Shown piece after piece: positions 1 to 64,000 of a stretch of DNA of 64,000 nt. How positions within the stretch are numbered: the first letter of the stretch is position 1; every line of letters starts with the position of its first letter. Made by a program: the position numbers and the translations under genes. The DNA is taken from the NCBI GenBank assembly GCA_045614605.1, contig JAZLDH010000018.1, forward strand, positions 67,258-131,257. Reading direction: 5' to 3'. Under the pieces are notes generated by a model. It did not search any database. It saw only the letters and a list, made by a program, of their open reading frames with translations, and was not told the DNA's origin. This DNA is from Candidatus Onthomorpha sp. GTDB lineage: Bacteria; Bacteroidota; Bacteroidia; Bacteroidales; P3.

Positions 1-1
1 A

Positions 2-223
2 TGCGAAGCAAAAGTAAAAGCTTTTGAAAAATTCGTTGACGAATTAGTAGTTGCACAAAAGAACAAAGCTAATGGTGCAAAAGAATTAAAAGCTTTCTCT
101 GAAATGTTAAAACAAGCTCCTGAACAAGAAGCAGCAGTTAAAGAATGTGTTGAAAACGTTGATTTCAAAACAAGAGTTCAAAACGCTATAATGAAATGTA
201 AACAAATCAGATCTCAAAAATAA
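2..223 (+). CDS. 3' end of an unidentified protein gene (start lies upstream of the window)
   Basis: Frame 2 is open from the window edge to TAA 221-223 (74 codons, K/E/A-rich tail ending KCKQIRSQK). A hairpin plus T-run terminator follows. Confidence 0.45.
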   Translation, partial: CEAKVKAFEKFVDELVVAQKNKANGAKELKAFSEMLKQAPEQEAAVKECVENVDFKTRVQNAIMKCKQIRSQK

Positions 224-242
224 TTTTTAGATTTTGATTTTT

Positions 243-278
243 AAAAAAAAGTTCGGTTACATTCCGAACTTTTTTTTT
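243..278 (+). terminator. Rho-independent terminator
   Basis: A-run, stem AGTTCGG (250-256) / CCGAACT (264-270), then T8 (271-278). Confidence 0.7.
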
Positions 279-294
279 GATAATATTTAAAGTT

Positions 295-1458
295 ATGAAA
301 AAAATAATATTTCTATTTACGATAATAGCAAGCCTTTCTATCTTTGCACAAACAGGACATCAAACAATGCTTTGGCAAGACATAGAAAGAGAATACAAAA
401 TATTAACACCTGCAAACTATAATGCAGAAGAAAGTTATCCGCTCTACGTATTCCTACACGGATTAGGCGACAACATAGACAATAACAACGAAATCTATCA
501 AAGAATTGCAGATGAATTTGAATGGATAGTAGTTTTACCACAAGCCTTAGAAGCCTCAGTAGATTTAATGGGCAACGTCATAGACTTAGGCTTGATGTGG
601 AATAGTGGACTATCAGTAACCCTTGGGCCATTGAGCATATCACCAAACAGCAATGTTGATGATGCAGGATTTATCCTTGCATTAGTAGATAGCGTTTTTG
701 CAAATTACAACATAGAATCCGATAACGTATTTTTAAGTGGCTTTTCTATGGGAGGATTTATGACACATAGCATGGCGATAGAACACGGAGATAGATTCAA
801 AGCATTTGTTCCTGTTAGTGGAATGTTACCAAAATCATTAGAGAACACAACTCCAACACAAAGAGTAAAGATAATGTACATACATGGTACAGCAGACAAT
901 GTAGTATCCTATGATGGCACAACCTCTGTTATAGCCTCAATGCCAAATCTTTTAGTTGGCTTAAGTGCAGAAGAAACAGTAAACTATTGGGTTAATAACA
1001 ACGGAGCAAATACCACACCAATCATAGATTCAATAGAAGACAGCAAAGACGATGGATTAAGATTCATTCGTTATTCCTACTTAGGAGAAGAAGCAAACCA
1101 AGAAGTAAGATTTCTAAAAATAGAAGGCGGGGAGCATATACCGTATGTAGATGCAAATGTCTATGACTTAGATTTCTTAGCAGAGACATACGAATTTATA
1201 ACCAACAATCGCACAGCAGTAGGCTTAGACGAAATAGAAGAAACCAAAATACGCCTATTTCCAAATCCAGCCTCAAACCAAATACAACTTATTGTAGATA
1301 AAAATATGACAATAAGCATAGTTGATATGACAGGCTACACACTTACAGTCAAAGAAATCAAAAAAGGTGCGAATATCATAGACATTTCACACCTTAAATC
1401 TGGTTGTTATATACTAAAAAATAACTTCGGACAACAAAGAAAACTTGTAAAACAATAA
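295..1458 (+). CDS. Secreted alpha/beta-hydrolase esterase (PHB-depolymerase/LpqC-like) with T9SS type A C-terminal sorting domain
   Basis: ORF 277-1458. Likely start is ATG 295 (MKKIIFLF... signal peptide ending FAQ). GFSMGG matches the GxSxG nucleophile elbow. The C-terminus RLFPNPASNQIQL...GCYILK is typical of a Por secretion tail. Confidence 0.75.
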   Translation: MKKIIFLFTIIASLSIFAQTGHQTMLWQDIEREYKILTPANYNAEESYPLYVFLHGLGDNIDNNNEIYQRIADEFEWIVVLPQALEASVDLMGNVIDLGLMWNSGLSVTLGPLSISPNSNVDDAGFILALVDSVFANYNIESDNVFLSGFSMGGFMTHSMAIEHGDRFKAFVPVSGMLPKSLENTTPTQRVKIMYIHGTADNVVSYDGTTSVIASMPNLLVGLSAEETVNYWVNNNGANTTPIIDSIEDSKDDGLRFIRYSYLGEEANQEVRFLKIEGGEHIPYVDANVYDLDFLAETYEFITNNRTAVGLDEIEETKIRLFPNPASNQIQLIVDKNMTISIVDMTGYTLTVKEIKKGANIIDISHLKSGCYILKNNFGQQRKLVKQ

Positions 1459-1469
1459 GCTTAAAAAAA

Positions 1470-2120
1470 TTAAAGCATTAAACTGAGGGCTTGGATTAAA
1501 TTATCTGAGCCCTCAAATATTTGACTAATTCTTGTAGCCACCATATAAGCAGGCGCAGTTAAAAGTTTATTCTTCTCATCTATAGCCACCTCAGTTGCAG
1601 AGCAAACCTTGTGATTGCAACCCAAAGCAACAGCGTCCTTTGCAGCCTGACAATCACCGCCAAGAGTTATAGTAGGATTTTTATCCCCCAATACCTTAGC
1701 TAAAATCATAGGAGCAATACACAAAGCACCGATAGGCTTTTGAGCAGAGAAAGTATCCAAAATCGCTTTTGCAATCTCGCCATTTACCTCCATAGCCTGA
1801 CCACAAAAAGCATAAGAGCTCCAATTTTGAGCTGCACCCATACCACCAGGAAGCACCAAAGCATCAAAATCCTCTGTGCAATACTCACTCAAAGGCTTAA
1901 TATTACCTCTACAAAGTCTTGAAGCCTCCAACATCAAATCACGCTTTTCGCCAGTAGCTTCCCCTTTTATATGATTAAACACATTAAACTCACCATTAGG
2001 AGCAAAACATTGATACTCCATGCCACGTTTATCAATAGCCAAAAGCACAGACAAAGTCTCATGCGTTTCACTTCCATCTCTATTTCCGCAACCCGCTAAA
2101 ATAACTGCAATCTTTTTCAT
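1470..2120 (-). CDS. elbB: ElbB-like DJ-1/PfpI family protein (isoprenoid biosynthesis glyoxalase ElbB)
   Basis: N-terminus MKKIAVILAGCGNRDGSETHE and ...LVLPGGMGAA...ALCIAP match the ElbB family pattern. Confidence 0.75.
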   Translation of the reverse strand: MKKIAVILAGCGNRDGSETHETLSVLLAIDKRGMEYQCFAPNGEFNVFNHIKGEATGEKRDLMLEASRLCRGNIKPLSEYCTEDFDALVLPGGMGAAQNWSSYAFCGQAMEVNGEIAKAILDTFSAQKPIGALCIAPMILAKVLGDKNPTITLGGDCQAAKDAVALGCNHKVCSATEVAIDEKNKLLTAPAYMVATRISQIFEGSDNLIQALSLML

Positions 2121-2123
2121 AAT

Positions 2124-2618
2124 TTATCTTGAATTTAAAATACGTTGTTCAATAGAAGTAGTAGAGTACCCTTCAATAAATTCTATTGTTTTCACACTTC
2201 CACCACGAGAAGTAACAATATCATAACCCACAATGTTCTCAATCCTATAATCAGCCCCCTTAACAAGAATATCAGGCTGAATTTTCTTTATCAATTCGTA
2301 AGGAGTGTCTTCATTAAACAAAACAACAGCATCAACACAATGCAAAGCAGCCAAAATATGCAAACGAGATTTTTCATCTTGCAAAGGACGATGCTCACCC
2401 TTTAAACGTTTCACAGACGAATCGGTGTTTACGCCAATAATTAACCTATCACCCAAATCCTTAGCCTTAGCAAGATAATCCACATGACCAAGATGCAACA
2501 AATCAAAACAACCATTAGTAAAAACAATCTTTTGATTATTCTCTCTCCATTTAAGAATTAAATTTTCCAAATCCTCATTGCGAATAATCTTGCTTTCAAT
2601 AAGTTCAATATGTGTCAT
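2124..2618 (-). CDS. rfaE2: D-glycero-beta-D-manno-heptose 1-phosphate adenylyltransferase (RfaE domain II type cytidylyltransferase)
   Basis: TNGCFDLLHLGHVDYL nucleotidyltransferase HxGH motif. Length is 164 aa. Overlaps the upstream gene by 4 nt. Confidence 0.8.
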   Translation of the reverse strand: MTHIELIESKIIRNEDLENLILKWRENNQKIVFTNGCFDLLHLGHVDYLAKAKDLGDRLIIGVNTDSSVKRLKGEHRPLQDEKSRLHILAALHCVDAVVLFNEDTPYELIKKIQPDILVKGADYRIENIVGYDIVTSRGGSVKTIEFIEGYSTTSIEQRILNSR

Positions 2619-3601
2619 ATTCCTTTTTTCTTATTTGTAGAAAAATAAACAAATGCAATCAATCCAACAACTATTGTTCCTACTTGTGAGCTTAACCAAT
2701 TGAGCCAACCAACCACATAGCCAATAGCTCTGCTGATTTCGTAGTTTGACAAAACCTCAGCAAAGATAGCAGGTTGCAAGCCTATGCCTCCCGGAGTTAT
2801 CATAGGGCCAAAAGCACCCAAAACAGTAGTAACCAAGGCTTGAAGCGGATTTAGGATTTGAGACTCTTTAAGACATTGGAAGCAAACAAAAGTTCCTGCA
2901 ATCCACAAAGCCCAAATCAATAAGGAATAAAAAATAAAAAGTAAGGGATTTTTAAGTTTAAAAATACTTTTAATACCCTCTAAAAAACCATTTGCTAAAT
3001 CCTTTATCTTAATGTAGGTTTTATTGTGTTGAATCTTGCCTTTGAAAGCAAAAAACAAAGCCACAATAACAACAAGCGTTACAAATCCTACTAAAAAGAG
3101 TTGGAAAAGATTATTAAAATCAAGGTTTAGATTTTTTTCAACATAGTCCAAAAGCAAATTTCTTTCTATAATAAGAGTAGAAAGTAGGAGTAGAGCAAAG
3201 ATAATCATATCAATAATTCTCTCTGTTACTATTGTACCAAGAGATTTTTCGATAGGGATATTATCACTCTTTTTTAACATAGTACATCTGACGACCTCGC
3301 CCAATCGAGGCACAGCCAAATTTGTGAGATAACCGCTCATAACAGCCAAAAAACTGTTCTTACGCGACACCTTGCAAGCAAACGTTTCGCTCATCAGTCT
3401 CCAACGCAAAGCCCTCACGTAATGAGAAAACAAACTTACAATCACAGCAAAGGCAAACCAAAAATAATTAGTTTGTTTTAAAGATTGCCAAATTTGAATC
3501 CTTTCTTCACTTCCAAGCTTTGCCCAAAACCACCAAATAAAGGCAAACCCCAATGCAGTAAAGAAAAGAGTTTGAATTATATTTCTTGCTTTTGATTTCA
3601 A
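2615..3601 (-). CDS. Flippase-like integral membrane protein (UPF0104 / LPG-synthase TM-region family)
   Basis: 328 aa with about 8 hydrophobic segments and family-like composition. Co-directional with panD and rfaE2. Confidence 0.6.
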   Translation of the reverse strand: MKSKARNIIQTLFFTALGFAFIWWFWAKLGSEERIQIWQSLKQTNYFWFAFAVIVSLFSHYVRALRWRLMSETFACKVSRKNSFLAVMSGYLTNLAVPRLGEVVRCTMLKKSDNIPIEKSLGTIVTERIIDMIIFALLLLSTLIIERNLLLDYVEKNLNLDFNNLFQLFLVGFVTLVVIVALFFAFKGKIQHNKTYIKIKDLANGFLEGIKSIFKLKNPLLFIFYSLLIWALWIAGTFVCFQCLKESQILNPLQALVTTVLGAFGPMITPGGIGLQPAIFAEVLSNYEISRAIGYVVGWLNWLSSQVGTIVVGLIAFVYFSTNKKKGI

Positions 3602-3604
3602 GAG

Positions 3605-3949
3605 TTAAACAACTTTATTGTCTTTTGGGAAAATTACGGTAGGCTTCCAGCTTTTTGCTTCTTCAAAATCCATAGTTGCGTACGATACAACGATGACTAA
3701 ATCGCCTTTTTGTACCAAACGTGCTGCCGCTCCGTTAAGACAAAGCGTGCCAGAGCCTCTTTCTCCTTTTATAACGTAGGTTTCAAACCTTTCTCCATTA
3801 TTTATATTGTATATATGAACTCTTTCGTTTTCTATTATGTTAGCAGCCTCCATCAAGTCTTCATCAATAGTGATTGAACCAATGTAATTTAAGTCTGCTT
3901 GTGTAACAACAGCTCTGTGTATTTTTGATTTTACAACTTCTATTTGCAT
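3605..3949 (-). CDS. panD: Aspartate 1-decarboxylase
   Basis: [29 protein letters not shown] matches the PanD N-terminus and pyruvoyl-forming GS site. The internal ATG at 3949 was chosen over the ORF-track start at 3976. Confidence 0.9.
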
Positions 3950-3985
3950 TATAATTAGTATTTTTTCAGCCTGCAAAGTTATGAA

Positions 3986-4085
3986 TTTATATTGAAAAAT
4001 TTTCTCTTAGCTTTAGAAAATTTTTCCTTTGCAAAAAAAAATTTTTCCTAAGAAAAAATTTACGTTTTCTTTGAAAATTTTTTAA
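3986..4085. repeat. AT-rich CTAAG-word or hairpin repeat patch (partial member of the intergenic repeat family)
   Basis: TTTTTCCTAAGAAAAAATTT and flanking A/T runs are near-identical to words at 13575-13600, 10101-10213 and 44181-44240. Confidence 0.55.
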
Positions 4086-4741
4086 AGGAAATTGATAACA
4101 AAAAATTGATAAACTACCCAAAGGTTTATTGCATTGAAAACTATTGCCCAAACAAAGGGTGGGATTTTTGTAATCTTGGCAAGTAGGGTGCAATCGCCAC
4201 TTTTTTTTCTTTTAAATAAGGATAGGTAAAGTATTATAAAACAAGAATGTGTGTTTTCTATCAATATGATTGTGGCATAGATGAAAAGTATTAGATTCTT
4301 AATGGAAATAGGGGTTGGTAGCAAGATGACTAAAAGGTTTATGCAGGCAAAACAAATTGTCCATACAAGTGCGTAGGTTTTTTTTATGTAAAGCAGGAGT
4401 ATGAGAAAGGAATATATGCTTATGACTGTGATTGCTAATTGGGAAAGGTCTTTTGAAATGCAAAAAATAAAGAAAAGTGAAATCAAAGCACAACCTATGT
4501 AGCCTGCAAGTGAGCTTAAAATGGTACGAAACTTACTTTTGCTTACGCTTATGCAACTTCCCTCTGCTTTTAGGTCAAATTCTATTTCTTTTACTTTGTT
4601 TCCAAGTATTAAAGACACAATGGCGTGAAAACTCTCGTGGAAAAATGTGTTTAAAGTCTTAAACCAAATTCCTATGTTTTTGGTGTAGAGTAGTATTATG
4701 CAAACTGATATGGTTATTATTTTGACTGCCATATTTCCCAC
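4082..4741 (-). CDS. M50B-like integral membrane metalloprotease (putative)
   Basis: HESFH (HExxH) near the first TM segment, about 6 TM segments, 219 aa. Confidence 0.5.
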   Translation of the reverse strand: MGNMAVKIITISVCIILLYTKNIGIWFKTLNTFFHESFHAIVSLILGNKVKEIEFDLKAEGSCISVSKSKFRTILSSLAGYIGCALISLFFIFCISKDLSQLAITVISIYSFLILLLYIKKTYALVWTICFACINLLVILLPTPISIKNLILFIYATIILIENTHSCFIILYLSLFKRKKSGDCTLLAKITKIPPFVWAIVFNAINLWVVYQFFVINFL

Positions 4742-5466
4742 GCTTTTTCTGCTTGATAAAACAACATTTGACTTCCGTCAATGGCTAAGACTCCTTTTTT
4801 TTCTACCTTTTGCATAAGTAAGGTAGGGGAAGGGTTGTAGATTAAATCAAAGATTTGATGGGTAGGGTTTAGCTTTTCTAAATCTATATCGGGCATTTTG
4901 TCTTTCATCTGGTGCATTCCAACGGGTGAGGCATTGACAAAAAGAGTGTTGTCTGTAAATTCTTTGTTCATTTGCTTGTATGAGATTTGTTCTTGCTTTG
5001 GATTGCGAGATACTATCTTTGAGGGTATGTTGTGTTTTGTTAGAACAAAATCAATGGTCTTTGATACGCCACCGCTCCCTAAGATATAGGCTTGTTTAAT
5101 CTTTGAAATATCAAGTTGATTTAAAAGGCTGTGTTCAAAACCAAAGGCATCGGTATTGTAGCCTTGTAGTTGTGTTTTATTATTGTTGCGAATGATTTTA
5201 ACGCAATTAACATTTCCGCAAGCCTTTGCCGTAGGTGATAGGGTGTTTATGTGTTTTAGTATTTGTTCCTTATAAGGCATTGTAACGCAAAAGCCTTGTA
5301 GGGTGTTTTCTCTTTGAACCAAATCACAAATCTCTTCAATCTGTTTTAGTTCATAAAGATTGAATTTATAGTTTAAGCCCAATCCCGCAAATTTTTCATC
5401 AAAATGTTTTTTTGAATAGGAGTGGGAGAGTGGCAGACCTATGAGTCCGTAGGTGTTGTTTTTGAT
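4717..5466 (-). CDS. aroE: Shikimate dehydrogenase
   Basis: The ORF-track part (4717-5382) has the GSGGVSK NADP-binding motif. The conserved N-terminal YGLIGLPLSHSYS motif is encoded in frame upstream of 5382, so the gene extends to about 5466-5469. No ATG, GTG or TTG is available there (see finding). Confidence 0.8.
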   Translation of the reverse strand: MKNNTYGLIGLPLSHSYSKKHFDEKFAGLGLNYKFNLYELKQIEEICDLVQRENTLQGFCVTMPYKEQILKHINTLSPTAKACGNVNCVKIIRNNNKTQLQGYNTDAFGFEHSLLNQLDISKIKQAYILGSGGVSKTIDFVLTKHNIPSKIVSRNPKQEQISYKQMNKEFTDNTLFVNASPVGMHQMKDKMPDIDLEKLNPTHQIFDLIYNPSPTLLMQKVEKKGVLAIDGSQMLFYQAEKAWEIWQSK

Positions 5467-6188
5467 TATTTCTTTTTTGATACGCCTTTGTAAATTAAAT
5501 ATATTACAAATAAAACGCCTAATCCAAGAAGGATGTATGAAAGTTCGTGGCTGTATTGGTCAATCAATTCTTTGTTTCCGTGTCCTATGTATCCTAAAAC
5601 GGCAAGTATTATATTCCAAATCACAGCTCCTAAGGCTGTGAAAGAAACAAAGCTAACAAGATTCATTTTTGCTAATCCTGCAGGAATGGATATGAGTTGG
5701 CGAATGCCAGGTACTAATCTACCGATGAAGGTTGAGCTTTTGCCGTGTTTATCAAAGTATTGCTCTGCTTTTTCTACCTTTTCTTTGCTCAAAAGACACA
5801 TCTTGCCAAAGCGGGTCTCTACAAACTTATAAATTATTGGTCGTCCAAGCCACAAAGCTAAGAAATAGTTTATCACAGCTCCTATTATAGCTCCTAAGGT
5901 TGCAAAGACTACAACTAAAACTATGTTCATATTGCTATCTTCCTCTAATGCCTTATACGCAGCTGGTGGAACGACAACTTCTGATGGGAAGGGAATGAAA
6001 CTACTCTCGATTGTCATAAGCAAGGTTACGGTTCCGTAGTTCATATTGTCCATATACCAAGAGGTAACTTGCTCAATAGGATTTTTTTCTTCGTTTTGAG
6101 TTGTTGGATTTTCGCTTTGTGCAAAAGTTGTTATGCTAAGGCTTGTGAGAAACAAGCAAACAAAAAATGTTTTAATCAAATTCTTCAT
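5466..6188 (-). CDS. DedA family (SNARE-associated) membrane protein
   Basis: FIGRLVPGIRQLISIPAGLAKMN is a DedA signature. The ORF-track start 6218 overlaps the upstream gene, so ATG 6188 (MKNLIKTFF) is preferred. Confidence 0.75.
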   Translation of the reverse strand: MKNLIKTFFVCLFLTSLSITTFAQSENPTTQNEEKNPIEQVTSWYMDNMNYGTVTLLMTIESSFIPFPSEVVVPPAAYKALEEDSNMNIVLVVVFATLGAIIGAVINYFLALWLGRPIIYKFVETRFGKMCLLSKEKVEKAEQYFDKHGKSSTFIGRLVPGIRQLISIPAGLAKMNLVSFVSFTALGAVIWNIILAVLGYIGHGNKELIDQYSHELSYILLGLGVLFVIYLIYKGVSKKK

Positions 6189-7857
6189 CGTAATCAAATT
6201 CTTTAATAAAATTTTCAAGGAATGAATATAATTCTTTATTGTTATATACTTCTGGTACTGAGATTAATAATCTTAATAATGAAGGTCCGTAAATTTCTAC
6301 TGCAAGTTGAATTAGGTTTTTTATGTCTGTGAGTGGGTAGTTGTTAGAGTTGATTAGTTCGGCGTAAGAAGAAAGTGCAATAAATACGTCTCTTTCAACA
6401 AAATCCACAGTAAGCAATTCTTCAATCAAGAGTTTTAGAAGTTCAGAGGAGTTAATTGGAATTTTTAGTAAGTCAAGTTGTTTGACCCATGTAGAGATAA
6501 GCATTGTAAGTGTGGTGTATAGGATTTGTAATCGTCCTTTGTCTAAAAAATTATTAGATTTAATTTGTGCAATCTCTTCTTCAACTATCTCATATAGGTT
6601 TTGGAAAACTTCTGTCGCTTTTTCTAATTGTCCAATAAAGTAAAGCAATTCTCCGTATGCGATTTTTGCAAAGTGATTTTCGGGTTCTATTTCCAAAATC
6701 TTAAAGGCGTACACCTCTGCTAACTTCTTATTTCCTAATTGCATGTAAAGACGAGACATTGTGTGGTAAATATAGATTTTAGAAAAGAGAATTTTGTCGG
6801 AAAGAAAAGGAAATAATAGGTTTTTTTCAAGGACTTCTTCGCAGATTTCTAAACATTGTTTTGGCTTTTCTTCTTCTAAGTAAATGTTTATCATTTCTTT
6901 GTAAGTCATTGCATAGCTTATCAATAATTCTTGACGCTTTTTCTCTGGTGTGTCTTTTTGTTGTTGTAGTTTTTCTAATAGTTCTGCTATTTTTTTTAGG
7001 ATTTTGATTCTTTCTTTCTTTTTTCCGCTGTCGATATAGTTTATGTATTTTTTTCTAAGCATGTCTATATCGTCAGGTTCTATGCAAAGAAAATACTCAC
7101 ATGCGTTTAATGCTTTGTTGGGTTCGTTACATCTTTCATAAAATTCGGAAAGCATTTCCCAATAATACGCATTTTGTGGGTCGTATTCTACGAATTTTTC
7201 AACGCAAGGAAAGAATATTTTTTTGTATTTAGGAACTTTCTCGCATAAGTCTGCTGTTGTAGAAAGCAAATCATCAGGAATGACTGTGGAAGAAAACATA
7301 TAATCGTTCGCTCCATAGCTTTTGATTATTTCTTCTTTGCTATTGGTGTATTTCTTGTAGCAAAGTTCAAAGGCTTTTAATAAAAAATCTTTTGCTTTTT
7401 CGTATTCGTTTAGTTTTATGTATTGATAGGCTGCTAAGTTTAAGATATATTCGTTTACTTCATACTTTAGACAATCCTCCGCTGTTTTTAGTGCGTTTAG
7501 GTGTTTGCCTTCTCGTGAGAGTATTTGAGCTCCTTGATAGGTTAAAAGGACAATTTGTTTTCTGTCTTTTAATTCTTTTTTGGAATTTAAAAGATAAACT
7601 AATGCTTTTTCGTAATCGGCTATCGCAATAAACTCTGCTTTTCTTACAATAAGCTCCTCGTTTGTTGGATACTGCTTTAAAGAAAGTGTTATGGCTCTTT
7701 CTAATAATTTGTATTCATCTTCTTCAAGGAAGTAGTAGTCTATAATATCTATCCATTGGTCTGCGTCATAGAATATTACAGAATCCCCATTTTTTATCTT
7801 ATCGGAAAAAGCCTTTGTTAAGGAATATATGTAATGATTTTCGTCTGCAAAATCCAT
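6172..7857 (-). CDS. TPR-like helical repeat protein, function unknown
   Basis: 561 aa, cytoplasmic, with repeated roughly 34-aa helical hairpins rich in Y/A/L/E/K (for example AYQYIKLNEYEKAKDFLLKA). Confidence 0.55.
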   Translation of the reverse strand: MDFADENHYIYSLTKAFSDKIKNGDSVIFYDADQWIDIIDYYFLEEDEYKLLERAITLSLKQYPTNEELIVRKAEFIAIADYEKALVYLLNSKKELKDRKQIVLLTYQGAQILSREGKHLNALKTAEDCLKYEVNEYILNLAAYQYIKLNEYEKAKDFLLKAFELCYKKYTNSKEEIIKSYGANDYMFSSTVIPDDLLSTTADLCEKVPKYKKIFFPCVEKFVEYDPQNAYYWEMLSEFYERCNEPNKALNACEYFLCIEPDDIDMLRKKYINYIDSGKKKERIKILKKIAELLEKLQQQKDTPEKKRQELLISYAMTYKEMINIYLEEEKPKQCLEICEEVLEKNLLFPFLSDKILFSKIYIYHTMSRLYMQLGNKKLAEVYAFKILEIEPENHFAKIAYGELLYFIGQLEKATEVFQNLYEIVEEEIAQIKSNNFLDKGRLQILYTTLTMLISTWVKQLDLLKIPINSSELLKLLIEELLTVDFVERDVFIALSSYAELINSNNYPLTDIKNLIQLAVEIYGPSLLRLLISVPEVYNNKELYSFLENFIKEFDYDEEFD

Positions 7858-7867
7858 CTGTTAGGTA

Positions 7868-9295
7868 TTATCTTAATTCTACAGGAATCATTGCAACACG
7901 GAAAAGCTTGTTGTTACGGAATATGATGTAAATATTTCCCATGTAAAACCAATGTCTATTGCTTCCGTCAAAATTGTTCAATACTTCTCTATCTGCTTTT
8001 CCCCAAGAAAGGAATGCCATATCCATTGTCATATCTTTGATAAGCTCTTTTTGTAAAATAGCTTTGTGATATGTAGGATAAGTGTCCTTATACTTTAATA
8101 CCTTGTTGCCATCTGCTAAATACAAATCGAAACTTAGTCTATCGCCTAAGTTAAAGTCGGCAGGCATATAGAATTTTCTTCCTTTTTCGTTACGCATAAG
8201 CATTTGGAATTTTCCGTCCTTTACAACAAAGTCTAAACAATGAAATACATCACCTTGTTTTACGGTAATCGGTCTTTTCCAACGAAGGTCTATTACTGTT
8301 AATGGGAATTTGTCGCCACGAACTACGAAGTCCTTGTCCTTATAGTAAGCTCTGATTTTTTTGTAGTAAGCCTCGTTTACAAAATCAAACTCACCTCTTT
8401 CTTTAATTGTAGGATATTTATAGTAAACTGTGTCACGACCTCCTTTTTGTACAAGTTTAAGATATACATCTGTAAGATTCTCTGCACTATGACACCAATC
8501 CGCAACAGTAAATGTCTTTCCCTCTAACAATCTTGCCTTTCCAATAGGGTAATCTGTGAAAGAATATTTTCTACTGTCGTCATCGTAGTTGTAGAGTTTT
8601 GTTCCGTTGAATAATCTCTTAATAGTAGCATCTGTAACCACAGGAAGAGTGATTTTATATCCAACAAGTCGCATTGGAAGGTGAGCATAATTGCTATTTG
8701 TGTCGTAATCCACAAGATTAATGTCCTCGTGAGACCATTTACTTACAGGATACTGATTTTTATTATCGTTATAATAACTCATAGGTGTGAAAGGAAAATT
8801 ATAACGATTGTAATAATTTTGATAATTATAAAAGATTGTATCTCCTGTTGAGCCAATTATTAATTTCATGAAAGGATACTGCATTTTTGTGAAGTCTTGC
8901 ATATAGTAATCTGCATTAAAGATTTTTGCAAATGCGAATTGGTCTGCTACATAATCGGCAACCACAAACCATTCTCCTTTAAGAGATTGTATTCTTTCAG
9001 GAGTCATTCTCGAAAGCTTGTAATACAAAACTCCTGTGTCGTCATCTTCTTCTGGAATTGCGATATTTCCAACAAAGAAAAACTTATTTAGAGCCGAATC
9101 TGACACATCTTGCAAATAGAGTGTTTGACCTATCATTGCAAAAGGTGCAGTCATAAATTTTAAATGCTTATCGTAGTCAGCATAATCAAAATCTGGAAGA
9201 TGTTTATATTGTCTTAATTGTGCAAAACCTTGATTTATAGACAAGATTGCTAACAAAATAAAAAGAATAAAACGACAGTTTTTTCTCATAAACAT
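7868..9295 (-). CDS. Secreted hypothetical protein
   Basis: Long ORF. The signal peptide MFMRKNCRFILFILLAILSINQGFAQ begins at the internal ATG 9295. No recognisable domain. Confidence 0.55.
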   Translation of the reverse strand: MFMRKNCRFILFILLAILSINQGFAQLRQYKHLPDFDYADYDKHLKFMTAPFAMIGQTLYLQDVSDSALNKFFFVGNIAIPEEDDDTGVLYYKLSRMTPERIQSLKGEWFVVADYVADQFAFAKIFNADYYMQDFTKMQYPFMKLIIGSTGDTIFYNYQNYYNRYNFPFTPMSYYNDNKNQYPVSKWSHEDINLVDYDTNSNYAHLPMRLVGYKITLPVVTDATIKRLFNGTKLYNYDDDSRKYSFTDYPIGKARLLEGKTFTVADWCHSAENLTDVYLKLVQKGGRDTVYYKYPTIKERGEFDFVNEAYYKKIRAYYKDKDFVVRGDKFPLTVIDLRWKRPITVKQGDVFHCLDFVVKDGKFQMLMRNEKGRKFYMPADFNLGDRLSFDLYLADGNKVLKYKDTYPTYHKAILQKELIKDMTMDMAFLSWGKADREVLNNFDGSNRHWFYMGNIYIIFRNNKLFRVAMIPVELR

Positions 9296-9419
9296 AATTA
9301 TATTATTTAGTTTTAAACGGCAAATATACGAATAAAACAAAGAAAAATGTACAAAAAAGACTTTTTTTTTCTATTTTTGTAAATAAATTGTAATCACAAA
9401 GCAAACAAAAACGCATAAA

Positions 9420-10100
9420 ATGAGAATAGATATTATTACTTTGTTTCCCGATATGTTCACTGAGATATTCTCTCAAAGTATATTGAAAAGAGCAAGAGAG
9501 AAAGGCTTGTTTGAGGTTGGAATACACAATCTTAGGGAATATTCCTTAAACAAAAATCACAATGTTGATGATTATCCTTACGGAGGCGGTGCAGGAATGG
9601 TTATGCAAATAGAACCAGTGGATAATTGCTTGAATTTTTTGAAGTCAAAATACACTTACGATGAGATAATTTATACTGCACCAGATGGAGAACGTTTAAG
9701 CCAAAGTCTAAGCAATGAGTTGGCTTTGAAAAATAACATTTGCATTCTCTGTGGTCATTACAAAGGAGTAGATGAACGCATAAGAGAACACTTAATTACA
9801 AGAGAAATTTCAATAGGTGATTATGTTCTTAGCGGGGGAGAGCTTGCCGCTGCTGTGATTGCCGATAGCGTTGTAAGACTTCTGCCAGGGGTTTTGAACG
9901 ATGAAACATCTGCTTTAACGGATTCGTTTCAGCAAGATTTGGTGTCCGCACCTGTTTACACAAGACCCGCAAATTACAAAGGTTGGCAAGTTCCTGAGGT
10001 GTTATTAAGCGGACATGATAAAAAAATTGATGAATGGCGTTTTCAACAATCCTTAGAAAGAACACGACAACGCCGTCCTGAATTGCTAAGTGAAAAGTAA
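9420..10100 (+). CDS. trmD: tRNA (guanine37-N1)-methyltransferase
   Basis: [13 protein letters not shown]..., [13 protein letters not shown] and [10 protein letters not shown] are the TrmD hallmark motifs. Confidence 0.95.
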
Positions 10101-10213
10101 GGAAAAAAAAGTCTAAGAAAAAATTTAAAAAAGCTAAGAAAAAAATTAAAAAAGCTAAGAAAAAATAAAATAATCCTAAGGAAAAATTTAATAAACCTTA
10201 GGATTATTTTTAT
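10101..10213. repeat. Tandem repeat of about 21 bp (AAAAAAG[C/T]TAAGAAAAAATT) ending in a CCTAAGG hairpin; likely bidirectional terminator region
   Basis: The units GTCTAAGAAAAAATTTAAAAAA, GCTAAGAAAAAAATTAAAAAA, GCTAAGAAAAAATAAAATAAT and CCTAAGGAAAAATTTAATAAACCTTAGG lie between convergent trmD and etfA. Confidence 0.7.
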
Positions 10214-10228
10214 AATATTGGCAAATAA

Positions 10229-11230
10229 TTATTTAACTATTTGTTTTAATTTTTCAGTTAAGATAGGTATGATTTTCTTTGCATCACCTACGATTCCTAA
10301 ATCAGCAACTGACATGATAGGAGCGTATTTATCTTTGTTGATTGCAATGATTAATTCACTTTCTTCCATACCTGCAAGGTGTTGAATCGCACCTGAAATA
10401 CCGCAAGCTAAGTAAAGGTCTGGTCTTACAGTCTTTCCTGTTTGTCCAACTTGTCTTTCGTGTCCGATTATTCCAGCATCAACACAAGCTCTTGAAGAAG
10501 AAACTTCACCTTTCAATGTTTTAGCTAATTCACCCAACATTTCAAAGCCTTCTTTTGTGCCAACGCCACGACCACCTGAGATAAGAATTTTAGCTTCTGA
10601 AATATCCACCATATTATCTGTGCTTTTAACAGTTTCCAACACTTTAACGCGGAATTTTTCTCTGTCAAAATTGATAGTATAGTCAATAATTTCTCCTTTT
10701 CTGTTTGCGTCTGCTTCCATCGCTTTCATAACTCCTGGACGTACAGTACTCATTTGAGGACGGTGATCAGGACAAACGATTGTTGCCATAAGGTTTCCAC
10801 CAAACGCAGGACGAGTTGACCAAAGTTCTTTATCTTCTGCGATTTCAAGTTTAGTACAATCGGCTGTTAAACCTGTTGTAACTCTCGCTGAAAGACGAGG
10901 ACCTAAATCTCTACCTATAGTTGTAGCTCCTATAAGCACGATTGAAGGTTTTTCATCGCAGATTATTTGATATATTGCTTGTGTGTAAGGTTCTGTTGTG
11001 TAAGTTGCAAGAGCAGGGTCATCAACAACTAATACTTTATCAGCACCATGTGCAATCAAATCGTTAGCAAGAGGTTTTACATTGTGTCCTAACAAGATTG
11101 CGTACACTTCTTGTTCTAAATCTTTTGCTAAATCGTGAGCCTTACCCAACAATTCTAATGCAACGTTTTGCAATTTGCCTTCTCTTTGTTCGCAGAAAAC
11201 AAATACGTTTTTATATTGTGATTTATCCAT
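10229..11230 (-). CDS. etfA: Electron transfer flavoprotein subunit alpha
   Basis: 333 aa, with the C-terminal FAD-binding region LYLACGISGAIQHLAGM. Adjacent to etfB and an acyl-CoA dehydrogenase gene. Confidence 0.92.
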   Translation of the reverse strand: MDKSQYKNVFVFCEQREGKLQNVALELLGKAHDLAKDLEQEVYAILLGHNVKPLANDLIAHGADKVLVVDDPALATYTTEPYTQAIYQIICDEKPSIVLIGATTIGRDLGPRLSARVTTGLTADCTKLEIAEDKELWSTRPAFGGNLMATIVCPDHRPQMSTVRPGVMKAMEADANRKGEIIDYTINFDREKFRVKVLETVKSTDNMVDISEAKILISGGRGVGTKEGFEMLGELAKTLKGEVSSSRACVDAGIIGHERQVGQTGKTVRPDLYLACGISGAIQHLAGMEESELIIAINKDKYAPIMSVADLGIVGDAKKIIPILTEKLKQIVK

Positions 11231-11250
11231 TGTGTTTTTCGTTTAATTTG

Positions 11251-12036
11251 TTAGATAATGTATTTTTCTTTTAACTTAGAAATGATTAAGTCTGCTGCTT
11301 CTTCTGGTGATAAACCATCATGAACTTGACCTGCTGCTTTCATTTCTTTTGCTCCTGCTTTTTTAACTTTTGTTGGAGAGCCTTTTAAACCAAGTTTTTC
11401 TTCGTTTACGTCAATTTTTTCTTCTGTCCAAATTTCTACTTCTTTATCCCAAGCCTCAACAATGCCCTTAACGCTCATATAACGTGGCTTAACAGCAGAA
11501 GCAAGACAAGTTAAAAGACAAGGACTTTCCACTTCAACGATTTGATAACCGTCTTCTAATTGTTTCTTTATTTGGAAAGTTTTTTTGCCATCAAACTTTA
11601 AGTCTTCTAAGTAACTAACTTGTGGAATGCCTAAGTGTTCTGCAATTTGCGGACCTACTTGTGCAGTATCTCCGTCTATGGCTTGACGACCTGCAAGAAT
11701 TAAATCGTAATCTAAAACTCTTAAAGCTCCAGCCAAAGCATTAGAAGTTGCCAATGTGTCTGCACCTGCAAACTTACGGCTTGTTAAAAGAATTGCACGG
11801 TCAGCACCCATAGCAAATGCTTCTCTTAAAACAGCCTCTGCTTGTGGAGGTCCCATAGTTATAACAGTTACTTCTGCACCGTATTCTTCTTTTAATTGAA
11901 GCGCATATTCCAATCCGCCTTTATCATCTGGGTTGATAATAGATGGAATACCGTCTCTGATAAGAGTTCCTGTCTTTGGGTCAAGTTTTACCTCAGTTGT
12001 ATCAGGAACTTGCTTTATACAAACTACTATTTTCAT
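11251..12036 (-). CDS. etfB: Electron transfer flavoprotein subunit beta
   Basis: MKIVVCIKQVPDT... is the canonical EtfB N-terminus. 261 aa. Confidence 0.92.
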   Translation of the reverse strand: MKIVVCIKQVPDTTEVKLDPKTGTLIRDGIPSIINPDDKGGLEYALQLKEEYGAEVTVITMGPPQAEAVLREAFAMGADRAILLTSRKFAGADTLATSNALAGALRVLDYDLILAGRQAIDGDTAQVGPQIAEHLGIPQVSYLEDLKFDGKKTFQIKKQLEDGYQIVEVESPCLLTCLASAVKPRYMSVKGIVEAWDKEVEIWTEEKIDVNEEKLGLKGSPTKVKKAGAKEMKAAGQVHDGLSPEEAADLIISKLKEKYII

Positions 12037-12070
12037 TGTTATCTTATTTTCTTATTATACTATATTAAAA

Positions 12071-13210
12071 TTATTTCAACAAAGCAGCAGCGATTACCAT
12101 ACGTTGAACTTCGCTTGTTCCTTCGTAGATTTCTGTAATCTTAGCATCTCTCATCATTCTTTCAACAGGATATTCTCTTGTGTAGCCATATCCACCGTGA
12201 AGTTGAACTGCCTTTGTTGTTACTTCCATTGCTGTTTGTGCTGCAAACAATTTAGCCATTGCAGCATCTTTTGAATATGGTAAACCATTGTCTTTTCTAT
12301 ACGCAGCGCTTCTTACTAAAAATCTTGCAGCGTTTACGTTAGTTTCCATTTCAGCTAATTGGAATTGTGTATTTTGGAATTGAGCGATTGCTCTACCAAA
12401 TTGTTTTCTTTCCTTAGTATATTTTACAGTTTCGTCCATTGCACCTTGTGCGATACCTAAAGCTTGAGATGCGATACCGATACGACCTCCGTCAAGCGTT
12501 TTCATAGCAATTCCGAAGCCTTTTCCTACTTTTCCAAGTAAGTTTTCTTTTGGTATGCGGCAGTTTTCAAATATCAACTCGCAAGTTGCAGAACCTCTAA
12601 TACCAAGTTTCTTTTCTTTCTTACCGATAGAGAAACCAGGAGTACCTTTTTCAACTATGAAAGCTGAGATTCCTTTGTTTCCAAGACTCTTATCAGTCAT
12701 TGCAAACACGATATAAACGTGAGCATAACCAGCATTAGTGATGAAAATCTTGCTTCCGTTCAATACGTAAGCGTCATCTTCTTCAATAGCTGTTGTTTGT
12801 TGCATAGCAGCGTCAGTACCTGCGTTAGGCTCTGTAAGACCGAAAGCACCAATCCATTCACCGCTTGCAAGTTTTGGAAGATATTTTTGTTTTTGTTCCT
12901 CAGTTCCGTTTTCCATAATAGGAGCTATACACAAAGATGTGTGAGCCGAAACAACAACTCCTGTAGTAGCACAAACTCTTGAAAGTTCTTCTACTGCCAT
13001 TGTGTACATTTGGTTTGTTCCACCTTGTCCGCCATATTCTTTTGGCACAGGAATACCCATTAAACCTATCTTTCCCATTTTTACAACAGTTTCTTCAGGG
13101 AAGCGTTCAAGGTCATCAATCTCTGCTGCCAAAGGCTTAACTTCGTTTTCTGCAAAATCCTTAATCATTTGCAAGAATAACTCTTCTTGTTTAGTTAAAC
13201 TAAAATCCAT
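12071..13210 (-). CDS. bcd: Short-chain (butyryl-CoA type) acyl-CoA dehydrogenase
   Basis: 379 aa. GAFGLTEPNAGTDA and QLHGGYGYTREYPVERMMRDAKITEIYEGTSEVQ are ACAD signatures. Forms an operon with etfBA. Confidence 0.9.
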   Translation of the reverse strand: MDFSLTKQEELFLQMIKDFAENEVKPLAAEIDDLERFPEETVVKMGKIGLMGIPVPKEYGGQGGTNQMYTMAVEELSRVCATTGVVVSAHTSLCIAPIMENGTEEQKQKYLPKLASGEWIGAFGLTEPNAGTDAAMQQTTAIEEDDAYVLNGSKIFITNAGYAHVYIVFAMTDKSLGNKGISAFIVEKGTPGFSIGKKEKKLGIRGSATCELIFENCRIPKENLLGKVGKGFGIAMKTLDGGRIGIASQALGIAQGAMDETVKYTKERKQFGRAIAQFQNTQFQLAEMETNVNAARFLVRSAAYRKDNGLPYSKDAAMAKLFAAQTAMEVTTKAVQLHGGYGYTREYPVERMMRDAKITEIYEGTSEVQRMVIAAALLK

Positions 13211-13355
13211 ATCTTGTCAATGTGTTTATTATTTTACAAAATTTTGTTCTACTTCTTTTCAAAACTGCAAATATACAAAAAATAAATCAATTCGCAAGAC
13301 AAGTTTACTTAATTCTCTCTTTCAAGTGGCGAAATATATACTTTTTTTTCCGCCA

Positions 13356-13700
13356 CTTAACGCCCAAATACTCGCAAAATTTCAAACTCTTAATTTCTGA
13401 TTTGTTTTTTTTGATTTATTTGCCCTTAATTAAAATTCACAAAATCAAAGTCTTAAAGAAATAAGAGCCGATTTTGATGAAATAAACCTAAGAAAACGCC
13501 GTGTTTTTGCTTAGATTTAGAGAAATATTTTCAAAGAAAAATTCTACGTTTATCGTAAAAAAAATAATTTTTCCTAAGCAAAAAATTTTTTTCTTCCGAG
13601 AATATTTTTGTTAAGGTGCGATTTTGCTAAAATTTCACTCGATTTTTGCTCAATTTTTTGAGAAAAATTTCAAACCAAGATTTGTAAAAATTTCTTTGTG
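13356..13700. repeat. Dispersed non-coding repeat, copy R1 (collinear with 30872-31250)
   Basis: Collinear blocks at equal offsets: CTTAACGCCCAAATAC...TTTCTGATT (13356), CACAAAATCAAAGTCTTAA (13438), CGTGTTTTTGCTTAGATTTAGAGAAATA (13499), then CTAAG/CCGAG A/T-run words. Confidence 0.65.
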
Positions 13701-13720
13701 CTTTTGAATAAAAAATTTAT

Positions 13721-14341
13721 CTAATAAACAAGATTTAATTCCTTTTGTAATAGTTCAAGAAATCTCGCACCATCACCTCCGTCCATTTGAACGTGATGAA
13801 ATTGAAAAGAGATTGGAAGAAGGGTTTTAAAGAAATGTTTACGATATTTACCCCACATAAGCATAGGATTTGTGAATTTATCGGTGTATTGATTTACTAT
13901 GGAGTCGATTTCTGTTTGAATCATAGCAGAAGTCCCGATAATCATATAATCTTCTAAGAAACTACTTTTGTTTTCCTTTATAGAAAGAGTTGTTAAGTGC
14001 GAGTAGTCTTTTAGAAATTGCTCTAAATCTTCACTCCAAGCAATATCACAAGAATTTATTCCTCCTTTTTGATTGTTTACGATTACATTTATCGCAAGTT
14101 TATCATATTTGTATAGTTTTTCTTTTTCAACAAGTAGATAAAACTCTTTAATTTGGCTTGCAGTTTTCCCTATACACCAACACAATAGTGCGTTAAAACT
14201 AATTTTATGTTTCTTGCTTGCTTTTAAAATCTTTGTAACATCAAAAGTCTTTGTTAGAGTTACCATCGGCATTGGCGAGGTAAGCCAAAGGTTAAAGGCT
14301 TCTGCACGAGAGGTGTCTTGTGGATTGATTTGTGTTTTCAT
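13721..14341 (-). CDS. Chloramphenicol-acetyltransferase-like (CAT family) acyltransferase
   Basis: 206 aa. The C-terminal FQFHHVQMDGGDGARFL corresponds to the CAT catalytic-His motif (HHAVCDG). Confidence 0.7.
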   Translation of the reverse strand: MKTQINPQDTSRAEAFNLWLTSPMPMVTLTKTFDVTKILKASKKHKISFNALLCWCIGKTASQIKEFYLLVEKEKLYKYDKLAINVIVNNQKGGINSCDIAWSEDLEQFLKDYSHLTTLSIKENKSSFLEDYMIIGTSAMIQTEIDSIVNQYTDKFTNPMLMWGKYRKHFFKTLLPISFQFHHVQMDGGDGARFLELLQKELNLVY

Positions 14342-14355
14342 AATTTATATAAGTG

Positions 14356-15108
14356 TTATTGTATAATCTTTATCCAATTATCAACAATATCTACTTTTAT
14401 TCCAAAATGTTTTGAGATATTTTCTTGTGTAAGGACTTGTTTGCTTTGACCGAAGGCAACCAAATCGCCTTTGTTAAGAAGAATTACTTCATCGCAATAT
14501 TTCAATGCAAGGTTAAGGTCGTGAAGTATTATAAGTATTGTTGTGTTTGTATCTTTGTTGATTTTTTTTAGTAGGTTCATTATCTCGAATTGATGTCTTA
14601 TGTCAAGGGCTGACACAGGCTCATCAAGCATTAACACAGGGGTTTGTTGCGAAAGGGCTCTTGCTATTATTAGTCTTTGAAATTCTCCTCCGCTTAGGTT
14701 TTGTGCATTCATATCTCTTAGGTGCCAAGTGTTTGTTAATAGCATCGATTCTTTTACTATCGCTAAGTCTTCTTCGCTATCGGAATATAGTGGTTTTTGG
14801 TAAGGAATCCTTCCCATGAGTGCGAGTTGCAAAGCTGAGAAATCAAACATTAGGTTTGTTTGTTGAGGCACTAATGCTATGGTTTGTGCGAGTTGTTTTG
14901 AGCTGTATTGATTTATGTCTTTTCCATCTAAGAAAATGGTTGAGTTTTTTACGGGATTGATTCTTGAAAGTGCCTTTAAAAGAGTACTTTTGCCCGAACC
15001 ATTTGTTCCAAGTATGCCATAAATCTTGCCTTTCTCTATTTGGAAACTAATATTGTTTAGGATTTGTTTTTTTCCTATGGTGTAGGTTAGATTTTTTACT
15101 TGAATCAT
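14356..15108 (-). CDS. ABC transporter ATP-binding protein (iron-siderophore/heme/B12 FecE-BtuD type)
   Basis: Walker A GTNGSGKST, signature LSGGEFQR, Walker B LMLDEP. Overlaps the permease gene by 4 nt. Confidence 0.88.
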   Translation of the reverse strand: MIQVKNLTYTIGKKQILNNISFQIEKGKIYGILGTNGSGKSTLLKALSRINPVKNSTIFLDGKDINQYSSKQLAQTIALVPQQTNLMFDFSALQLALMGRIPYQKPLYSDSEEDLAIVKESMLLTNTWHLRDMNAQNLSGGEFQRLIIARALSQQTPVLMLDEPVSALDIRHQFEIMNLLKKINKDTNTTILIILHDLNLALKYCDEVILLNKGDLVAFGQSKQVLTQENISKHFGIKVDIVDNWIKIIQ

Positions 15109-16127
15109 TGCTTTAAACGTTTTTTTGCGTTGAACAATAAGTAGATAAAAAATGGTGAGCCTATCAGTGCGGTTATGCTTCCAACGGGAATTTCTGCTGG
15201 TGGAATGAGTGTGCGTGAGATTATGTCGGAAGAAAGCATAAATATTATACCTCCAAGTATTGAAAAGGGAATCATGCGTCTGTTGTCTGAGCCTATGATT
15301 AGTCTTACTATGTGTGGGACTACTAAGCCTATGAATCCTATTACTCCGCTTTCGCTTACAATTAAGGCTACCATAAGGGTGCAGATTAAAAGTATGATTC
15401 TTTTTGTGCGTTCAACGTTTACTCCAAGGGATTTGGCTGTTTGTGTGTCTATTAGCAAGGCGTTTAAAGCTCTTGCATTGTATGTGATACATAAAATGCC
15501 AATTACAACTGCTATGCTTACGCCAATGAGTGAGTGGTAGCTGATATTTGAAAGCGAGCCCATAGTCCAAAAGACTATTTTTTCAATTTGCTCTTGGTTT
15601 AGCGTCATAAGAAGTGAGATAAAGGCTGAGGCAAGAAAATTTATTGAGATTCCTGCAAGTAAAAGGGTGGTTGTGTGAATGCGATTGCCGTAAGAGGCTA
15701 TTTTTATGATGATAAAAATGCTTAAAAAGGCAAAAATAAAACTCATTCCGCTGATTCCTAAAAATATATTCTCAAGTCCAAGTACTATTGCAAGGGTTGC
15801 TCCAAGCGATGCTCCTGAGCTGACTCCTAATATATAGGGGTCGCTTAGGGGATTGCGAAAAATGGATTGGAAAGCCAAGCCACAAACTGACAATCCTGCT
15901 CCTGCAAGAGTGGCAAATAAGGTTCTTGGTATTCTGATGTTAAAGATAATGTAGCGAACACCTTGATTGATTTGCTCGGCGTCTGTTGTGAAAAAAGGAG
16001 AGAGGAGAACTTTTATGGAATCACTAACACTTATACTTCCGCTTCCGACTATGCAACTAATAAACATTAGTATTAAGCATAGAAGTGCAAGAAGTATAAG
16101 TGTGAGATGAGTTTTTTTTTCTTTCAC
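15105..16127 (-). CDS. FecCD/BtuC-family ABC transporter permease
   Basis: 340 aa, about 9-10 TM segments. RIPRTLFATLAGAGLSVCGLAFQSIFRNPL is the family signature. Confidence 0.88.
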   Translation of the reverse strand: MKEKKTHLTLILLALLCLILMFISCIVGSGSISVSDSIKVLLSPFFTTDAEQINQGVRYIIFNIRIPRTLFATLAGAGLSVCGLAFQSIFRNPLSDPYILGVSSGASLGATLAIVLGLENIFLGISGMSFIFAFLSIFIIIKIASYGNRIHTTTLLLAGISINFLASAFISLLMTLNQEQIEKIVFWTMGSLSNISYHSLIGVSIAVVIGILCITYNARALNALLIDTQTAKSLGVNVERTKRIILLICTLMVALIVSESGVIGFIGLVVPHIVRLIIGSDNRRMIPFSILGGIIFMLSSDIISRTLIPPAEIPVGSITALIGSPFFIYLLFNAKKRLKQ

Positions 16128-17834
16128 TTATTGATTAGTGTTGTTTGTTAGTTCGTTTGCTTTGTCAAGTGCTTTAGATATGTGGTCAAAGATAAATTCT
16201 TTTCCAAGATAATCGGCAAATCCACTCTTATCTAACACTTTGTAAACTTCTTCTGTTACACCTGAAAGAATAATTTGTATCTTTTCGCTCTTGCTCTTAT
16301 CACATAGACTTCTAAGGTTCTTTAATCCTGTTGAGTCTATGAAAGGTACTTTACGCATTCTGATAATTCTAACGGTAGGTTTATTCTTCTTGGTGCGATT
16401 TCCTACTTCGTCAAATTTGTTTGCAACTCCAAAGAAGAAAGGTCCGTCAATTTCGTAGATTTGTACTTGTTTGTTTACTTTTTCATAAACGCTGTCTGAT
16501 TCAGAATCTTCTGTTCTTTGTAGTTCGTCTTCAATTACTTTGATAGATGATGTTTCCATTACACGTTTTATGAATAATACGAAGGCAATCAATAGACCTA
16601 TTTCAATAGCTATTGTAAGGTCAAAGATAACTGTTAGGAAGAATGTTGTAAGAAGCACAACGACGTCGCTTTTTGGGTTTTTGAATATTGCTTTGAACGA
16701 ACGCCATTCACTCATGTTATAGGCTACGACTACTAAAATACCTGCTAAGCATGCGAAAGGTATGTTTGCTGCAAGTGGCATTAAGAATAAGTAAATCAAA
16801 AGTAAGAATAAAGCGTGAATTATACCTGCAACCGGTGTGCGTCCTCCGTTGTTGATGTTCGCCATTGTACGTGCGATTGCTCCTGTTGCTGGAATACCTC
16901 CAAATAATGGAGAAACAAAGTTTGCAATTCCTTGTCCGATAAGTTCTGTGTTAGAATGGTGTTTTTTTCCTGTTGCACCATCTGCTACCATTGCGGAAAG
17001 TAAACTTTCAATTGCACAAAGGATTGCAATAGTAAATGCAGGTGAAATCAATCCCTTTATGCTTTCTATTGTTATTGCTGGAACTTCTGGTTGTGGCAAC
17101 GCAGCTCCTCCGCTTAATTCTGGATAAACACTTCCTATTGTTGGGATTATTATTCCGTAGTTTTTAAGTATGATTGTTGCTATTGTACATACTATAATTG
17201 CAATTAAAGAACCTGGTATTACTTTTGTAACTTTGCTCCATAGGAATGAGATTGCAACAGTAAATACTGCCATTATTGTTACGATTGGATTGATTGTGTC
17301 AAAGTTTTGAAAGTAACAAATCCATTTTTCTATGAAATTGGCTGGTACTTCGCCTGCTATTGTCAATCCAAAGAAGTCTTTTATTTGTGTTGAAAAGATT
17401 GTGAGTGCAATACCTGAGGTAAATCCTACTATAATAGGATAAGGCATAAACTTAATTATATCTCCAAATTTCAAAACACCCATTAAAATAAGTAAAACCC
17501 CTGCAATACAAGTTGCAATGGCTAATCCGCTCGCTCCATATTCTGCTATAATTCCTGCAATGATTACAATAAATGCTCCTGTTGGCCCTCCAATTTGTAC
17601 GTGTGAGCCTCCGAATATAGAGATTAAAGCTCCTGCAATAATAGCTGTTATTAATCCTTGTTGAGGACTTACTCCTGATGCAATACCAAAAGCAATAGCC
17701 AATGGGATTGCAACAACTCCAACTATTATACCTGCTGTTAAATCTTTAATAAATAGTTCTTTTGAGTAGTTTCTCATTTTTATCATCTCAAAGAACTTAG
17801 GTCTGAAAATTTCATCTAAGTTAATTTTTTTCAT
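16128..17834 (-). CDS. SulP family anion (sulfate/bicarbonate) transporter with C-terminal STAS domain
   Basis: 568 aa, polytopic N-terminus. The C-terminal STAS-like region reads IRMRKVPFIDSTGLKNL. Confidence 0.88.
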   Translation of the reverse strand: MKKINLDEIFRPKFFEMIKMRNYSKELFIKDLTAGIIVGVVAIPLAIAFGIASGVSPQQGLITAIIAGALISIFGGSHVQIGGPTGAFIVIIAGIIAEYGASGLAIATCIAGVLLILMGVLKFGDIIKFMPYPIIVGFTSGIALTIFSTQIKDFFGLTIAGEVPANFIEKWICYFQNFDTINPIVTIMAVFTVAISFLWSKVTKVIPGSLIAIIVCTIATIILKNYGIIIPTIGSVYPELSGGAALPQPEVPAITIESIKGLISPAFTIAILCAIESLLSAMVADGATGKKHHSNTELIGQGIANFVSPLFGGIPATGAIARTMANINNGGRTPVAGIIHALFLLLIYLFLMPLAANIPFACLAGILVVVAYNMSEWRSFKAIFKNPKSDVVVLLTTFFLTVIFDLTIAIEIGLLIAFVLFIKRVMETSSIKVIEDELQRTEDSESDSVYEKVNKQVQIYEIDGPFFFGVANKFDEVGNRTKKNKPTVRIIRMRKVPFIDSTGLKNLRSLCDKSKSEKIQIILSGVTEEVYKVLDKSGFADYLGKEFIFDHISKALDKANELTNNTNQ

Positions 17835-17856
17835 TTATGTATTTGTTTTTATTTTC

Positions 17857-19071
17857 TTATAAACTACAAAATCCTTTTCCTACAACGGCTAATCCTCCTT
17901 CGGCTGTTTCTTTGTAAAGTGAAGGAAGGTCTTTGCCGGTTTGCTTCATTGTTTCTACAACTTTATCAAATGAAATGATATGTTTGCCATCTGACATCAT
18001 GGCATAAAGGTTGGCATCTAAGGCTCTTAATGCTGCAAAGGCATTTCTTTCAATGCAAGGAACTTGTACAAGACCGCATACAGGGTCACATGTTAATCCT
18101 AAGTGATGTTCAAGTCCTATTTCTGCAGCGTATTCGATTTGTTGTGGTGTTCCGCCAAAAAGTTGGTTCGCTGCTGCGGCTGCCATTGAGCATGCAGAGC
18201 CTACTTCTCCTTGACAGCCAACTTCTGCTCCTGAGATTGAGGCATTGTATTTTATTACATTACCTATCAACCCTGCTGTCGCAAGTGAGCGTATGATTTG
18301 TTTTTCTGTAAATTCGTGTTCTGTATTTAGGTGATATAAAACGGCTGGAACTACTCCGCAAGAGCCACAAGTTGGTGCGGTTACTATCTTTCCGCCTGAT
18401 GCGTTTTGCTCCGAAACTGCCAAAGCATAGGCTTGTACTAAGCATCTGCCTTTTAAAGATGGCTTATAGCTTCTTGCTTTTGTGTAATATGACATTGCTT
18501 TTCTTCTTAAACGCAATCCTCCGGGTAATACGCCTTCTTCGTTTAGTCCGTCTTCAACAGATTTTTTCATTACTTGCATTACTTCCGATAAGTAATCCCA
18601 AATGTCGCTGTTTTCAAACTCTTGAACATATTCCCAAAAGGTTAATCCGCGTTCATCTATATATTGTAGTATTTCTGTTAAGTTATGATGTGGGTAAACT
18701 TCGGTTATTTCTAATCCTAACTTGGAATCTTCTTCTATTATTTTACCCCCTCCAATGCTATAAAAGGTTTGTTCGTTTAAGAGTTTGTTTTCTTCGTCAA
18801 AGGCTTGAAATAACATTGCGTTTGGATGAAGGTCTAAAAATATATCGCCTTTCCAATGTATTTTTGTGCGTTCTTGTCCTAATACTTCTAAGATTGCTTT
18901 GTCGGTTAAGTGTCCTTTGCCTGTTGCTGCTAAGGAACCGTAAAGTGTTATTTCAAAATGTTTTGCGTTTATATTCTTTTGTAAAAATATTTCAGAAGCT
19001 CGGCGTGGTGCCATCGTGTGAGAACTTGACGGTCCATAACCTATTCTGAAAATTTCTCTTATACTTTCCAT
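17857..19071 (-). CDS. sdaA: L-serine ammonia-lyase (iron-sulfur dependent, single-chain form)
   Basis: 404 aa. GPSSSHT, TAPTCGSCGVVPAVL and CDPVCGLVQVPCIERNA are the Fe-S L-serine dehydratase motifs. Confidence 0.92.
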   Translation of the reverse strand: MESIREIFRIGYGPSSSHTMAPRRASEIFLQKNINAKHFEITLYGSLAATGKGHLTDKAILEVLGQERTKIHWKGDIFLDLHPNAMLFQAFDEENKLLNEQTFYSIGGGKIIEEDSKLGLEITEVYPHHNLTEILQYIDERGLTFWEYVQEFENSDIWDYLSEVMQVMKKSVEDGLNEEGVLPGGLRLRRKAMSYYTKARSYKPSLKGRCLVQAYALAVSEQNASGGKIVTAPTCGSCGVVPAVLYHLNTEHEFTEKQIIRSLATAGLIGNVIKYNASISGAEVGCQGEVGSACSMAAAAANQLFGGTPQQIEYAAEIGLEHHLGLTCDPVCGLVQVPCIERNAFAALRALDANLYAMMSDGKHIISFDKVVETMKQTGKDLPSLYKETAEGGLAVVGKGFCSL

Positions 19072-19185
19072 TTATTCTTTTTAAATTTTTCTGCAAAATT
19101 ACATATTTTCTTAGGTTTATCAAGATAAGAGATAAATATTTCGTATCTTTGCACGTTTTAATAACCGATTTAATACAATAGAATT

Positions 19186-21798
19186 ATGACATCTTATGAG
19201 ATAAGAAAGACTTTTCTTGATTTTTTTGCATCTAAGGGACACACAATCGTTCCTTCATCACCAATAACAGTTAAGAATGATCCTACATTGCTTTTTACTA
19301 ATGCGGGAATGAATCAATTTAAAGATATATTCTTGGGTAATGTTACTAAACCTTATCCTTCTGCTGCTGATTCTCAAAAATGTTTAAGAGTAAGTGGAAA
19401 ACACAACGATTTAGAGGAGGTTGGTCATGATACTTATCACCATACTATGTTTGAAATGTTAGGAAACTGGTCTTTTGGTGATTATTTCAAAAAAGAAGCT
19501 ATTGCATACGCTTGGGAACTTTTAACAAAGGTTTATGGAATAAGCAAAGATGTGATTTATGTAACCGTTTTCCAAGGTGATGAAAAAGATGGATTGAGTT
19601 TAGATAAGGAAGCTTATGATTATTGGAAAGAATGGATAGATGAAGATAGAATAATATTAGGAAATAAGAAAGATAATTTTTGGGAAATGGGAGAAACAGG
19701 TCCTTGTGGTGCTTGTTCCGAAATACATGTCGATTTAAGAGATGAAGAAGAACGTAAGAAAGTTAGCGGAAAAGATTTAGTAAATAAGGATAATCCATTA
19801 GTTATTGAAATATGGAACCTTGTATTTATGGAATTTAACCGTATGGCTGATGGAAGTCTTGTTCCTTTGAAAGAAAAGAACATAGATACTGGTATGGGAT
19901 TTGAACGTCTTTGTATGGTATTACAAAACAAAAAATCAAACTATGATACAGATGTTTTCCAACCAATGATTCAATTCTTGGCAAAAGAAGCAAAAGTAAC
20001 TTATTCGCAAGATAAGGAAAAAGATGTTGCAATGAGAGTTTGTGCTGACCATATTAGAGCAATTTCTTTTGCAATAGCAGATGGACAACTGCCTTCTAAT
20101 GCAAAGGCTGGTTATGTTATCAGAAGAATATTAAGAAGAGCTGTAAGATATGGCTATACATTCTTGAATTTTAATGAGCCTTTCTTGTATAAATTAGTTG
20201 ATGTTTTAGTAAATCAAATGGGAGAACAATATCCTGAAATAAAACAACAACAATCTTTAATTGAAAAAATAGTAAAAGAAGAAGAACAATCATTCCTTCG
20301 TACACTTTCTAATGGTATAATAAAATTTGAAAAGTATATTTCTCAAAAACAAGATAAAGTAATTGATGGAGATTTTACTTTTGAATTGTTTGATACTTAC
20401 GGATTCCCTGTTGATTTAACAGAACTTATGGCTCAAGAAAAAGGATATAGTGTAGATATGCAAGGATTTGAAAAAAATCTTGCTCAACAAAAAGAACGTT
20501 CTAAAAATGCGGCTAAAAGTTCTGCAGAAGATTGGGTAATAATTAAGGAATTTGAAGGAGTAGGAGAGTTTCTTGGATATGACACTTGCAAAGCTAATGC
20601 TAACCTTTTAAGATATCGTAAAGTAACAACAAAAACTGCAACAAACTATCAATTAGTATTTGACCAAACTCCATTCTATGCAGAAATGGGAGGACAAGTA
20701 GGCGATAGCGGATACATAACTAATGGCGCAGAAAAAATAGAAATCATAGATACACAAAAAGAAAACAAACTTACATTACATATTACTAAAAAGCTACCTG
20801 AAAACTTGGAAATGCCATTTGAATTAGTGGTAAATCAAAACAAGAGAACTGCAATAGAGGCTAATCACACTGCAACTCACTTATTGCATTACGCTTTAAG
20901 ACAAGTTTTAGGTTCGCATGTAGAACAAAAAGGTTCGTATGTTAATGATTCAAGATTGCGTTTCGACTTCTCACATCCAAGCAAACTTACAGAAGAAGAA
21001 ATACGTCAAACAGAAAAACTTGTAAACTCAATGATAAGAGCCGACCATAAAGCAGAAGACTTCCGTGAAATAAACATAGAAAAAGCACAAGCAATGGGAG
21101 CAATGGCATTATTCGGAGAAAAGTATGGAGATAAAGTAAGATGTATTAGATTTGGAGAAAGCATTGAACTTTGTGGAGGAACACACGCAAGTTCAACAGG
21201 ACGTTTAGGAATGATAAGCATAGTAAACGAAACAGCGGTTGCAGCGGGTGTAAGAAGAATTGAAGCCGTTACAGGAGAAGAATGCGAAAAACACCTAAAC
21301 AAAATAGAAGACACATTAAAAGAAGTACAAACTCTATTTGCAGCAAGTCCAAACATTGTTAAAACTATTCAAAAGTTAATAGAGGATAACAATCAATTAA
21401 AAGCAGAATTAGATTCTTTCCAAAAAGAAAAAATAGCTCAATTATACGATACTCTTCAATCAAAAATAACAGAAGAAAATGGCGTATCTCTTTTAACACT
21501 TGATACATCTAATCTTCCAGCAGAAGGAGTAAAAGATTTAGCTTTCCGTTTTAGAGCAAGCAATTCAAAGATATGTTTCATTGGATATGGAGAAAGTGAA
21601 GGAAAAGTAAACCTTACACTAATGCTTGGCGAAGAATTAGTAGAAAAAGGCAAAGACGCTTCTGCAACAATCCGTCAAGTATCAAAAGAAATCAAAGGTG
21701 GCGGAGGCGGACAAAAACACTTCGCAACAGCAGGTGGTAAAGACGCATCAGGATTAGCAAAAGCAGTAGAGTTAATCAAAGAAATAATATTAGCATAA
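19186..21798 (+). CDS. alaS: Alanine--tRNA ligase
   Basis: 870 aa. HHTMFEMLGNWSFGDYFK, an editing domain with HTATHLL, and a C-terminal DHHA1-like GGGGGQKHFATAGG. Confidence 0.97.
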   Translation: MTSYEIRKTFLDFFASKGHTIVPSSPITVKNDPTLLFTNAGMNQFKDIFLGNVTKPYPSAADSQKCLRVSGKHNDLEEVGHDTYHHTMFEMLGNWSFGDYFKKEAIAYAWELLTKVYGISKDVIYVTVFQGDEKDGLSLDKEAYDYWKEWIDEDRIILGNKKDNFWEMGETGPCGACSEIHVDLRDEEERKKVSGKDLVNKDNPLVIEIWNLVFMEFNRMADGSLVPLKEKNIDTGMGFERLCMVLQNKKSNYDTDVFQPMIQFLAKEAKVTYSQDKEKDVAMRVCADHIRAISFAIADGQLPSNAKAGYVIRRILRRAVRYGYTFLNFNEPFLYKLVDVLVNQMGEQYPEIKQQQSLIEKIVKEEEQSFLRTLSNGIIKFEKYISQKQDKVIDGDFTFELFDTYGFPVDLTELMAQEKGYSVDMQGFEKNLAQQKERSKNAAKSSAEDWVIIKEFEGVGEFLGYDTCKANANLLRYRKVTTKTATNYQLVFDQTPFYAEMGGQVGDSGYITNGAEKIEIIDTQKENKLTLHITKKLPENLEMPFELVVNQNKRTAIEANHTATHLLHYALRQVLGSHVEQKGSYVNDSRLRFDFSHPSKLTEEEIRQTEKLVNSMIRADHKAEDFREINIEKAQAMGAMALFGEKYGDKVRCIRFGESIELCGGTHASSTGRLGMISIVNETAVAAGVRRIEAVTGEECEKHLNKIEDTLKEVQTLFAASPNIVKTIQKLIEDNNQLKAELDSFQKEKIAQLYDTLQSKITEENGVSLLTLDTSNLPAEGVKDLAFRFRASNSKICFIGYGESEGKVNLTLMLGEELVEKGKDASATIRQVSKEIKGGGGGQKHFATAGGKDASGLAKAVELIKEIILA

Positions 21799-21822
21799 TA
21801 AACGATTCTAATTTTAACAACA

Positions 21823-23634
21823 ATGCAAAACATAAGAAACGTAGCAATCATAGCCCATGTTGACCATGGAAAGACAACGCTTGTAGATAGAATGCTTCAT
21901 CAAGCGAAATTATTTAGAGAAAACCAAGAAACAAAAGATTTAATCTTAGACAACAACGATTTAGAGCGTGAAAGAGGTATAACAATTCTTTCAAAAAACG
22001 TTTCTATTCGTTACAAAGATTTTAAAATTAACATAATTGATACTCCGGGCCACAGCGATTTTGGTGGAGAAGTAGAAAGAGTGTTAAATATGGCTGACGG
22101 AGTTTTACTTGTTGTTGATGCTTTTGAAGGTCCAATGCCTCAAACACGTTTCGTTTTACAAAAAGCGATAGAACTAAACCTTAAACCAATAGTTGTAATC
22201 AATAAAGTAGATAAGCCAAACTGTAATCCAATAGAAACACAAGAAAAAGTATTTGACTTGATGTTTAATCTTGGAGCCACAGAAGAACAATTAGATTTCC
22301 CAACCGTGTATGGCTCTTCAAAACAAGGTTGGATGAGTGAAGATTGGCAACACCCAACAGAAGATGTTTCTTATTTATTAGACCAAATCATAGAACACAT
22401 ACCTGCATACAAAACAGAAGAAGGAACAACTCAACTAATGATTTCTTCTCTTGACTTCTCATCATACGTAGGACGTATAGCAGTAGGAAGATTACATAGA
22501 GGAACTTTAATTGCTGGTCAAGACGTAACCTTAGCTAAAGCAAACGGAGAAATGTTCCGCTCAAAAATCAAAGAACTTTATGTATTTGAAGGCTTGGCCA
22601 AAGAAAAAATCAAATCAGAAGTACACGCAGGAGAAATATGTGCAATATTAGGATTAGAAAACTTTGATATTGGAGATACAGTTTGCGATATAGAAAATCC
22701 AGAACCACTAAAACCAATCAAGGTTGATGACCCTACAATGAGTATGCTTTTCACTATCAATAATTCTCCTTTCTATGGAAAAGACGGAAAGTTTGTTACA
22801 TCTCGCCATTTAAGAGAAAGACTTTACGCAGAATTAGAAAAAAATCTTGCAATGCGTATTGAAGAAACCGACTCTCCAGATTCATTGATAGTTTACGGAA
22901 GAGGAATCCTTCACCTTTCAATTCTTATTGAAACAATGCGTAGAGAAGGATACGAACTTCAAGTAGGACAACCAAAAGTAATCATAAAAGAAATTGATGG
23001 CGTAAAATGTGAACCTGTTGAACAATTAACAATAGTTGTTCCTGAGACATTCTCTGGCAAAGTAATAGAATTAGTTACAATGCGTAAGGGAGAAATCGAC
23101 TCAATAGAACCACAAGGCGACAGAACACACATTGAATTTACAATACCTTCAAGAGGAATCATAGGATTGAGAAATAACGTTCTTACTGTTTCAGAAGGAG
23201 AAGCTATTATGGCACATAGATTAAAAGGTTACGAACCTTGGAAAGGCGAAATAGGAGGAAGAAGAATGGGAGCCTTAATAGCAAAAGAAACAGGTCCAGC
23301 AATAGAATACTCAATCAATAAATTACAAGACAGAGGACGTTTCTTCGTATCACCAGGCGAAGAAGTTTACACAGGAATGGTAGTAGGAGAAGGAATACGT
23401 CCAGACGACATAGTTGTAAACCTTACAATCACAAAGAAACTTTCAAATATGCGTTCAGCAGGTGCAGACGAAAAAGTTAGCATTGCGCCAGCAACAAAAT
23501 TCTCCTTAGAAGAATCAATGGAATATATAGGAGAAGACGAATATTTAGAAATTACACCAAATCATTTACGTATAAGAAAAATCTTGCTTGACGAAGTAGC
23601 AAGAAAAAGAGCTGCAAACGCTCAAAAAGAATAA
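21823..23634 (+). CDS. typA: Translational GTPase TypA/BipA
   Basis: 603 aa. G1 [17 protein letters not shown] and NKVD motifs, with a BipA-type C-terminus. Confidence 0.95.
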
Positions 23635-23646
23635 GAAAAAATAAAA

Positions 23647-23992
23647 GTGCGACACTGTTCTATCGCTGGAAGCTAAGCTTCGAGAGGAAAGTCCGAGCAA
23701 CGCAGAGCATCATACTACCTAACGGGTAGGCAAAGCAAAGAACGCTTTGACAGCAAGTGCCACAGAAAATTACCGCCCTTTAAAAGGGTAAGGGTGAAAA
23801 CGTGAGGTAAGAGCTCACGCTATGGTTTAGCGATAAATCATGGGGGTAAACCTTATGAGTTGAAAGACCAAGTATATCGGAATATAGGGGCTGCTCGTCC
23901 TTTCCGAGGGGTAGGTCGTTAGAGGCTTGTCGTGAGGCAAGCAGTAGATTAATGATAGAATTATGACAGAACTCGGCTTATAGGTGTCGCAC
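23647..23992 (+). ncRNA. rnpB: RNase P RNA (bacterial type A)
   Basis: P1 pairing GTGCGACAC...GTGTCGCAC. P4 strands GAGGAAAGTCCGAGC and ACAGAACTCGGCTTA. Conserved GGTAAGGGTGAAA and GGTAAACC elements. Confidence 0.93.
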
Positions 23993-24053
23993 ATTTTTTT
24001 ATTTTTTTTCTCTTTTCCGAAACAAAATCCTTAGAAATAGTGTCATTCATTCA

Positions 24054-24578
24054 ATGAAACTAAGCGAAAAAGAACTCATTGAAAAATGTATTAAGAAGAA
24101 TCCAAAGGCTCAAAAGGCGTTATATGACATTTATTCGCCTATGCTTTTTGGTATTTGTTTGAGATATGCTCGCAATTATGAAGATGCGGAAGACATATTC
24201 CAAGAAGCATTTATTAAAACCTTTGATCAACTTCATAAATACAACTTTCAAGGACCATTAGGAGCATGGTTGAGAAAACTCTTTGTTAATTTCGCACTCA
24301 ATTACTATCGTTACGACAAAGCAAACTTAAACACCGACTTAGAATCAATAGCAATAGGAGAATTACCCTTGCAATTAGACGAAATATCGAATCAAGAAAT
24401 ACTCGAAGCCATAAATCAACTACCCGATAGACAAAGAATAATTTTCAATATGGTAGAAATAGAAGGATATTCCTACAAGGAAGTTTCTCAACAATTAGAA
24501 GAAAACGAAAGCACCCTAAGAGGGTTAAACTATAAAGCAAAGAAGAATTTACAAGAAATGTTAAATAAGATAAAATAA
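24054..24578 (+). CDS. ECF-type RNA polymerase sigma-70 family factor
   Basis: 174 aa. Region 2 (DAEDIFQEAFIK) and region 4 (LPDRQRIIFNMVEIEGYSYKEVSQQL). TAATG overlap with the next gene. Confidence 0.88.
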   Translation: MKLSEKELIEKCIKKNPKAQKALYDIYSPMLFGICLRYARNYEDAEDIFQEAFIKTFDQLHKYNFQGPLGAWLRKLFVNFALNYYRYDKANLNTDLESIAIGELPLQLDEISNQEILEAINQLPDRQRIIFNMVEIEGYSYKEVSQQLEENESTLRGLNYKAKKNLQEMLNKIK

Positions 24579-25405
24579 TGAATATGGAAAATAAAGAATT
24601 TAATTTTGAGCAAATCAAACAACGATTAGAAAATTACGAGCAAGCACCACAAAAGGATATGTGGCAAAAAATAGAAAAGCAAATACGACCAAATAATTTT
24701 CTTTTAAAAACAGCAATTGCCCTTTCTTCACTTTTGCTTGTAGGCTTTGTAGGAGTCTTGGTTTTCACTCCACTTCAAAACGCTGAAACAAAGCCCCTTA
24801 CACAAGAGGTGAAGAGTGCTGAAAAAATCTCTAAGAAAACAGAAATTTTTTCAAAGGAAAATAAAAATATTCCTAAGGAAACAGAAATTATTTCAAAGGA
24901 AAAATTTGTTGAAGAAAAACAAGAAAATATTGTTGTTTCAACACCAATTCAAAAAGAGGTAAAAATAGAGAAACAAGAGCCTAAAATAATAGAAGAAAAA
25001 CAAGAAATAGCAATAAAAAATCCTCAAAAAACAGAAATAAAACAAAAAGAAATCACACCAATTATTGAAGAAAAAATAGCGGAACAAATAGTTGAAGAAA
25101 AAACTCCAGAAGTAGAGGAAATAACCAACAGATTAAAACTATTTATTCCAAATGCTTTCATTCCAGAGGCAGCAGATAAGAATGCGATTTTTAAGCCAGC
25201 CTTCACAGAATTAAAAGATTACAGAATGGATATTTACTCTTCAAACGGCACACTTGTATTTACTTCCAACAACATAGAATATGGTTGGGACGGGACCTAT
25301 AAAGGCTCTCCACAACCCCAAGGAGTATATGTTTATGTTGTGAAATTCATCACACCAAAAGGCGAAAGCTCACAACAAAAAGGCGAATTAATGCTTATAA
25401 GATAA
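24578..25405 (+). CDS. Membrane-anchored anti-sigma-like protein with K/E/I-rich repeat linker and T9SS type B (gliding-motility-associated, CHU_C-like) C-terminal domain
   Basis: One TM segment (LKTAIALSSLLLVGFVGVLVF). A 42-nt tandem repeat in the linker (24821-24908). The C-terminus IPNAFIPE...IFKP...YRMDIYSSNGTLVF...YGWDGTYKGSPQPQGVYVYVV...GELMLIR matches the type B sorting-domain pattern. Confidence 0.7.
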   Translation: MNMENKEFNFEQIKQRLENYEQAPQKDMWQKIEKQIRPNNFLLKTAIALSSLLLVGFVGVLVFTPLQNAETKPLTQEVKSAEKISKKTEIFSKENKNIPKETEIISKEKFVEEKQENIVVSTPIQKEVKIEKQEPKIIEEKQEIAIKNPQKTEIKQKEITPIIEEKIAEQIVEEKTPEVEEITNRLKLFIPNAFIPEAADKNAIFKPAFTELKDYRMDIYSSNGTLVFTSNNIEYGWDGTYKGSPQPQGVYVYVVKFITPKGESSQQKGELMLIR

Positions 25406-25466
25406 GAATTTCTTTGTTAATTCCATAGAAAATACCTACCTTTGCAACGAATTAAAACGTAGCAAA

Positions 25467-26312
25467 ATGGCAACAATTACTGAATTACAAGACATCGCAA
25501 CACAAGTTAGAAGAGACATAATACGAATGACAAATTCAGCTTCCTCAGGCCACCCAGGCGGAAGCTTAGGCTGTGCAGACGTAATGACAGCCTTGTATTT
25601 TGAAATCATGAGCTTAGATGTAGAAAACTTTAAACGTGAAGGCAAAGGAGAAGATATGTTCTTTTTGTCAAATGGACACATCTCACCAGTTCTTTACAGT
25701 GTTTTATCACGCAGAGGCTATTTCCCTGTATCAGAACTTGCAACATTCCGTAAATTAGGCACACGCTTACAAGGACACCCAAGCGTTCACGACAATCTAC
25801 CTGGCGTAAGACAAGCCTCAGGCTCATTAGGACAAGGCTTATCAGTAGGAATAGGAGCAGCATTAGCAAAAAAATACAATTCTTGCGACAAATTAGTCTA
25901 TACACTTCACGGAGATGGAGAATTACAAGAAGGACAAATTTGGGAAGCTATAATGTTTGCAGGAGCAAATAAGGTAGATAACCTAATATCTATCATAGAC
26001 GTAAACGGATTACAAATAGATGGTACAACCGACCAAGTATGTTCACTTGGAAACCTAAGAGCAAAATTTGAAGCCTTTGATTGGAGCATTGTAGAAATGC
26101 AAGGAAATGATATGGCTGACACAATTAGAGGATTGAACCGAGCAAAACAACAAGCAAAACAAGGCAAACCGGTTGTGATTCTTATGCAAACACAAATGGG
26201 ATACGGAGTTGATTTCATGCAAAACAAAAACAAATGGCACGGAACACCTCCAAACAACGAACAAGCCGAAGCAGCCTTAGCCCAATTAAAAGAAACATTA
26301 GGAGATTTTTAA
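25467..26312 (+). CDS. Transketolase, N-terminal (TPP-binding) subunit
   Basis: 281 aa. SSGHPGGSLG and HGDGELQEGQIWEA motifs. A TAccTTTG promoter box lies at 25436-25443. Confidence 0.92.
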   Translation: MATITELQDIATQVRRDIIRMTNSASSGHPGGSLGCADVMTALYFEIMSLDVENFKREGKGEDMFFLSNGHISPVLYSVLSRRGYFPVSELATFRKLGTRLQGHPSVHDNLPGVRQASGSLGQGLSVGIGAALAKKYNSCDKLVYTLHGDGELQEGQIWEAIMFAGANKVDNLISIIDVNGLQIDGTTDQVCSLGNLRAKFEAFDWSIVEMQGNDMADTIRGLNRAKQQAKQGKPVVILMQTQMGYGVDFMQNKNKWHGTPPNNEQAEAALAQLKETLGDF

Positions 26313-26327
26313 AAACACCCTGTCGTT

Positions 26328-27737
26328 TTGAGAACAAAACTTACAAAATACTTTGTATTATTTTTTGCAATAAGCCTTGCAACACTTCCCCTTTTAGCAC
26401 AACCAAGAGGAGTTAAAGTGATGCGTGAGGATTCTTATCAAAAAACAAGAATACTCTTTATCTTAGATTGCTCAAACACCATGTATGGAATGTGGCAAAG
26501 CAATACTAAAATAAAAATTGCACAAAATCTATTATCAAACATAGTAGATACCTTGGCAAACAAGCCAAGTGTTGAAATGGCACTAAGAGCCTACGGACAC
26601 ACCAAAGACTATCCGCCACAAAACTGCGATGATACAAGATTGGAAGTAAGTTTTTATCCTAACAACACCGAACAAATCAAATCGAAACTCAAAGCCCTTG
26701 TGCCAAAAGGTACAACACCAATAGCCTACACATTAGAAAAATGTGTAAAAGACTTTCCAGAAAGCGACAACTCACGAAACATAGTCATTCTTATCACAGA
26801 TGGAGTTGATGAATGTTCAGGAGATGTTTGCATGGCTTCAAAACAATTACAAGAAAAAGGAGCATTTTTAAAGCCTTTCATAATTGGAATTGGAAAAGGA
26901 TTGAAAGAAGAATTTGCTTGTGCAGGCACCTACTATGAGGTAAACAACGAAATAGAATTTTCAAAAGCCCTAAACAACATAGTAGCACAAGTATTCAACA
27001 ACACAAGCTGTCAAGTAAATCTTTTAGACTCTAATATGGAGCCAAGCGAGACAAACATTCCAATGACCTTTTACGATAGTCAAAGCAAGCAGTTAAAATA
27101 TACCTTTATGCACACTTTTAATACCAAAGGCTTATCTGACACTTTGATTTTAGACCCTTTGTTGAATTATGACATAGTAATTCACACGCTTCCACCTGTT
27201 AAGGAAGAGAATGTGCAGTTAAAAGTTGGCAGACATACCATTATACCAATCAAAACACCACAAGGAAATATGGTTATAAGATTTTCAGACAAATCAAAAC
27301 TGAAAAACAACAATATTTCCGCAATCATAAGAGAGAGTGGCAAGACAGAGACTGTCAATATACAAGAATTGAATAAGGTTGAGAAGTATTTGGTGGGTAA
27401 ATACGACTTAGAAATTCTTACCTTACCAAAACTGAGAATTGAAAACGTAGAAATAGGACAAAGTTCAACAACTACAATAGAAATTCCAGCCTCAGGAATA
27501 CTTGTTTTAAACAAAGGAAAATTGGAAAGCGTAGGAAGTATTTTTGTAAAGGACAGTGAAGAAACAAAATGGGTATGTAATCTTGAAGATGGTTTACAAA
27601 CAGAAAATATTAACCTACTTCCAGGACAATATATGGTGGTTTTGAAAGACAAAAACGCCACTAAGACCTCTCAAACACAGATTAAAGAATTTAAAATAGA
27701 ATCAAATAAAACCACAACAATAACTTTAGCAAAATAA
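26328..27737 (+). CDS. Secreted von Willebrand factor A (VWA) domain protein
   Basis: TTG start and a signal peptide. MIDAS-like ILFILDCSNTM and GTTPIAYTL. The C-terminal half of about 230 aa is of unknown fold. Confidence 0.75.
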   Translation: MRTKLTKYFVLFFAISLATLPLLAQPRGVKVMREDSYQKTRILFILDCSNTMYGMWQSNTKIKIAQNLLSNIVDTLANKPSVEMALRAYGHTKDYPPQNCDDTRLEVSFYPNNTEQIKSKLKALVPKGTTPIAYTLEKCVKDFPESDNSRNIVILITDGVDECSGDVCMASKQLQEKGAFLKPFIIGIGKGLKEEFACAGTYYEVNNEIEFSKALNNIVAQVFNNTSCQVNLLDSNMEPSETNIPMTFYDSQSKQLKYTFMHTFNTKGLSDTLILDPLLNYDIVIHTLPPVKEENVQLKVGRHTIIPIKTPQGNMVIRFSDKSKLKNNNISAIIRESGKTETVNIQELNKVEKYLVGKYDLEILTLPKLRIENVEIGQSSTTTIEIPASGILVLNKGKLESVGSIFVKDSEETKWVCNLEDGLQTENINLLPGQYMVVLKDKNATKTSQTQIKEFKIESNKTTTITLAK

Positions 27738-27748
27738 ATAAACGAAAT

Positions 27749-28702
27749 ATGAAAGAATATCCTCAATTAGGTAGTAAAGACACACGTTCAGGATTTGGAA
27801 TAGGTCTTTTAGAAGCAGGAAAGCGAAACGAAAATGTAGTAGCCTTATGTGCAGACCTTATAGGTTCGGTAAGAATGGATTTGTTTCAAGAAGCCTTTCC
27901 AGAAAGAATGATAGAATGCGGAATAGCCGAAGCAAACATGATAGGAATAGCAGCAGGATTAGCATTAAGCGGTAAAGTAGCATTTGCAAGTAGCTTTGCA
28001 GCATTCTCAACAGGTAGAGTATATGACCAAATACGTCAAGCAGTAGCATATTCCAATACAAACGTAAAAATTGCAGGCTCACACGCAGGTATAACCTTAG
28101 GAGAAGACGGAGCAACTCACCAAATATTGGAAGATATAGGCATGATGAAAATGCTACCTAATATGGTAGTGTTGAATCCTTGCGACCATAACCAAACTAT
28201 TGCCGCAACAATCGCAGCAGCAGAATACAATGGCCCGGTTTATATTCGTTATGGAAGACCAAAAGTGCCAGTATTCATTCCAGAAGATATGCCTTTTGAA
28301 ATCGGAAAAGCTATTGTACTTAGCGAAGGTACAGACGTAACACTTGTAGCTACAGGACACTTAGTTTGGGAAGCACTTCAAGCAGCTAAAATCTTAGAAG
28401 AAGAAGGCATAAGTGCAGAAGTGATAGACATTCACACAATAAAACCACTTGATAGTGAAGCAATCTTAAAATCAGTTGCGAAAACAAATTGCGTTGTTGG
28501 CTGTGAAGAACACCAATTCAATGGAGGATTAAACGAAAGCATAGCACAGCTTCTTGTTCGTAACAATCCAAAACCAATGGAGTTTATCGGAATAGACGAT
28601 TGCTTTGGAGAAAGTGGTACACCTGATGCTTTGATGGAAAAATATGGCTTAAAGGCAAACAATATAGTAGAAGCAGCAAAGAGAGTTATAGCAAGAAAAT
28701 AG
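27749..28702 (+). CDS. Transketolase, C-terminal (pyrimidine-binding) subunit
   Basis: 317 aa. ECGIAEANMIGIAAGLA and GEDGATHQ motifs. Confidence 0.92.
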   Translation: MKEYPQLGSKDTRSGFGIGLLEAGKRNENVVALCADLIGSVRMDLFQEAFPERMIECGIAEANMIGIAAGLALSGKVAFASSFAAFSTGRVYDQIRQAVAYSNTNVKIAGSHAGITLGEDGATHQILEDIGMMKMLPNMVVLNPCDHNQTIAATIAAAEYNGPVYIRYGRPKVPVFIPEDMPFEIGKAIVLSEGTDVTLVATGHLVWEALQAAKILEEEGISAEVIDIHTIKPLDSEAILKSVAKTNCVVGCEEHQFNGGLNESIAQLLVRNNPKPMEFIGIDDCFGESGTPDALMEKYGLKANNIVEAAKRVIARK

Positions 28703-28723
28703 TTTTCCAACTAATTGCTTGTT

Positions 28724-30850
28724 ATGAGCAGTAATCCACAATTAGAATTTGCGAGAAAATATATTGAACAAACCAATATCAATATTTTTCTCACAGGAAA
28801 AGCAGGAACAGGTAAGACAACTTTTTTAAAAAGTCTTAAAGATACATTATTTAAACGTTACGTAGTACTTGCACCAACGGGTATTGCGGCATTGAATTGC
28901 GAAGGAGTGACCATACACTCCTTTTTTCAATTAGATTTCTTGCCATATATTCCCGGCGGTGTGGTAAAACGTAAACAAATCCGCACAAACAAACTCAATT
29001 TGATTAGAAGCCTTGAACTAATTGTGATAGATGAAATCTCAATGGTAAGGGCTGATGTCTTAGACCAAATAGATGTTATTTTAAGAAAGCTTCGCAAAAC
29101 AGAAAGTCATAAACCCTTTGGAGGCGTTCAGCTATTAATGATAGGCGATTTAAGTCAATTACCACCCGTAGCAAAGCAAGAAGAATGGGATTTTCTAAAA
29201 CAATATTACCAAACACCATATTTCTTTTCCTCACGCGTATTGCAAGAAACACGTTATCAGACAATCACCCTACAACACATATATCGTCAAAGCGATTCTC
29301 GTTTTATCAATATCCTCAACCACGTTAGAGATAATATCATAACGAAAGAAATTATAAATCAATTAAACGAGAGATACAACCCCTTAATATTTACTCAAAA
29401 CAACGATGGCTTTATCATTCTTTGTTCGCATAACCATCAGGCAAACAAGATAAACGAGGATAAACTAATGCTAATCAAAAACAAATCCTACACTTTTAAA
29501 GCAGAAATCGAAGGAGAATTTGACTATCGATTGTTTCCAAATGCAGAAGTATTAGAATTGAAAGAAGGAGCGCAGGTAATGTTTTTGAAAAACGACTACG
29601 ACACGCCAATTGGTGAGAAACGCCGATACTACAACGGCACAATAGGAAAGATAGTAGAACTTAGTGAAGACAGAATAGTAGTAGAAAAAGACGAAGACGG
29701 ACAAAGAATAGAGGTAACAAAATATACATGGGAGAGATACAAGTATGAACTAAATAAAAAGACAAAAGAAATCAAACAAGAAGTGATTGGCTCTTTTACT
29801 CAATATCCTATAAAACTTGCATGGGCGATAACAATTCACAAAAGCCAAGGATTGACCTTTGAGAAAGCAATAATAGATGCCGACAACTCATTTGCACACG
29901 GTCAGTTTTACGTTGCACTTAGTAGATGTAGAAATTTAGAAGGTATGTATCTATCTAAACGATTCAATCCTAACGCTGTGATAACCGATGTATTGATTGA
30001 CAACTTCAACCTTGAACAAGAAAATAACCCTCCAACAGAAGAAGGATTTTTAAAAGACAATTTTCTTTACTATTCTCAGAATGTAAAAGAAATATTTAAT
30101 TGTGAGCAAATTAGGACTTTGAACGCAAAACTTTTCTACCTATGTGAACTTTACCTAAAAAGCGAAATAGGAGATAATTTCCTCACAATCCAAGACTACT
30201 ATAAAGAAATCGTTTCAGATATAGTACAAGTAGAAACAAAATTCCAAGCACAAATAGAACGTATCATAGAATACTCTTTTGCAAACTTAGAAACCAAAAC
30301 CCTATACGAAAGAGCAGTAAAAGCCGCTAAATATTTCTCTGAAAAAATAGAAATAATATACTCCTTAGTCTATTTCCTATCAAAATTAGAAGTAGAAGAA
30401 AACATAGGACAAGAAGACATAGAAGAAGTCTTACAAGAATTTATGATAGAAGTAGAGTTGAAACAAAGATATTTCAACTACTTAATAAACGAAGACTTTG
30501 ACCTAAAAGCCTTTCTTTCCTATAAATATAAATTATTAGCAATAGGCGACAAATTAGAATTAAAATCATATTCCTCTTTCGTTAGAAACATTAGCAAAAT
30601 CACAGAAATAGAAGACAAACCCAAAGACTTAGAACTCGATGACCTTTACCAAAAACTCAAAACATGGCGAAAAAACCAAGCCGATAGCGAAAAACTACCA
30701 GTCTTTTGCGTATTCTTAAACTCTGTCCTACAAGAAATAGTCAAAAAACGCCCAAAAACCATAATAGATTTAGGAAAAATCAAAGGATTAGGCGTGAAAA
30801 AAATAGAGAAATACGGAGAAGATATTTTAGAAATAGTCCTTAAAGACTAA
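28724..30850 (+). CDS. Pif1/RecD-like SF1 DNA helicase with C-terminal HRDC domain
   Basis: Walker A GKAGTGKTT, Walker B VIDEISMV, QLPPV and ITIHKSQGLTF motifs. C-terminal HRDC-like KLKTWRKNQA...VFLNSVLQEIV...IKGLGVKKIEKYG. ATG 28724 is preferred to TTG 28715. Confidence 0.85.
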   Translation: MSSNPQLEFARKYIEQTNINIFLTGKAGTGKTTFLKSLKDTLFKRYVVLAPTGIAALNCEGVTIHSFFQLDFLPYIPGGVVKRKQIRTNKLNLIRSLELIVIDEISMVRADVLDQIDVILRKLRKTESHKPFGGVQLLMIGDLSQLPPVAKQEEWDFLKQYYQTPYFFSSRVLQETRYQTITLQHIYRQSDSRFINILNHVRDNIITKEIINQLNERYNPLIFTQNNDGFIILCSHNHQANKINEDKLMLIKNKSYTFKAEIEGEFDYRLFPNAEVLELKEGAQVMFLKNDYDTPIGEKRRYYNGTIGKIVELSEDRIVVEKDEDGQRIEVTKYTWERYKYELNKKTKEIKQEVIGSFTQYPIKLAWAITIHKSQGLTFEKAIIDADNSFAHGQFYVALSRCRNLEGMYLSKRFNPNAVITDVLIDNFNLEQENNPPTEEGFLKDNFLYYSQNVKEIFNCEQIRTLNAKLFYLCELYLKSEIGDNFLTIQDYYKEIVSDIVQVETKFQAQIERIIEYSFANLETKTLYERAVKAAKYFSEKIEIIYSLVYFLSKLEVEENIGQEDIEEVLQEFMIEVELKQRYFNYLINEDFDLKAFLSYKYKLLAIGDKLELKSYSSFVRNISKITEIEDKPKDLELDDLYQKLKTWRKNQADSEKLPVFCVFLNSVLQEIVKKRPKTIIDLGKIKGLGVKKIEKYGEDILEIVLKD

Positions 30851-30871
30851 AATAAAATAGTTTTCTCTTAA

Positions 30872-31250
30872 CTTAACGCCAAATACGTAAAGAATTTTCA
30901 AACAAAAGATTTCTGATTGCAAATATTGAAAATATAAGCCTTTAAGCAAATGACACGAAATCAAAGACTTAACTTTTTAAAGCCTTAAATTTGCTGATTT
31001 TTCCTTTGATTTAACGTAGTTTTTGTCGCATTTTAGCGAAATAAGATCGGAGCAAACGACTCGTTTTCTCGGAAGAAAAATTTTTTTGTTCCGAGAAAAA
31101 AAAATTTTGCTCCGAAGAAAATTAACTAAGCCTCGATTTGAAGAAAATTTCCCTTGATTTTAGCCCAATTTTCGTCAGATTTTTTACAAAAAACTCAAAA
31201 ACAAAATTTCCTAAGAATAAAGATAAATTCCTTGAAATCTTATTTGAGAA
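30872..31250. repeat. Dispersed non-coding repeat, copy R2 (collinear with 13356-13700)
   Basis: CTTAACGCCAAATAC...TTTCTGATT (30872), CACGAAATCAAAGACTTAA (30955) and CGTAGTTTTTGTCGCATTTTAGCGAAATA (31015) sit at the same offsets as in R1. They are followed by CCGAG/CTAAG A/T-run hairpin words such as CTCGGAAGAAAAATTTTTTTGTTCCGAG. Confidence 0.65.
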
Positions 31251-31274
31251 AATCAAAACTTAATCTGCCTAATT

Positions 31275-31305
31275 TTTGCAGTTATTAAAAAATGTTTTAC
31301 CTTTG
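31275..31305 (+). promoter_or_regulatory. Bacteroidota sigma-A promoter (TTTG-N19-TAccTTTG) driving the structured RNA, copy A
   Basis: TTTG at 31275-31278, a 19-nt spacer, TACCTTTG at 31298-31305. Identical to the copy B promoter. Confidence 0.75.
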
Positions 31306-31310
31306 TGGGC

Positions 31311-31617
31311 AGAAATTTAAAACTAAAAAAAGGAGGACTAAAAGGAGCAAAAGAAAGACTATAATTTAGACTTAGTATTTTAATACGACATATAAAAGCG
31401 TTTTTGCTTATATTTGGTTGTATGAAACCTGCAAAATTTCATTAAAAACTAATCAAAAGATAAGTAAGACGCTCACGAGTAATATCGTGGGCTTATCTTA
31501 TTTGATTAGTTAGGTAATTGCAGGACCTCATACAACGATAAGAAGAAAGTCCCACGTTTTTTATGCCTTTGAGTCAAAGAAAGAAATAACATATCGCCAT
31601 TTGGGACTTAGGCAAAG
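31311..31617 (+). ncRNA. Unclassified structured RNA or long 5' leader, copy A
   Basis: No conserved ORF. A 122-nt extended hairpin at 31416-31537. A 3' pairing AAGTCCCA (31547-31554) / TGGGACTT (31602-31609). Collinear homology with the reverse complement of 63388-63697, with compensatory substitutions in every stem. Confidence 0.7.
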
Positions 31618-31662
31618 AAAGAAAAAACAAATTTAAATTAATAATTTAAAAATTTAAATAAA

Positions 31663-32280
31663 ATGAAACAACAAGAAAGAAAGTTAAGAGATAAGAGAGA
31701 GTTTATTAAATATTTATTATTAGATATTATTACTTTGGGTTTTTATGAAGCGTTTATGCTTTCTAATATTTCAAAAGAAATAAACTTGATTTCAAAAGAC
31801 GGAAAACGTACAATGAATTATTTGCCACTATTTTTAATGTTTGTTGGTGGTGTTATGCTTTGGGTTATTGTGTATTTTCTTACAAAGAATTTGTTGGTTA
31901 TTGACCCAGACTTATGGAGTGAAAAGGATTTAACAACAGTGATTACAGCTTCGTTTGTTGCTCTTTTAGGGTTTTTACTAATTATAATAATTGGTATAAG
32001 TATCATTGTTTGGATGTGTCGTATTACTAAAAGAATTTCAAACGAATTAAGTGTTAGAAACATAGATGCTAAATTCAGTGCTAAAACTTTTTGGCTTTTC
32101 TATTTTGTTTATCTTGTGTATGAGATGATTTGTTCTGGTGTTTGTGATGTTTTAGGAATTAAACTTGTTTGGGTATACGTTATTTGTTTACCTGGTTATA
32201 TTTTATACTATACATTTATGTTTAAGTTAATAAAGGCAATGAATTTATTAAACGCAGACTACAACCAAAAAGGGGAATAA
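31663..32280 (+). CDS. Small multi-pass membrane protein with DUF4234-like N-terminal segment
   Basis: 205 aa, about 5 TM segments. FIKYLLLDIITLGFYEAFMLSNISKEIN resembles the DUF4234 TxG(I/F)Y motif. Confidence 0.6.
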   Translation: MKQQERKLRDKREFIKYLLLDIITLGFYEAFMLSNISKEINLISKDGKRTMNYLPLFLMFVGGVMLWVIVYFLTKNLLVIDPDLWSEKDLTTVITASFVALLGFLLIIIIGISIIVWMCRITKRISNELSVRNIDAKFSAKTFWLFYFVYLVYEMICSGVCDVLGIKLVWVYVICLPGYILYYTFMFKLIKAMNLLNADYNQKGE

Positions 32281-32336
32281 TCAAATGAAAATTTGGTAAA
32301 AAGAAAATTGAATTAAAAATTAATAAATTAAAAGAA

Positions 32337-32780
32337 ATGGAAAAAAAATTAAACTTAGGATTGGAAATAATCTATTGGGGATTATTGCTTATGACGCTTT
32401 ATGTATTTCACTGTGCTTTGCATTGGTCTGGAATGGGAATAGTTGCACTTTGTTTAGTTCCTGTTGGAATTGCCTTAGGAATATGGCAAATAATCAGAGA
32501 AAAGAAAGCAGGTGAAAAAATGGCTGTTGTTATTTTAAACTTTTTAACAAAATTATGCTTATTTACAGGCTTAGTTTTTGTTGCACAACGTTGGCCAGGA
32601 GGTGGAGCATTTATGCTTTTTGCTTTTCTTCTTTATTTTGTTTCAGTTGCTGTTTCATCTTGCATTGCAGTTTATAAAGAAAGAAATGAAAAGTTGTACA
32701 TATTATTATTAATAGCAATATTATCGTATAGTTTTGGTGCTTTATTTTATAACGTATACGAATTACAAGGATTACAATAA
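32337..32780 (+). CDS. Small 4-5 TM membrane protein with duplicated (H/R)W(S/P)G motif
   Basis: 147 aa. LHWSGMG and QRWPGGG each follow a TM helix. This is possibly related to the GldL-N-like HWPG hairpin proteins (recalled from memory, weak). Confidence 0.55.
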   Translation: MEKKLNLGLEIIYWGLLLMTLYVFHCALHWSGMGIVALCLVPVGIALGIWQIIREKKAGEKMAVVILNFLTKLCLFTGLVFVAQRWPGGGAFMLFAFLLYFVSVAVSSCIAVYKERNEKLYILLLIAILSYSFGALFYNVYELQGLQ

Positions 32781-33172
32781 TGGATAAAGAAAATTTAAAA
32801 TTAGCATTATTAAGAATTGCTATTGCTTTGATTCTTTTTGAATTTGCTATAGGGGGTATTCTTCGCATTTTTGCTTTTGTAGCCTTTGAAGAGAATATAA
32901 GTAAAATGGTAATTTGTGGAGCTGTTAGTGTAATAGCTTTTGTTGTGAGTTTGTTTTTATTGAAAATACACAAACATCACAGATTAAAGTTAGATTACAA
33001 AAAAGGAAAGAGAAGATTAATCTTCGTATGTATAGGATTAATAGTTGCTGAATTGATAGTTAGTTTTTTAAGTAGATACTTTGCACTATATCTTTCCGCA
33101 TATTTAATAGTTACGATTGCAACAATTTTAACTTTTGTAGTAGATTTTCTTTGTTGTAAGCACAAAAAATAA
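32780..33172 (+). CDS. Small 4-TM membrane protein
   Basis: 130 aa. TAATG overlap with the upstream gene. Four hydrophobic helices. Confidence 0.55.
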   Translation: MDKENLKLALLRIAIALILFEFAIGGILRIFAFVAFEENISKMVICGAVSVIAFVVSLFLLKIHKHHRLKLDYKKGKRRLIFVCIGLIVAELIVSFLSRYFALYLSAYLIVTIATILTFVVDFLCCKHKK

Positions 33173-33183
33173 AGCATTAACTT

Positions 33184-33585
33184 ATGAATGCTAAAACAAA
33201 AAAGGTTGGTTACATCTTTTTATTGCTCGCAATAGTAGTAGTGTCTTTGATAATATTTCAAATAGTTACTCAAATAGATGCTCTTGATGAATATGAAAGT
33301 TATATTTCAATGCTTTTAGCCTTAGGTACGGGCTTATTGTTGAGATATGTATTTACAAGATACTGTAAACGACTTAATAGAAAAGATGAAACATACGAAA
33401 TTATTTCAAAAGAAGAGAGAAAGGCTCTCTTAACATTGATAATTTTATTTGTAACCCTTGCAATAGCGATGTTTTCAATTATAAATTTTCAAAATGATAT
33501 GTTTTTGACTTTTGTAGTTTTGATTTTCATCTTGGTTATTGCTGGTGGTCTTATTTTTAGATTATGGATTAAAGACCAAAAATAA
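33184..33585 (+). CDS. Small 4-TM membrane protein
   Basis: 133 aa, four hydrophobic helices. Starts 11 nt after the previous gene. Confidence 0.55.
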   Translation: MNAKTKKVGYIFLLLAIVVVSLIIFQIVTQIDALDEYESYISMLLALGTGLLLRYVFTRYCKRLNRKDETYEIISKEERKALLTLIILFVTLAIAMFSIINFQNDMFLTFVVLIFILVIAGGLIFRLWIKDQK

Positions 33586-33620
33586 TTAAATATATTTATT
33601 AACAAACAAATTTAAAGAGT

Positions 33621-36440
33621 ATGAAGAGAAAAATATTCTCATTATTGTTGTTGTGCTTGATGTTTAGCACGACTATGTTTGCTCAAAATAAAGAGATTCA
33701 ACTTAATCTTAATGAGCAAATAGAATTAAACGAAACAGTACGTACAGGAAAGTTGGAAAACGGATTGACGTATTTTGTAAAATCAAACAAAAAGCCTGAA
33801 AATCTTATTGAATTTCGTCTTGCAGTGAATGCAGGCTCTGTTTTAGAAGAAGATAATCAAGTTGGATTGGCTCACTTCTTGGAACACATGGGCTTTAATG
33901 GTTCAAAACATTTTCCAGGTAACACAATGGACGATGAAACTAAAAAGGCGGGTTCGTGGAATAATGCTTACACAAGTTTTGATGAGACTGTGTATATGAT
34001 AAACTTGCCAAAAGAACATCTTGACTTAGGTTTGAAAGTTTTAGACTCGTGGGCGTACGGAATGTTGCTTACAGGAGAAGAAATTGACAAAGAAAGAGGT
34101 GTGATTATTGAGGAATGGAGACGTAGTCAAGGTGGAGAAGAAAGAATGTGGAATGAAATAAAGAAGAAAATGTTGCAAGGTTCAAAATATGCTGATAGAA
34201 TGCCTATTGGAACTTTGGAAAATCTTCAAAATTTCAAATATTCTGACATTAGAAGTTTCTATGAAAAATGGTATAATTCCGATAATATGGCTGTGATTAT
34301 TGTTGGAGATTTCAATATTGACTCAATGGAGCAAAAGGTTGTTGATTATTTTAGAATGTCTCCAAAGACTTGCACTCAAACACAAAGACCATACATTGCT
34401 GTACCTAATAATAAAGAACCTATTATAGCTATTGCAAGTGATAAAGAGGCAACAAGCACAAGTATAGAATTGTATTACAAACACCCTTCTAAGGAAGTTA
34501 AAACAATTGCTGATTTTCGTGAACAACATTTAGTATATGGTTTGTTTGAAGTAATGTTTAATGATCGTCTTCAAGAAATTTCTGAAAAGAAATCTTGTCC
34601 TTATATGTATTCATACGCATATTATGGAGGCTTTATAGGTCGTAATCATTCTGCTTATACAACACGGATTTCTGCAAAAGAAGGAAAATTAATGGAATCC
34701 TTAGAATTGGTAATGTTAGAAAATAGAAGATTGCAACAACACGGCTTTTTGCAATCGGAGCTTGATAGAGCAAAAGATGAATTGTTGGAATCATACGATA
34801 GAAGTGCAAAAGAGGAATCAAAAACCAATAGTAGCAGTTTCGCAGATAGGTTAGTGTATTATTTTCTTGAAAACGAACCAATGCCAAGTGCAGATAAGAA
34901 AAACGAATGGGCAAAAGCGTTAATGGAAGATATTACTTTGGAAGAAGTAAATGCTCTTATCTCAAAATGGATTACAGAAGAAAATTTCGTTTGCACTATC
35001 ACAATGCCAGAAAAGAAAGGTATTAAAGTGCCAACAGAAGAAAATGTGTTGAAACTTATTGAAAAATGTAAGAAAGCAAGTACAAAACCTTGGATTGATA
35101 ATGTTAAAACAGAACCTTTCCTTGCACAAGAGCCAAAAGGTGGTAAGGTTGTAAGTCAAAATAAGAATGAAAAATTCGATTACACAGAATATACTCTTTC
35201 AAATGGTGCAAAAGTAATCTTAAAGAAAACAAACCACCAAAATGATCAAATCTTAACTCGTGCAGAATCAAAAGGAGGAAACTCATTGTATGAAGATAAA
35301 GATATGATGAATGTTGATTACGCTTCAAGTATAGTAAATTCGAGTGGAATCGGTACATACGACAATACTCAATTGATGAAATTTATGAAGGGTAAGTCAT
35401 TTGGTTTATATTCTTATATTTCTTCTATTAAGGAAGTAATAGACGGAAGTTGTGCTCCAAAAGATTTTGAAACACAATTGCAATATTTTTATTTAGTTTT
35501 TACTGCTCCAAGAATAGATAAGGAAGTTCTTGCAAGCGAAGTAGATAAATTGAAAAGTCGAATCAGTATGATGAAAAATGATCCTGAGTCTATTTTGTAT
35601 GAAAAGCAATATAAGGCTATGTATCCAAATGATAAGCGTAATATATACATACCTACTGAGGCTCAAATAAAGGAATTGAATACTGATAAGATGTTGAAAA
35701 TATTCAAAGAACGTTTCTCTGATGCTTCTGACTTTACTTTCACTTTCGTAGGTAATATTGACGAAAAAACAATGTTGCCTTTGATTGAAAAATATATTGG
35801 TGGACTTCCTTCTTCTAATGGTAAAAATGCAGAAATGTGGAAAGATCGTTCGCCTGATTTTGCAAAGGGTGTTGTAGATGAAACAGTTTATGTGGGAGAA
35901 GCTGAAAAAGGTATAACAACTATCGTATTTGAACATGAGTTTGATTATAATAATGACCGTTTGGCAACAGATGCTTTGAACGAAGTTTGTTATAATAAAT
36001 TATATGAAACAATTCGTGAAGAATTAAGTGGAACTTATACTCCTTCATTCTATTTGAGTTATTCTAAATATCCAAAATCAGAATTATATGCCTCATATAA
36101 TCTTGATTGCAACCCAAATACAATAGATCAACTTACACAAGCTACTTTTAAAGTTTTTGATAAAATTATTTCAGAAGGTATTTCTGAGGAAGATTTAATT
36201 AAAGCAAAAGAAACTTTGATATTAGATAGAAAGAAAAGTGTAGAAAACAATTATTTTTGGTTAAATCAAATTTTAGGAAGTAGGTTTAATGGATATGAAA
36301 TGCAAACTTTGGAAGAATATACTGCTGCGGTAAATGCTTTGACAGTAGAAGATATTAAAAAGGTTGCAGAAAAATATCTAAAACACGATGAGTATGTAAG
36401 AGTATCTCTTAAACCTGCTGCAATGAAATCTCAAAAATAA
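33621..36440 (+). CDS. M16 family (insulinase/pitrilysin-like) zinc peptidase, secreted
   Basis: 939 aa with a signal peptide. The inverted zinc motif HFLEHMGFNGS (HxxEH). Two M16 halves. Confidence 0.9.
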   Translation: MKRKIFSLLLLCLMFSTTMFAQNKEIQLNLNEQIELNETVRTGKLENGLTYFVKSNKKPENLIEFRLAVNAGSVLEEDNQVGLAHFLEHMGFNGSKHFPGNTMDDETKKAGSWNNAYTSFDETVYMINLPKEHLDLGLKVLDSWAYGMLLTGEEIDKERGVIIEEWRRSQGGEERMWNEIKKKMLQGSKYADRMPIGTLENLQNFKYSDIRSFYEKWYNSDNMAVIIVGDFNIDSMEQKVVDYFRMSPKTCTQTQRPYIAVPNNKEPIIAIASDKEATSTSIELYYKHPSKEVKTIADFREQHLVYGLFEVMFNDRLQEISEKKSCPYMYSYAYYGGFIGRNHSAYTTRISAKEGKLMESLELVMLENRRLQQHGFLQSELDRAKDELLESYDRSAKEESKTNSSSFADRLVYYFLENEPMPSADKKNEWAKALMEDITLEEVNALISKWITEENFVCTITMPEKKGIKVPTEENVLKLIEKCKKASTKPWIDNVKTEPFLAQEPKGGKVVSQNKNEKFDYTEYTLSNGAKVILKKTNHQNDQILTRAESKGGNSLYEDKDMMNVDYASSIVNSSGIGTYDNTQLMKFMKGKSFGLYSYISSIKEVIDGSCAPKDFETQLQYFYLVFTAPRIDKEVLASEVDKLKSRISMMKNDPESILYEKQYKAMYPNDKRNIYIPTEAQIKELNTDKMLKIFKERFSDASDFTFTFVGNIDEKTMLPLIEKYIGGLPSSNGKNAEMWKDRSPDFAKGVVDETVYVGEAEKGITTIVFEHEFDYNNDRLATDALNEVCYNKLYETIREELSGTYTPSFYLSYSKYPKSELYASYNLDCNPNTIDQLTQATFKVFDKIISEGISEEDLIKAKETLILDRKKSVENNYFWLNQILGSRFNGYEMQTLEEYTAAVNALTVEDIKKVAEKYLKHDEYVRVSLKPAAMKSQK

Positions 36441-36460
36441 AAATTAAATTAACAAAGAAT

Positions 36461-36497
36461 AAAGACTGTCTTATTAAAAGGCAGTCTTTTGTTTTTT
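36461..36497 (+). terminator. Rho-independent terminator
   Basis: Stem AAGACTG (36462-36468) / CAGTCTT (36482-36488), followed by TTTGTTTTTT. Confidence 0.65.
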
Positions 36498-36532
36498 GTG
36501 ATGTATAAAAAAATAAAAACTCTAAGAAAAAA

Positions 36533-37399
36533 TTATTCGTTTAAATAGGCTGCAAGTTTCTTGCAATGTTCGCTTGCTCTTATTCTTTTTAAGGCTCTTT
36601 CTTTGATTTGTCTTACTCTTTCGCGTGTTATGTTTTGTGCAATGGCGATTTCTTCAAGTGTCATGCCGTGTGCCATGCCTATTCCAAAGTATTGATAGAT
36701 GATGCTTCTTTCTTTTTCGTTCAATTCTGATAGTAGCATCGCTATTTCTGTTGAAAGGCTTTCTTTCATCATGGAATCGTCTGTTGTTTTGGCATCTTCT
36801 TCTACGTAAACGTCTATTAAATTTAGGTCTTCATCTTGAATGAGTGGTGCGTCCATAGAAATAGGTTTGTAGCCTATGTGCATGGCTTCTTTTACTTTGT
36901 CAAAACTCAAATCCATAAAGTCCGCAAGTTCTTCGTCTGAAGGTGTGCGTTCTAATTGTTGTTCAAGTAAAGAGGAGGACTTTTTAATTTTGTTTAAAGC
37001 ACCGACTTGGTTGAGAGGCAATCGTACCATTCTTGATTTTTCTGCAATTGCTTGAAGAATACTCTGACGAATCCACCACACAGCAAAAGAGATGAATTTG
37101 AATCCTCTTGTTTCGTCAAATTTTTGAGCAGCTTTAATCAATCCAATGTTACCTTCGTTGATAAGATCTGGTAGAGATAGACCTTGATTTTGGTATTGTT
37201 TTGCGACAGATACCACAAATCTTAAATTGGATTTAACTAATTTCTCCAAGGCTATTTGATCACCTGCTTTTATTCTTTGAGCTAATTTTACTTCTTCTTC
37301 AGGTGAGATTAACTCTTCTTTGCTTATGTCTTGCAGAAACTTATCTAATGAGCCTATGTTACGATTGGTGATTGATTTTATTATTTTTAACTGCCTCAT
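36533..37399 (-). CDS. rpoD: Primary RNA polymerase sigma factor (Bacteroidota sigma-A)
   Basis: 288 aa. Region 2 (FISFAVWWIRQSI) and region 4.2 (TLEEIAIAQNITRERVRQIKERALKRIR). A TAccTTTG box on the minus strand at 37441-37448. Confidence 0.93.
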   Translation of the reverse strand: MRQLKIIKSITNRNIGSLDKFLQDISKEELISPEEEVKLAQRIKAGDQIALEKLVKSNLRFVVSVAKQYQNQGLSLPDLINEGNIGLIKAAQKFDETRGFKFISFAVWWIRQSILQAIAEKSRMVRLPLNQVGALNKIKKSSSLLEQQLERTPSDEELADFMDLSFDKVKEAMHIGYKPISMDAPLIQDEDLNLIDVYVEEDAKTTDDSMMKESLSTEIAMLLSELNEKERSIIYQYFGIGMAHGMTLEEIAIAQNITRERVRQIKERALKRIRASEHCKKLAAYLNE

Positions 37400-37731
37400 G
37401 TCTTTGTCTTTATACTTTAAATATAGAGTTTATCAACGTGCAAAGGTATTGTCAAAGAAAAATTCTTGCAATAGTCTTTGAAAAAAGTTAATAACTTACT
37501 TATTAACAATTTAGTTTTTTATTATCTCTGTGTTTCCGTTTTTGTTTGATAAAACAAAGGTTTTCTTTCTTCTTTTTTTCTTCTGGCTTTATCGAAATAG
37601 TGGTTTGTGAAATTTTGTTTTATTCGTTGTAAGTGTTTATTTATATAACGCAAATTCGTGAAAAAATTGTGTTATTGTTAAAATAATCCTTAACTTTGCA
37701 AGTTATAAGATAAAAGAAATACATCTTAGAA

Positions 37732-38820
37732 ATGATAAATAAGGATAACTATTGTATTATAATGGCGGGCGGAATTGGAAGCCGCTTTTGGCCACTCAGT
37801 AGAACGAAAAAACCAAAACAATTTATAGATATATTGGGAGTAGGTGAAACTCTCCTTCAAATGACTTTTAAAAGATTTGAATCTATCTGCCCAATCGAAA
37901 ATATATATATTGTAACAAGCAGATTGTATAGGGATTTGGTTTTGGAACAACTGCCAATGATTAATCCAGAGTGTATAATTACTGAGCCAATTAGAAGAAA
38001 TACTGCTCCATGTATTGCATACGCTAATGCAAAGATTAAAAAGAAAAATCCAAATGCAAAGGTGGTTGTTGCTCCAAGTGATCATTTGATTTTGGATCAG
38101 AAGGAATTTATAAAAAAGATTGAACTTGGATTTTCTATTGTTGAAAACAATGATGTTTTGATAACACTTGGAATTGAGCCTACTTATCCTAATACAGGAT
38201 TTGGTTATATTCAATATAATGATGATGATACTCTTTCTTCTGAGGTAAAGAAAGTGAAACTTTTCACTGAGAAACCTGAGTATGAAATGGCTCTTCAATT
38301 TATAAAGAGTGGTGATTTCTTGTGGAATGCAGGGATTTTCATTTGGTCTTTGAAGAGTATAGAAAATGCAATGAGTGAATTTTTACCAGAAATACACGAT
38401 TTGTTTGATCAAGGTAGAGATTTCTATGATTCGGAAGAGGAAAATGATTTTATAGATGTAACTTATTCGGCTTGTCCTTCGATTTCTATTGATTATGGTG
38501 TGATGGAAAAAGCCTCAAATGTGTATGTGATTCCTTCTTCTTTTGGTTGGAGTGATATTGGTACTTGGAATGCTTTGTATGAGCAAAGAGAAAAAGATGA
38601 AAATGCTAATTCTGCTTTGGGAAAGAATGTGATGACATACGAGGTTAGCAATTGTTTGATTAATACTCCAAAGGATAAGTTGGTTATCTTACAGGGTTTG
38701 GAAGATTATATCGTAGTTGATTCTGACAATATATTGATGATTTGTAAGAAAAGCGAAGAACAGCGAATTAAACAATTCGTAACAGATGTTGAAGTAGAAA
38801 AAGGAAATGATTATTTATAA
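37732..38820 (+). CDS. manC: Mannose-1-phosphate guanylyltransferase (nucleotidyltransferase family)
   Basis: [16 protein letters not shown]-terminal motif. 362 aa. A TAacTTTG box lies upstream at about 37695. Confidence 0.85.
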
Positions 38821-38837
38821 AAAAACAAATATATAAT

Positions 38838-40241
38838 ATGGAAAACATTAAGAGAATAGAGATAGTAGATTTGTTTAAAGACACAATAAAAGAGACAATA
38901 GGTCAAGAAATTTGTGTAAAAGGGTGGGTGAGAACAAAAAGAGGTAATAAAAGTGTTGCATTCATTGCTTTGAATGACGGTTCTACAATAAAAAATATTC
39001 AAATTGTAGCAGATGTTGAAAAATTCTCAGAAGATACTTTGAAAAGAATAACAACAGGAGCTTGTTTGAAAGTAAACGGAAAGTTAGTTGAGTCTATGGG
39101 AAAAGGACAAAGCGTAGAAATTCAAGCAAGTGAAATAGAAATTTACGGAGAGGCAGATGTAGAAACTTATCCTTTACAAAAGAAAGGTCATACCTTAGAG
39201 TTCCTTAGAGAAATAGCTCATTTGCGTCCAAGAACCAATACTTTTTCTGCTGTTTTCAGAGTAAGACACGCTATGGCGTATGCAATTCACAAATATTTTA
39301 ACGATAGAGGATTCTTTTATTGGCATTCTCCTCTTATAACTGCGAGCGACTGCGAAGGGGCAGGGGAAATGTTCCAAGTAACTACATTAGATCTTGATAA
39401 TCTTCCAAGAGTTGATGGTAAAATTGACTATTCTCAAGATTTTTATGGCAGACATACATCTTTAACTGTAAGTGGACAATTAGAAGGTGAATTAGGTGCG
39501 ATGAGTTTAGGTAAGATTTATACTTTTGGACCTACATTCCGTGCTGAAAATTCAAACACTCCACGTCACCTTTCTGAGTTTTGGATGATAGAACCTGAAA
39601 TGGCGTTCTATGAAATCGAAGATAATATGGATTTAGCTGAAGATTTCATAAAATATCTTGTGAAATACGCCTTAGAAAACTGTCAAGATGATTTGGAATT
39701 CTTGCAATCAATGTACGATAAAGAATTAATTGAAAGATTGAACTTTGTTGTAAACAATCAATTTGTAAGACTTACTTATACAGAAGCGATAGAAATTCTT
39801 TCAAATGCAAAACAAAAATTTGAATTCCCAATACATTGGGGAGTAGATTTGCAAAGCGAACACGAAAGATACCTTGTTGAAAAACATTTCAAATCACCTG
39901 TTATCTTAACTGACTATCCTAAGGAAATAAAAGCCTTTTATATGAAACAAAACGAAGATGGCAAAACAGTAAGAGGCATGGACGTTTTATTCCCTCTAAT
40001 AGGTGAAATCATAGGAGGCTCACAAAGAGAAGAAAATATGGATAAACTTCTTGCAAGAATGGCAGAAGTTGGAATAGAAGCAAAAGATATGGATTGGTAT
40101 CTTGACACTAGAAGATTTGGCTCAGCTCCACACTCAGGATTTGGCTTAGGTTTTGAACGCTTACTTCTATTTGTAACAGGAATGAGCAACATCAGAGATG
40201 TTATACCTTTCCCACGTTATCCAAAGAACGCAAACTATTAA
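38838..40241 (+). CDS. asnS: Asparagine--tRNA ligase
   Basis: 467 aa. Class II motifs [21 protein letters not shown] and GFGLGFERL. Confidence 0.96.
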
Positions 40242-40248
40242 TTTTCAA

Positions 40249-41610
40249 GTGGCAAAATCCCAAACAGCCTTAAAACAAATACAACGACAAGCACTTTCCC
40301 CACTACAAAAACTTAGTGGGGAATTGTTGGAGTTGGCTTCCGAGGATTTGGACAAAAGAATAGAAAAAGAAAAAGAAGACAACCCTTATCTTGAAGAAGA
40401 AAACGATTACTCAAATCATTGGTTTTCTTCCTCAAACGAAAATATCCACATCACAAACAATAATTACAAAGACCAAATCAGCCTAAACACAGCCTCAACC
40501 GAGACTTTATCAGAAGATTTGATAAATCAACTTCGTTTAAGCAATATAAACGAAGAAGAATATCAAATAGGAGAAATCCTTATAGGCAATTTGGACGAAA
40601 GAGGCTACTTTACAAGAAGTCTAACCGCAGTAGCAGATGATATTTACTTTGATACCTATCAAGAAATTGAGGTTTCCCTTATAGAAAAAGTGTTAAAAGT
40701 AATCCAAGGCTTTGAACCCGCAGGAATAGGAGCAAGAAATCATCAAGAATGTCTTTATTTACAATTAAAAAGACTTGATAATAAACAGCCAATAGTTGAG
40801 ATTTCCAAAAAAATAATATTGGAATATTGGGACGAATTTTGCAATAAAAATCTAAAAACCTTGCAAACAAAACTCTCTTGCAAAGAAGAAGAGTTGGAAA
40901 AAGCCTTTAAACTAATACAAAGCCTTAATCTATCACCAGGATATATAGAGTCGCAAAACGAAAAAGAACAATACATAACACCAGATGTAACAATTTGGAA
41001 TGATAATGGCAAAATCAAATACCGACTCACAAAAATTTCTAACAGAAGACTACAAATAAGCAAAGAAGGACAAAAACTGCTACAAGAATTAGAAGAAAAA
41101 AAACAATCGGACAAAGAAACGATAAAATTTCTCAAAGAAAAAATTTCCTCAGCCAAGCTTTTCATAGACGCATACAACAATAGAATGCAAACTTTCGACA
41201 CATTCGTAAAAGAAATCATATCTTTCCAAGAAGAATACTTTCAAGAGGGTGATGTAATGTTGTTAAAACCTATGAAATATGAAGACATAAAACTACGAAC
41301 AGGCTTTTCCGAATCAACACTTTCGCGTTTGGCTAACGATAAGTATATGCAGACACATTTTGGTAACTTTAAAATAAGGAAACTCTTTACAAAATCAATA
41401 GAAAACCAAGCAGGAGAACACATATCCTCAGACTCAATACGCAATATCATAACAGAATTAATAAACAATGAAGACTCCCTTTTACCACTCACAGACCAAG
41501 AAATACAAAACAAACTAAACGAACAAGGAATCACGCTATCAAGACGTACAATCACAAAATACCGACAACAAATCGGTTTAAAATCAGCAGGAAAGCGAAA
41601 AATAAAATAA
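40249..41610 (+). CDS. rpoN: RNA polymerase sigma-54 factor
   Basis: N-terminal LKQIQRQALSPLQ glutamine-rich region. An RpoN box SRRTITKYRQQ at the C-terminus. GTG 40249 (just after the asnS stop) is preferred to the overlapping track start at 40198. Confidence 0.88.
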   Translation: MAKSQTALKQIQRQALSPLQKLSGELLELASEDLDKRIEKEKEDNPYLEEENDYSNHWFSSSNENIHITNNNYKDQISLNTASTETLSEDLINQLRLSNINEEEYQIGEILIGNLDERGYFTRSLTAVADDIYFDTYQEIEVSLIEKVLKVIQGFEPAGIGARNHQECLYLQLKRLDNKQPIVEISKKIILEYWDEFCNKNLKTLQTKLSCKEEELEKAFKLIQSLNLSPGYIESQNEKEQYITPDVTIWNDNGKIKYRLTKISNRRLQISKEGQKLLQELEEKKQSDKETIKFLKEKISSAKLFIDAYNNRMQTFDTFVKEIISFQEEYFQEGDVMLLKPMKYEDIKLRTGFSESTLSRLANDKYMQTHFGNFKIRKLFTKSIENQAGEHISSDSIRNIITELINNEDSLLPLTDQEIQNKLNEQGITLSRRTITKYRQQIGLKSAGKRKIK

Positions 41611-42738
41611 ATGAACATACAAAAAATAATATTATATCTAACATTACTTTTAGTAAGTGTATTTTCTTTTGCTCAAAACAATGAGAAAAAAGAAAAATCT
41701 GCTGCTAGACGCTTTGCAGACTCGCTTTACTATATACATACCATAAAACCACAAAAACAACAAGAGAAAAAACAAGAATTAGAAGGTAAAATAGATTTAA
41801 CCAAAACGCAAGAGGCTAAAACAAATATAAAGCCTAACTTTATAACAAACGATTCCAAAATACCATCTTCCACATTATACGAAAGCACATGGTACACCGA
41901 AAGGGTGAAAGTCCCAAATTTCTCTATCAAAAACGTACCCGATGAAGTAGTTTTAAGACTTATCAATCCAGATAAAGGACAAAACTTTTGTTTTCCTATA
42001 AAAAAACGCAAATCTTCCTCATACGGTTGGCGATGGGGCAGACCCCATTCAGGAATTGACATAGCCCTCAATGTAGGAGACTCAATTCATGCAGCCTTTG
42101 ACGGAGTTGTAAGATTAGCAAAATACAATGGCGGATACGGAAACTGCATTGTCATACGCCATTACAACAATCTTGAAACCCTTTACGGACACCTTTCAAA
42201 AATCAACGTAAAAGTAGGACAAGAAGTAAAAGCGGGAGATGTGATTGGCCTTGGTGGAAACACAGGACGCTCAACTGGTCCACACCTTCACTTTGAATGT
42301 AGATTAATGTACGCATGTTTTGACCCAGAATGGATATTTGATTTAGAAACCTACAACATCAAGACCTCATTTCTAAGAATAGACAAAACATACTTTGGAG
42401 TAGAATCCTCAGAACAAAAAGCCAACAAAAAAACTCAAAAAAGTAAACTCTCAAAAGTTAATGTTTACTTTGAAGATAAGCCATACATAAAACCTGCAAC
42501 CATAATTGCAAAAGAAATGGCAAGGATAAAAAAAGGCGAAATACCACAATACAACGTAAGAACATCAAAATCCAATCAATCAAACAGAGCAGGACAACAA
42601 TTTATAGTGGCAAAGAAAGGCGAAAAACTAAAAGACATAGCCAGACGCTTTAAAGTGTCGTTTGAAGAATTGAAAAAAATGAATCCAACTATAAAAACAA
42701 ACGTATTACAAGAAGAAACCAAAATAAGAATAAAATAA
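41611..42738 (+). CDS. M23 family metallopeptidase with C-terminal LysM domain
   Basis: Signal peptide. HSGIDIA and GNTGRSTGPHLHFE motifs. LysM-like FIVAKKGEKLKDIARRFKVSFEELKKMN. Confidence 0.88.
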   Translation: MNIQKIILYLTLLLVSVFSFAQNNEKKEKSAARRFADSLYYIHTIKPQKQQEKKQELEGKIDLTKTQEAKTNIKPNFITNDSKIPSSTLYESTWYTERVKVPNFSIKNVPDEVVLRLINPDKGQNFCFPIKKRKSSSYGWRWGRPHSGIDIALNVGDSIHAAFDGVVRLAKYNGGYGNCIVIRHYNNLETLYGHLSKINVKVGQEVKAGDVIGLGGNTGRSTGPHLHFECRLMYACFDPEWIFDLETYNIKTSFLRIDKTYFGVESSEQKANKKTQKSKLSKVNVYFEDKPYIKPATIIAKEMARIKKGEIPQYNVRTSKSNQSNRAGQQFIVAKKGEKLKDIARRFKVSFEELKKMNPTIKTNVLQEETKIRIK

Positions 42739-42741
42739 ATT

Positions 42742-43221
42742 ATGTCATCACAACTTAAAAATCTTTCGTCATACAACCAAGACGAAGTGCCCTCGGGCGA
42801 AAAGGAAATATTCGGAATCGTAGTTTCTGAATGGAACAATCAAATTACAGATAGTTTATTAGAAGGAGCAGTAAGCACACTTTTAAAGTATGAAGTAGAT
42901 GAAAAAGACATCGACATCATACACGTTCCAGGAAGTTTTGAACTACCATTTGGAGCAGCAAAACTATTAGAAAAAAACAGAAGATTTAGTGCTATCATTT
43001 GTTTAGGCTGTGTTATTCAAGGCGAAACACGTCATTTCGATTTTATTTGCGATGCAGTAGCAAACGGAATCATGCAATTAGGACTTAAACAAGAAGTTCC
43101 AATCATCTTTGGCGTACTTACAACAAACGATATGCAACAAGCCATTGACCGTAGCGGAGGAAAACACGGTAACAAAGGAGTTGAAGCCGCTATCACAGCG
43201 TTAAAAATGGCTGCATTATGA
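42742..43221 (+). CDS. ribH: 6,7-dimethyl-8-ribityllumazine synthase
   Basis: 159 aa. VPGSFELP and GETRHFDFI motifs. Confidence 0.95.
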   Translation: MSSQLKNLSSYNQDEVPSGEKEIFGIVVSEWNNQITDSLLEGAVSTLLKYEVDEKDIDIIHVPGSFELPFGAAKLLEKNRRFSAIICLGCVIQGETRHFDFICDAVANGIMQLGLKQEVPIIFGVLTTNDMQQAIDRSGGKHGNKGVEAAITALKMAAL

Positions 43222-44183
43222 AAAACAAAAAGATAATCTTTTACGGAACACCAGAAATTGCAGCATATCAATTAGAGAAGTTGCATAAAAATAATTATAA
43301 CATAGTTGCGGTAGTTACACAGCCCGACAAACCATCGGGAAGAGGACAGAAAATTAATTATTCTGCCGTAAAACAATACGCAATAGATAATAACTTGCCG
43401 TTATTTCAACCTGTAAAGTTAAATCAACAAGACTTCATAGACCAAATCACAGCTTTGCAACCCGATATACAAGTTGTGTTGGCCTTTCGTATGATACCAA
43501 AAAGCATATACAGCCTTGCAAAATACGGAACCTTTAATCTTCACACCTCACTCTTGCCACAATATCGCGGAGCCGCTCCAATCAATTGGGCAATCATAAA
43601 CGGAGAAGAGCAAACAGGTATGACAACCTTTCTTCTTAATGACAAAACAGATGAGGGAGAGATAATTTTGCAACAAACCATAGCAATCAATCCAGAAACC
43701 ACAGCAGGAGATTTGCATGATGAAATGATGTTCACAGCCTTTGACTTAATTGAAAAAACAATTGAAAGACTGCTAAGTCCAAATCTGCAAACCACCCCTC
43801 AAATTCAAAGTGAAAACCTTAAACCAGCACCAAAAATTTTCAAAGAAACAACAATTATAAATTGGAATGAAAAAGGTGAAAAAATTATCAATCTAATCAG
43901 AGGAATGAGTCCATATCCTGCTGCAACAACACAGTTTATAGACAAAGTAGATGAAAAGATTTATCAATTTAAGGTCTTTAAAGCGAAATTTATTCCAAAG
44001 AATACAGAAGCAAATACTTGTGGGCAGTTTAAAATCCAAGACAAAGAAACAATAATTGTTAGCTGTCAAGATGGATATATTCAATTGCTTGATTTGCAAC
44101 TAAGTGGAAAAAAACGAATGCCTGCAAAAGAATTAATCAAAGGATTGAAATTGCAATCAGAAGTCTTAGAAAACGTAAAATAA
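43218..44183 (+). CDS. fmt: Methionyl-tRNA formyltransferase
   Basis: IIFYGTPE..., NLHTSLLPQYRGAAPINWAI. 321 aa. 4-nt overlap with ribH. Confidence 0.95.
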   Translation: MKNKKIIFYGTPEIAAYQLEKLHKNNYNIVAVVTQPDKPSGRGQKINYSAVKQYAIDNNLPLFQPVKLNQQDFIDQITALQPDIQVVLAFRMIPKSIYSLAKYGTFNLHTSLLPQYRGAAPINWAIINGEEQTGMTTFLLNDKTDEGEIILQQTIAINPETTAGDLHDEMMFTAFDLIEKTIERLLSPNLQTTPQIQSENLKPAPKIFKETTIINWNEKGEKIINLIRGMSPYPAATTQFIDKVDEKIYQFKVFKAKFIPKNTEANTCGQFKIQDKETIIVSCQDGYIQLLDLQLSGKKRMPAKELIKGLKLQSEVLENVK

Positions 44184-44240
44184 TCCTAAGGAAAAATTGA
44201 ATAATCCTAAGAAAAATAAATTTTTTTCTTAGGATTATTT
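44181..44240. repeat. CCTAAG-word repeat forming an A/T-extended hairpin (terminator-like)
   Basis: AATCCTAAGGAAAAATTGAAT, then AATCCTAAGAAAAATAAATTTTTTTCTTAGGATT (a stem of about 14 bp). Confidence 0.7.
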
Positions 44241-44307
44241 TGTAGATATTAAAAAAACAATTACATTTGCAACGATATAAATAAAACAAATTAAAAACCA
44301 AATAGAT

Positions 44308-44577
44308 ATGACAAAAAAAGAATTTACAGACAAAATGGCTGAAAGAGCTGGAATGTCAAAAATAGATGCACAAAAAGCGTATGAAGCATTTTTAGGCGTA
44401 ACAAAAGAATATTTACAAGCAGGAGAAAAAGTATCATTCTTAGGATTTGGAGCATTTTCAGTACAAGAAAAAGCAGAAAGAACAGCAAAAAATCCTCGTA
44501 CAGGAGAAATAGTAAAAGTTCCTGCAAAGAAAGTTGTAAAATTCAAAGCAGGTTCTGAATTATCTTCAAACTTATAA
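44308..44577 (+). CDS. hup: HU family DNA-binding protein
   Basis: 89 aa. GFGAFSVQEKAERTAKNPRTGEIVKVPAKKVVKFKAG. A TAcaTTTG promoter box lies upstream. Confidence 0.95.
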   Translation: MTKKEFTDKMAERAGMSKIDAQKAYEAFLGVTKEYLQAGEKVSFLGFGAFSVQEKAERTAKNPRTGEIVKVPAKKVVKFKAGSELSSNL

Positions 44578-44606
44578 TAATAAGGCTTAATAATAAAATG
44601 CGAAAT

Positions 44607-44640
44607 AAAAGGACTACAACACACAAGTAGTCCTTTTTTA
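44607..44640 (+). terminator. Rho-independent terminator
   Basis: AAAAGGACTAC (44607-44617) / GTAGTCCTTTT (44627-44637), followed by a T-run. Confidence 0.75.
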
Positions 44641-44649
44641 CGTTAAAGA

Positions 44650-45246
44650 ATGTATTCAGTCGGATTAACAAGCGGAATAGGTTGCGGAAAGACGCTGATT
44701 TCAAATGTATTCAAATCATTTGGAATACCAGTCTTTAACTCTGATTTGCAAGCCAAAGAACTCTACAAAGAAAAAGAGTTTTTGCAAGAAATAATCCAAA
44801 CCTTTGGAAACACCATCATAGAAAACGGAGAATTTCGTGCTCAAAAACTTGCCGATATAGTCTTTAACGATAGCCAAGCACTTGAAAAACTAAACCAACT
44901 CATTCACCCAAAAGTATTAGACAAATACAAAAAATGGCAAAGCCAACAAACCACTCCCTATACCATATTAGAATCAGCCATAATCTTTGAAACCTCATGG
45001 CAAAAACACTTTGACAAAATCATAAACATAGAAACACCGATAGAAATTGCAATAGAAAGAGTAAAACTTCGCGATAAAATTTCCAAAGAGCAAGTCTTAC
45101 AACGCATAAACAATCAAATGAACCCAGAAACCAAAAAACAACTATCGGATTACAACATTTATCATGACAATAAGACGATGCTATTACCACAAATAATAGC
45201 AATTCACGAAGATATTTTAAAACAAATCAAAAACAACGCACAATGA
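44650..45246 (+). CDS. coaE: Dephospho-CoA kinase
   Basis: GLTSGIGCGKT P-loop at the N-terminus. 198 aa. Confidence 0.92.
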   Translation: MYSVGLTSGIGCGKTLISNVFKSFGIPVFNSDLQAKELYKEKEFLQEIIQTFGNTIIENGEFRAQKLADIVFNDSQALEKLNQLIHPKVLDKYKKWQSQQTTPYTILESAIIFETSWQKHFDKIINIETPIEIAIERVKLRDKISKEQVLQRINNQMNPETKKQLSDYNIYHDNKTMLLPQIIAIHEDILKQIKNNAQ

Positions 45247-46895
45247 AAAAAACAATTTTTGCAATTATTTCACTCATTATGAGTTTTAGTGCTTTTTCTC
45301 AATTAAGCACTAATGAAAATCCTTACACTTACAAATTAGAAGGATTTGATTATCAAAATATAACAACGTTAAAAATTGACAAACCCGACTTAACAGAAGT
45401 TATAGCAGAGGATTTAGAAAATGATTTAGAGAATAAGATGATGCGCTTTGGAGTTATAATGCCTATTTACAAAGACTTCTTTGAATTAGCCGATAAAAAA
45501 CAAACCGCAGACGCTACCGTGTGGACGCTAAGCGTAGAAAGCCAAGACGCACAAGCCTTAATCTTTTACTCAGACAACTTCCAACTACCACGCACAGGTA
45601 AATTCTTTGTCTATAACCCAGAGAGAACAAAAGTTTTAGGAGCTTTCACACACAGAAACAACAACGAATTTAACACATTCGCAACAGAATACATAGAAGG
45701 CGATAAAATAATTCTTGAATACTATCAACCAAACACAGAAATCCAACAACCACAAATAGAACTTACAGAAATAGGTTACGCATATCGTGGCATAACAAAA
45801 CTATCTGACGAATATCGTTCCTCAGGCGACTGTAATGTAAACGTAAACTGTTCAGAAGGAGATAATTTCCGTAACCAACAAAGAGGAGTATGTAGAATAC
45901 AAGTAAGAATGAGCAGTTATTACATAGGTTGGTGTACAGGAACATTGGTAAACAACACAAATTATGACTTTGCACCATACGTTTTAAGTGCAGCACACTG
46001 CATTGAAGACGTTGCTTCAAACAGTTATTACAGCCAATTTGTATTTTATTTTAAATATGAAAACAGTGGTTGTAGCACAGCAGGAGTAGAACCAAGCCGT
46101 TCTAAATCTTTGACAGGAACAAGCGTAAAAGCATACGACAATACTTATGCTTCAAATGGTTCAGACTTTGCATTGTTCTTATTAAACGATGACATACCAC
46201 AAACATACGACCCATACTGGTGCGGATGGGATAGAAGAAATACAGCAGTCAATAGCGGCGTTGGCATACACCACCCAAGCGGAGACGTTAAAAAGATTTC
46301 CACATTCACCTCTCGCATACAAAGTTCATCATACGGTTCAAACTCAGCCACACACTGGTATGTAGATTGGGTAGAGACTGAAAACGGTTGGGGAATTATG
46401 GAAGGCGGTTCTTCTGGCTCAGCATTATTTAACGAAAACGGACAAATCATAGGCACACTTACAGGAGGAGCATCAGGTTGTGATGTATCTGCAAGTTACA
46501 AATATGACTTATACGGAAAAATGTCGTATCACTGGGAATCAAACGGCAATGCAAATGCAAGAAAACTAAAACCATGGTTAGACCCAGCAGAAACAGGAAC
46601 TAATAACGTATATGGAATGGATTATGAATCAGGATTATCAGATGTAAACGCAGAAAACAATTCAGTAAAACTATATCCAAATCCTACAAAAGACGTAATA
46701 AATATCGCAATCACAGAACCAACAAGCTCAACTATAATAAAAATCTATGACCAAGCAGGAAGAGTGATAGAAGAACACGCAACAACAAACAAAAACCAAC
46801 AATTGAGCTTAAAACACTTAACAAAAGGAGTTTATACCATTAAAGTAATAACAGATAACGCAATACAAACACAACAAGTCATATTATGCGAATAA
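45243..46895 (+). CDS. Secreted trypsin-like (S1 family) serine endopeptidase with T9SS type A C-terminal sorting domain
   Basis: Signal peptide. LSAAHC (His) and GGSSGSALF (Ser). The C-terminus is KLYPNPTKDVINI...GVYTIKV. Confidence 0.82.
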   Translation: MKKTIFAIISLIMSFSAFSQLSTNENPYTYKLEGFDYQNITTLKIDKPDLTEVIAEDLENDLENKMMRFGVIMPIYKDFFELADKKQTADATVWTLSVESQDAQALIFYSDNFQLPRTGKFFVYNPERTKVLGAFTHRNNNEFNTFATEYIEGDKIILEYYQPNTEIQQPQIELTEIGYAYRGITKLSDEYRSSGDCNVNVNCSEGDNFRNQQRGVCRIQVRMSSYYIGWCTGTLVNNTNYDFAPYVLSAAHCIEDVASNSYYSQFVFYFKYENSGCSTAGVEPSRSKSLTGTSVKAYDNTYASNGSDFALFLLNDDIPQTYDPYWCGWDRRNTAVNSGVGIHHPSGDVKKISTFTSRIQSSSYGSNSATHWYVDWVETENGWGIMEGGSSGSALFNENGQIIGTLTGGASGCDVSASYKYDLYGKMSYHWESNGNANARKLKPWLDPAETGTNNVYGMDYESGLSDVNAENNSVKLYPNPTKDVINIAITEPTSSTIIKIYDQAGRVIEEHATTNKNQQLSLKHLTKGVYTIKVITDNAIQTQQVILCE

Positions 46896-47071
46896 GAATA
46901 ACAAGTATAGCAATATTATTATTAGCATCAATTCTTTGTCTCTCTTGCTCTACAAGTTCAAGAGGGGCAAAGATGCAAAAGACAAGAAAGAAAAAATGTA
47001 ATTGTCCAACATTTTCTTACCAAAAGCCACAACAACAAAATACCTATTACCTAACTGCACAAAATGTATAA
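46886..47071 (+). CDS. Small putative lipoprotein
   Basis: 61 aa. The lipobox-like ILCLSC follows a hydrophobic signal. Start and stop overlap both neighbouring genes. Confidence 0.4.
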   Translation: MRIRITSIAILLLASILCLSCSTSSRGAKMQKTRKKKCNCPTFSYQKPQQQNTYYLTAQNV

Positions 47072-48201
47072 AAGCATAACTCATTTCAAAGGGTTAAATA
47101 CTTTACGATTTCTTGCAGCCTCTTTGGTGGTGCTTCATCATAGTGCAACTATTGGAAGAAAATATGAATTATTTGACATAGAAAGTTTCAGCTTGTTTAG
47201 AAACGGAGCAAATGCAGTTAGTTTTTTCTTTGTTTTAAGCGGATTTCTTATAACATATCTTCTTTTAAAAGAAAAGAATCAAACAAAAACAATAGCTATA
47301 AAGCAGTTTTATTTAAGGAGAGTAAAGAGAATATGGCCTCTTTACTTTCTTTTAATTTTTATAGGTACGATTTTTCTACCATTTTTCTTTTCCATATTTA
47401 ACATAGAATATGAAATACCTTACACACTCACTCAAACTTGGTACTATTTCTTATTTTTCTTTCCAATACTTGTGCTATTCAATTACGGGAACCATTTTTT
47501 AGAACCCTTATGGTCAATAGGAGTAGAGGAAGTCTTTTACTTAATTTGGGCACCTCTTTTCAAATTTTTCAAAAAGAGCCTTATACCAATCATTTGCATT
47601 ATAGCAATAAAACTATTACTTGCAATCTTTATTCAAATTCAAGGAATAGATATTTCAAATAACGTTTACGCATTTTTAATTCACAATTACAGCTTTGAAA
47701 CAATGGCAATAGGAGCCTTGGGAGCTTATATAATCTTTATTACCCCCCTATAAACGATTGGAAACCAAGATATTATTTAGTAAACCCATAAAATATACTA
47801 TCTATCTTTTAGTAATAATCTACCTTTGTTTTAATATAAATATTGATAACCCTATTTGGAATTTCGTTTTCAAAACACCCGTTCTTTCTCCTTTGATAGT
47901 GTCGTTTCTTTACCTTTATATTATAATTTCTTACCCGCTTTCATTCAAAGAAAAACAAGAAAACAAAGCCCTATTCTTTTTAGGAGAAATCTCATACGGC
48001 ATTTATATGTATCACATGGGCGTAATGTTTGCAGTAGTCTTGGTAATCTCCAAACTAAAAGCCTTTATTCCAAATAGTTTGTTAATAATAACCTTTCTAA
48101 TTTCAGTCTTTTTACTTACAATTGTAATATCCTCTTTATCAAAACGTTACTTTGAGAATTTTTTTCTAAGAAAAAAAGAAAAAAAGCAAAGAAAAATTTG
48201 A
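47064..48201 (+). pseudogene. Acyltransferase family 3 (OafA-like O-acyltransferase) gene split by a +1 frameshift at a C6 tract
   Basis: ORFs 47064-47753 and 47758-48201 together make one 378-codon acyltransferase_3 protein (LRFLAASLVVLHH...FFFVLSGFLI) if the C6 run at 47743-47748 is read as C5. Confidence 0.75.
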
Positions 48202-48245
48202 AAAAAGTAAAGAAAAAATTAAAAAAAGTAAAGAAAAATTTTCTT
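48157..48245. repeat. Tandem A-rich repeat of about 21 bp (AAAAAAGTAAAGAAAAATT) overlapping the 3' end of the acyltransferase ORF
   Basis: CTAAGAAAAAAAGAAAAAAAGCAAAGAAAAATTTGAAAAAAGTAAAGAAAAAATTAAAAAAAGTAAAGAAAAATTTT. The first units encode the tail RKKEKKQRKI. Confidence 0.65.
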
Positions 48246-48317
48246 AATTCTTTGTACTAATAATTGTTGTTATAAATAAAATGATTATTTTTGCATAGAA
48301 CAATATTTTAACCTTTT

Positions 48318-48992
48318 ATGATACAGGAATTAACAATAGAAAATTTAATCAAGAGTGCAAGGGAATTTTGTGAAAAGAAAAGCGGAGTTTTTAGAAAAGA
48401 ACTATTTGGCGTAACAGATGGTAAGGCTGTTGGCACTTTTGTAGAGCATTTATTCAAGAATTTCTTGTCTCAACAATATGATTTAACGATAGGCAACTCT
48501 TCTAATGGATTAGATTTGCCTTATTTGAACACAGATATTAAAGTTACTTCAATAAAACAACCTCAATCAAGTTGTCCTTATAAAGATAGTAAACAAAAAA
48601 TATATGGTTTAGGATATAATTTAATAGTTTTCGTATATAAAAAGGAAGATGACGAAAAAAGAAAAGAGGGAAAATTAGACTTTTTGTCATGTGTTTTTGT
48701 AGAAGCAGGACGAACAGCAGATTATCAAACAACTTCAGGTTTATTAAATATTATCAATAATAATGGAAATGTTGATGATGTATTTGCTTTTTTATCAGAT
48801 CACAAGATTCCTGCCGATGAAGTAACGTTGTATAATATGGCAGAAGAGATTTTAAAAAATCCTCCTTTGATTGGCTATTTGACAATCTCGAATGCGTTGC
48901 AATGGAGATTGCAATATGGAAGAATAGTGTCATTAAATGAAGATGTAGATGGTATTACGACTATTGTAAAGTATGTTATCGAAAACAAATAA
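48318..48992 (+). CDS. Putative type II restriction endonuclease (PD-(D/E)xK, MutH/Sau3AI-like motif layout)
   Basis: 224 aa. GKAVGTFVEH...GLD(66)LPYLNTD(73)IK(75) fits D...(D/E)xK. 20-nt overlap with the methyltransferase gene. Confidence 0.6.
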   Translation: MIQELTIENLIKSAREFCEKKSGVFRKELFGVTDGKAVGTFVEHLFKNFLSQQYDLTIGNSSNGLDLPYLNTDIKVTSIKQPQSSCPYKDSKQKIYGLGYNLIVFVYKKEDDEKRKEGKLDFLSCVFVEAGRTADYQTTSGLLNIINNNGNVDDVFAFLSDHKIPADEVTLYNMAEEILKNPPLIGYLTISNALQWRLQYGRIVSLNEDVDGITTIVKYVIENK

Positions 48993-50508
48993 TAGGATAG
49001 AATACGGCGATTGGCAAACAAGTTTGGAATTAGCTCTTGAAGTATGTAAATTATTAAAAGAAATAGGGGTGAATCCAAAAGTAATTGTAGAACCAACTTG
49101 TGGAAAAGGAAATTTTATCTTGGCTGCTTTACAAACTTTTGAAGATATAGAAGATGTTTATGGAATAGAAATTTATAAACCCTATATTGATGAATTAGAA
49201 AGTGCGCTTGGGCAATATGATATTGATAATCCCCGAAAAGTTAAGCCTACAATTCATTTGTATAATCAAAGTATTTTTGAGTTCGATTTTGCTAAAATAG
49301 AAAATGATTTAAACGATAGAGAAATTTTAGTATTGGGAAATCTTCCTTGGGTAACAAATAGTAAGTTGAGTGTAATAGGTAGTGATAATTTACCTGAGAA
49401 AACAAATTTTAAAAACTTGGGTGGATTAGATGCTATGATGGGTAAAAGCAATTTTGATATAGCAGAATCTATTTGTTGTCAAATGATAAATTTCTTAATA
49501 GGTAAAAAAGCACATCTTTCCCTTTTATTAAAAAATTCGGTTGTAAAGAATATTTTATATAAACAAGAAAACTCTCCTCTTTCTATTAGTAATATTCAGC
49601 AATATAACATAGATACAAAAAAAGAATTTAGAGCCTCTGTTGCGGCATGCTTATTTGATTGCTCATTTAAGGAAAAATATAGTAAGTCTTGTACAGTAAA
49701 GGATTTTTATACAAGAGATAATCTACAAAAATATGGTTGGGTAGGAGGGAAATTTGTCTCTAATTTAGAATTTTATAGAGACAATTCATTTATAGATGGA
49801 GAATCTCAGTTGGAGTGGCGTTCGGGAATAAAGCATGATTGTGCAAAAGTTATGGAATTAACTTTTGATGGCAGTCAATATGTTAATGGATATGGTGAAA
49901 AGGTAGAAATTGAAAATGATTTGCTTTATCCTTTATTAAAAAGTTCAGATATTAAAGAAGGTATTATTTCATCTACAACAAAATATGTGATAATTACACA
50001 ACAATCCCCCTCTGATGACACTCAATTTATAAGACTTAAATATCCTAAAACTTATTCTTATTTATTATCTCATTCAAAAGAATTGGATAATAGAGCAAGT
50101 AGAGTTTACAAAGGACGTCCAAGATTTTGTATGTTTGGAATAGGCGAATATTCTTTTAAGCCTTATAAAATTGCAGTCTCAGGATTGTATAAAAAAATCA
50201 ATTTTTCAATCATAACACCAATAAATAACAAAAGTGTAATGTTAGATGACACTTGTTATGTCTTAGGCTTTGATACATTAGAGGAAGCAAAAATGATACA
50301 AGGACTTTTAAACACCAAACAAGTTCAAGAATTTATAAAATCTATTGTTTTTACAGATGCAAAACGTGTTATAAATAAAGAAGTATTGATGCGTATAGAT
50401 TTGTTGAAACTAATAGAACATCTATCAAACTTAGAAAAACAAGAAAAACAACAATATTACAAATATTTAAAATCAAATATTATACCAACACAAATGTCTT
50501 TATTCTAA
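48973..50508 (+). CDS. N6-adenine DNA methyltransferase (gamma-class motif order)
   Basis: Motif I VEPTCGKGNF (49087-49116) precedes motif IV GNLPWV (N-L-P-W at 49339-49350). A large C-terminal putative target-recognition region. Confidence 0.7.
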   Translation: MLSKTNNRIEYGDWQTSLELALEVCKLLKEIGVNPKVIVEPTCGKGNFILAALQTFEDIEDVYGIEIYKPYIDELESALGQYDIDNPRKVKPTIHLYNQSIFEFDFAKIENDLNDREILVLGNLPWVTNSKLSVIGSDNLPEKTNFKNLGGLDAMMGKSNFDIAESICCQMINFLIGKKAHLSLLLKNSVVKNILYKQENSPLSISNIQQYNIDTKKEFRASVAACLFDCSFKEKYSKSCTVKDFYTRDNLQKYGWVGGKFVSNLEFYRDNSFIDGESQLEWRSGIKHDCAKVMELTFDGSQYVNGYGEKVEIENDLLYPLLKSSDIKEGIISSTTKYVIITQQSPSDDTQFIRLKYPKTYSYLLSHSKELDNRASRVYKGRPRFCMFGIGEYSFKPYKIAVSGLYKKINFSIITPINNKSVMLDDTCYVLGFDTLEEAKMIQGLLNTKQVQEFIKSIVFTDAKRVINKEVLMRIDLLKLIEHLSNLEKQEKQQYYKYLKSNIIPTQMSLF

Positions 50509-50534
50509 AATAAGGTGATTAAATACAAACAACT

Positions 50535-51617
50535 ATGAAAGAAGATTGGTCAGAAATCGTGTTTTGTTTAAGTAAATTAAAAAGAAAAGATTTAAAGGAA
50601 TTAGAATATCAAAGAGAAATAGAGCGTTGTTTAACACTTTTAGGTTGGAAAGAGTATAATGGAACTTTAAAATCGCAAGTAACTATACCTATTGGTAATG
50701 GTAATTTAATACGTCCTGATATAGTTCTTTATAAAGAAAATGTAGCAATCCTGCCTATTGAAATAAAAAAAGCAAATATTGGTTGTGGCTCTAAGCAATC
50801 ATCTCAATTATTTTCTTATATGCGTCAATTAAAGTTGAATTTTGGTTTGTATATAGGTGAAAATATCCAACTTTTTTATGATACTCCTAATGATTCCGAA
50901 GAAGCTATTTGTGTTTTTAAAGTTGAATTTTTAGAAGATGATGAAAAAGGATTGGAATTGTGTGATTTATTGTCTTATGATAATTGTAGTAAAGAAAAAT
51001 TAGAGGAATTTAGTAAAGATTGCTACGAAAAAATAATCGAAACCAAGAATTTAAAACAACGTTTAAATGATTTTTTATCTCCTGCCAATCAAAAAAATAA
51101 CATAAAAGACTTAATCAAAACTAAATTTCTTGAAGAAGGATTCAAAGAAGAGAATATAGAAAAAGAATTAGAGAATATAAGCTTTAATATTTATAGAAAA
51201 CAAGAAGAAATACGCATTGAACTACCTAAAATAAGCCAAAATAGACAATGCAATTCTGAAAGAAATAATTCTAAGCACTTATTTAATGGTCAATATCATT
51301 GTATGGGTCGTTATGCTTTAGAAGCAATAAGAGATATTGTAAGAAATAATCCAAAAATTACTTTTTCTGAATTAGAAAAGTTTATTCCGGAAGAATTGCA
51401 AAATAGAACTAATGGTATTATTGAAAGATTAGAAGATGTTAAAGCAAGAAAATTTGGTTCAAAAGATACGGGTAAGAGATATTTTATGGAAGAAGATGAA
51501 ATAATTCACCTTTTTGATGGAACACAAGTCGTGGTTTACACTCAGTGGGTTAGTTATGGTAATTTTAAAGTGTTTAAAAAAGCAATTGAAAAATATTATC
51601 ATATAGAAGAAAAGTAG
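50535..51617 (+). CDS. HsdR-N-like PD-(D/E)xK nuclease domain protein with uncharacterised C-terminal domain
   Basis: N-terminal LLGW...IRPD(62)IVLY...LPIE(76)IK(78)K matches the type I restriction enzyme R N-terminal domain pattern. The C-terminal roughly 120 aa (RYFMEEDEIIHLFDGTQVVVYTQW) was not assigned. Confidence 0.55.
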   Translation: MKEDWSEIVFCLSKLKRKDLKELEYQREIERCLTLLGWKEYNGTLKSQVTIPIGNGNLIRPDIVLYKENVAILPIEIKKANIGCGSKQSSQLFSYMRQLKLNFGLYIGENIQLFYDTPNDSEEAICVFKVEFLEDDEKGLELCDLLSYDNCSKEKLEEFSKDCYEKIIETKNLKQRLNDFLSPANQKNNIKDLIKTKFLEEGFKEENIEKELENISFNIYRKQEEIRIELPKISQNRQCNSERNNSKHLFNGQYHCMGRYALEAIRDIVRNNPKITFSELEKFIPEELQNRTNGIIERLEDVKARKFGSKDTGKRYFMEEDEIIHLFDGTQVVVYTQWVSYGNFKVFKKAIEKYYHIEEK

Positions 51618-51724
51618 TAATAAAAAACTATTTATTTTGTTTAAATCTTTTCTTAGTTTTTGTAAAATCAAAGAAAAGGTTTATTTTTGTAAACTAAATA
51701 ATTATTAACCAAAAGCGAATTAAG

Positions 51725-53875
51725 ATGAAAAGAATTACAACATTGTTTTTATTAGCTATGTTTGCGTTTTCACCGTTGGTAAAGGCAGACGAAGGTATGT
51801 GGCTTTTGATGTCTATTGACAAGCAAACATACAAGGAAATGAAAAAGAAGGGTTTGAAACTTACCTCTAAACAAATCTACGACATTAACAACGCTTCTTT
51901 AAAGGATGCTATCATTCAATTTGGTAGAGGTTGTACAGGAGAAATTGTTTCTGACCAAGGATTGATTTTAACTAATCACCACTGCGGTTATCCTCAAATT
52001 CAACAACACTCAACCGTAGAACACGATTATTTAAGCAATGGATTTTGGGCGTATAACCAAAGTGAAGAACTTCCAAACCCAGGATTGACAGCTAAATTCT
52101 TTATCAGAATGGAAGATGTTACAGACCAAGTATTAAAAGGCGTAACAAACGAAATGAATGAGAATGAAAGAGCAAAAATAGTTCGTGCTAACTCAAAGAA
52201 AATAAAAGAAGAAACAGAAAAAGGTACAACCTACACAGCAGAAGTTTCTACAATGTTCAACGGAAACCAATACATACTATTTGTATATGAGGTTTACGAA
52301 GACGTACGTTTAGTAGGAGCTCCACCTTCATCAATCGGAAAATTCGGAGCCGATACAGACAACTGGATGTGGCCAAGACACACAGGCGATTTCTCAGTAT
52401 TTAGAGTTTATGCTGACAAAAACGGAAAGCCAGCTAAGTATTCAAAAGACAATGTTCCTTTGAAACCAAAACATTTCTTACCAATCTCATTGAAAGGTGT
52501 AAAAGAAAATGATTTTGTTATGATAATAGGTTATCCAGGAACAACAGACCGTTTCTTAACATCGTTTGGTGTAGAACAAGCCATAGATACTTACAACCCA
52601 TCTGTTGTAACAGCTCGTACAGCTTTAAGAAACGTAATGCAAGCCGATATGTTACAAGAACCAAGAGTAAGAATACAATACGCAAGTAAGTTTGCATCAC
52701 TTTCAAACTATTGGAAATTCTACCAAGGACAAACAACATGTTTGAAAAACCTTGATGTAAAAAGCTCAAAACAAGCCTTAGAAAACCGTTTTGCACAGTG
52801 GATTGAAAAAGACGCATCTCGCAAAGCAGAATATGGCGAAGTATTGAAAAATCTTGCAGCAGCATATCAAGCAACAGGCGAATATGAATTGTTAAGAGTT
52901 TACACTAACGAAGCAATCCTAAGAGGCTCATCAGTATTCTCAATAGCAAGACAACTAAGACCGCTTGAAGAAGAATTAAGCAAAAACGGAAAATCAGAAA
53001 AAGCAAAAGAAATTGCAGCAAAACTTAAAACACAATTTGCAGGTGTGTTTAAGGATTACAACATCATAACAGAAGAAAAATTATTTGCAGCAGGTCTTGA
53101 CGTATTCTTCCGTAACGTTCCAATCCTTCACCAATCACCAGAATTTTTATCAAATGCCTTTGCAAACGGTTACGACTTCAAGCAAATAGCAAACGATATT
53201 TTCAAAACATCTCTATTAGTAGAACAAGAAAATCTTAACAAACTATTAGACAACCTTGATGTAACACAAATCACTAACGACCCAGCTTACATATTAACAA
53301 ACCAATTCATTTCAAACCTTAACGAAAAACTTGCCTCTGTTAGAGAAGAAAGAGAAAGCCTAAATCGTTCAAATCGTTTGTTCGTAAAAGGAGTAATGGA
53401 AATGGATAAAAACAAACACTTTGCACCAAATGCAAACCTTACAATCCGTTACACATACGGAACAGTACGTCCATACGAACCAAAAGACGGAATTACCTAT
53501 AAGTATATCACAACATTAGACGGAGTAATGGCAAAAGAAGACAACTCTTCTTGGGAATTTACCGTTCCTTCAAAGCTTAGACTTCTTTATGAAACAAAAG
53601 ACTATGGTCAATACGCAGAAAACGGAAGCGTTCCTGTGGCATTCATAGCAGACCTTGACATAACAGGAGGAAACTCTGGATCTCCAACAATCAATGCTAA
53701 GGGAGAATTAGTCGGAATAGCATTTGACGGAAACTGGGAAGCAATGAGCGGAAACATAGCTTTCAATCCAGACCTTCAAAGATGTATTTCAGTAGATATA
53801 CGTTACGTTCTATTCATAATAGACAAGTATGCAGGAGCAACAAACTTGATAAAAGAAATGAAAATCGTAAAATAA
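51725..53875 (+). CDS. S46 family dipeptidyl-peptidase (DPP7/DPP11-like)
   Basis: The mature N-terminus DEGMWL follows the signal peptide. TNHHCG (His) and GGNSGSP (Ser). 716 aa. Confidence 0.92.
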   Translation: MKRITTLFLLAMFAFSPLVKADEGMWLLMSIDKQTYKEMKKKGLKLTSKQIYDINNASLKDAIIQFGRGCTGEIVSDQGLILTNHHCGYPQIQQHSTVEHDYLSNGFWAYNQSEELPNPGLTAKFFIRMEDVTDQVLKGVTNEMNENERAKIVRANSKKIKEETEKGTTYTAEVSTMFNGNQYILFVYEVYEDVRLVGAPPSSIGKFGADTDNWMWPRHTGDFSVFRVYADKNGKPAKYSKDNVPLKPKHFLPISLKGVKENDFVMIIGYPGTTDRFLTSFGVEQAIDTYNPSVVTARTALRNVMQADMLQEPRVRIQYASKFASLSNYWKFYQGQTTCLKNLDVKSSKQALENRFAQWIEKDASRKAEYGEVLKNLAAAYQATGEYELLRVYTNEAILRGSSVFSIARQLRPLEEELSKNGKSEKAKEIAAKLKTQFAGVFKDYNIITEEKLFAAGLDVFFRNVPILHQSPEFLSNAFANGYDFKQIANDIFKTSLLVEQENLNKLLDNLDVTQITNDPAYILTNQFISNLNEKLASVREERESLNRSNRLFVKGVMEMDKNKHFAPNANLTIRYTYGTVRPYEPKDGITYKYITTLDGVMAKEDNSSWEFTVPSKLRLLYETKDYGQYAENGSVPVAFIADLDITGGNSGSPTINAKGELVGIAFDGNWEAMSGNIAFNPDLQRCISVDIRYVLFIIDKYAGATNLIKEMKIVK

Positions 53876-53880
53876 ATCAA

Positions 53881-53910
53881 AAAGGGAGGTTTAAACGCCT
53901 CCCTTTATTT
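53881..53910 (+). terminator. Rho-independent terminator
   Basis: GGGAGG (53884-53889) / CCTCCC (53898-53903), followed by TTTATTT. Confidence 0.65.
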
Positions 53911-53923
53911 ATCTTGTAAAAAT

Positions 53924-54439
53924 ATGAGTAAGATTATAAAAACAGATTTAGCCGAACGAATTGAACAACTAATAGCAGAGGCAAAGAAACGTACTATATC
54001 GGCTGTCAATACAGCGATAGTTTATACCTATTACGAAATAGGAAAAATGATAGTGGAAGATGAACAACAAGGAGAAGAAAGAGCAAAATATGGAAAGGCT
54101 ATATTAAAAGACATATCTTTGCGCCTTACAAATAAATTCGGTAGAGGCTTTTCGGTAGATAATCTTGAAAATATGAGACGTTTTTATTTAGTATACTCAA
54201 ATTCCGAAACACTGTCTCGGAATTTAGGTTTCACTCTTAGTTGGTCTCATTATCTTAAACTTATACGTATAGATAATCCAGAAGAACGTAGGTTTTATGA
54301 AATAGAAGCAAGGGAAAATAATTGGAGTTTAAGGGAATTGCAAAGACAATTTGATAGTTCATTATACGAACGCTTACAATTAAGTCGTGATAAAGAAGGA
54401 ATAAAAGAATTGTCTCAAAAAGGGCAAATAAAATATTAA
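53924..54439 (+). CDS. YhcG/DUF1016 N-terminal domain fragment (C-terminal PDDEXK nuclease domain absent)
   Basis: 171 aa. LSWSHYLKLIRIDNPEERRFYEIEARENNWSLRELQRQFDSSLYERL matches the DUF1016 N-domain. The ORF stops where full-length family members continue into the nuclease domain. Confidence 0.65.
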   Translation: MSKIIKTDLAERIEQLIAEAKKRTISAVNTAIVYTYYEIGKMIVEDEQQGEERAKYGKAILKDISLRLTNKFGRGFSVDNLENMRRFYLVYSNSETLSRNLGFTLSWSHYLKLIRIDNPEERRFYEIEARENNWSLRELQRQFDSSLYERLQLSRDKEGIKELSQKGQIKY

Positions 54440-54459
54440 AAGCTTAAAATAATGTAATT

Positions 54460-55682
54460 ATGAAAGATGTAGATTGCGACTTGACTTATGCCTTGGATTC
54501 AGAGGGAAAACTTGTGAATATCAAGCAAGTGGAATCTGGTAAAAAGTGTAATTGCATTTGTCCTGCGTGTGAAGAACTATTAGTAGCGAAAAAAGGGGAA
54601 ATTCGCAAGCATCATTTTGCACATTCTTCGGGAAAAAATTGCAAACACGCAATTGAAAGTATGTTACATCATCTTGCAAAAGATAAATTTCAAGAAGCGT
54701 TTTACAAAAATGAAGAATTTATATTCAATATGAGCATAAATCGTATTGTAGTAAGAAAAAAGAATGTAAAAACATTACAAAACAAAATTGTTGTGAAATA
54801 AAAACAATCAAAATTAATCTAAAAGACGATTATGATACTTGCGAACAAGAACAAGTCTATAATAAGAATAATCGCCGTTCAGATTTAAAAATATATTCTT
54901 CTACGAATCCAGATTTAGAACCTATATACTTGGAATTTTGTGTTACACACGCAAGTGATTCTGAAAAGTTGCATAGTGGAAATAAAATAATAGAAATCTT
55001 AATTGAAAAAGAAAAGGATATTTTTGATATAATAGAGAATGGAATTATAGAAACTAAAAGTAATAATAAAGAAGAGTTGAATAAAATTAGTTTCTATGGC
55101 TTTGAAAAAAAAGATTTTTGTGCAGATATTCTATGTAAAGATTTTTTTGCAGATGACATGGAAGAAGATTGGTATGCAGAGGAGATGGAAGATTCTTGTA
55201 TGGAGAACTTAAACAAAGATTTTAGTGTAGATAATTTATACAAAAAAAGAGGATTAGTAAGATTTAAATTGTTTGATAATGGAATAATGGAATGTAAAGA
55301 ATATAAAACAGATAGCAAACAAAGTATTAAACATGAAGATGATTCTATTTATGATATATGTTTCTATGTTGATAATCCTATGCAAGAACGTGACAAAATT
55401 TATAATAGAATGAAGTATATATGTTATGATAAATTTAAAATAAAAAATTGTGAACTTTGTAAAAATTACGTTGATGCTTTTTATAAAGATAGGAAAATTT
55501 GTGCGAAGTTTGAAAAACATATTATAAAAGAGGAGACAACTCGTGCAATTTACTGTAGTCATTTTCAAATTGACGATGAATACATGAATAATAGGATAAG
55601 GGAGGGAATAGAAGAATATAGATTTGATGTGTTATTTTGTAAACAACAACTAAAAGAACAACCTCAATTAAATTTTGATTAA
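54460..55682 (+). pseudogene. CoiA-like Zn-ribbon plus PD-(D/E)xK nuclease gene, frameshifted
   Basis: ORF 54460-54801 carries CPACEELLVAKKGEIRKHHFAH (CoiA-like N-terminus). The -1 frame, open from 54714, carries ...NRRSDLKIY...PIYLEFCVTH... and continues to 55682. The two frames overlap at 54714-54798. Confidence 0.6.
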
Positions 55683-55685
55683 AAA

Positions 55686-55716
55686 TAAAATCGTCAATAC
55701 GAATTGACGATTTTAT
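55686..55716. terminator. Bidirectional hairpin terminator between convergent genes
   Basis: AAAATCGTCAAT (55687-55698) / ATTGACGATTTT (55703-55714), flanked by A and T runs. Confidence 0.7.
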
Positions 55717-56888
55717 TTTTTCATTATCAACGCTTTTACGTCCGAAAGAAACCATCTTGTTTTGCGTTTTATCTTCTCTAATGTTGGTTCTCCGACAAAT
55801 TCGTTTGCTAATTTGTGAAATTCTTCTTTGTTTATTTTTTCAAAAAACTCATCTCTTTTAGGGTGGGCTTTTGCAGATATTGCAAGGGCTGAATTATTTG
55901 ATAAAATATCTCTTAGGTTTGTTTCTTTAATGCTAAGAGATAATTTCTTAAAGCTAAGAGATATTTTCTTATTGTAAAGGATTACTGCACTAACTCCTTT
56001 GTTGTCGTCCATTTCTGGGTGAAATCTATCAATGCCCCAATAGTCTGCAAGGCTTATATCCGCCATTGAAGCGAAATTCTTTGCAGGGCAATGATGACAG
56101 CTTTGTCTTAGGAAAAGGTTTTTTAGAAATCCTCTCATATATATGTTATCGTGTAGGCTTTCTTTTAGGATTGTTTTTTCTTTTTCTTCAATTTTTAGAT
56201 TAAACACCCTCCATGATTTGTCTTTGTTGCGGAATGATATGTTTTCTATTTCGTTTAAGGAAATTTTCTTTTGTTTGCAGATTTCGTTTAGGTATTTTTC
56301 CCAAACCATTGGCGAAGGTACTCCATGGCATACGACTTCTGTTGCAATAAGGTTTTGATATTCTTTTCTAAGATAGAGTTTCAATCCCATTATTTGGCAA
56401 GGTGTTCCAACGAAAAGCACTAATCTTTCTTCGTTTAGTAGCTCTTTTGTTTTTTTGAAACAATCCCTCATATCGCTTTGAAGGTATTTTGAGCCAAGAA
56501 ATGGTTTTAAGTCTTCTTTTCTTTCGCAAAAGTCGTGAATTAAATGGAAGTTTTCATCAAATCTTGCTGCGCAAACAACGCCTCCTTTGTCTAATACGTT
56601 ATTTGCAAGGGCTACGAAAACGCCTCCCGATGATGATAAGTTTCTTTCGTTTTCTGAGTTGTTTTTTACGGCAAAGGCTTCTATTTCTCTTTCGTTTTCG
56701 TTTTTCTCTGCAAGAACAGGGCATACCTTTTCGCATATTCCACATTCAATGCAGTTGTTTTTTGAAAGTTTTACTTGTAAGAAACCTTGATTGTCGCTTT
56801 TCATTTCAAGGCATTGCTTAGGGCAGGCGCTAACACACGCACTACAACCACAACAATCCGTTTTGGCAACTCTATTTATTATACACAT
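55713..56888 (-). CDS. FrhB-like (coenzyme F420 hydrogenase/dehydrogenase beta subunit family) 4Fe-4S protein of polysaccharide-modification loci
   Basis: Two ferredoxin motifs, CCGCSACVSACP and CIECGICEKVCP, at the N-terminus. 391 aa. Lies immediately downstream of a Wzx-type flippase gene. Confidence 0.7.
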   Translation of the reverse strand: MCIINRVAKTDCCGCSACVSACPKQCLEMKSDNQGFLQVKLSKNNCIECGICEKVCPVLAEKNENEREIEAFAVKNNSENERNLSSSGGVFVALANNVLDKGGVVCAARFDENFHLIHDFCERKEDLKPFLGSKYLQSDMRDCFKKTKELLNEERLVLFVGTPCQIMGLKLYLRKEYQNLIATEVVCHGVPSPMVWEKYLNEICKQKKISLNEIENISFRNKDKSWRVFNLKIEEKEKTILKESLHDNIYMRGFLKNLFLRQSCHHCPAKNFASMADISLADYWGIDRFHPEMDDNKGVSAVILYNKKISLSFKKLSLSIKETNLRDILSNNSALAISAKAHPKRDEFFEKINKEEFHKLANEFVGEPTLEKIKRKTRWFLSDVKALIMKK

Positions 56889-56892
56889 TTTC

Positions 56893-58404
56893 CTATCTCT
56901 TTTTTTTGATTTTATTTACAAGGCTTAACGCTAATGTCTTTTCGTAAGTGTTCATAGAGAATAGCCAAAATATTATTCCATAAACAAGAGAAAAAACAAC
57001 AATACTAACAATAAATTCAATCCAAGTGTTTATTATTAAATAATCTATTAGATAAAATGCTATCAAACTAAGTAGGATAGGGGCGAATGACATTTTTAAT
57101 ATTTCTTTCCAAAAAGATATAATATCTAAACTTACTTTTTTGTGATAATAAACGTTCATTATCAATACATGTCCTAAGAATAGGGCGATTGAAGTGGCAG
57201 TTGCACAACCTAAAATGCCATAATATTTTGTTAAAGGTAGGCTTGCAACGAAACTTGCTAAGGAGATTCCAAGATAAAGCAAGGAACGAAATTTCATTTG
57301 ATTGCGTGCTTGCAAAATACTTATGGCTACGTTTTGAATTAGCGGAACTAATAATGGTACAAAGAAGAGAATGCAAACGTAATAGGCTAAATCATACTGG
57401 TTTCCTACCCAAAGGTTTATGAATTGACGACCAAAAACCACAAAGCCCGAAAGTATGAAACTCATTATTATGAATTGTAATCGTCCTGTTTTGATAAATA
57501 AATCCGATACTTGTTTTTCACTTCCTTTTTGGCTTGTCATAGAGGTTATTCTTGGAAGTAGGATTCCCGAAATGGCGGTTGAGAATGACATATACATTTG
57601 TTGGATTTGTATTGCTATGCCATAGACCGCTACAAGCTTGGCTCCGCAATATACTCCTACAACGCTTTGTCCTAAACTCCAATAAATTCTATCCATTATC
57701 ACGTTTAGAAATACCCAAAAGGAATAAACGCTTACTTCTTTTAAGAATTTGAAATCAAATTTAGCAAAAACGATTTTTATATTTAGTTTTTGTTTGCAGT
57801 AATAGTAGTCTAAAAGCAGTGTAACTACGTTAAAAATTGTTTGAACTACAACCATGGAAATTGCTTTGTAGCCGTATGATAGCAAAACTACCATTACTAT
57901 TGGGTTTAGTATGATTCTGAGTAGGTTTATGAGCTTTTGAAAAACAAATCTTTCGTATGCAACAATTATAGAACGATAAACACTCATTATAAAGGTGAAA
58001 GCAAGGTTGAAGATAAGAAGTAGGAACATTATTCTAAGTTTTCCAAGTTCGCTTTCTGTCATATTTTGAGCGAAAATGGTGTCTAAATTATAGTAAAGCA
58101 CAGCACCAATTCCCAATGTTACCAAGGCAATTACGCCAAAGATAACAAAAAACATTCCAAACATTTTGTTGAGTTCGTCTTTCTTGTTTTCGGCTTTGTA
58201 TTTTGCCGTATAACGTATCACAGCATTGCCAAATCCTAAATCCAATACGGTAAGCGTGCTGATGATTGAGGCAACCAAAGAATAGAGTCCGTATTCGGCT
58301 TGACCAAGTTTAAAAGTCATAAAAGGAGTATAAACCAAAGCAATAACACTGTTAAGAATGAGTGTTAGATATGAAAGTATTGCTCCTGCTTTTAGTTGAT
58401 TCAT
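56893..58404 (-). CDS. Oligosaccharide/polysaccharide flippase (Wzx, MOP superfamily)
   Basis: 503 aa, about 12-14 TM helices. N-terminal AGAILSYLTLILNSVIALVYTPFM is typical of polysaccharide biosynthesis protein families. Confidence 0.8.
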   Translation of the reverse strand: MNQLKAGAILSYLTLILNSVIALVYTPFMTFKLGQAEYGLYSLVASIISTLTVLDLGFGNAVIRYTAKYKAENKKDELNKMFGMFFVIFGVIALVTLGIGAVLYYNLDTIFAQNMTESELGKLRIMFLLLIFNLAFTFIMSVYRSIIVAYERFVFQKLINLLRIILNPIVMVVLLSYGYKAISMVVVQTIFNVVTLLLDYYYCKQKLNIKIVFAKFDFKFLKEVSVYSFWVFLNVIMDRIYWSLGQSVVGVYCGAKLVAVYGIAIQIQQMYMSFSTAISGILLPRITSMTSQKGSEKQVSDLFIKTGRLQFIIMSFILSGFVVFGRQFINLWVGNQYDLAYYVCILFFVPLLVPLIQNVAISILQARNQMKFRSLLYLGISLASFVASLPLTKYYGILGCATATSIALFLGHVLIMNVYYHKKVSLDIISFWKEILKMSFAPILLSLIAFYLIDYLIINTWIEFIVSIVVFSLVYGIIFWLFSMNTYEKTLALSLVNKIKKKR

Positions 58405-58490
58405 AAGATGTTTCTTTGTTTTTGAAACTATAAAGTTATAAAAAAAATCAAAAAAGTTTGTCAGTAATCAAAAAAGTTGTACTTTTGCAG

Positions 58491-58590
58491 TGGGTAAGTC
58501 TTGTACGACCAGCTCCCTCTGAATCTCCCCAGGGCGGGAACGCAGCAAGGTAAGGAGGTTGTAGCGGTGCGATATAAGTAGCTTGCCCTT
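58491..58590 (+). ncRNA. ffs: Signal recognition particle RNA (small bacterial 4.5S type)
   Basis: Domain IV-like CCCCAGGGCGGGAACGCAGCAAGG. Terminal pairing GGGTAAGTC / AGCTTGCCC, followed by a T-run. Preceded by TTTG (58457-58460)-N19-TACTTTTG (58480-58487). Confidence 0.8.
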
Positions 58591-58600
58591 TTTTTGTACC

Positions 58601-59599
58601 CTATCGTATCCCCAATTTATTTAATGCGTTTTTATATCTTTCAGCGTTACGATAATGTTCCGCAGGTGTGCGTGCAAAATTGTGATAGCCCGAAAAGTCT
58701 TCTTTAGCACAGAAAAAGATATAGTCATGCTTTTCAAAATTCAACACAGCCTTTAATGAAGAAATATTAGGCAAACAAATTGCAGTAGGAGGTAAGCCTT
58801 TATATAAATATGTGTTGTAAGGCGATTCGGTTTGCAAGTGTTTATACATTACTCTCTTTATTGTGAAATCACCAACGGCATATTTTACGGTTGGATCTGC
58901 TTGAAGAAGCATATCTTTCTTTAAACGATTGATGTAAACTCCAGCAATGGTAGGCTTTTCATTACTCATATTTGTTTCTTCATCTACAATGGAGGCCAAA
59001 ACCACAACTTCATGACGTGAAAGTCCTGTTTTTTTAAGAAGATTTTCTTGATTTTCCCACCATTTATCTGCCTCTTTCTCTAAGCGTTCTAAGAGTCCTT
59101 CGGCTGAAATGTTCCAATAAACCTCGTAAGTATTGCAAACAACTCTGTCAAAGAAGTTTTTTGAATCCGATGTGTTGTCTATTGCAAGTAAAATATCGTT
59201 TTCCGATAGCATTAATTGATTTGCTACTTTTTTTGCAAAGTCTTCCTTTAATCTTACTTTGTTAATGATAAGTTTTACAGGGGTTTGCAATCCGTTTGCA
59301 AGCATTCTTACTAAGTCTTTTTGAGTTGAGTTTGGTTCTATGGTGTAGTGTCCCGATTTTACATTGTTTTCTAATTTCTTTACTTTGGAAAAAATAGAAA
59401 AGGCTTTGTCGTCTTTATTTATTACTTTGTTTTCTTCAAGTTTTTCTAATAGAGTTTGATAATCCTCCGAAGGATAGATGTATAATTCTACTATTTCGCT
59501 ATTTCTTACTTTCTTATTTAGTAGTGAAAAGCCGAAAGCACCTACGCTAATCAAAACAATGGCTGATATTGCTAAGATAATTATTGTTTTCTTGTTCAT
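58601..59599 (-). CDS. mltG: Endolytic murein transglycosylase MltG (YceG-like)
   Basis: N-terminal TM anchor. LASIVDEET and ...SPYNTYLYKGLPPTAICLP motifs. Confidence 0.9.
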   Translation of the reverse strand: MNKKTIIILAISAIVLISVGAFGFSLLNKKVRNSEIVELYIYPSEDYQTLLEKLEENKVINKDDKAFSIFSKVKKLENNVKSGHYTIEPNSTQKDLVRMLANGLQTPVKLIINKVRLKEDFAKKVANQLMLSENDILLAIDNTSDSKNFFDRVVCNTYEVYWNISAEGLLERLEKEADKWWENQENLLKKTGLSRHEVVVLASIVDEETNMSNEKPTIAGVYINRLKKDMLLQADPTVKYAVGDFTIKRVMYKHLQTESPYNTYLYKGLPPTAICLPNISSLKAVLNFEKHDYIFFCAKEDFSGYHNFARTPAEHYRNAERYKNALNKLGIR

Positions 59600-59602
59600 A
59601 TA

Positions 59603-60109
59603 TTAGAATATTTTTTGGTAAATGTTTACGTTTTTATACTCCGAATTTATTAAAATCCAATCTTTTAAAGTTGCAGCAAAGTTATAACCACATTTTTCAA
59701 ACAAGGCTATGCTGTTTTTGTTATCCTCTGAGATGAAAGCATATAATTGATGAATGTTATAGATGGATTTCATTAGTTTTTCTATCTGTGAAATTGCCTT
59801 TTGTGCATATCCTTTTTTTCTTTCCCCTTGGCAGATGAATATTCCTACGCCTGCTTTTGAATCTCTCGCCTCATAGTCATAAATGTCTATGCAACCAATG
59901 GTGTAAGTGGCGTTATTTTCTTCTATATCAATCATTAGCCTCATTTGTTTGGCACTATATAATGATTCATTTTGAGAGTTGAGAACATAATTCTCCAAGG
60001 CGTATTTGGAAAATGGGCGCATTGTGCTACTAACTTCCCATAATTCCATATCGTTTTCCCATTCGTAGAATAAATCTACATCGTCTAATTCAACCGCTCT
60101 TAATTTCAT
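59603..60109 (-). CDS. GNAT family N-acetyltransferase
   Basis: 168 aa. The acetyl-CoA binding region reads GIFICQGERKKGYAQKAI. Confidence 0.8.
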   Translation of the reverse strand: MKLRAVELDDVDLFYEWENDMELWEVSSTMRPFSKYALENYVLNSQNESLYSAKQMRLMIDIEENNATYTIGCIDIYDYEARDSKAGVGIFICQGERKKGYAQKAISQIEKLMKSIYNIHQLYAFISEDNKNSIALFEKCGYNFAATLKDWILINSEYKNVNIYQKIF

Positions 60110-60158
60110 AATGCAAAGTTATGAAAAATATAGTATCTTTGCATAAAAATACAAGGAT

Positions 60159-61577
60159 ATGATAACATTTTTAGTTGCTCTTGCTCTTTTGGTAGCAGGA
60201 TATTTTGTTTACGGAAAATTTGTTGAAAGAGTATTTAAGCCAGACTTTCAACGCATAACCCCAGCCACAGAGTTGAATGATGGAGTTGATTATATTTCAA
60301 TGCCAACGTGGAAAATCCTTATGATTCAGTTTCTAAATATTGCGGGATTAGGACCAATATTTGGAGCAATCATGGGAGCGAAATTCGGACCTGCCTCTTA
60401 CATTTGGATTGTCTTTGGAAGTATTTTTGCAGGTGCTGTTCACGATTACTTTTCTGGTATGTTATCAATCAGAAATCAAGGAGCAAGCCTTCCAGAGCTT
60501 ATAGGAAAATATTTAGGCAATGGTGCAAAACAAACAATGAGAGTTTTTACAATATTGCTTATGGTTTTGGTGGGAGCAGTCTTTGTTTCAGGGCCAGCAG
60601 GCTTGCTTGCAAAACTCACACCCGAGTCATTAGATATGACTTTTTGGGCAGTTGTTGTTTTCGTTTACTATATCCTTGCAACTCTTTTGCCTGTTGATAA
60701 AATCATAGGAAAGGTTTATCCAATCTTTGCAATAGCTATACTCTTTATGGCAGTGGGAATATTAGTGATGTTAATATGGAATAACCCTGTTTTGCCAGAA
60801 ATAAATAGCCTTTCAAGTCTTAAAAACACATCTCCTGAGGGTAATCCTATTTTTCCAATGATGTTTGTTTCCATTGCTTGTGGTGCGATTTCGGGATTTC
60901 ACGCAACACAATCTCCAATGATGGCACGTTGTATGAAAAACGAAAAACACGGACGCCCTGTCTTTTATGGAGCAATGATAATAGAGGGAATAGTAGCTCT
61001 TATATGGGCTGCGGCTGCAAGTGCTTTCTTCTATGAAAACGGAATGGAAGAAAACAACGCCGCTGTCATAGTTGATACAATTACAAAAGAGTGGCTTGGA
61101 ATTGCGGGTGCGTTTCTTGCATTGCTTGGCGTGATATTTGCACCAATTACTTCGGGAGATACAGCCTTTCGTTCAGCTCGCTTGATTGTTGCTGACATTT
61201 TGAAAATCCCACAAAAGAAAATCTACAAACGATTATTGATTTCAATACCTCTTTTCATAGCAAGTTTTCTTATTCTACAAATAAACTTTGATATTCTTTG
61301 GCGTTACTTTGCTTGGTGCAATCAAACCCTTGCAGTTTTCACGCTTTGGACAATCACAGTCTATCTAACAAAAGAAAAAAGCAACTACATCATAACACTA
61401 ATCCCAGCCTTATTTATGACAATGGTGTGTGTAACATATATTTTCATAGCACCAGAGGGATTTTCTCTTTCTCCAACGATTTCATACACAGTAGGAGGGG
61501 TTGCAACCATAATTTCTTTAATTCTTTACATTATTTGGAATAAAAGTATTAACTTTGCACACAAAGGAAATTTATAA
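60159..61577 (+). CDS. cstA: Carbon starvation protein CstA family transporter (short form)
   Basis: 472 aa, polytopic. FLNIAGLGPIFGAIMGA and CGAISGFHATQSPMMARC motifs. Confidence 0.88.
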   Translation: MITFLVALALLVAGYFVYGKFVERVFKPDFQRITPATELNDGVDYISMPTWKILMIQFLNIAGLGPIFGAIMGAKFGPASYIWIVFGSIFAGAVHDYFSGMLSIRNQGASLPELIGKYLGNGAKQTMRVFTILLMVLVGAVFVSGPAGLLAKLTPESLDMTFWAVVVFVYYILATLLPVDKIIGKVYPIFAIAILFMAVGILVMLIWNNPVLPEINSLSSLKNTSPEGNPIFPMMFVSIACGAISGFHATQSPMMARCMKNEKHGRPVFYGAMIIEGIVALIWAAAASAFFYENGMEENNAAVIVDTITKEWLGIAGAFLALLGVIFAPITSGDTAFRSARLIVADILKIPQKKIYKRLLISIPLFIASFLILQINFDILWRYFAWCNQTLAVFTLWTITVYLTKEKSNYIITLIPALFMTMVCVTYIFIAPEGFSLSPTISYTVGGVATIISLILYIIWNKSINFAHKGNL

Positions 61578-61603
61578 ATATTAACATAAAAACAAAAAGA
61601 AAA

Positions 61604-62509
61604 ATGATTACAAAATTAGACGAAATCATTGAAGCCGTAAAAGTAAAAGGCAAAAAAAGATTAGTAGCAGCTTATGCTAACGATTCACACACAATAGGAG
61701 CAGCTTCAATGGCTATGGACCTTGGAGTAGTTGAAGCAACTTTAGTAGGAGATATAGACACTATCAATAAAGTTTGCCAAGAAGAAGGAATCGATGTAAA
61801 CAAATTCAAATTAGTTCAAGAAGCTAACGAACAACTTGCAGCAAACAAAGCAGTAGAACTAATCAACGCAGGAGAAGGCGATATATTGATGAAAGGTCTT
61901 TGCTCAACTGACAAATACATGAGAGCAATCCTTAACAAAGAAAAAGGTTTAATGCCTGGTGGAAAACCAGTTCTTTCACACGTTACAGTATTTGAAATAC
62001 CTACATACCACAAATTACTTGTAACATCTGACGTTGCAGTTATCCCAGCACCAGACTTCAAACAAAAAACAGCAATCACACAATACGTTATCAACACAGC
62101 TAAGACTCTTGGAATCGAAACTCCAAAAGTAGCAATGATAGCACCAACAGAACAAATGTCAGTAGGAATACCATCATGCGTAGATGCAGCATTGATTGCA
62201 GCAATGGGAAATAGAGGACAAATCAAAGGAGCTATCATCGATGGACCATTAGCATTAGACGTAGCAATCGACAAAGAATCTGCTGAAATCAAGAAATTGA
62301 AAGGCGAAGTAGCAGGAGATGCAGACTGTTTAGTATGGCCAAACATCGAATCAGGAAACGTATTCTACAAATCTTGCACAAAATTTGCAAAAGCAGAACT
62401 TGCAGCAATGGTAGTAGGAGCAAAAGTTCCTTGTGTGTTGTCTTCAAGAGGTGATAGCACAAAAACAAAAATGTATTCTATCGCATTAGCAGCATTATCT
62501 TGCAAATAA
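61604..62509 (+). CDS. ptb: Phosphate butyryltransferase / phosphate acyltransferase
   Basis: 301 aa. Phosphate acetyl/butyryl transferase family pattern (LMKG...VLSHV...NIESGNVFYK). Confidence 0.88.
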   Translation: MITKLDEIIEAVKVKGKKRLVAAYANDSHTIGAASMAMDLGVVEATLVGDIDTINKVCQEEGIDVNKFKLVQEANEQLAANKAVELINAGEGDILMKGLCSTDKYMRAILNKEKGLMPGGKPVLSHVTVFEIPTYHKLLVTSDVAVIPAPDFKQKTAITQYVINTAKTLGIETPKVAMIAPTEQMSVGIPSCVDAALIAAMGNRGQIKGAIIDGPLALDVAIDKESAEIKKLKGEVAGDADCLVWPNIESGNVFYKSCTKFAKAELAAMVVGAKVPCVLSSRGDSTKTKMYSIALAALSCK

Positions 62510-62513
62510 GAAA

Positions 62514-62849
62514 ATGGAAAATTGGTCAAATGAATTGCCATTCGTAGCAATAACCGTTTGCGACAAAGATGGCAAAATATTAGATATGAACCAACGCAGT
62601 CAAATGACCTTTGCAAAAAACGGAGGCAAAGACTTGATAGGAAAACCCTTATTTGACTGCCACCCACAACGTGCACAAGAAATGATAAAGCACCTTATGA
62701 ACTCCGAAAACACTAATACATATACAATAGAGAAGGAGGGAGTAAAGAAATTGATTTATCAAACACCTTGGTATCAAGATGGGCAATTTGCAGGCTTAGT
62801 TGAAATGTCAATAGTCATACCAAACGACATTCCACACTATAAAAGATAA
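62514..62849 (+). CDS. Stand-alone PAS-like domain protein
   Basis: 111 aa. VAITVCDKDGKILDMNQRSQMTFAKNGGKDLIGKPLFDCHP is PAS-like. Starts 4 nt after the ptb stop. Confidence 0.6.
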   Translation: MENWSNELPFVAITVCDKDGKILDMNQRSQMTFAKNGGKDLIGKPLFDCHPQRAQEMIKHLMNSENTNTYTIEKEGVKKLIYQTPWYQDGQFAGLVEMSIVIPNDIPHYKR

Positions 62850-62853
62850 AACA

Positions 62854-62884
62854 AAAGCGGAGAAATCATCTCCGCTTTCTTTAT
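62854..62884 (+). terminator. Rho-independent terminator
   Basis: AGCGGAGA (62856-62863) / TCTCCGCT (62869-62876), followed by TTCTTTAT. Confidence 0.7.
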
Positions 62885-62895
62885 ATTCCAAAAAT

Positions 62896-62940
62896 AAAAC
62901 GCTCGTAAGTCAAAATAAAACTAAGACTCACGAGCGTTTT
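62896..62940. terminator. Long bidirectional hairpin terminator
   Basis: AAAACGCTCGTAAGTC (62896-62911) pairs 15/16 with GACTCACGAGCGTTTT (62925-62940). An A-run lies 5' and a T-run 3'. Confidence 0.7.
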
Positions 62941-62957
62941 TCTTTGAGTTGAATTAG

Positions 62958-63368
62958 TTAATTCTTTCTTTTGAACTCTTTTTTCACTCCATCACAACTT
63001 AATACTAACGTTTCTTTATCTACTTTTTCTATAATGATAACATAATTAAAAATGTTAAATTGTTTTTCGCCTATTGTATATATGAAACTTTCTTGTTCCC
63101 AGTTTTCATAGCCATCTTCTCCCTCCCATACATGTTCCAAATATTCCATTACGCCAGCCCCTTCTTCAAAGAAACAAATAGTTTCTATTCTTTCCATTAT
63201 AGGAGAATTATTACCACTAAATGTTACTTTACCAAACCAAGAACCTACAAGTTCATTTTCTTGGTCAAATACTGTTCTTTCGCAAGAAGAAAAAGTTGTT
63301 AATGTTATTATTGATAAAAATAATAACGAAATAATTTTAATTGTTCTTTTCATTTCTTTAATTTTCAT
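62958..63368 (-). CDS. Small lipoprotein, function unknown
   Basis: MKIKEMKRTIKIISLLFLSIITLTTFSSC carries a lipobox. The ORF-track TTG start at 63404 lies in the conserved RNA block, so ATG 63368 is preferred. Confidence 0.6.
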   Translation of the reverse strand: MKIKEMKRTIKIISLLFLSIITLTTFSSCERTVFDQENELVGSWFGKVTFSGNNSPIMERIETICFFEEGAGVMEYLEHVWEGEDGYENWEQESFIYTIGEKQFNIFNYVIIIEKVDKETLVLSCDGVKKEFKRKN

Positions 63369-63387
63369 TTTTTTATTTTTACTTTTA

Positions 63388-63697
63388 CTTTGCCCAAGTC
63401 CCAAATGGCGATTACTTATTTTCTTTCTTTGACTTCAAGGCATAAAAAAACGTGGGACTTTTTTTCTTATCGGAGTACGAGGTCCTGAACTACCTAACCA
63501 ACCAAATAAGTAAAGCCCACGAAAATCATCGTGAGCGTTTACTGCTTTACATTGATTGGTTTGTATGAAATTGTTCAGGTTTCGTACCTCCAAGTATAAG
63601 CAAACACGCTTTTATATGTCGTAAAAATTTAACTCAGTCTTAATAATAATTATTCTTTGTCTCCTTTTTGTCCTCCTTTTTTATGGTTTAAATTTCT
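63388..63697 (-). ncRNA. Unclassified structured RNA or long 5' leader, copy B
   Basis: Its reverse complement is collinear with 31311-31617. The extended hairpin is at 63472-63591. AAGTCCCA/TGGGACTT pairing is conserved. Stem differences from copy A are compensatory. Confidence 0.7.
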
Positions 63698-63702
63698 GCC
63701 CA

Positions 63703-63733
63703 CAAAGGTAAAACATTTTTTATTAACGACAAA
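63703..63733 (-). promoter_or_regulatory. Bacteroidota sigma-A promoter (TTTG-N19-TAccTTTG) driving copy B
   Basis: On the minus strand, TTTG = 63733-63730, then a 19-nt spacer, then TACCTTTG = 63710-63703. Confidence 0.75.
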
Positions 63734-63781
63734 AAAAGTCTTTGCTTTATTTTAGAAAATTTTGCTCCGATCGTAACACTC

Positions 63782-63840
63782 TTACCATCCGATGGTAACA
63801 AATTATCCTCCGAGGATAAAACTTTACCAACGGAGGATAA
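63782..63840. promoter_or_regulatory. Three 17-bp dyad-symmetric sites phased at 21 bp (candidate operator array)
   Basis: TTACCATCcGATGGTAA (63782-63798) and TTATCCTCcGAGGATAA (63803-63819) are perfect 8-1-8 palindromes. TTACCAACgGAGGATAA (63824-63840) is a hybrid of their half-sites. Centres are at 63790, 63811 and 63832. Confidence 0.5.
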
Positions 63841-64000
63841 AAATCTGAAACAAAGTCTTTGAAAAAAAATCCTAAGAAAAATTTTGAAAAAGTAAAGAAA
63901 ATAAAAATTTAACGATGTATAAAAAGCATTTTTGCTTGTTTGTTATTTTTGCATAGAGGCTTACAGGTCTTAGAAGCGCTTGGCTGAGATGTAAAACTCG

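Follow-up and report, generated by a model that had tools for sequence, protein, structure and literature searches.

Judged by sequence and covariation, the leader upstream of ATG 31663 belongs to a family of structured, cis-acting leader RNAs that occurs in Bacteroidales and had not been catalogued before. We analyzed this leader (copy A) within a 64,000-nucleotide stretch of a Candidatus Onthomorpha contig, hereafter the window, which also holds a second copy (copy B) on the opposite strand. The family is best read, with chances that we put at about even, as a novel RNA switch or attenuator that acts in cis and has a putative effector. The leader appears to be built to flip between two folds and probably decides the expression of the gene behind it; that it switches, how the switch is read out (by termination or by translation) and that an effector exists are all inferred.

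Copy A lies in the 812-bp gene-free spacer of the preliminary description, which begins after the stop codon of a helicase ORF, here identified as PIF1/HRDC (28715-30850), and extends to ATG 31663, where we find that a DUF4234 membrane protein gene begins (31663-32280, + strand; Pfam assignment). The first part of this spacer (30851-31274, +) is a conserved, multi-copy intergenic module with three CTTAAC motifs and A/T-run palindromes (e.g. 31064-31121), which is 66-82% identical to leader-upstream sequence at at least 13 other loci with differing upstream genes. The module is followed at 31275-31305 (+) by a Bacteroidota-type promoter motif (-33 TTTG, -7 TAccTTTG) that matches the claimed TTTG-N19-TAccTTTG pattern exactly, and the motif of copy B is identical (63733-63703). 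Of 100 leader family members, 95 have a -7 box in the 130 nt before them, and the leader would presumably be transcribed from this motif. Its 3' end passes into an A-rich spacer and translation-initiation region of the downstream gene (31618-31662, +), which we read directly from the sequence.

The DUF4234 ORF is the first of four small membrane-protein ORFs, with an M16 peptidase after them. While the leader does run into this downstream gene as proposed, its suggested tie to a small-membrane-protein operon did not hold, since the cassette is multi-copy and stands before many unrelated genes. The first related loci were reached via homologues of the DUF4234 protein, and in two relatives (L003 and L004) the cassette stands before a 147-aa gene instead. 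Exact-protein look-ups with the two downstream ORFs returned no match.

We compared the leader with 4227 models of Rfam 15 and found no match, in agreement with the earlier view that it belongs to no named RNA family. At the Rfam gathering threshold, only RNase P and small SRP passed in the whole window; in positions 30850-31700 nothing reached E < 0.05, and 18 diverse loci of the leader family likewise gave no Rfam match. Chance matches to miRNA-like models fell on the A/T palindromes at 31046-31125. The cloverleaf topology described below prompted the idea of a tRNA- or tmRNA-like element, but ARAGORN called no gene in 31200-31700. Our literature searches yielded no description of the leader element. 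That the transcript is structured and non-coding was borne out by stops in all six frames, by lengths spread equally modulo 3 and by covariation.

A scan with the apical-stem pattern gave more than 116 matches in GTDB genomes, 113 of them Bacteroidales-type; since the apical stem itself served as the search pattern, its near-invariance across the family is partly a matter of ascertainment. The pattern matches L012, L024, L103 and L125, and likewise the GC-rich metagenome matches, were rejected as chance matches in coding DNA. Leader copies are known from uncultured gut, rumen and termite Bacteroidales, the hosts all being uncultured MAGs, and the richest genome among the matches listed has at least nine. 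A co-oriented ORF lies behind the leader in 113 of 119 copies, with a median of 74 nt between U-tract and ORF start across the family, so that the element has the 5', co-oriented and ORF-adjacent placement of a riboswitch or attenuator. Among the products often encoded by these ORFs are BspA-type LRR proteins, WD40 lipoproteins and other proteins with a signal peptide. The downstream genes are unrelated to one another and mostly specify surface or secreted proteins, and no ligand-like association was found among them.

To define the fold, 103 leader copies were aligned with a covariance model (CM), which was needed because MAFFT aligned P3 inconsistently. Canonical pairs filled 94.7% of the 4075 pair cells compared to 33-45% when the partners were slid, and the covariation score was 0.546 compared to 0.05-0.08 in the slid controls. 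Double changes occurred in 31 of 40 pairs, with P1, P2 and P3 each showing up to four pair types per position (UA32/CG30/AU22/GC16 at one P1 pair). G.U pairs exceeded A.C oppositions in the leader helices (91 vs 40), which points to pairing in the plus-strand RNA. The core of copy A scored 172 bits against the CM. The 122-nt hairpin that had been proposed at 31416-31537 was recovered at exactly these positions, with a minimum free energy (MFE) of -45.3 kcal/mol (z = -9.1 relative to shuffles; z = -5.2 for the whole of 31306-31662), and its three stems correspond to P1, P2 and P3/apical, all covarying heavily among the 103 homologues. Like riboswitches and attenuators, the leader thus contains a structured domain that is conserved with covariation.

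The core fold (31417-31536, +), defined by the CM match and covariation, comprises P1 (31417-31424/31529-31536), hairpin A (31423-31427/31437-31441), P2 (31428-31434/31518-31524), P3 (31449-31464/31497-31509) and hairpin B (31512-31515/31525-31528), all on the + strand. Hairpins A and B were 94% and 98% paired, respectively, with some compensatory changes, while the 7 bp of P2 covary strongly and have a different kissing sequence in every copy. The core is probably a four-way junction in which the loops of side hairpins A and B kiss to form P2. An extended hairpin or rod, as first described, is the single-sequence MFE fold, and the "internal loops" of that rod are conserved, self-complementary local hairpins; its stems were upheld, but the simple rod gives way to the probable four-way junction with a loop-loop P2. 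An extension of the rod through ATAAAAgCGT and ACGttTTTTAT fared no better than column shuffles (366/500) and was largely reproduced by slid controls. We ascribe this complementarity to an A-run/U-run effect, and its 5' segment belongs instead to a small hairpin, P0 (AAGC/GCUU; 31396-31409, +; 90.7% paired). The 5' strand of P0, AGCGUU, is complementary to AACGCU on the 5' side of X in nearly all copies, with one compensatory case. At the tip of the core, the apical hairpin X:X' (31471-31494, +; GCUCACGA/UCGUGGGCUU) has 8 bp that are 99.8% paired and is next to a U-rich tail; X:X' followed by UUUUCUUAUUU was the sole terminator-like site called in the spacer.

Copy B (63735-63348, - strand) is 81% identical to copy A and differs from it by compensatory changes in P1, P2 and P3. 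Its promoter motif (63703-63733, -) precedes a core that, from P0 through the AUG (63437-63615, -), scored 171 bits against the CM. Within this core, X (63536-63529), X' (63522-63513) and Y (63460-63451) are followed on the same strand by a U7 tract (63450-63444) and an AUG (63443-63441) that opens an MP-stop. The 3' module of copy B (63388-63436, -) includes Z (63436-63431), Y' (63403-63396) and GGCAAAG (63394-63388), and the downstream gene (62958-63368, -) is a small lipoprotein-like ORF without a Pfam family, whose signal peptide ends in ...FSSC.

Beyond the core of copy A, the segment at 31547-31562 (+) consists of Y (AAGUCCCACG), which is complementary to both X' and Y', and a U6 tract. 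An optional 3' module (31563-31617, +) then carries Z (GAGUC, 31571-31575), Y' (UGGGACUU, 31602-31609) and GGCAAAG (31611-31617). The 3' pairing between AAGTCCCA (31547-31554) and TGGGACTT (31602-31609) that the preliminary description proposed is present and covaries, with seven sequence combinations of Y:Y' that include GUUCCA/UGGAAC, AUGUCCCA/UGGGACAU, CAGUCCC/GGGACUG and GUCUCA/UGAGAC. The alternative pairing of GTCCCACG with the apical CGTGGGC, which had been offered as the hint of a switch, gained support from compensatory changes in X', Y and Y'. Y:X' was 88% paired compared to 27-52% in slid controls, a support that, given the ascertainment on the apical stem, comes from one-sided C/U changes and a few variants, two of them apparently decayed. 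Copies with a G-to-A change in X' had a U opposite in Y in 5 of 5 cases, as against 16 of 101 canonical copies, and at one locus (L092:1838) X', Y and Y' were altered together. The duplex energies of X:X' (-12.9 kcal/mol), X':Y (-12.3 kcal/mol) and Y:Y' (-12.9 kcal/mol) make these helices iso-energetic, and they are mutually exclusive.

The subclasses vary this arrangement. In the Prevotellaceae subclass, Y reads AAGCUUGCGA and still pairs with X' over 10 bp. The Y of the rumen subclass (GUUCCACGA) is identical to the 5' strand of P2 and pairs with loop B at -16.9 kcal/mol, compared to -12.0 kcal/mol for the kissing pair. The 9 nt after X:X' and after Y contain 6-8 U. Directly after the U-tract stands a conserved AUG, which in copy A opens an 8-codon mini-ORF (MPLSQRKK and stop; 31563-31589, +). 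Of 103 copies, 79 have an AUG at this point of the alignment; in 10 it is the real start codon, in 28 it opens an MP-stop and in 20 it begins 3-12 codons, and the Eco57I-type methylase genes truly start with it. In the long form, to which both window copies belong, the real start codon lies 50-130 nt past Y and has no obvious sequestration, and duplex energies between leaders and translation-initiation regions were indistinguishable for own and cross-copy pairs (p = 0.67). A candidate helix P5, an A-run/U-run hairpin with Y in its loop, was weak (mean -3 kcal/mol, z = -0.7) and was dropped. Competing helices of the attenuator type, one of which would form a terminator or mask the start site, were found at the level of sequence and covariation.

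These helices could be combined into a two-state switch as follows. Every copy would bring its own TTTG/TAnnTTTG promoter and be placed directly before one gene. The core would be made of P0 and the closing stem P1, which would bear the short side hairpins A and B and the long arm of P3 and X:X', and the A and B loops would pair to form P2. State I would have the complete core fold, P0 and X:X' included, together with Y:Y' in those copies that have it. In state II, the downstream mimic Y would capture X', the 3' strand of the apical stem, or, in the rumen subclass, loop B; this Y helix, immediately before the U-tract and the conserved AUG, would end transcription or block access to the start site. 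A stabilized folded core would keep Y free and the gene on; candidate stabilizers are a ligand, a protein, temperature and the kinetics of folding. A more far-reaching version, which we put forward only tentatively, is a new RNA sensor class (an orphan riboswitch or a protein- or tRNA-bound RNA) whose core, a four-way junction with kissing loops, would alternate between a cloverleaf in the open state and a fold with two pseudoknots (P0:X and Y:X'). As one regulon, it would control dozens of genes per genome for surface proteins, lipoproteins and mobile elements in uncultured Bacteroidales of gut, rumen and termites.

The rival that survives best, although we consider it unlikely, is a constitutive leader module, i.e. 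a fixed 5'-UTR structure acting in RNase protection, as a processing site or as a transcription or translation insulator. Such a module and its strong promoter would move together as a ~800-bp cassette for the expression of surface-protein genes, with X':Y a static pseudoknot and nothing switching. The conservation of the entire 812-bp spacer in multiple copies ahead of unrelated genes, including the 425 nt before the promoter, would fit this explanation, as would the heterogeneous downstream genes that share no ligand-like association. Moreover, X':Y crosses P1 and P3 and may be a permanent pseudoknot instead of a second state, and the A-B kissing geometry would be expected to bring the flanks near the apex, so that a static pseudoknotted fold may be feasible. 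However, both X and Y are fully complementary to X' at equal energy, and Y:Y' covaries too, a combination that one static fold is unable to satisfy. The two subclasses also use different Y partners (X' or loop B), yet the resulting helix always lies before the U-tract and AUG.

An independent trans-acting small RNA, which would end after the apical hairpin (~190 nt) or after Y (~250 nt) and act on other mRNAs, with the gene behind incidental or reached by read-through only, seems to us distinctly improbable. The leader has its own promoter, X:X' with UUUUCUUAUUU is terminator-like, the U-tract after Y is conserved, and a truncated transcript could form hairpin A. Nevertheless, P1, P2 and P3 join sequence on either side of the apical hairpin with massive covariation, so the RNA must reach past that hairpin. 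In addition, 95% of copies have a close, co-oriented downstream ORF, conservation extends into the 3' module, 10 copies use the conserved AUG to start the gene itself, and such an sRNA would not usually have dozens of divergent paralogues in one genome.

An element acting at the DNA level, such as a mobile repeat of the MITE type, a site of recombination or inversion, or a hairpin in single-stranded DNA, is very improbable. The leader is a multi-copy intergenic sequence with a long inverted repeat, metagenome contigs break inside it, and the rumen subclass precedes a DNA methylase gene, perhaps on a mobile element. Against this stand the one-strand excess of G.U over A.C noted above, a strict orientation bias relative to the downstream ORF, and copies within the same genome that are only ~81% identical with compensatory differences, unlike recent transposition. 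A blastn search of the plasmid collection PLSDB with both subclasses and a pattern scan of viral contigs found no match. As for particular elements of this kind, a MITE- or Correia-like repeat was rejected because the terminal inverted repeats were not convincing and consisted of A/T-rich chance matches only, and a Bacteroides invertible promoter (Mpi/fin type) was rejected because the repeat arms (31417-31536) do not flank the promoter (31275-31305), which precedes them both, and because the G.U versus A.C asymmetry indicates pairing at the RNA level. Finally, a 6S-like regulatory RNA, the alternative that had been raised for the rod-like single-sequence fold, or a small protein-coding gene, as in the 31-codon TTG ORF at 31418-31513, can be set aside with near certainty, since no 6S model matches even at E up to 10, the element has two copies in 64 kb and at least nine in the richest MAG among the matches listed, the copies adjoin ORFs, every frame contains stops in at least 97% of copies, and the indels are not multiples of 3.

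Compared to known systems, the proposed switch most resembles leaders with terminators and antiterminators (riboswitches, T-box leaders and attenuators), in that a covarying multi-helix domain lies in the 5' UTR behind its own promoter and one of several mutually exclusive helices falls directly before a U-tract and start codon. T-box and c-di-GMP leaders also occur in many copies per genome, as here. The leader differs from these in having no Rfam match and no coherent metabolic regulon, in an X' strand common to two U-tract helices, in up to six competing segments (P0, X, X', Y, Z and Y') and in the conserved 425-nt upstream module that travels along. Purine and lysine riboswitch aptamers are multi-helix junctions with a loop-loop interaction, and the likeness to them is one of architecture only: a closing stem and side hairpins with pairing loops would align the arms side by side, whereas the leader has a predicted four-way junction and a 24-bp third arm and no similarity to these aptamers in sequence or model.

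Promoter-bearing intergenic repeats are known in the Neisseria Correia elements and ERIC/IRU, and Mycoplasma variable surface lipoprotein genes have conserved 5' cassettes. Like these, the leader is a multi-copy intergenic unit that would give a promoter and an RNA hairpin to the downstream gene, with downstream genes enriched for variable surface proteins and lipoproteins. In contrast, its copies are old, individually maintained by compensatory evolution and without terminal inverted repeats, and at ~800 bp and in strict orientation they are far larger and far more structured. With 6S RNA, the leader shares a size range and the look of an extended hairpin in single-sequence folding, but it is a multi-copy cis leader without a 6S model match, in which local hairpins and loop-loop pairing probably take the place of a promoter-mimicking bubble.

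If the switch reading is true, one RNA fold would control a layer of genes in abundant uncultured Bacteroidales of animal guts, standing before tens of surface-exposed proteins per genome (BspA-type LRR proteins, WD40 lipoproteins and small lipoproteins) of the kind that meet host, phage and neighboring cells. To our knowledge, few structured gene-regulating RNAs are known in Bacteroidota, a phylum that is not known to have Hfq, ProQ or CsrA and in which Shine-Dalgarno pairing is rare. Because covariation is strong, variants are many and the competing helices are clear, the leader is directly testable. Should the fold prove constitutive, these organisms would still have a natural expression module in the ~800-bp promoter-leader cassette.

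The region between promoter and P0 differs among copies, with 20 to 110 nt separating the -7 box from P0. In copy A, this variable 5' extension of the transcript (31306-31391, +) contains AGACUUAG along with the two purine boxes of the preliminary description, AAGGAGGA (31330-31337) and AAGGAG (31342-31347); the boxes are present as claimed but are not part of the core, belonging instead to this optional, variable extension. GGAGG was found in 35 of 85 leader copies. In 22 of 62 copies, compared to 3 of 62 controls, a GACUU in the 5' extension could pair with AAGUC of Y, and the two partners covary.

The spacer between a PIF1/HRDC helicase ORF (28715-30850) and a DUF4234 membrane-protein ORF (31663-32280) held no credible ORF on inspection of its sequence and ORFs. 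Pattern matching placed the Bacteroidota promoter motif TTTG-N19-TAccTTTG at 31275-31305, as the preliminary description had proposed, and the two purine boxes it reported were also read in the sequence. Of 100 copies of the element, 95 had a -7 box no more than 130 nt upstream and 61 had the full bipartite motif, but the distance from the -7 box to P0, a small hairpin preceding P1 (31396-31409), varied (about 25, 65 or 85 nt), so the purine boxes belong to an optional 5' extension. On folding, the 122-nt hairpin at 31416-31537 reached -45.3 kcal/mol (z = -9.1), with z = -5.2 for the putative whole transcript, while a suggested outer extension of the rod, ATAAAAgCGT with ACGttTTTTAT, did no better than shuffled or slid controls and was dropped.

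That the element belongs to no named family withstood a search of Rfam 15, in which no model reached its gathering score anywhere near it; the best hit of a permissive scan of 30850-31700 had E = 0.07, Rfam matches were also absent from 18 diverse family members, and the element was undescribed in the literature that our search found. Membership tests for catalogued families (Rfam, 6S, tRNA/tmRNA, MITE, invertible promoter) failed in every case. The only real RNA genes that the Rfam scan found in the window were a bacterial class A RNase P RNA (23647-23996, 255 bits) and a Bacteroidales small SRP RNA (58485-58592, 101 bits), the latter with the same TTTG-N-TAnnTTTG motif in front (58457-58487).

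A BLASTN comparison of the spacer with the window revealed a second copy, copy B (63735-63348, minus strand), which is 81% identical to the first, copy A, has an identical promoter and precedes an unrelated ORF for a small, lipoprotein-like protein. In metagenome contigs reached through homologues of the DUF4234 protein, the element preceded a 147-aa membrane-protein, WD40 or M16 peptidase gene, and in several it was truncated by the contig end (L001 1-257, L006 1-238, L005 1-44), the pattern that assembly breaks at multi-copy repeats would give; copy numbers in MAGs are thus likely underestimated. A scan of GTDB, in which every species was represented by one genome and hits were conditioned on the apical stem (pattern ACGCTCACGA-N4-9-TCGTGGGCTT), returned at least 116 stretches; all but three of those listed were copies of the element. 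The three exceptions, GC-rich matches in coding DNA, were rejected as chance matches. Among the matches listed, the copies came from gut MAGs of uncultured Bacteroidales (chicken, yak, buffalo, rumen and termite), which carry the labels Ca. Onthomorpha, Ca. Limimorpha, UBA3388, RUG bins and "Prevotellaceae" bins; one MAG had at least nine copies. Plasmid and viral collections yielded no copies. Two MAGs labelled "Clostridia bacterium" (L098, L100) carried typical copies on short contigs, most likely through binning contamination by Bacteroidales DNA.

The element is a genuine, selected RNA structure. A covariance model trained on 48 diverse copies (R1; 178 positions, 40 pairs) retrieved 103 matches from 97 sources, exactly two of them in the window (31392-31569, plus strand, 172 bits; 63437-63615, minus strand, 171 bits). 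Canonical pairs filled 94.7% of 4075 pair cells in an alignment that had been fitted to the rod structure, compared with 33-45% when the 3' partners were slid by 1-3 columns; in the R1 alignment the covariation score was 0.546 versus 0.05-0.08 in slid controls, 31 of the 40 pairs showed changes on both sides, and none of 500 shuffles attained the observed pairing or covariation values. Stems P1, P2 and P3a each displayed three or four kinds of pair at a position (e.g., UA32/CG30/AU22/GC16 and CG46/UA44/GC10). G.U pairs outnumbered A.C (91 vs 40), indicating that the pairing is read on the plus strand, as RNA. For every frame of both strands, 97% or more of the copies contained stops, and copy lengths were spread evenly modulo 3.

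The paired stems of the extended hairpin described previously are therefore real and covarying, but we prefer another reading to its rod. The supposed internal loops are conserved and self-complementary: UGAAA...UUUCA flanks the P2 5' strand and AGGU...ACCU the 3' strand, forming hairpins A and B, which are 94-98% paired with some compensatory change (CUUGA/UCAAG, CAAAA/UUUUG and CUGAA/UUCAG in A; AGGC/GCCU and GGGU/ACCC in B). These local stems suggest that P1, the P3-apical arm and the two hairpins meet in a four-way junction, with P2 as a putative loop-loop (kissing) contact of 7 bp. Support for A and B is modest, and the first two pairs of A overlap an equally covarying extension of P1, so a plain rod whose internal loops are conserved may still apply.

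Beyond the core, the element contains strands that can exchange partners. Copies hardly differ in the apical stem X:X' (GCUCACGA / UCGUGGGC), partly since it served as the search pattern. The 3' strand of this stem, X' (UCGUGGGCUU), has a second complement of 9-10 bp in Y (AAGUCCCACG, 31547-31556), a segment located 10 nt past P1 and followed by U6-8. A 3' module is present in roughly half of the copies, both window copies among them, and there Y has a further complement, Y' (UGGGACUU, 31602-31609). These duplexes are iso-energetic (X:X' -12.9, X':Y -12.3 and Y:Y' -12.9 kcal/mol). Both pairings of Y had been anticipated, and both drew support: Y:Y' covaries through seven combinations, and C/U changes in Y are confined to positions facing G of X' (GC84/GU16/AU2; GC58/GU43). 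In a termite-gut subclass, Y differs (AAGCUUGCGA) yet keeps a 10-bp pairing to X'. We also scanned metagenomes for G-to-A in X' opposite U, the one change neutral for X:X'. All three independent true members, together with both such variants from nhmmer, had the facing U in Y (5/5 combined vs 16/101 canonical copies; chance probability roughly 1e-4, ignoring relatedness). Outside the targeted scan there were only two non-decayed apical variants. At L092:1838, X', Y and Y' changed jointly (CGUGAGA / GUCUCACG / UGAGACUU). In a rumen subclass, Y (GUUCCACGA) equals the P2 5' strand, and its duplex with loop B has -16.9 kcal/mol, compared with -12.0 for the kissing pair; the core element that partners Y thus differs by subclass, with the helix directly before the U-tract in both. 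Further links in this competing chain are possible on complementarity, between P0 (AGCGUU) and AACGCU of X (one compensatory case), Z (GAAGUC) and Y', and GACUU of the 5' extension and AAGUC of Y, all in sequences that hardly vary. Decayed second leader copies (L045 7014-7194; L092 1838-2020), at distances ranging from a few hundred bases up to several kb of an intact leader, have lost P1/P2 complementarity while keeping P0, hairpin A and the Y-U-tract.

Six to eight U occur within 9 nt after X:X' and after Y alike, and a terminator scan called the apical hairpin. An AUG directly after the U-tract is kept in 79 of 103 copies. In 10 the downstream gene starts there, usually one for an Eco57I-type DNA methylase with MP as its first residues; most commonly (28/79) the AUG opens Met-Pro-stop, as in copy B (63443-63435), and in 20 copies it opens 3-12 codons, as in copy A, where it would encode MPLSQRKK-stop (31563-31589). 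A co-oriented ORF follows the element in 113 of 119 copies, with a median of 74 nt from U-tract to start. The 95 non-redundant ORFs included 13 BspA-type LRR proteins, 8-9 WD40 lipoproteins and several small XRE-like proteins, and most of the remainder were small signal-peptide proteins or lipoproteins of no Pfam family. The proposed lead into a small-membrane-protein operon fits copy A; other copies precede varied genes. Gene order in that cluster differs between close relatives, here the window (31663-33585) and L003/L004 (8731-10618): the DUF4234 gene is first in the former and last in the latter, where two extra genes (SLFN_AlbA_2 and HATPase_c_4/Fic-like) separate helicase and cassette.

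We rated the element as a structured cis-regulatory leader outside the catalogued families tested. The simplest model using all supported helices is a cis-acting switch, which we judge about evenly balanced between right and wrong. In the fully folded core, with X:X' and P2 formed, Y would be unpaired or paired with Y'; if the core is not kept together, Y would capture X' (in the rumen subclass, loop B), creating a GC-rich 9-10-bp helix just before the U-tract and conserved AUG that could act as an intrinsic terminator, an initiation block, or both. The short form, probably ancestral, would directly control a gene starting at the AUG. In the long form, to which both window copies belong, the AUG would survive as a mini-ORF, and the readout would more likely consist in U-tract termination or in coupling via that mini-ORF. 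Alternatively, X':Y could be a static pseudoknot and the element a constitutive structural leader within an expression cassette, although we consider this unlikely. More doubtful still is an sRNA that acts in trans and has its 3' end at one of the U-tracts, since covariation spans the apical hairpin, copies are strictly co-oriented with ORFs, and the AUG of some copies is the gene's own start. The G.U asymmetry, old and divergent copies, orientation bias and absence of TIRs make a DNA-level repeat very improbable. The 6S-like reading raised previously failed the 6S membership test, and a 6S RNA or a coding gene can practically be discounted.

Compared with known systems, the element is closest in putative function to terminator/antiterminator leaders (riboswitches, T-box elements), while its architecture resembles junction aptamers with loop-loop contacts and its genomic behavior resembles promoter-bearing intergenic repeats. 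Unusual for a cis-regulatory leader are its high copy number, the strand common to two U-tract helices, the chain of competing segments, the linkage to a conserved upstream module, and its confinement, in this sample, to uncultured Bacteroidales.

Unexpectedly, this upstream module, the 425 nt before the promoter (30851-31274), is itself a conserved multi-copy intergenic sequence, 66-82% identical in at least 13 other leader loci with different upstream or neighboring genes, so that the repeated unit is ~800 bp. The module is highly conserved over its first 140 nt and contains A/T-run palindromes and the motif CTTAAC three times. Between two minus-strand genes lies a partial copy of it without a leader (13355-13657, plus strand). 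In L030, a 165-aa ORF separates the module from the promoter and leader (719-1115, 1250-1747, 1847-2025), indicating that the two modules are separable. A 14-nt inverted pair, 93% complementary (TTTTCTCTTAACTT / AAGTTAAGAGATAA, 30861-30874 and 31681-31694), brackets the spacer and contains the CTTAAC/GTTAAG motif; its second arm falls inside the DUF4234 coding region, and the pair is probably due to chance. Downstream of the helicase gene, nested palindromes at 31046-31125 (CTCGGAAGAAAAATTTTTTTGTTCCGAG and GGAGCAAA...TTTTGCTCC) resemble the hairpins of bidirectional terminators; the permissive Rfam scan gave weak plant-miRNA matches to them.

Follow-up and report, generated by a model that had tools for sequence, protein, structure and literature searches.

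A multicopy promoter-linked leader with a conserved long RNA hairpin, a candidate attenuator of exported-protein genes in gut Bacteroidales

The window analysed in this work is a stretch of 64,000 nucleotides from Candidatus Onthomorpha. It hosts two copies of one element, A and B, which lie 32 kb apart on opposite strands and are listed with their parts in Table 1. Each copy consists of a promoter that is followed by a leader, the core of which is a hairpin of 120 nt. An earlier note on this DNA, made from its letters, had stated that copy A leads into membrane-protein genes and copy B into a lipoprotein gene. Both statements hold; the lipoprotein-type ORF has the N-terminus MKIKEMKRTIKIISLLFLSIITLTTFSSC. 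We infer that transcription starts near 31310 in copy A, where the placement is based on the published Bacteroides promoter consensus, and near 63698 in copy B. The 5' domain that would follow is the variable part of the leader. It is poorly conserved across the family and takes at least three forms, one with GGAGGAC, one with AUGCCUAUGGUAA and a short form of 25 nt; in the minimum-free-energy fold of copy A, its A-run and GGAC pair with GUCC and the second U-run. The long hairpin retains two internal loops, GAAAY/RACCUC and AAUUUCA/UAGGUA. One C is common to stem 4 and the apical stem.

Table 1. Features of the two element copies and the genes that follow them (coordinates are those of the window).
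Feature	Position	Strand	Description
Copy A, whole	31275-31662	+	Bacteroidetes promoter TTTG-N19-TACCTTTG, then leader of about 330 nt
Copy A, promoter	31275..31305	+	-33 TTTG 31275-31278; -7 box TACCTTTG 31298-31305
Copy A, 5' domain	31310..31383	+	purine-rich (AAAAAAAGGAGGACUAAAAGGAGC); variable part of the leader
Copy A, conserved block ACGACAUAUAAAAGCGUUUUUGCUUAUAUUUGG	31384..31416	+	near-invariant across the family; contains small hairpin P1
Copy A, P1 helix	AAGC 31396-31399 with GCUU 31406-31409	+	96-99% paired, without variation
Copy A, long hairpin	31417..31536	+	from individual folds, RNAalifold consensus and covariance model R1
Copy A, stem 1	31417-31425 with 31528-31536	+	
Copy A, stem 2	31428-31434 with 31518-31524	+	
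Copy A, stem 3	31449-31457 with 31501-31509	+	
Copy A, stem 4	31459-31463 with 31493-31497	+	
Copy A, apical hairpin T1	31471..31503	+	5' arm GCUCACGA 31471-31478; loop 31479-31484
Copy A, Y1 (3' arm of T1)	UCGUGGGC 31485-31492	+	followed by U-rich tract UUAUCUUAUUU 31493-31503
Copy A, segment X	AAGUCCCACG 31547-31556	+	followed by second U-run 31557-31562; X kept in all copies
Copy A, 3' domain	31564..31614	+	segment e UGCCU..AGUC 31564-31575; Y2 UGGGACUU 31602-31609; AGGCA 31610-31614
First gene after copy A	31663..32280	+	DUF4234 membrane protein; then three small predicted membrane proteins and an M16 peptidase
Copy B, whole	63369-63733	-	Bacteroidetes promoter TTTG-N19-TACCTTTG, then leader of about 330 nt
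Copy B, promoter	63703..63733	-	-33 TTTG 63730-63733; -7 box TACCTTTG 63703-63710
Copy B, conserved core	63438..63623	-	match to model R1, 189.1 bits; long hairpin 63472-63591
Copy B, apical hairpin	63515-63536	-	Y1 63515-63522; terminator-like in scan
Copy B, segment X	63451-63460	-	second U-run 63444-63450
Copy B, 3' domain	63388..63442	-	segment e 63431-63442; Y2 (UGGGACUU) 63396-63403
Copy B, GGGCA of the 3' domain	63389-63393	-	inside UUGGGCAAAG 63388-63397
Gene after copy B	62958..63368	-	136-aa lipoprotein-type; signal peptide ending in FSSC; no Pfam match

The two copies had been reported to align collinearly, with the reverse complement of 63388-63733 set against 31275-31617. This alignment is reproduced here with a mean column identity of 86%, and it contains all of the identical blocks that had been listed (AAAAATGTTTTACCTTTGTGGGCAGAAATTTAAA, AAGGAGGAC, ACGACATATAAAAGCGT, AAGTCCCACGTTTTTT, GTCAAAGAAAGAA and ATCGCCATTTGGGACTT). 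A 24-nt block occurs exactly twice in the window, versus an expectation of zero by chance. Outside the blocks, the differences that had been described as paired are present both in the sequences and in the folds. From A to B, GTATGA/TCATAC becomes GTACGA/TCGTAC, CCTGCAA/TTGCAGG becomes CCTGAAC/GTTCAGG and GATAAG/CTTATC becomes GTAAAG/CTTTAC. A fourth change, from CTAATCAAA/TTTGATTAG to CCAATCAA/TTGGTTGG, maintains pairing through G-U. The change in the basal stem is compensated as claimed, but its extent had been understated: this stem has 9 bp (GTTGTATGA/TCATACAAC in A, GAGGTACGA/TCGTACTCC in B) with three compensatory pairs rather than one. Counted by eye, the comparison of A with B gives eight two-sided compensatory pairs and one G-U wobble, with no disrupted pair. 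When each copy is folded on its own the same long hairpin is obtained, with z-scores of -6.9 and -3.5. A covariance model run over the whole window has exactly two matches, the two copies, at 189 and 186 bits.

The earlier note argued that this pattern reflects selection on RNA secondary structure, and not a recent duplication or a coding constraint. Two larger collections support the argument, and in both of them the paired positions change jointly. The genome set holds 67 distinct copies, with pairing in 96.3% of cells and two-sided changes at 27 pairs. The independent metagenome set holds 99 distinct copies that were gathered without reference to the stems; here 96.2% of cells pair and 28 of the 46 pairs change on both sides. 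In both sets none of 500 shuffles reached the observed values, and partners that had been slid out of register paired in 36-43% of cells, with 37-41% in the metagenome set. Stems 1-3 are free to vary while paired: two-sided changes are found at 8/9, 7/7 and 9/9 of their pairs in the 67-copy set, and at 7/9, 7/7 and 8/9 in the 99-copy set. The internal loops, stem 4 (A/U-rich throughout, with no free covariation) and the apical stem are constant in sequence.

Model-fitted alignments are biased toward the modelled structure, a bias that a plain alignment and the slid controls offset only partly. With a plain MAFFT alignment, RNAalifold recovers stem 1, stem 2 and the apical stem, with 15 pairs changing on both sides; stem 3 is not alignable by this route and was resolved by covariance-model alignment. 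Copies folded singly have a median of 45 bp spanning the apex, and the long hairpin has a free energy of about -44 kcal/mol. There are 481 G-U cells versus 56 A-C cells, and the antisense strands of the two copies score only 27 and 25 bits with the covariance model. This excess of G-U, together with the gap between sense (186-189 bits) and antisense (25-27 bits) scores, shows that the structure belongs to the sense-strand RNA. The element has the covariation-supported conserved secondary structure of a structured leader.

Some narrower readings of the hairpin can be set aside. The compensatory changes in the stems are incompatible with coding inside the hairpin, and an (N)UGAAA... frame located there has no conserved start or stop. 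A possible leader peptide after the second U-run, AUG-CCU-UUG... in copy A, reads AUG CCU UGA in copy B. A K-turn at the small internal loop was also considered; the sequence makes the tandem G-A pairs impossible.

A promoter -7 box in front of the hairpin, which had been proposed from the two window copies, is a feature of the family. TTTG-N17-23-TAnnTTTG occurs at a fixed distance in 148/191 copies versus 70/3000 random windows (2.3%). The promoter scan that was run is of the sigma-70 type and is uninformative for Bacteroidetes promoters. On the other side of the leader, an ORF on the same strand starts within 260 nt in 199/219 copies, and the ORF lies a median of 152 nt from the apical hairpin. 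The element has, in short, the constant position and orientation of a leader, downstream of a promoter and upstream of coding genes, with promoter and start placed by consensus match only.

The remark that both window copies precede envelope proteins extends to the whole family. Signal-peptide-like N-termini are found downstream of 143/191 copies (about 75%), versus 411/1256 background ORFs, and a lipobox in 47/191 versus 88/1256. The downstream proteins include BspA-type LRR proteins, WD40 proteins, lipoproteins, the DUF4234 protein and the M16 peptidase, and most are without a Pfam family. BspA-type LRR proteins are linked to host interaction. In related strains the gene order behind the same leader differs.

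How large is this family? The first related loci were reached through homologues of the DUF4234 protein, and pattern scans added more than 230 copies, found in Candidatus Onthomorpha and in gut Bacteroidales related to it; each genome has at least 6-12. The covariance-model search covered the loci other than L223-L242. Identity among the copies is 70-97%, with covarying stems, and as far as has been sampled the range of the family is one clade of gut Bacteroidales. In Rfam 15, at gathering thresholds, the window matches only RNase P RNA and the Bacteroidales small SRP RNA; permissive Rfam scans of copies A and B return sub-threshold chance matches only (e.g. a plant miRNA precursor at 25.9 bits, for a threshold of 90). 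Exact-sequence look-ups of the two proteins downstream of copies A and B gave no match, and there is no match to the family among IMG/VR contigs, PLSDB plasmids and GenBank phages. In the literature searched for a described leader or motif, and for Onthomorpha, nothing relevant was found. This promoter-plus-structured-leader RNA family is apparently undescribed so far. We conclude that the family exists, that its hairpin is real and its structure strand-specific, and that the element is tied to its promoter and to the downstream genes.

The apex of the hairpin deserves a closer look. In a scan, the apical hairpin GCUCACGA-N6-UCGUGGGC and its U-rich tail are terminator-like in both copies. The hairpin, T1, has a free energy of -11.9 kcal/mol in copy A and is predicted to form in the nascent transcript. 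The 11 nt after the apical stem have a mean of 8.3 U, with at least 7 U in 204/210 copies, and in most copies the second U-run is 6-8 nt long. T1 has the form of an intrinsic terminator: its stem is GC-rich and has at least 5 bp, its loop is short, and a U-tract follows directly. The earlier note mentions neither this terminator-like hairpin, nor a second partner for its 3' arm, nor the large multicopy family.

The two arms of T1 evolve differently. Among copies gathered without reference to the apical stem, Y1 is near-invariant, and the 5' arm changes on one side only, via wobble (GCUCACGA, GCCUGCGA, GCCCGCGA and GCUCGCGA). A strand that has to match two partners would be expected to behave in this way. 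The second candidate partner is X. All haplotypes have 6-10 bp of complementarity between X and Y1, along with a few compensatory changes; in a 'short' architecture without Y2, X:Y1 reaches 9-10 contiguous bp. Where compensation is seen, a G at position 1 of Y1 goes with a C after X and an A at this position with a U after X, and GAG in Y1 goes with a U within X. A further possible partner for X is Y2 (97.3% of cells paired), and segment e can pair with Y2 plus GGGCA (90.1% of cells paired). X:Y2 and e:Y2 are mutually exclusive, and both are compatible with the family. X and Y2 also change jointly, e.g. as GUUCCA/UGGAAC, AGUCCA/UGGACU and GUCUCA/UGAGAC. Independent covariation events for Y1:X, X:Y2 and e:Y2 are few because these segments are highly conserved.

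On the strength of these patterns in the sequence, we propose that each copy is an expression module made of a promoter and a structured leader, and that the leader most likely regulates its downstream gene in cis by transcription attenuation, a reading to which we give slightly less than an even chance. A housekeeping-type Bacteroidetes promoter would drive transcription of the leader, about 330 nt long, which would serve the downstream gene as its 5' untranslated region. The 5' arm:Y1 hairpin and its U-tract would form the intrinsic terminator T1. Alternatively, Y1 would pair with X, about 55 nt downstream, with the second U-run directly after X forming a second terminator-like site, T2. X could instead be taken up by Y2 further downstream, and Y2 alternatively by segment e, which would give a chain of mutually exclusive helices: 5' arm:Y1 -> Y1:X -> X:Y2 -> Y2:e. 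Recognition of the conserved loops by a putative effector, be it protein, small molecule or RNA, would select among these helices and so decide whether RNA polymerase gets to the gene. Exported and surface proteins would in this way be regulated together as one regulon. The steps that we infer are that the promoter is active, that transcripts end at T1 or T2, that the Y1:X exchange works as a switch and that an effector exists.

Some observations sit awkwardly with attenuation. A terminator with a 'loop' of 55 nt would be atypical, and if termination at T1 were efficient, it would be difficult to see why selection acts on the 3' strand of the hairpin. Recognition by a protein could also account for the invariance of Y1. 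Furthermore, since a very stable hairpin forms before X is made, Y1:X would be possible only with a pseudoknot or fold-back geometry, or if an effector opened the apex.

In a more specific and rather doubtful elaboration, the leader would be a new riboswitch-like class of ligand or protein sensor that governs much of the secreted and surface proteome of the clade via hairpin fold-back. The 120-nt hairpin would fold back at its large conserved internal loop. Each of the arms flanking this loop is about 18 bp long, so a fold-back would set the apical stem beside the base of the hairpin. The opened apical stem would then swap partners, with P1 (AGCGUUUU) pairing with AAAACGCU and Y1 with X. By eye, and with no covariation, AGCGUUUU is complementary to AAAACGCU at the 5' side of the apical hairpin. 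The result would be a double pseudoknot whose 3' helix is the terminator stem, and one signal could switch dozens of exported-protein genes jointly. Promoter and leader may, in addition, travel together as a cassette that is shuffled from one surface-protein gene to another. The downstream genes do not have the one coherent metabolic or transport function of metabolite-riboswitch targets; they share an export route and not a metabolic theme, which argues against a classical metabolite riboswitch.

A leader that works constitutively, with no switch, accounts for part of the data. The hairpin could block 5'-end-dependent decay, as in the 5' UTR of E. coli ompA, or serve as a site for RNase III or another processing enzyme that sets the mature 5' end, with the alternative pairings being incidental or of use for folding. 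A very stable hairpin of about 45 bp with internal loops is a typical substrate for double-strand-specific RNases or a typical protective 5' structure, and a generic expression module would fit both the many unrelated exported proteins found downstream and the apparent portability of the modules between genes. That said, the hairpin begins about 105 nt from the probable 5' end rather than at the end. Protection alone also leaves unexplained the strictly conserved sequences of the internal loops, the invariant Y1 with its one-sided partner variation, and the conserved X and U-run with the co-variation of X with both Y1 and Y2. We regard this explanation as somewhat unlikely.

A distinctly less probable explanation is that the copies are paralogous trans-acting small RNAs, about 190-250 nt long, whose 3' ends would lie at the first or second U-tract, with downstream expression being read-through or secondary. 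Each copy does have its own promoter and two terminator-like U-tracts, and its conserved single-stranded blocks could act as seed sequences. There is also precedent for multicopy sRNA families with canonical promoters in Bacteroides, e.g. FopS, whose members are 65-70 nt long and act in trans to repress susC mRNAs (PMC11697453). However, the co-oriented ORF follows at a tightly distributed distance in the 199/219 copies noted above, a conserved 3' domain extends beyond both U-tracts, and no second promoter consensus was seen between the U-runs and the start codon in the leader sequences that were inspected. The variable stems argue against a common antisense target as well. The FopS/GibS RNAs resemble the present family in being Bacteroidales RNAs with many paralogues per genome, TAnnTTTG-type promoters and a link to outer-membrane or surface proteins (PMC11697453). 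Going by the descriptions, no similarity is evident, as the present element is linked in cis to its gene, has a leader length of 250-330 nt and contains a hairpin of 120 nt. An identity with these sRNAs was rejected, as both size and mode of action differ.

The least probable explanation, and a very improbable one, is a repetitive palindromic DNA element (MITE-, REP-, ERIC- or Correia-like) or a recombination site that shuffles promoters among surface-protein genes and whose hairpin matters in DNA: the element is multicopy, contigs break inside it, gene order behind it varies between strains, the window copies are inverted and single-stranded DNA tolerates G-T wobble too, but the copies are old and divergent with freely covarying stems, their orientation relative to promoter and downstream gene is constant, the model score is strongly strand-asymmetric, phage, plasmid and viral collections hold no match, and an unsystematic look noticed neither terminal inverted repeats or target duplications at copy boundaries nor a consistently adjacent recombinase. 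ERIC/IRU, the Correia elements of Neisseria and the pneumococcal BOX elements are likewise multicopy intergenic long imperfect palindromes; they may contain promoters, come to lie in 5' UTRs and break assemblies. They spread as near-identical DNA copies in either orientation, whereas the present element has conserved loops, stems that have diverged with compensation, a fixed orientation and a strand-specific structure. Copies that are 70-97% identical and fixed in orientation do not qualify as a repeat of the MITE/REP/ERIC type. Nor is this a Bacteroidales inverton: the arms of the hairpin are separated by a loop of only 6-7 nt and lie downstream of the promoter, and the promoter always faces the gene.

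If the attenuation reading is right, the closest parallels are known attenuators and riboswitch platforms, such as the protein-dependent RAT/terminator leaders of the BglG/SacY/LicT type and terminators under pseudoknot control, as in the ZTP riboswitch. These share with the present leader the covarying stems around conserved loops in a 5' leader, a strand with two exclusive partners (the candidate here is Y1), GC-rich helices followed by U-tracts, and a chain of alternative helices upstream of a coding region. The differences are considerable. Here a 45-bp hairpin would carry the switching strand at its apex, and about 55 nt would separate this strand from its other partner. The leader has two sites that resemble terminators, the controlled genes share export and not a pathway, and each genome hosts at least 6-12 copies, each with a conserved promoter and without an Rfam match. 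In another respect the family resembles GOLLD, ROOL, HEARO, OLE and raiA, which are large, strongly covarying RNAs that were found from sequence alone and have no assigned biochemical role. Those are mostly stand-alone genes, unlike the present RNA, which is the promoter-proximal leader of protein-coding genes.

To our knowledge, post-transcriptional control is poorly charted in the Bacteroidetes phylum, where Shine-Dalgarno pairing is not used. If our inference is right, we have a large and strongly supported RNA family without a prior description in the literature searched. It would be an orphan regulatory RNA of unusual build, whose 45-bp hairpin has a switching strand at the apex and which comes with its own promoter and two sites that resemble terminators. 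It would also provide a handle on how surface and secreted proteins are co-ordinated in Candidatus Onthomorpha and its relatives, which are abundant uncultured Bacteroidales of the animal gut. As a practical use, the family is a ready marker by which many hypothetical exported proteins could be annotated with their promoters, 5' UTRs and true start codons. Finally, the family explains assembly breaks in these metagenome-assembled genomes; contigs end inside the element at loci L001, L006, L066, L070, L095 and L111.

The two copies of the element in the window, copy A (31275-31662, forward strand) and copy B (63369-63733, reverse strand), are a small visible part of a large family of structured RNAs tied to genes for exported proteins. 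An earlier note on this DNA held that the reverse complement of 63388-63733 is collinear with 31275-31617. The alignment bears this out, with a mean column identity of 86%, and every one of the long identical blocks that the note listed is found in both copies. The 24-nt block of the promoter box and first transcribed bases occurs exactly 2 times in the window, versus 0 by chance. When each copy is folded separately the same 120-nt hairpin results, with z-scores of -6.9 and -3.5 against dinucleotide shuffles. Reading the sequences against this fold, the four stem differences quoted in the note are all correct, and the apical stem is, as described there, the same in both copies with a different loop. 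The basal stem is 9 bp, longer than the note had it, with 3 compensatory pairs inside. In total the copies differ by 8 two-sided compensatory pairs and 1 change to G-U, with 0 broken pairs. The host genome is AT-rich (G+C 28-35% over 4-kb windows, mostly 32-35%). An Rfam 15 scan returned no family matching copy A or copy B; the RNase P RNA and small SRP RNA of the window help to place the organism in the Bacteroidales.

The first related metagenome loci were reached via homologues of the DUF4234 protein 3′ of copy A. These carry the same element ahead of differing first genes, and two contigs start within it, which hints at a repeat. One genome per species was scanned with the apical hairpin as the pattern, which gave at least 116 loci. 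About 111 of the 116 listed are genuine; the other 5 resemble neither copy A nor copy B. The genuine loci listed come almost exclusively from Candidatus Onthomorpha, a genus named from chicken-gut metagenomes, and unnamed Bacteroidales genomes, sampled from yak, buffalo, sheep, goat and other animal guts. Seven assemblies host at least 12, 10, 8, 7, 7, 7 and 6 copies. A second scan, of metagenomes and with an anchor outside the stems, gave at least 120 loci. The viral contigs, plasmids and phages that we searched gave no match. Two copies (loci L080 and L081) lie on short contigs binned in Clostridia bacterium MAGs; these are more likely mis-binned Bacteroidales contigs than a true occurrence outside the Bacteroidales.

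A covariance model of the conserved core (R1; 186 positions, 46 pairs) matches the window nowhere but in the two copies, with scores of 189 and 186 bits, and has 217 further matches in the fetched loci. The earlier suggestion of selection on RNA secondary structure is supported by these alignments. In the genome set 96.3% of cells are paired and 27 pairs have changed on both sides; the independent metagenome set gives 96.2% and 28 two-sided pairs (700 cells). In neither set did any of 500 shuffles reach the observed values, and sliding the partners by 1-3 columns drops pairing to 36-43%. Covariation is found at almost every position of stems 1, 2 and 3; one pair, for example, is UA in 32 copies, AU in 30, CG in 16 and GC in 13. 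Without fitting to any model, RNAalifold on a plain MAFFT alignment already finds the apical stem as well as stems 1 and 2, and 15 of the pairs have changed on both sides. G-U cells outnumber A-C cells by 481 to 56, and the antisense strands of the window copies score just 27 and 25 bits with R1, which together assign the structure to the sense strand.

The element is associated with a promoter and a gene as well. In 148 of the 191 copies with enough flank, the Bacteroidetes promoter pattern TTTG-N17-23-TAnnTTTG is found 5′ of the core with constant spacing, compared with 70 of 3000 random windows, and conservation ends 5′ of it. A same-strand ORF follows within 260 nt in 199 of 219 copies, at a median of 152 nt from the apical hairpin. 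By a crude test, signal-peptide-like N-termini are found in 143 of 191 distinct downstream proteins and 411 of 1256 background ORFs; the figures for a lipobox are 47/191 and 88/1256. Among 148 downstream proteins searched with Pfam most have no family, 14 have BspA-type LRR repeats and 11-13 have WD40 or beta-propeller domains. We consider it very probable that this is a functional family of structured 5′ leader RNAs. It belongs to none of the curated RNA families and, as far as we could find in the searchable literature, is new; its architecture is unusual and it brings its own promoter.

The core opens with an invariant block, ACGACAUAUAAAAGCGUUUUUGCUUAUA. The sequence of stems 1-3 is free to vary, the internal loops are conserved (GAAAY/RACCUC and AAUUUCA/UAGGUA), and stem 4 pairs an A-rich with a U-rich strand, without covariation. 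The apical hairpin, GCUCACGA-loop-UCGUGGGC followed by UUUUCUUAUUU, is terminator-like in both window copies by a consensus scan; with an energy of -11.9 kcal/mol, it is predicted to form in the nascent transcript. At least 7 of the 11 nt after it are U in 204 of 210 copies. Copies collected without reference to the apical stem have a nearly invariant 3′ arm, Y1 (UCGUGGGCUU). Their 5′ arm shows one-sided, wobble-compatible transitions only (GCUCACGA 62, GCCUGCGA 9, GCCCGCGA 7, GCUCGCGA 5). This is unlike the two-sided changes of stems 1-3 and points to a second constraint on Y1. Furthermore, the invariant 5′ block contains a stretch, AGCGUUUU, whose complement AAAACGCU lies on the 5′ side of the apex hairpin; this potential pairing would account for the invariant 'bulged' C there.

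A candidate second partner of Y1 is segment X, located 3′ of the long hairpin. All X haplotypes retain 6-10 bp with Y1, and a few changes are compensatory. Where Y1 position 1 is G, a C comes after X (L131, L137, divergent L168); where it is A, a U comes after X (the second, decayed copy in L157, 4159-4347); and where Y1 has GAG, X has a U (L074 second copy, L143, L154, L177, L202, L162). The family has two architectures. Both window copies are of the 'long' type, whose X, AGUCCCACG, is paired by the downstream Y2; in this type Y2 is present in 116 copies and missing from 25. In the 'short' type 45 of 49 copies lack Y2, and X is AAGUCCACG, AAGUUCACG or AGGCUCACG, with 9-10 contiguous pairs to Y1. 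X:Y2 is paired in 97.3% of cells, with joint changes (GUUCCA/UGGAAC, AGUCCA/UGGACU, GUCUCA/UGAGAC), and Y2 has an alternative partner in segment e (UGCCU..AAGUC; 90.1% of cells paired). These complementarities suggest a series in which each helix excludes the next, namely 5′ arm:Y1, Y1:X (plus U-run), X:Y2 and Y2:e; the independent events behind the secondary pairings are few.

Some copies depart from this plan. Loci L035 (6625-6810 and 7006-7193) and L157 (4543-4730 and 4159-4347) have tandem second copies, which retain X and Y2 but are decayed in the 3′ strand of the long hairpin. In the divergent second copy of L074 (1839-2028) one G-to-A or C-to-U change is common to the apical 3′ arm, X and Y2. 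The 3′ domain of the L051 copy (6929-7114) has a poly(A) tract of about 37 nt instead of AAAGAAAGAAAA between e and Y2, which could be a slipped-strand expansion or an assembly artefact.

Features of the window copies and gene order behind the leader in related loci
Feature	Position	Strand	Remarks
Long hairpin	A 31417-31536; B 63472-63591	A +, B -	individual folds
Segment X, AAGUCCCACG	A 31547-31556; B 63451-63460	A +, B -	run of 6-8 U directly after
Y2, UGGGACUU	A 31602-31609; B 63396-63403	A +, B -	complementary to X
Palindromes TTACCATCGGATGGTAA, TTATCCTCGGAGGATAA, TTATCCTCCGTTGGTAA	63782-63840	-	upstream of copy B, read in its direction of transcription
RNase P RNA, bacterial class A	23647-23996	+	254.8 bits, ordinary housekeeping RNA
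Bacteroidales small SRP RNA	58485-58592	+	100.9 bits, ordinary housekeeping RNA
Gene order 3′ of leader, window	31270-36440		DUF4234, three small membrane proteins, M16 peptidase
Gene order, L003	8316-13483		three small genes first
Gene order, L001	1-3653		two WD40 genes first
Gene order, L006	1-4371		M16 peptidase first

The reading with the best support, which we put forward tentatively, is an attenuator-type regulatory leader that acts in cis. The data above show the structure, its strand and its association with a promoter and a gene; we infer that the leader is transcribed, that termination occurs and that there is a switch with an effector. The apex hairpin and the Y1:X helix would be alternative structures, each followed by a U-tract, with the read-through state locked by X:Y2. 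A putative effector, binding the conserved loops, would pick between them. The long hairpin is very stable and is made before X, so Y1:X could form only through a fold-back pseudoknot or if an effector opened the apex. The same hairpin could be constitutive, serving stabilisation or processing, which we consider unlikely. Less likely still is a family of trans-acting sRNAs with ends at the U-tracts; the leader is unlike FopS-type sRNAs in size and is cis-linked to a gene. A repetitive or recombination element acting at the DNA level is highly improbable, as the copies are old and covarying, fixed in orientation, asymmetric between strands and unmatched in mobile-element collections; ERIC, Correia and REP elements evolve in a different mode.

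In design, the attenuator-type leader most closely resembles transcription attenuators and riboswitch expression platforms, and it recalls protein-dependent RAT/terminator leaders. It differs from metabolite riboswitches in that what its genes have in common is export, not a pathway. That it represents a new class of sensor, controlling a surface-proteome regulon by fold-back partner exchange, is a speculative and rather doubtful proposal.

In closely related strains the copy-A-type leader stays at the front of the locus, followed by rearranged genes, and the ends of several contigs fall within the element. Possibly the leader acts as a recombination hot spot or a portable cassette.

The 5′ domain, from the inferred start to the core, is variable, with at least 3 forms. 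In the minimum-free-energy fold its GGAC is paired with GUCC of segment X. Shine–Dalgarno-like motifs (AAGGAGGAC and AAGGAG) lie in this domain of both copies (31330-31348 and 63660-63680), about 300 nt 5′ of the start codon, and are confined to one of three forms. To our knowledge, Shine–Dalgarno pairing is generally unused in this phylum. Further upstream, 90-300 nt 5′ of the core, are 17-bp palindromes (TTAYM-N7-KRTAA) in arrays of 2-4. They precede copy B and copies in L003, L040, L051, L059, L061, L067, L072, L087, L093, L096, L112, L119 and others. In total 30 of 168 copies have such an array upstream; for random windows the figure is 61 of 4000. Their arms and spacing are constant and their centres variable, which suggests operators recognised by a dimeric DNA-binding protein, or else small hairpins. 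In other genomes direct repeats, e.g. CTTTGCGA, occupy the position of the array.
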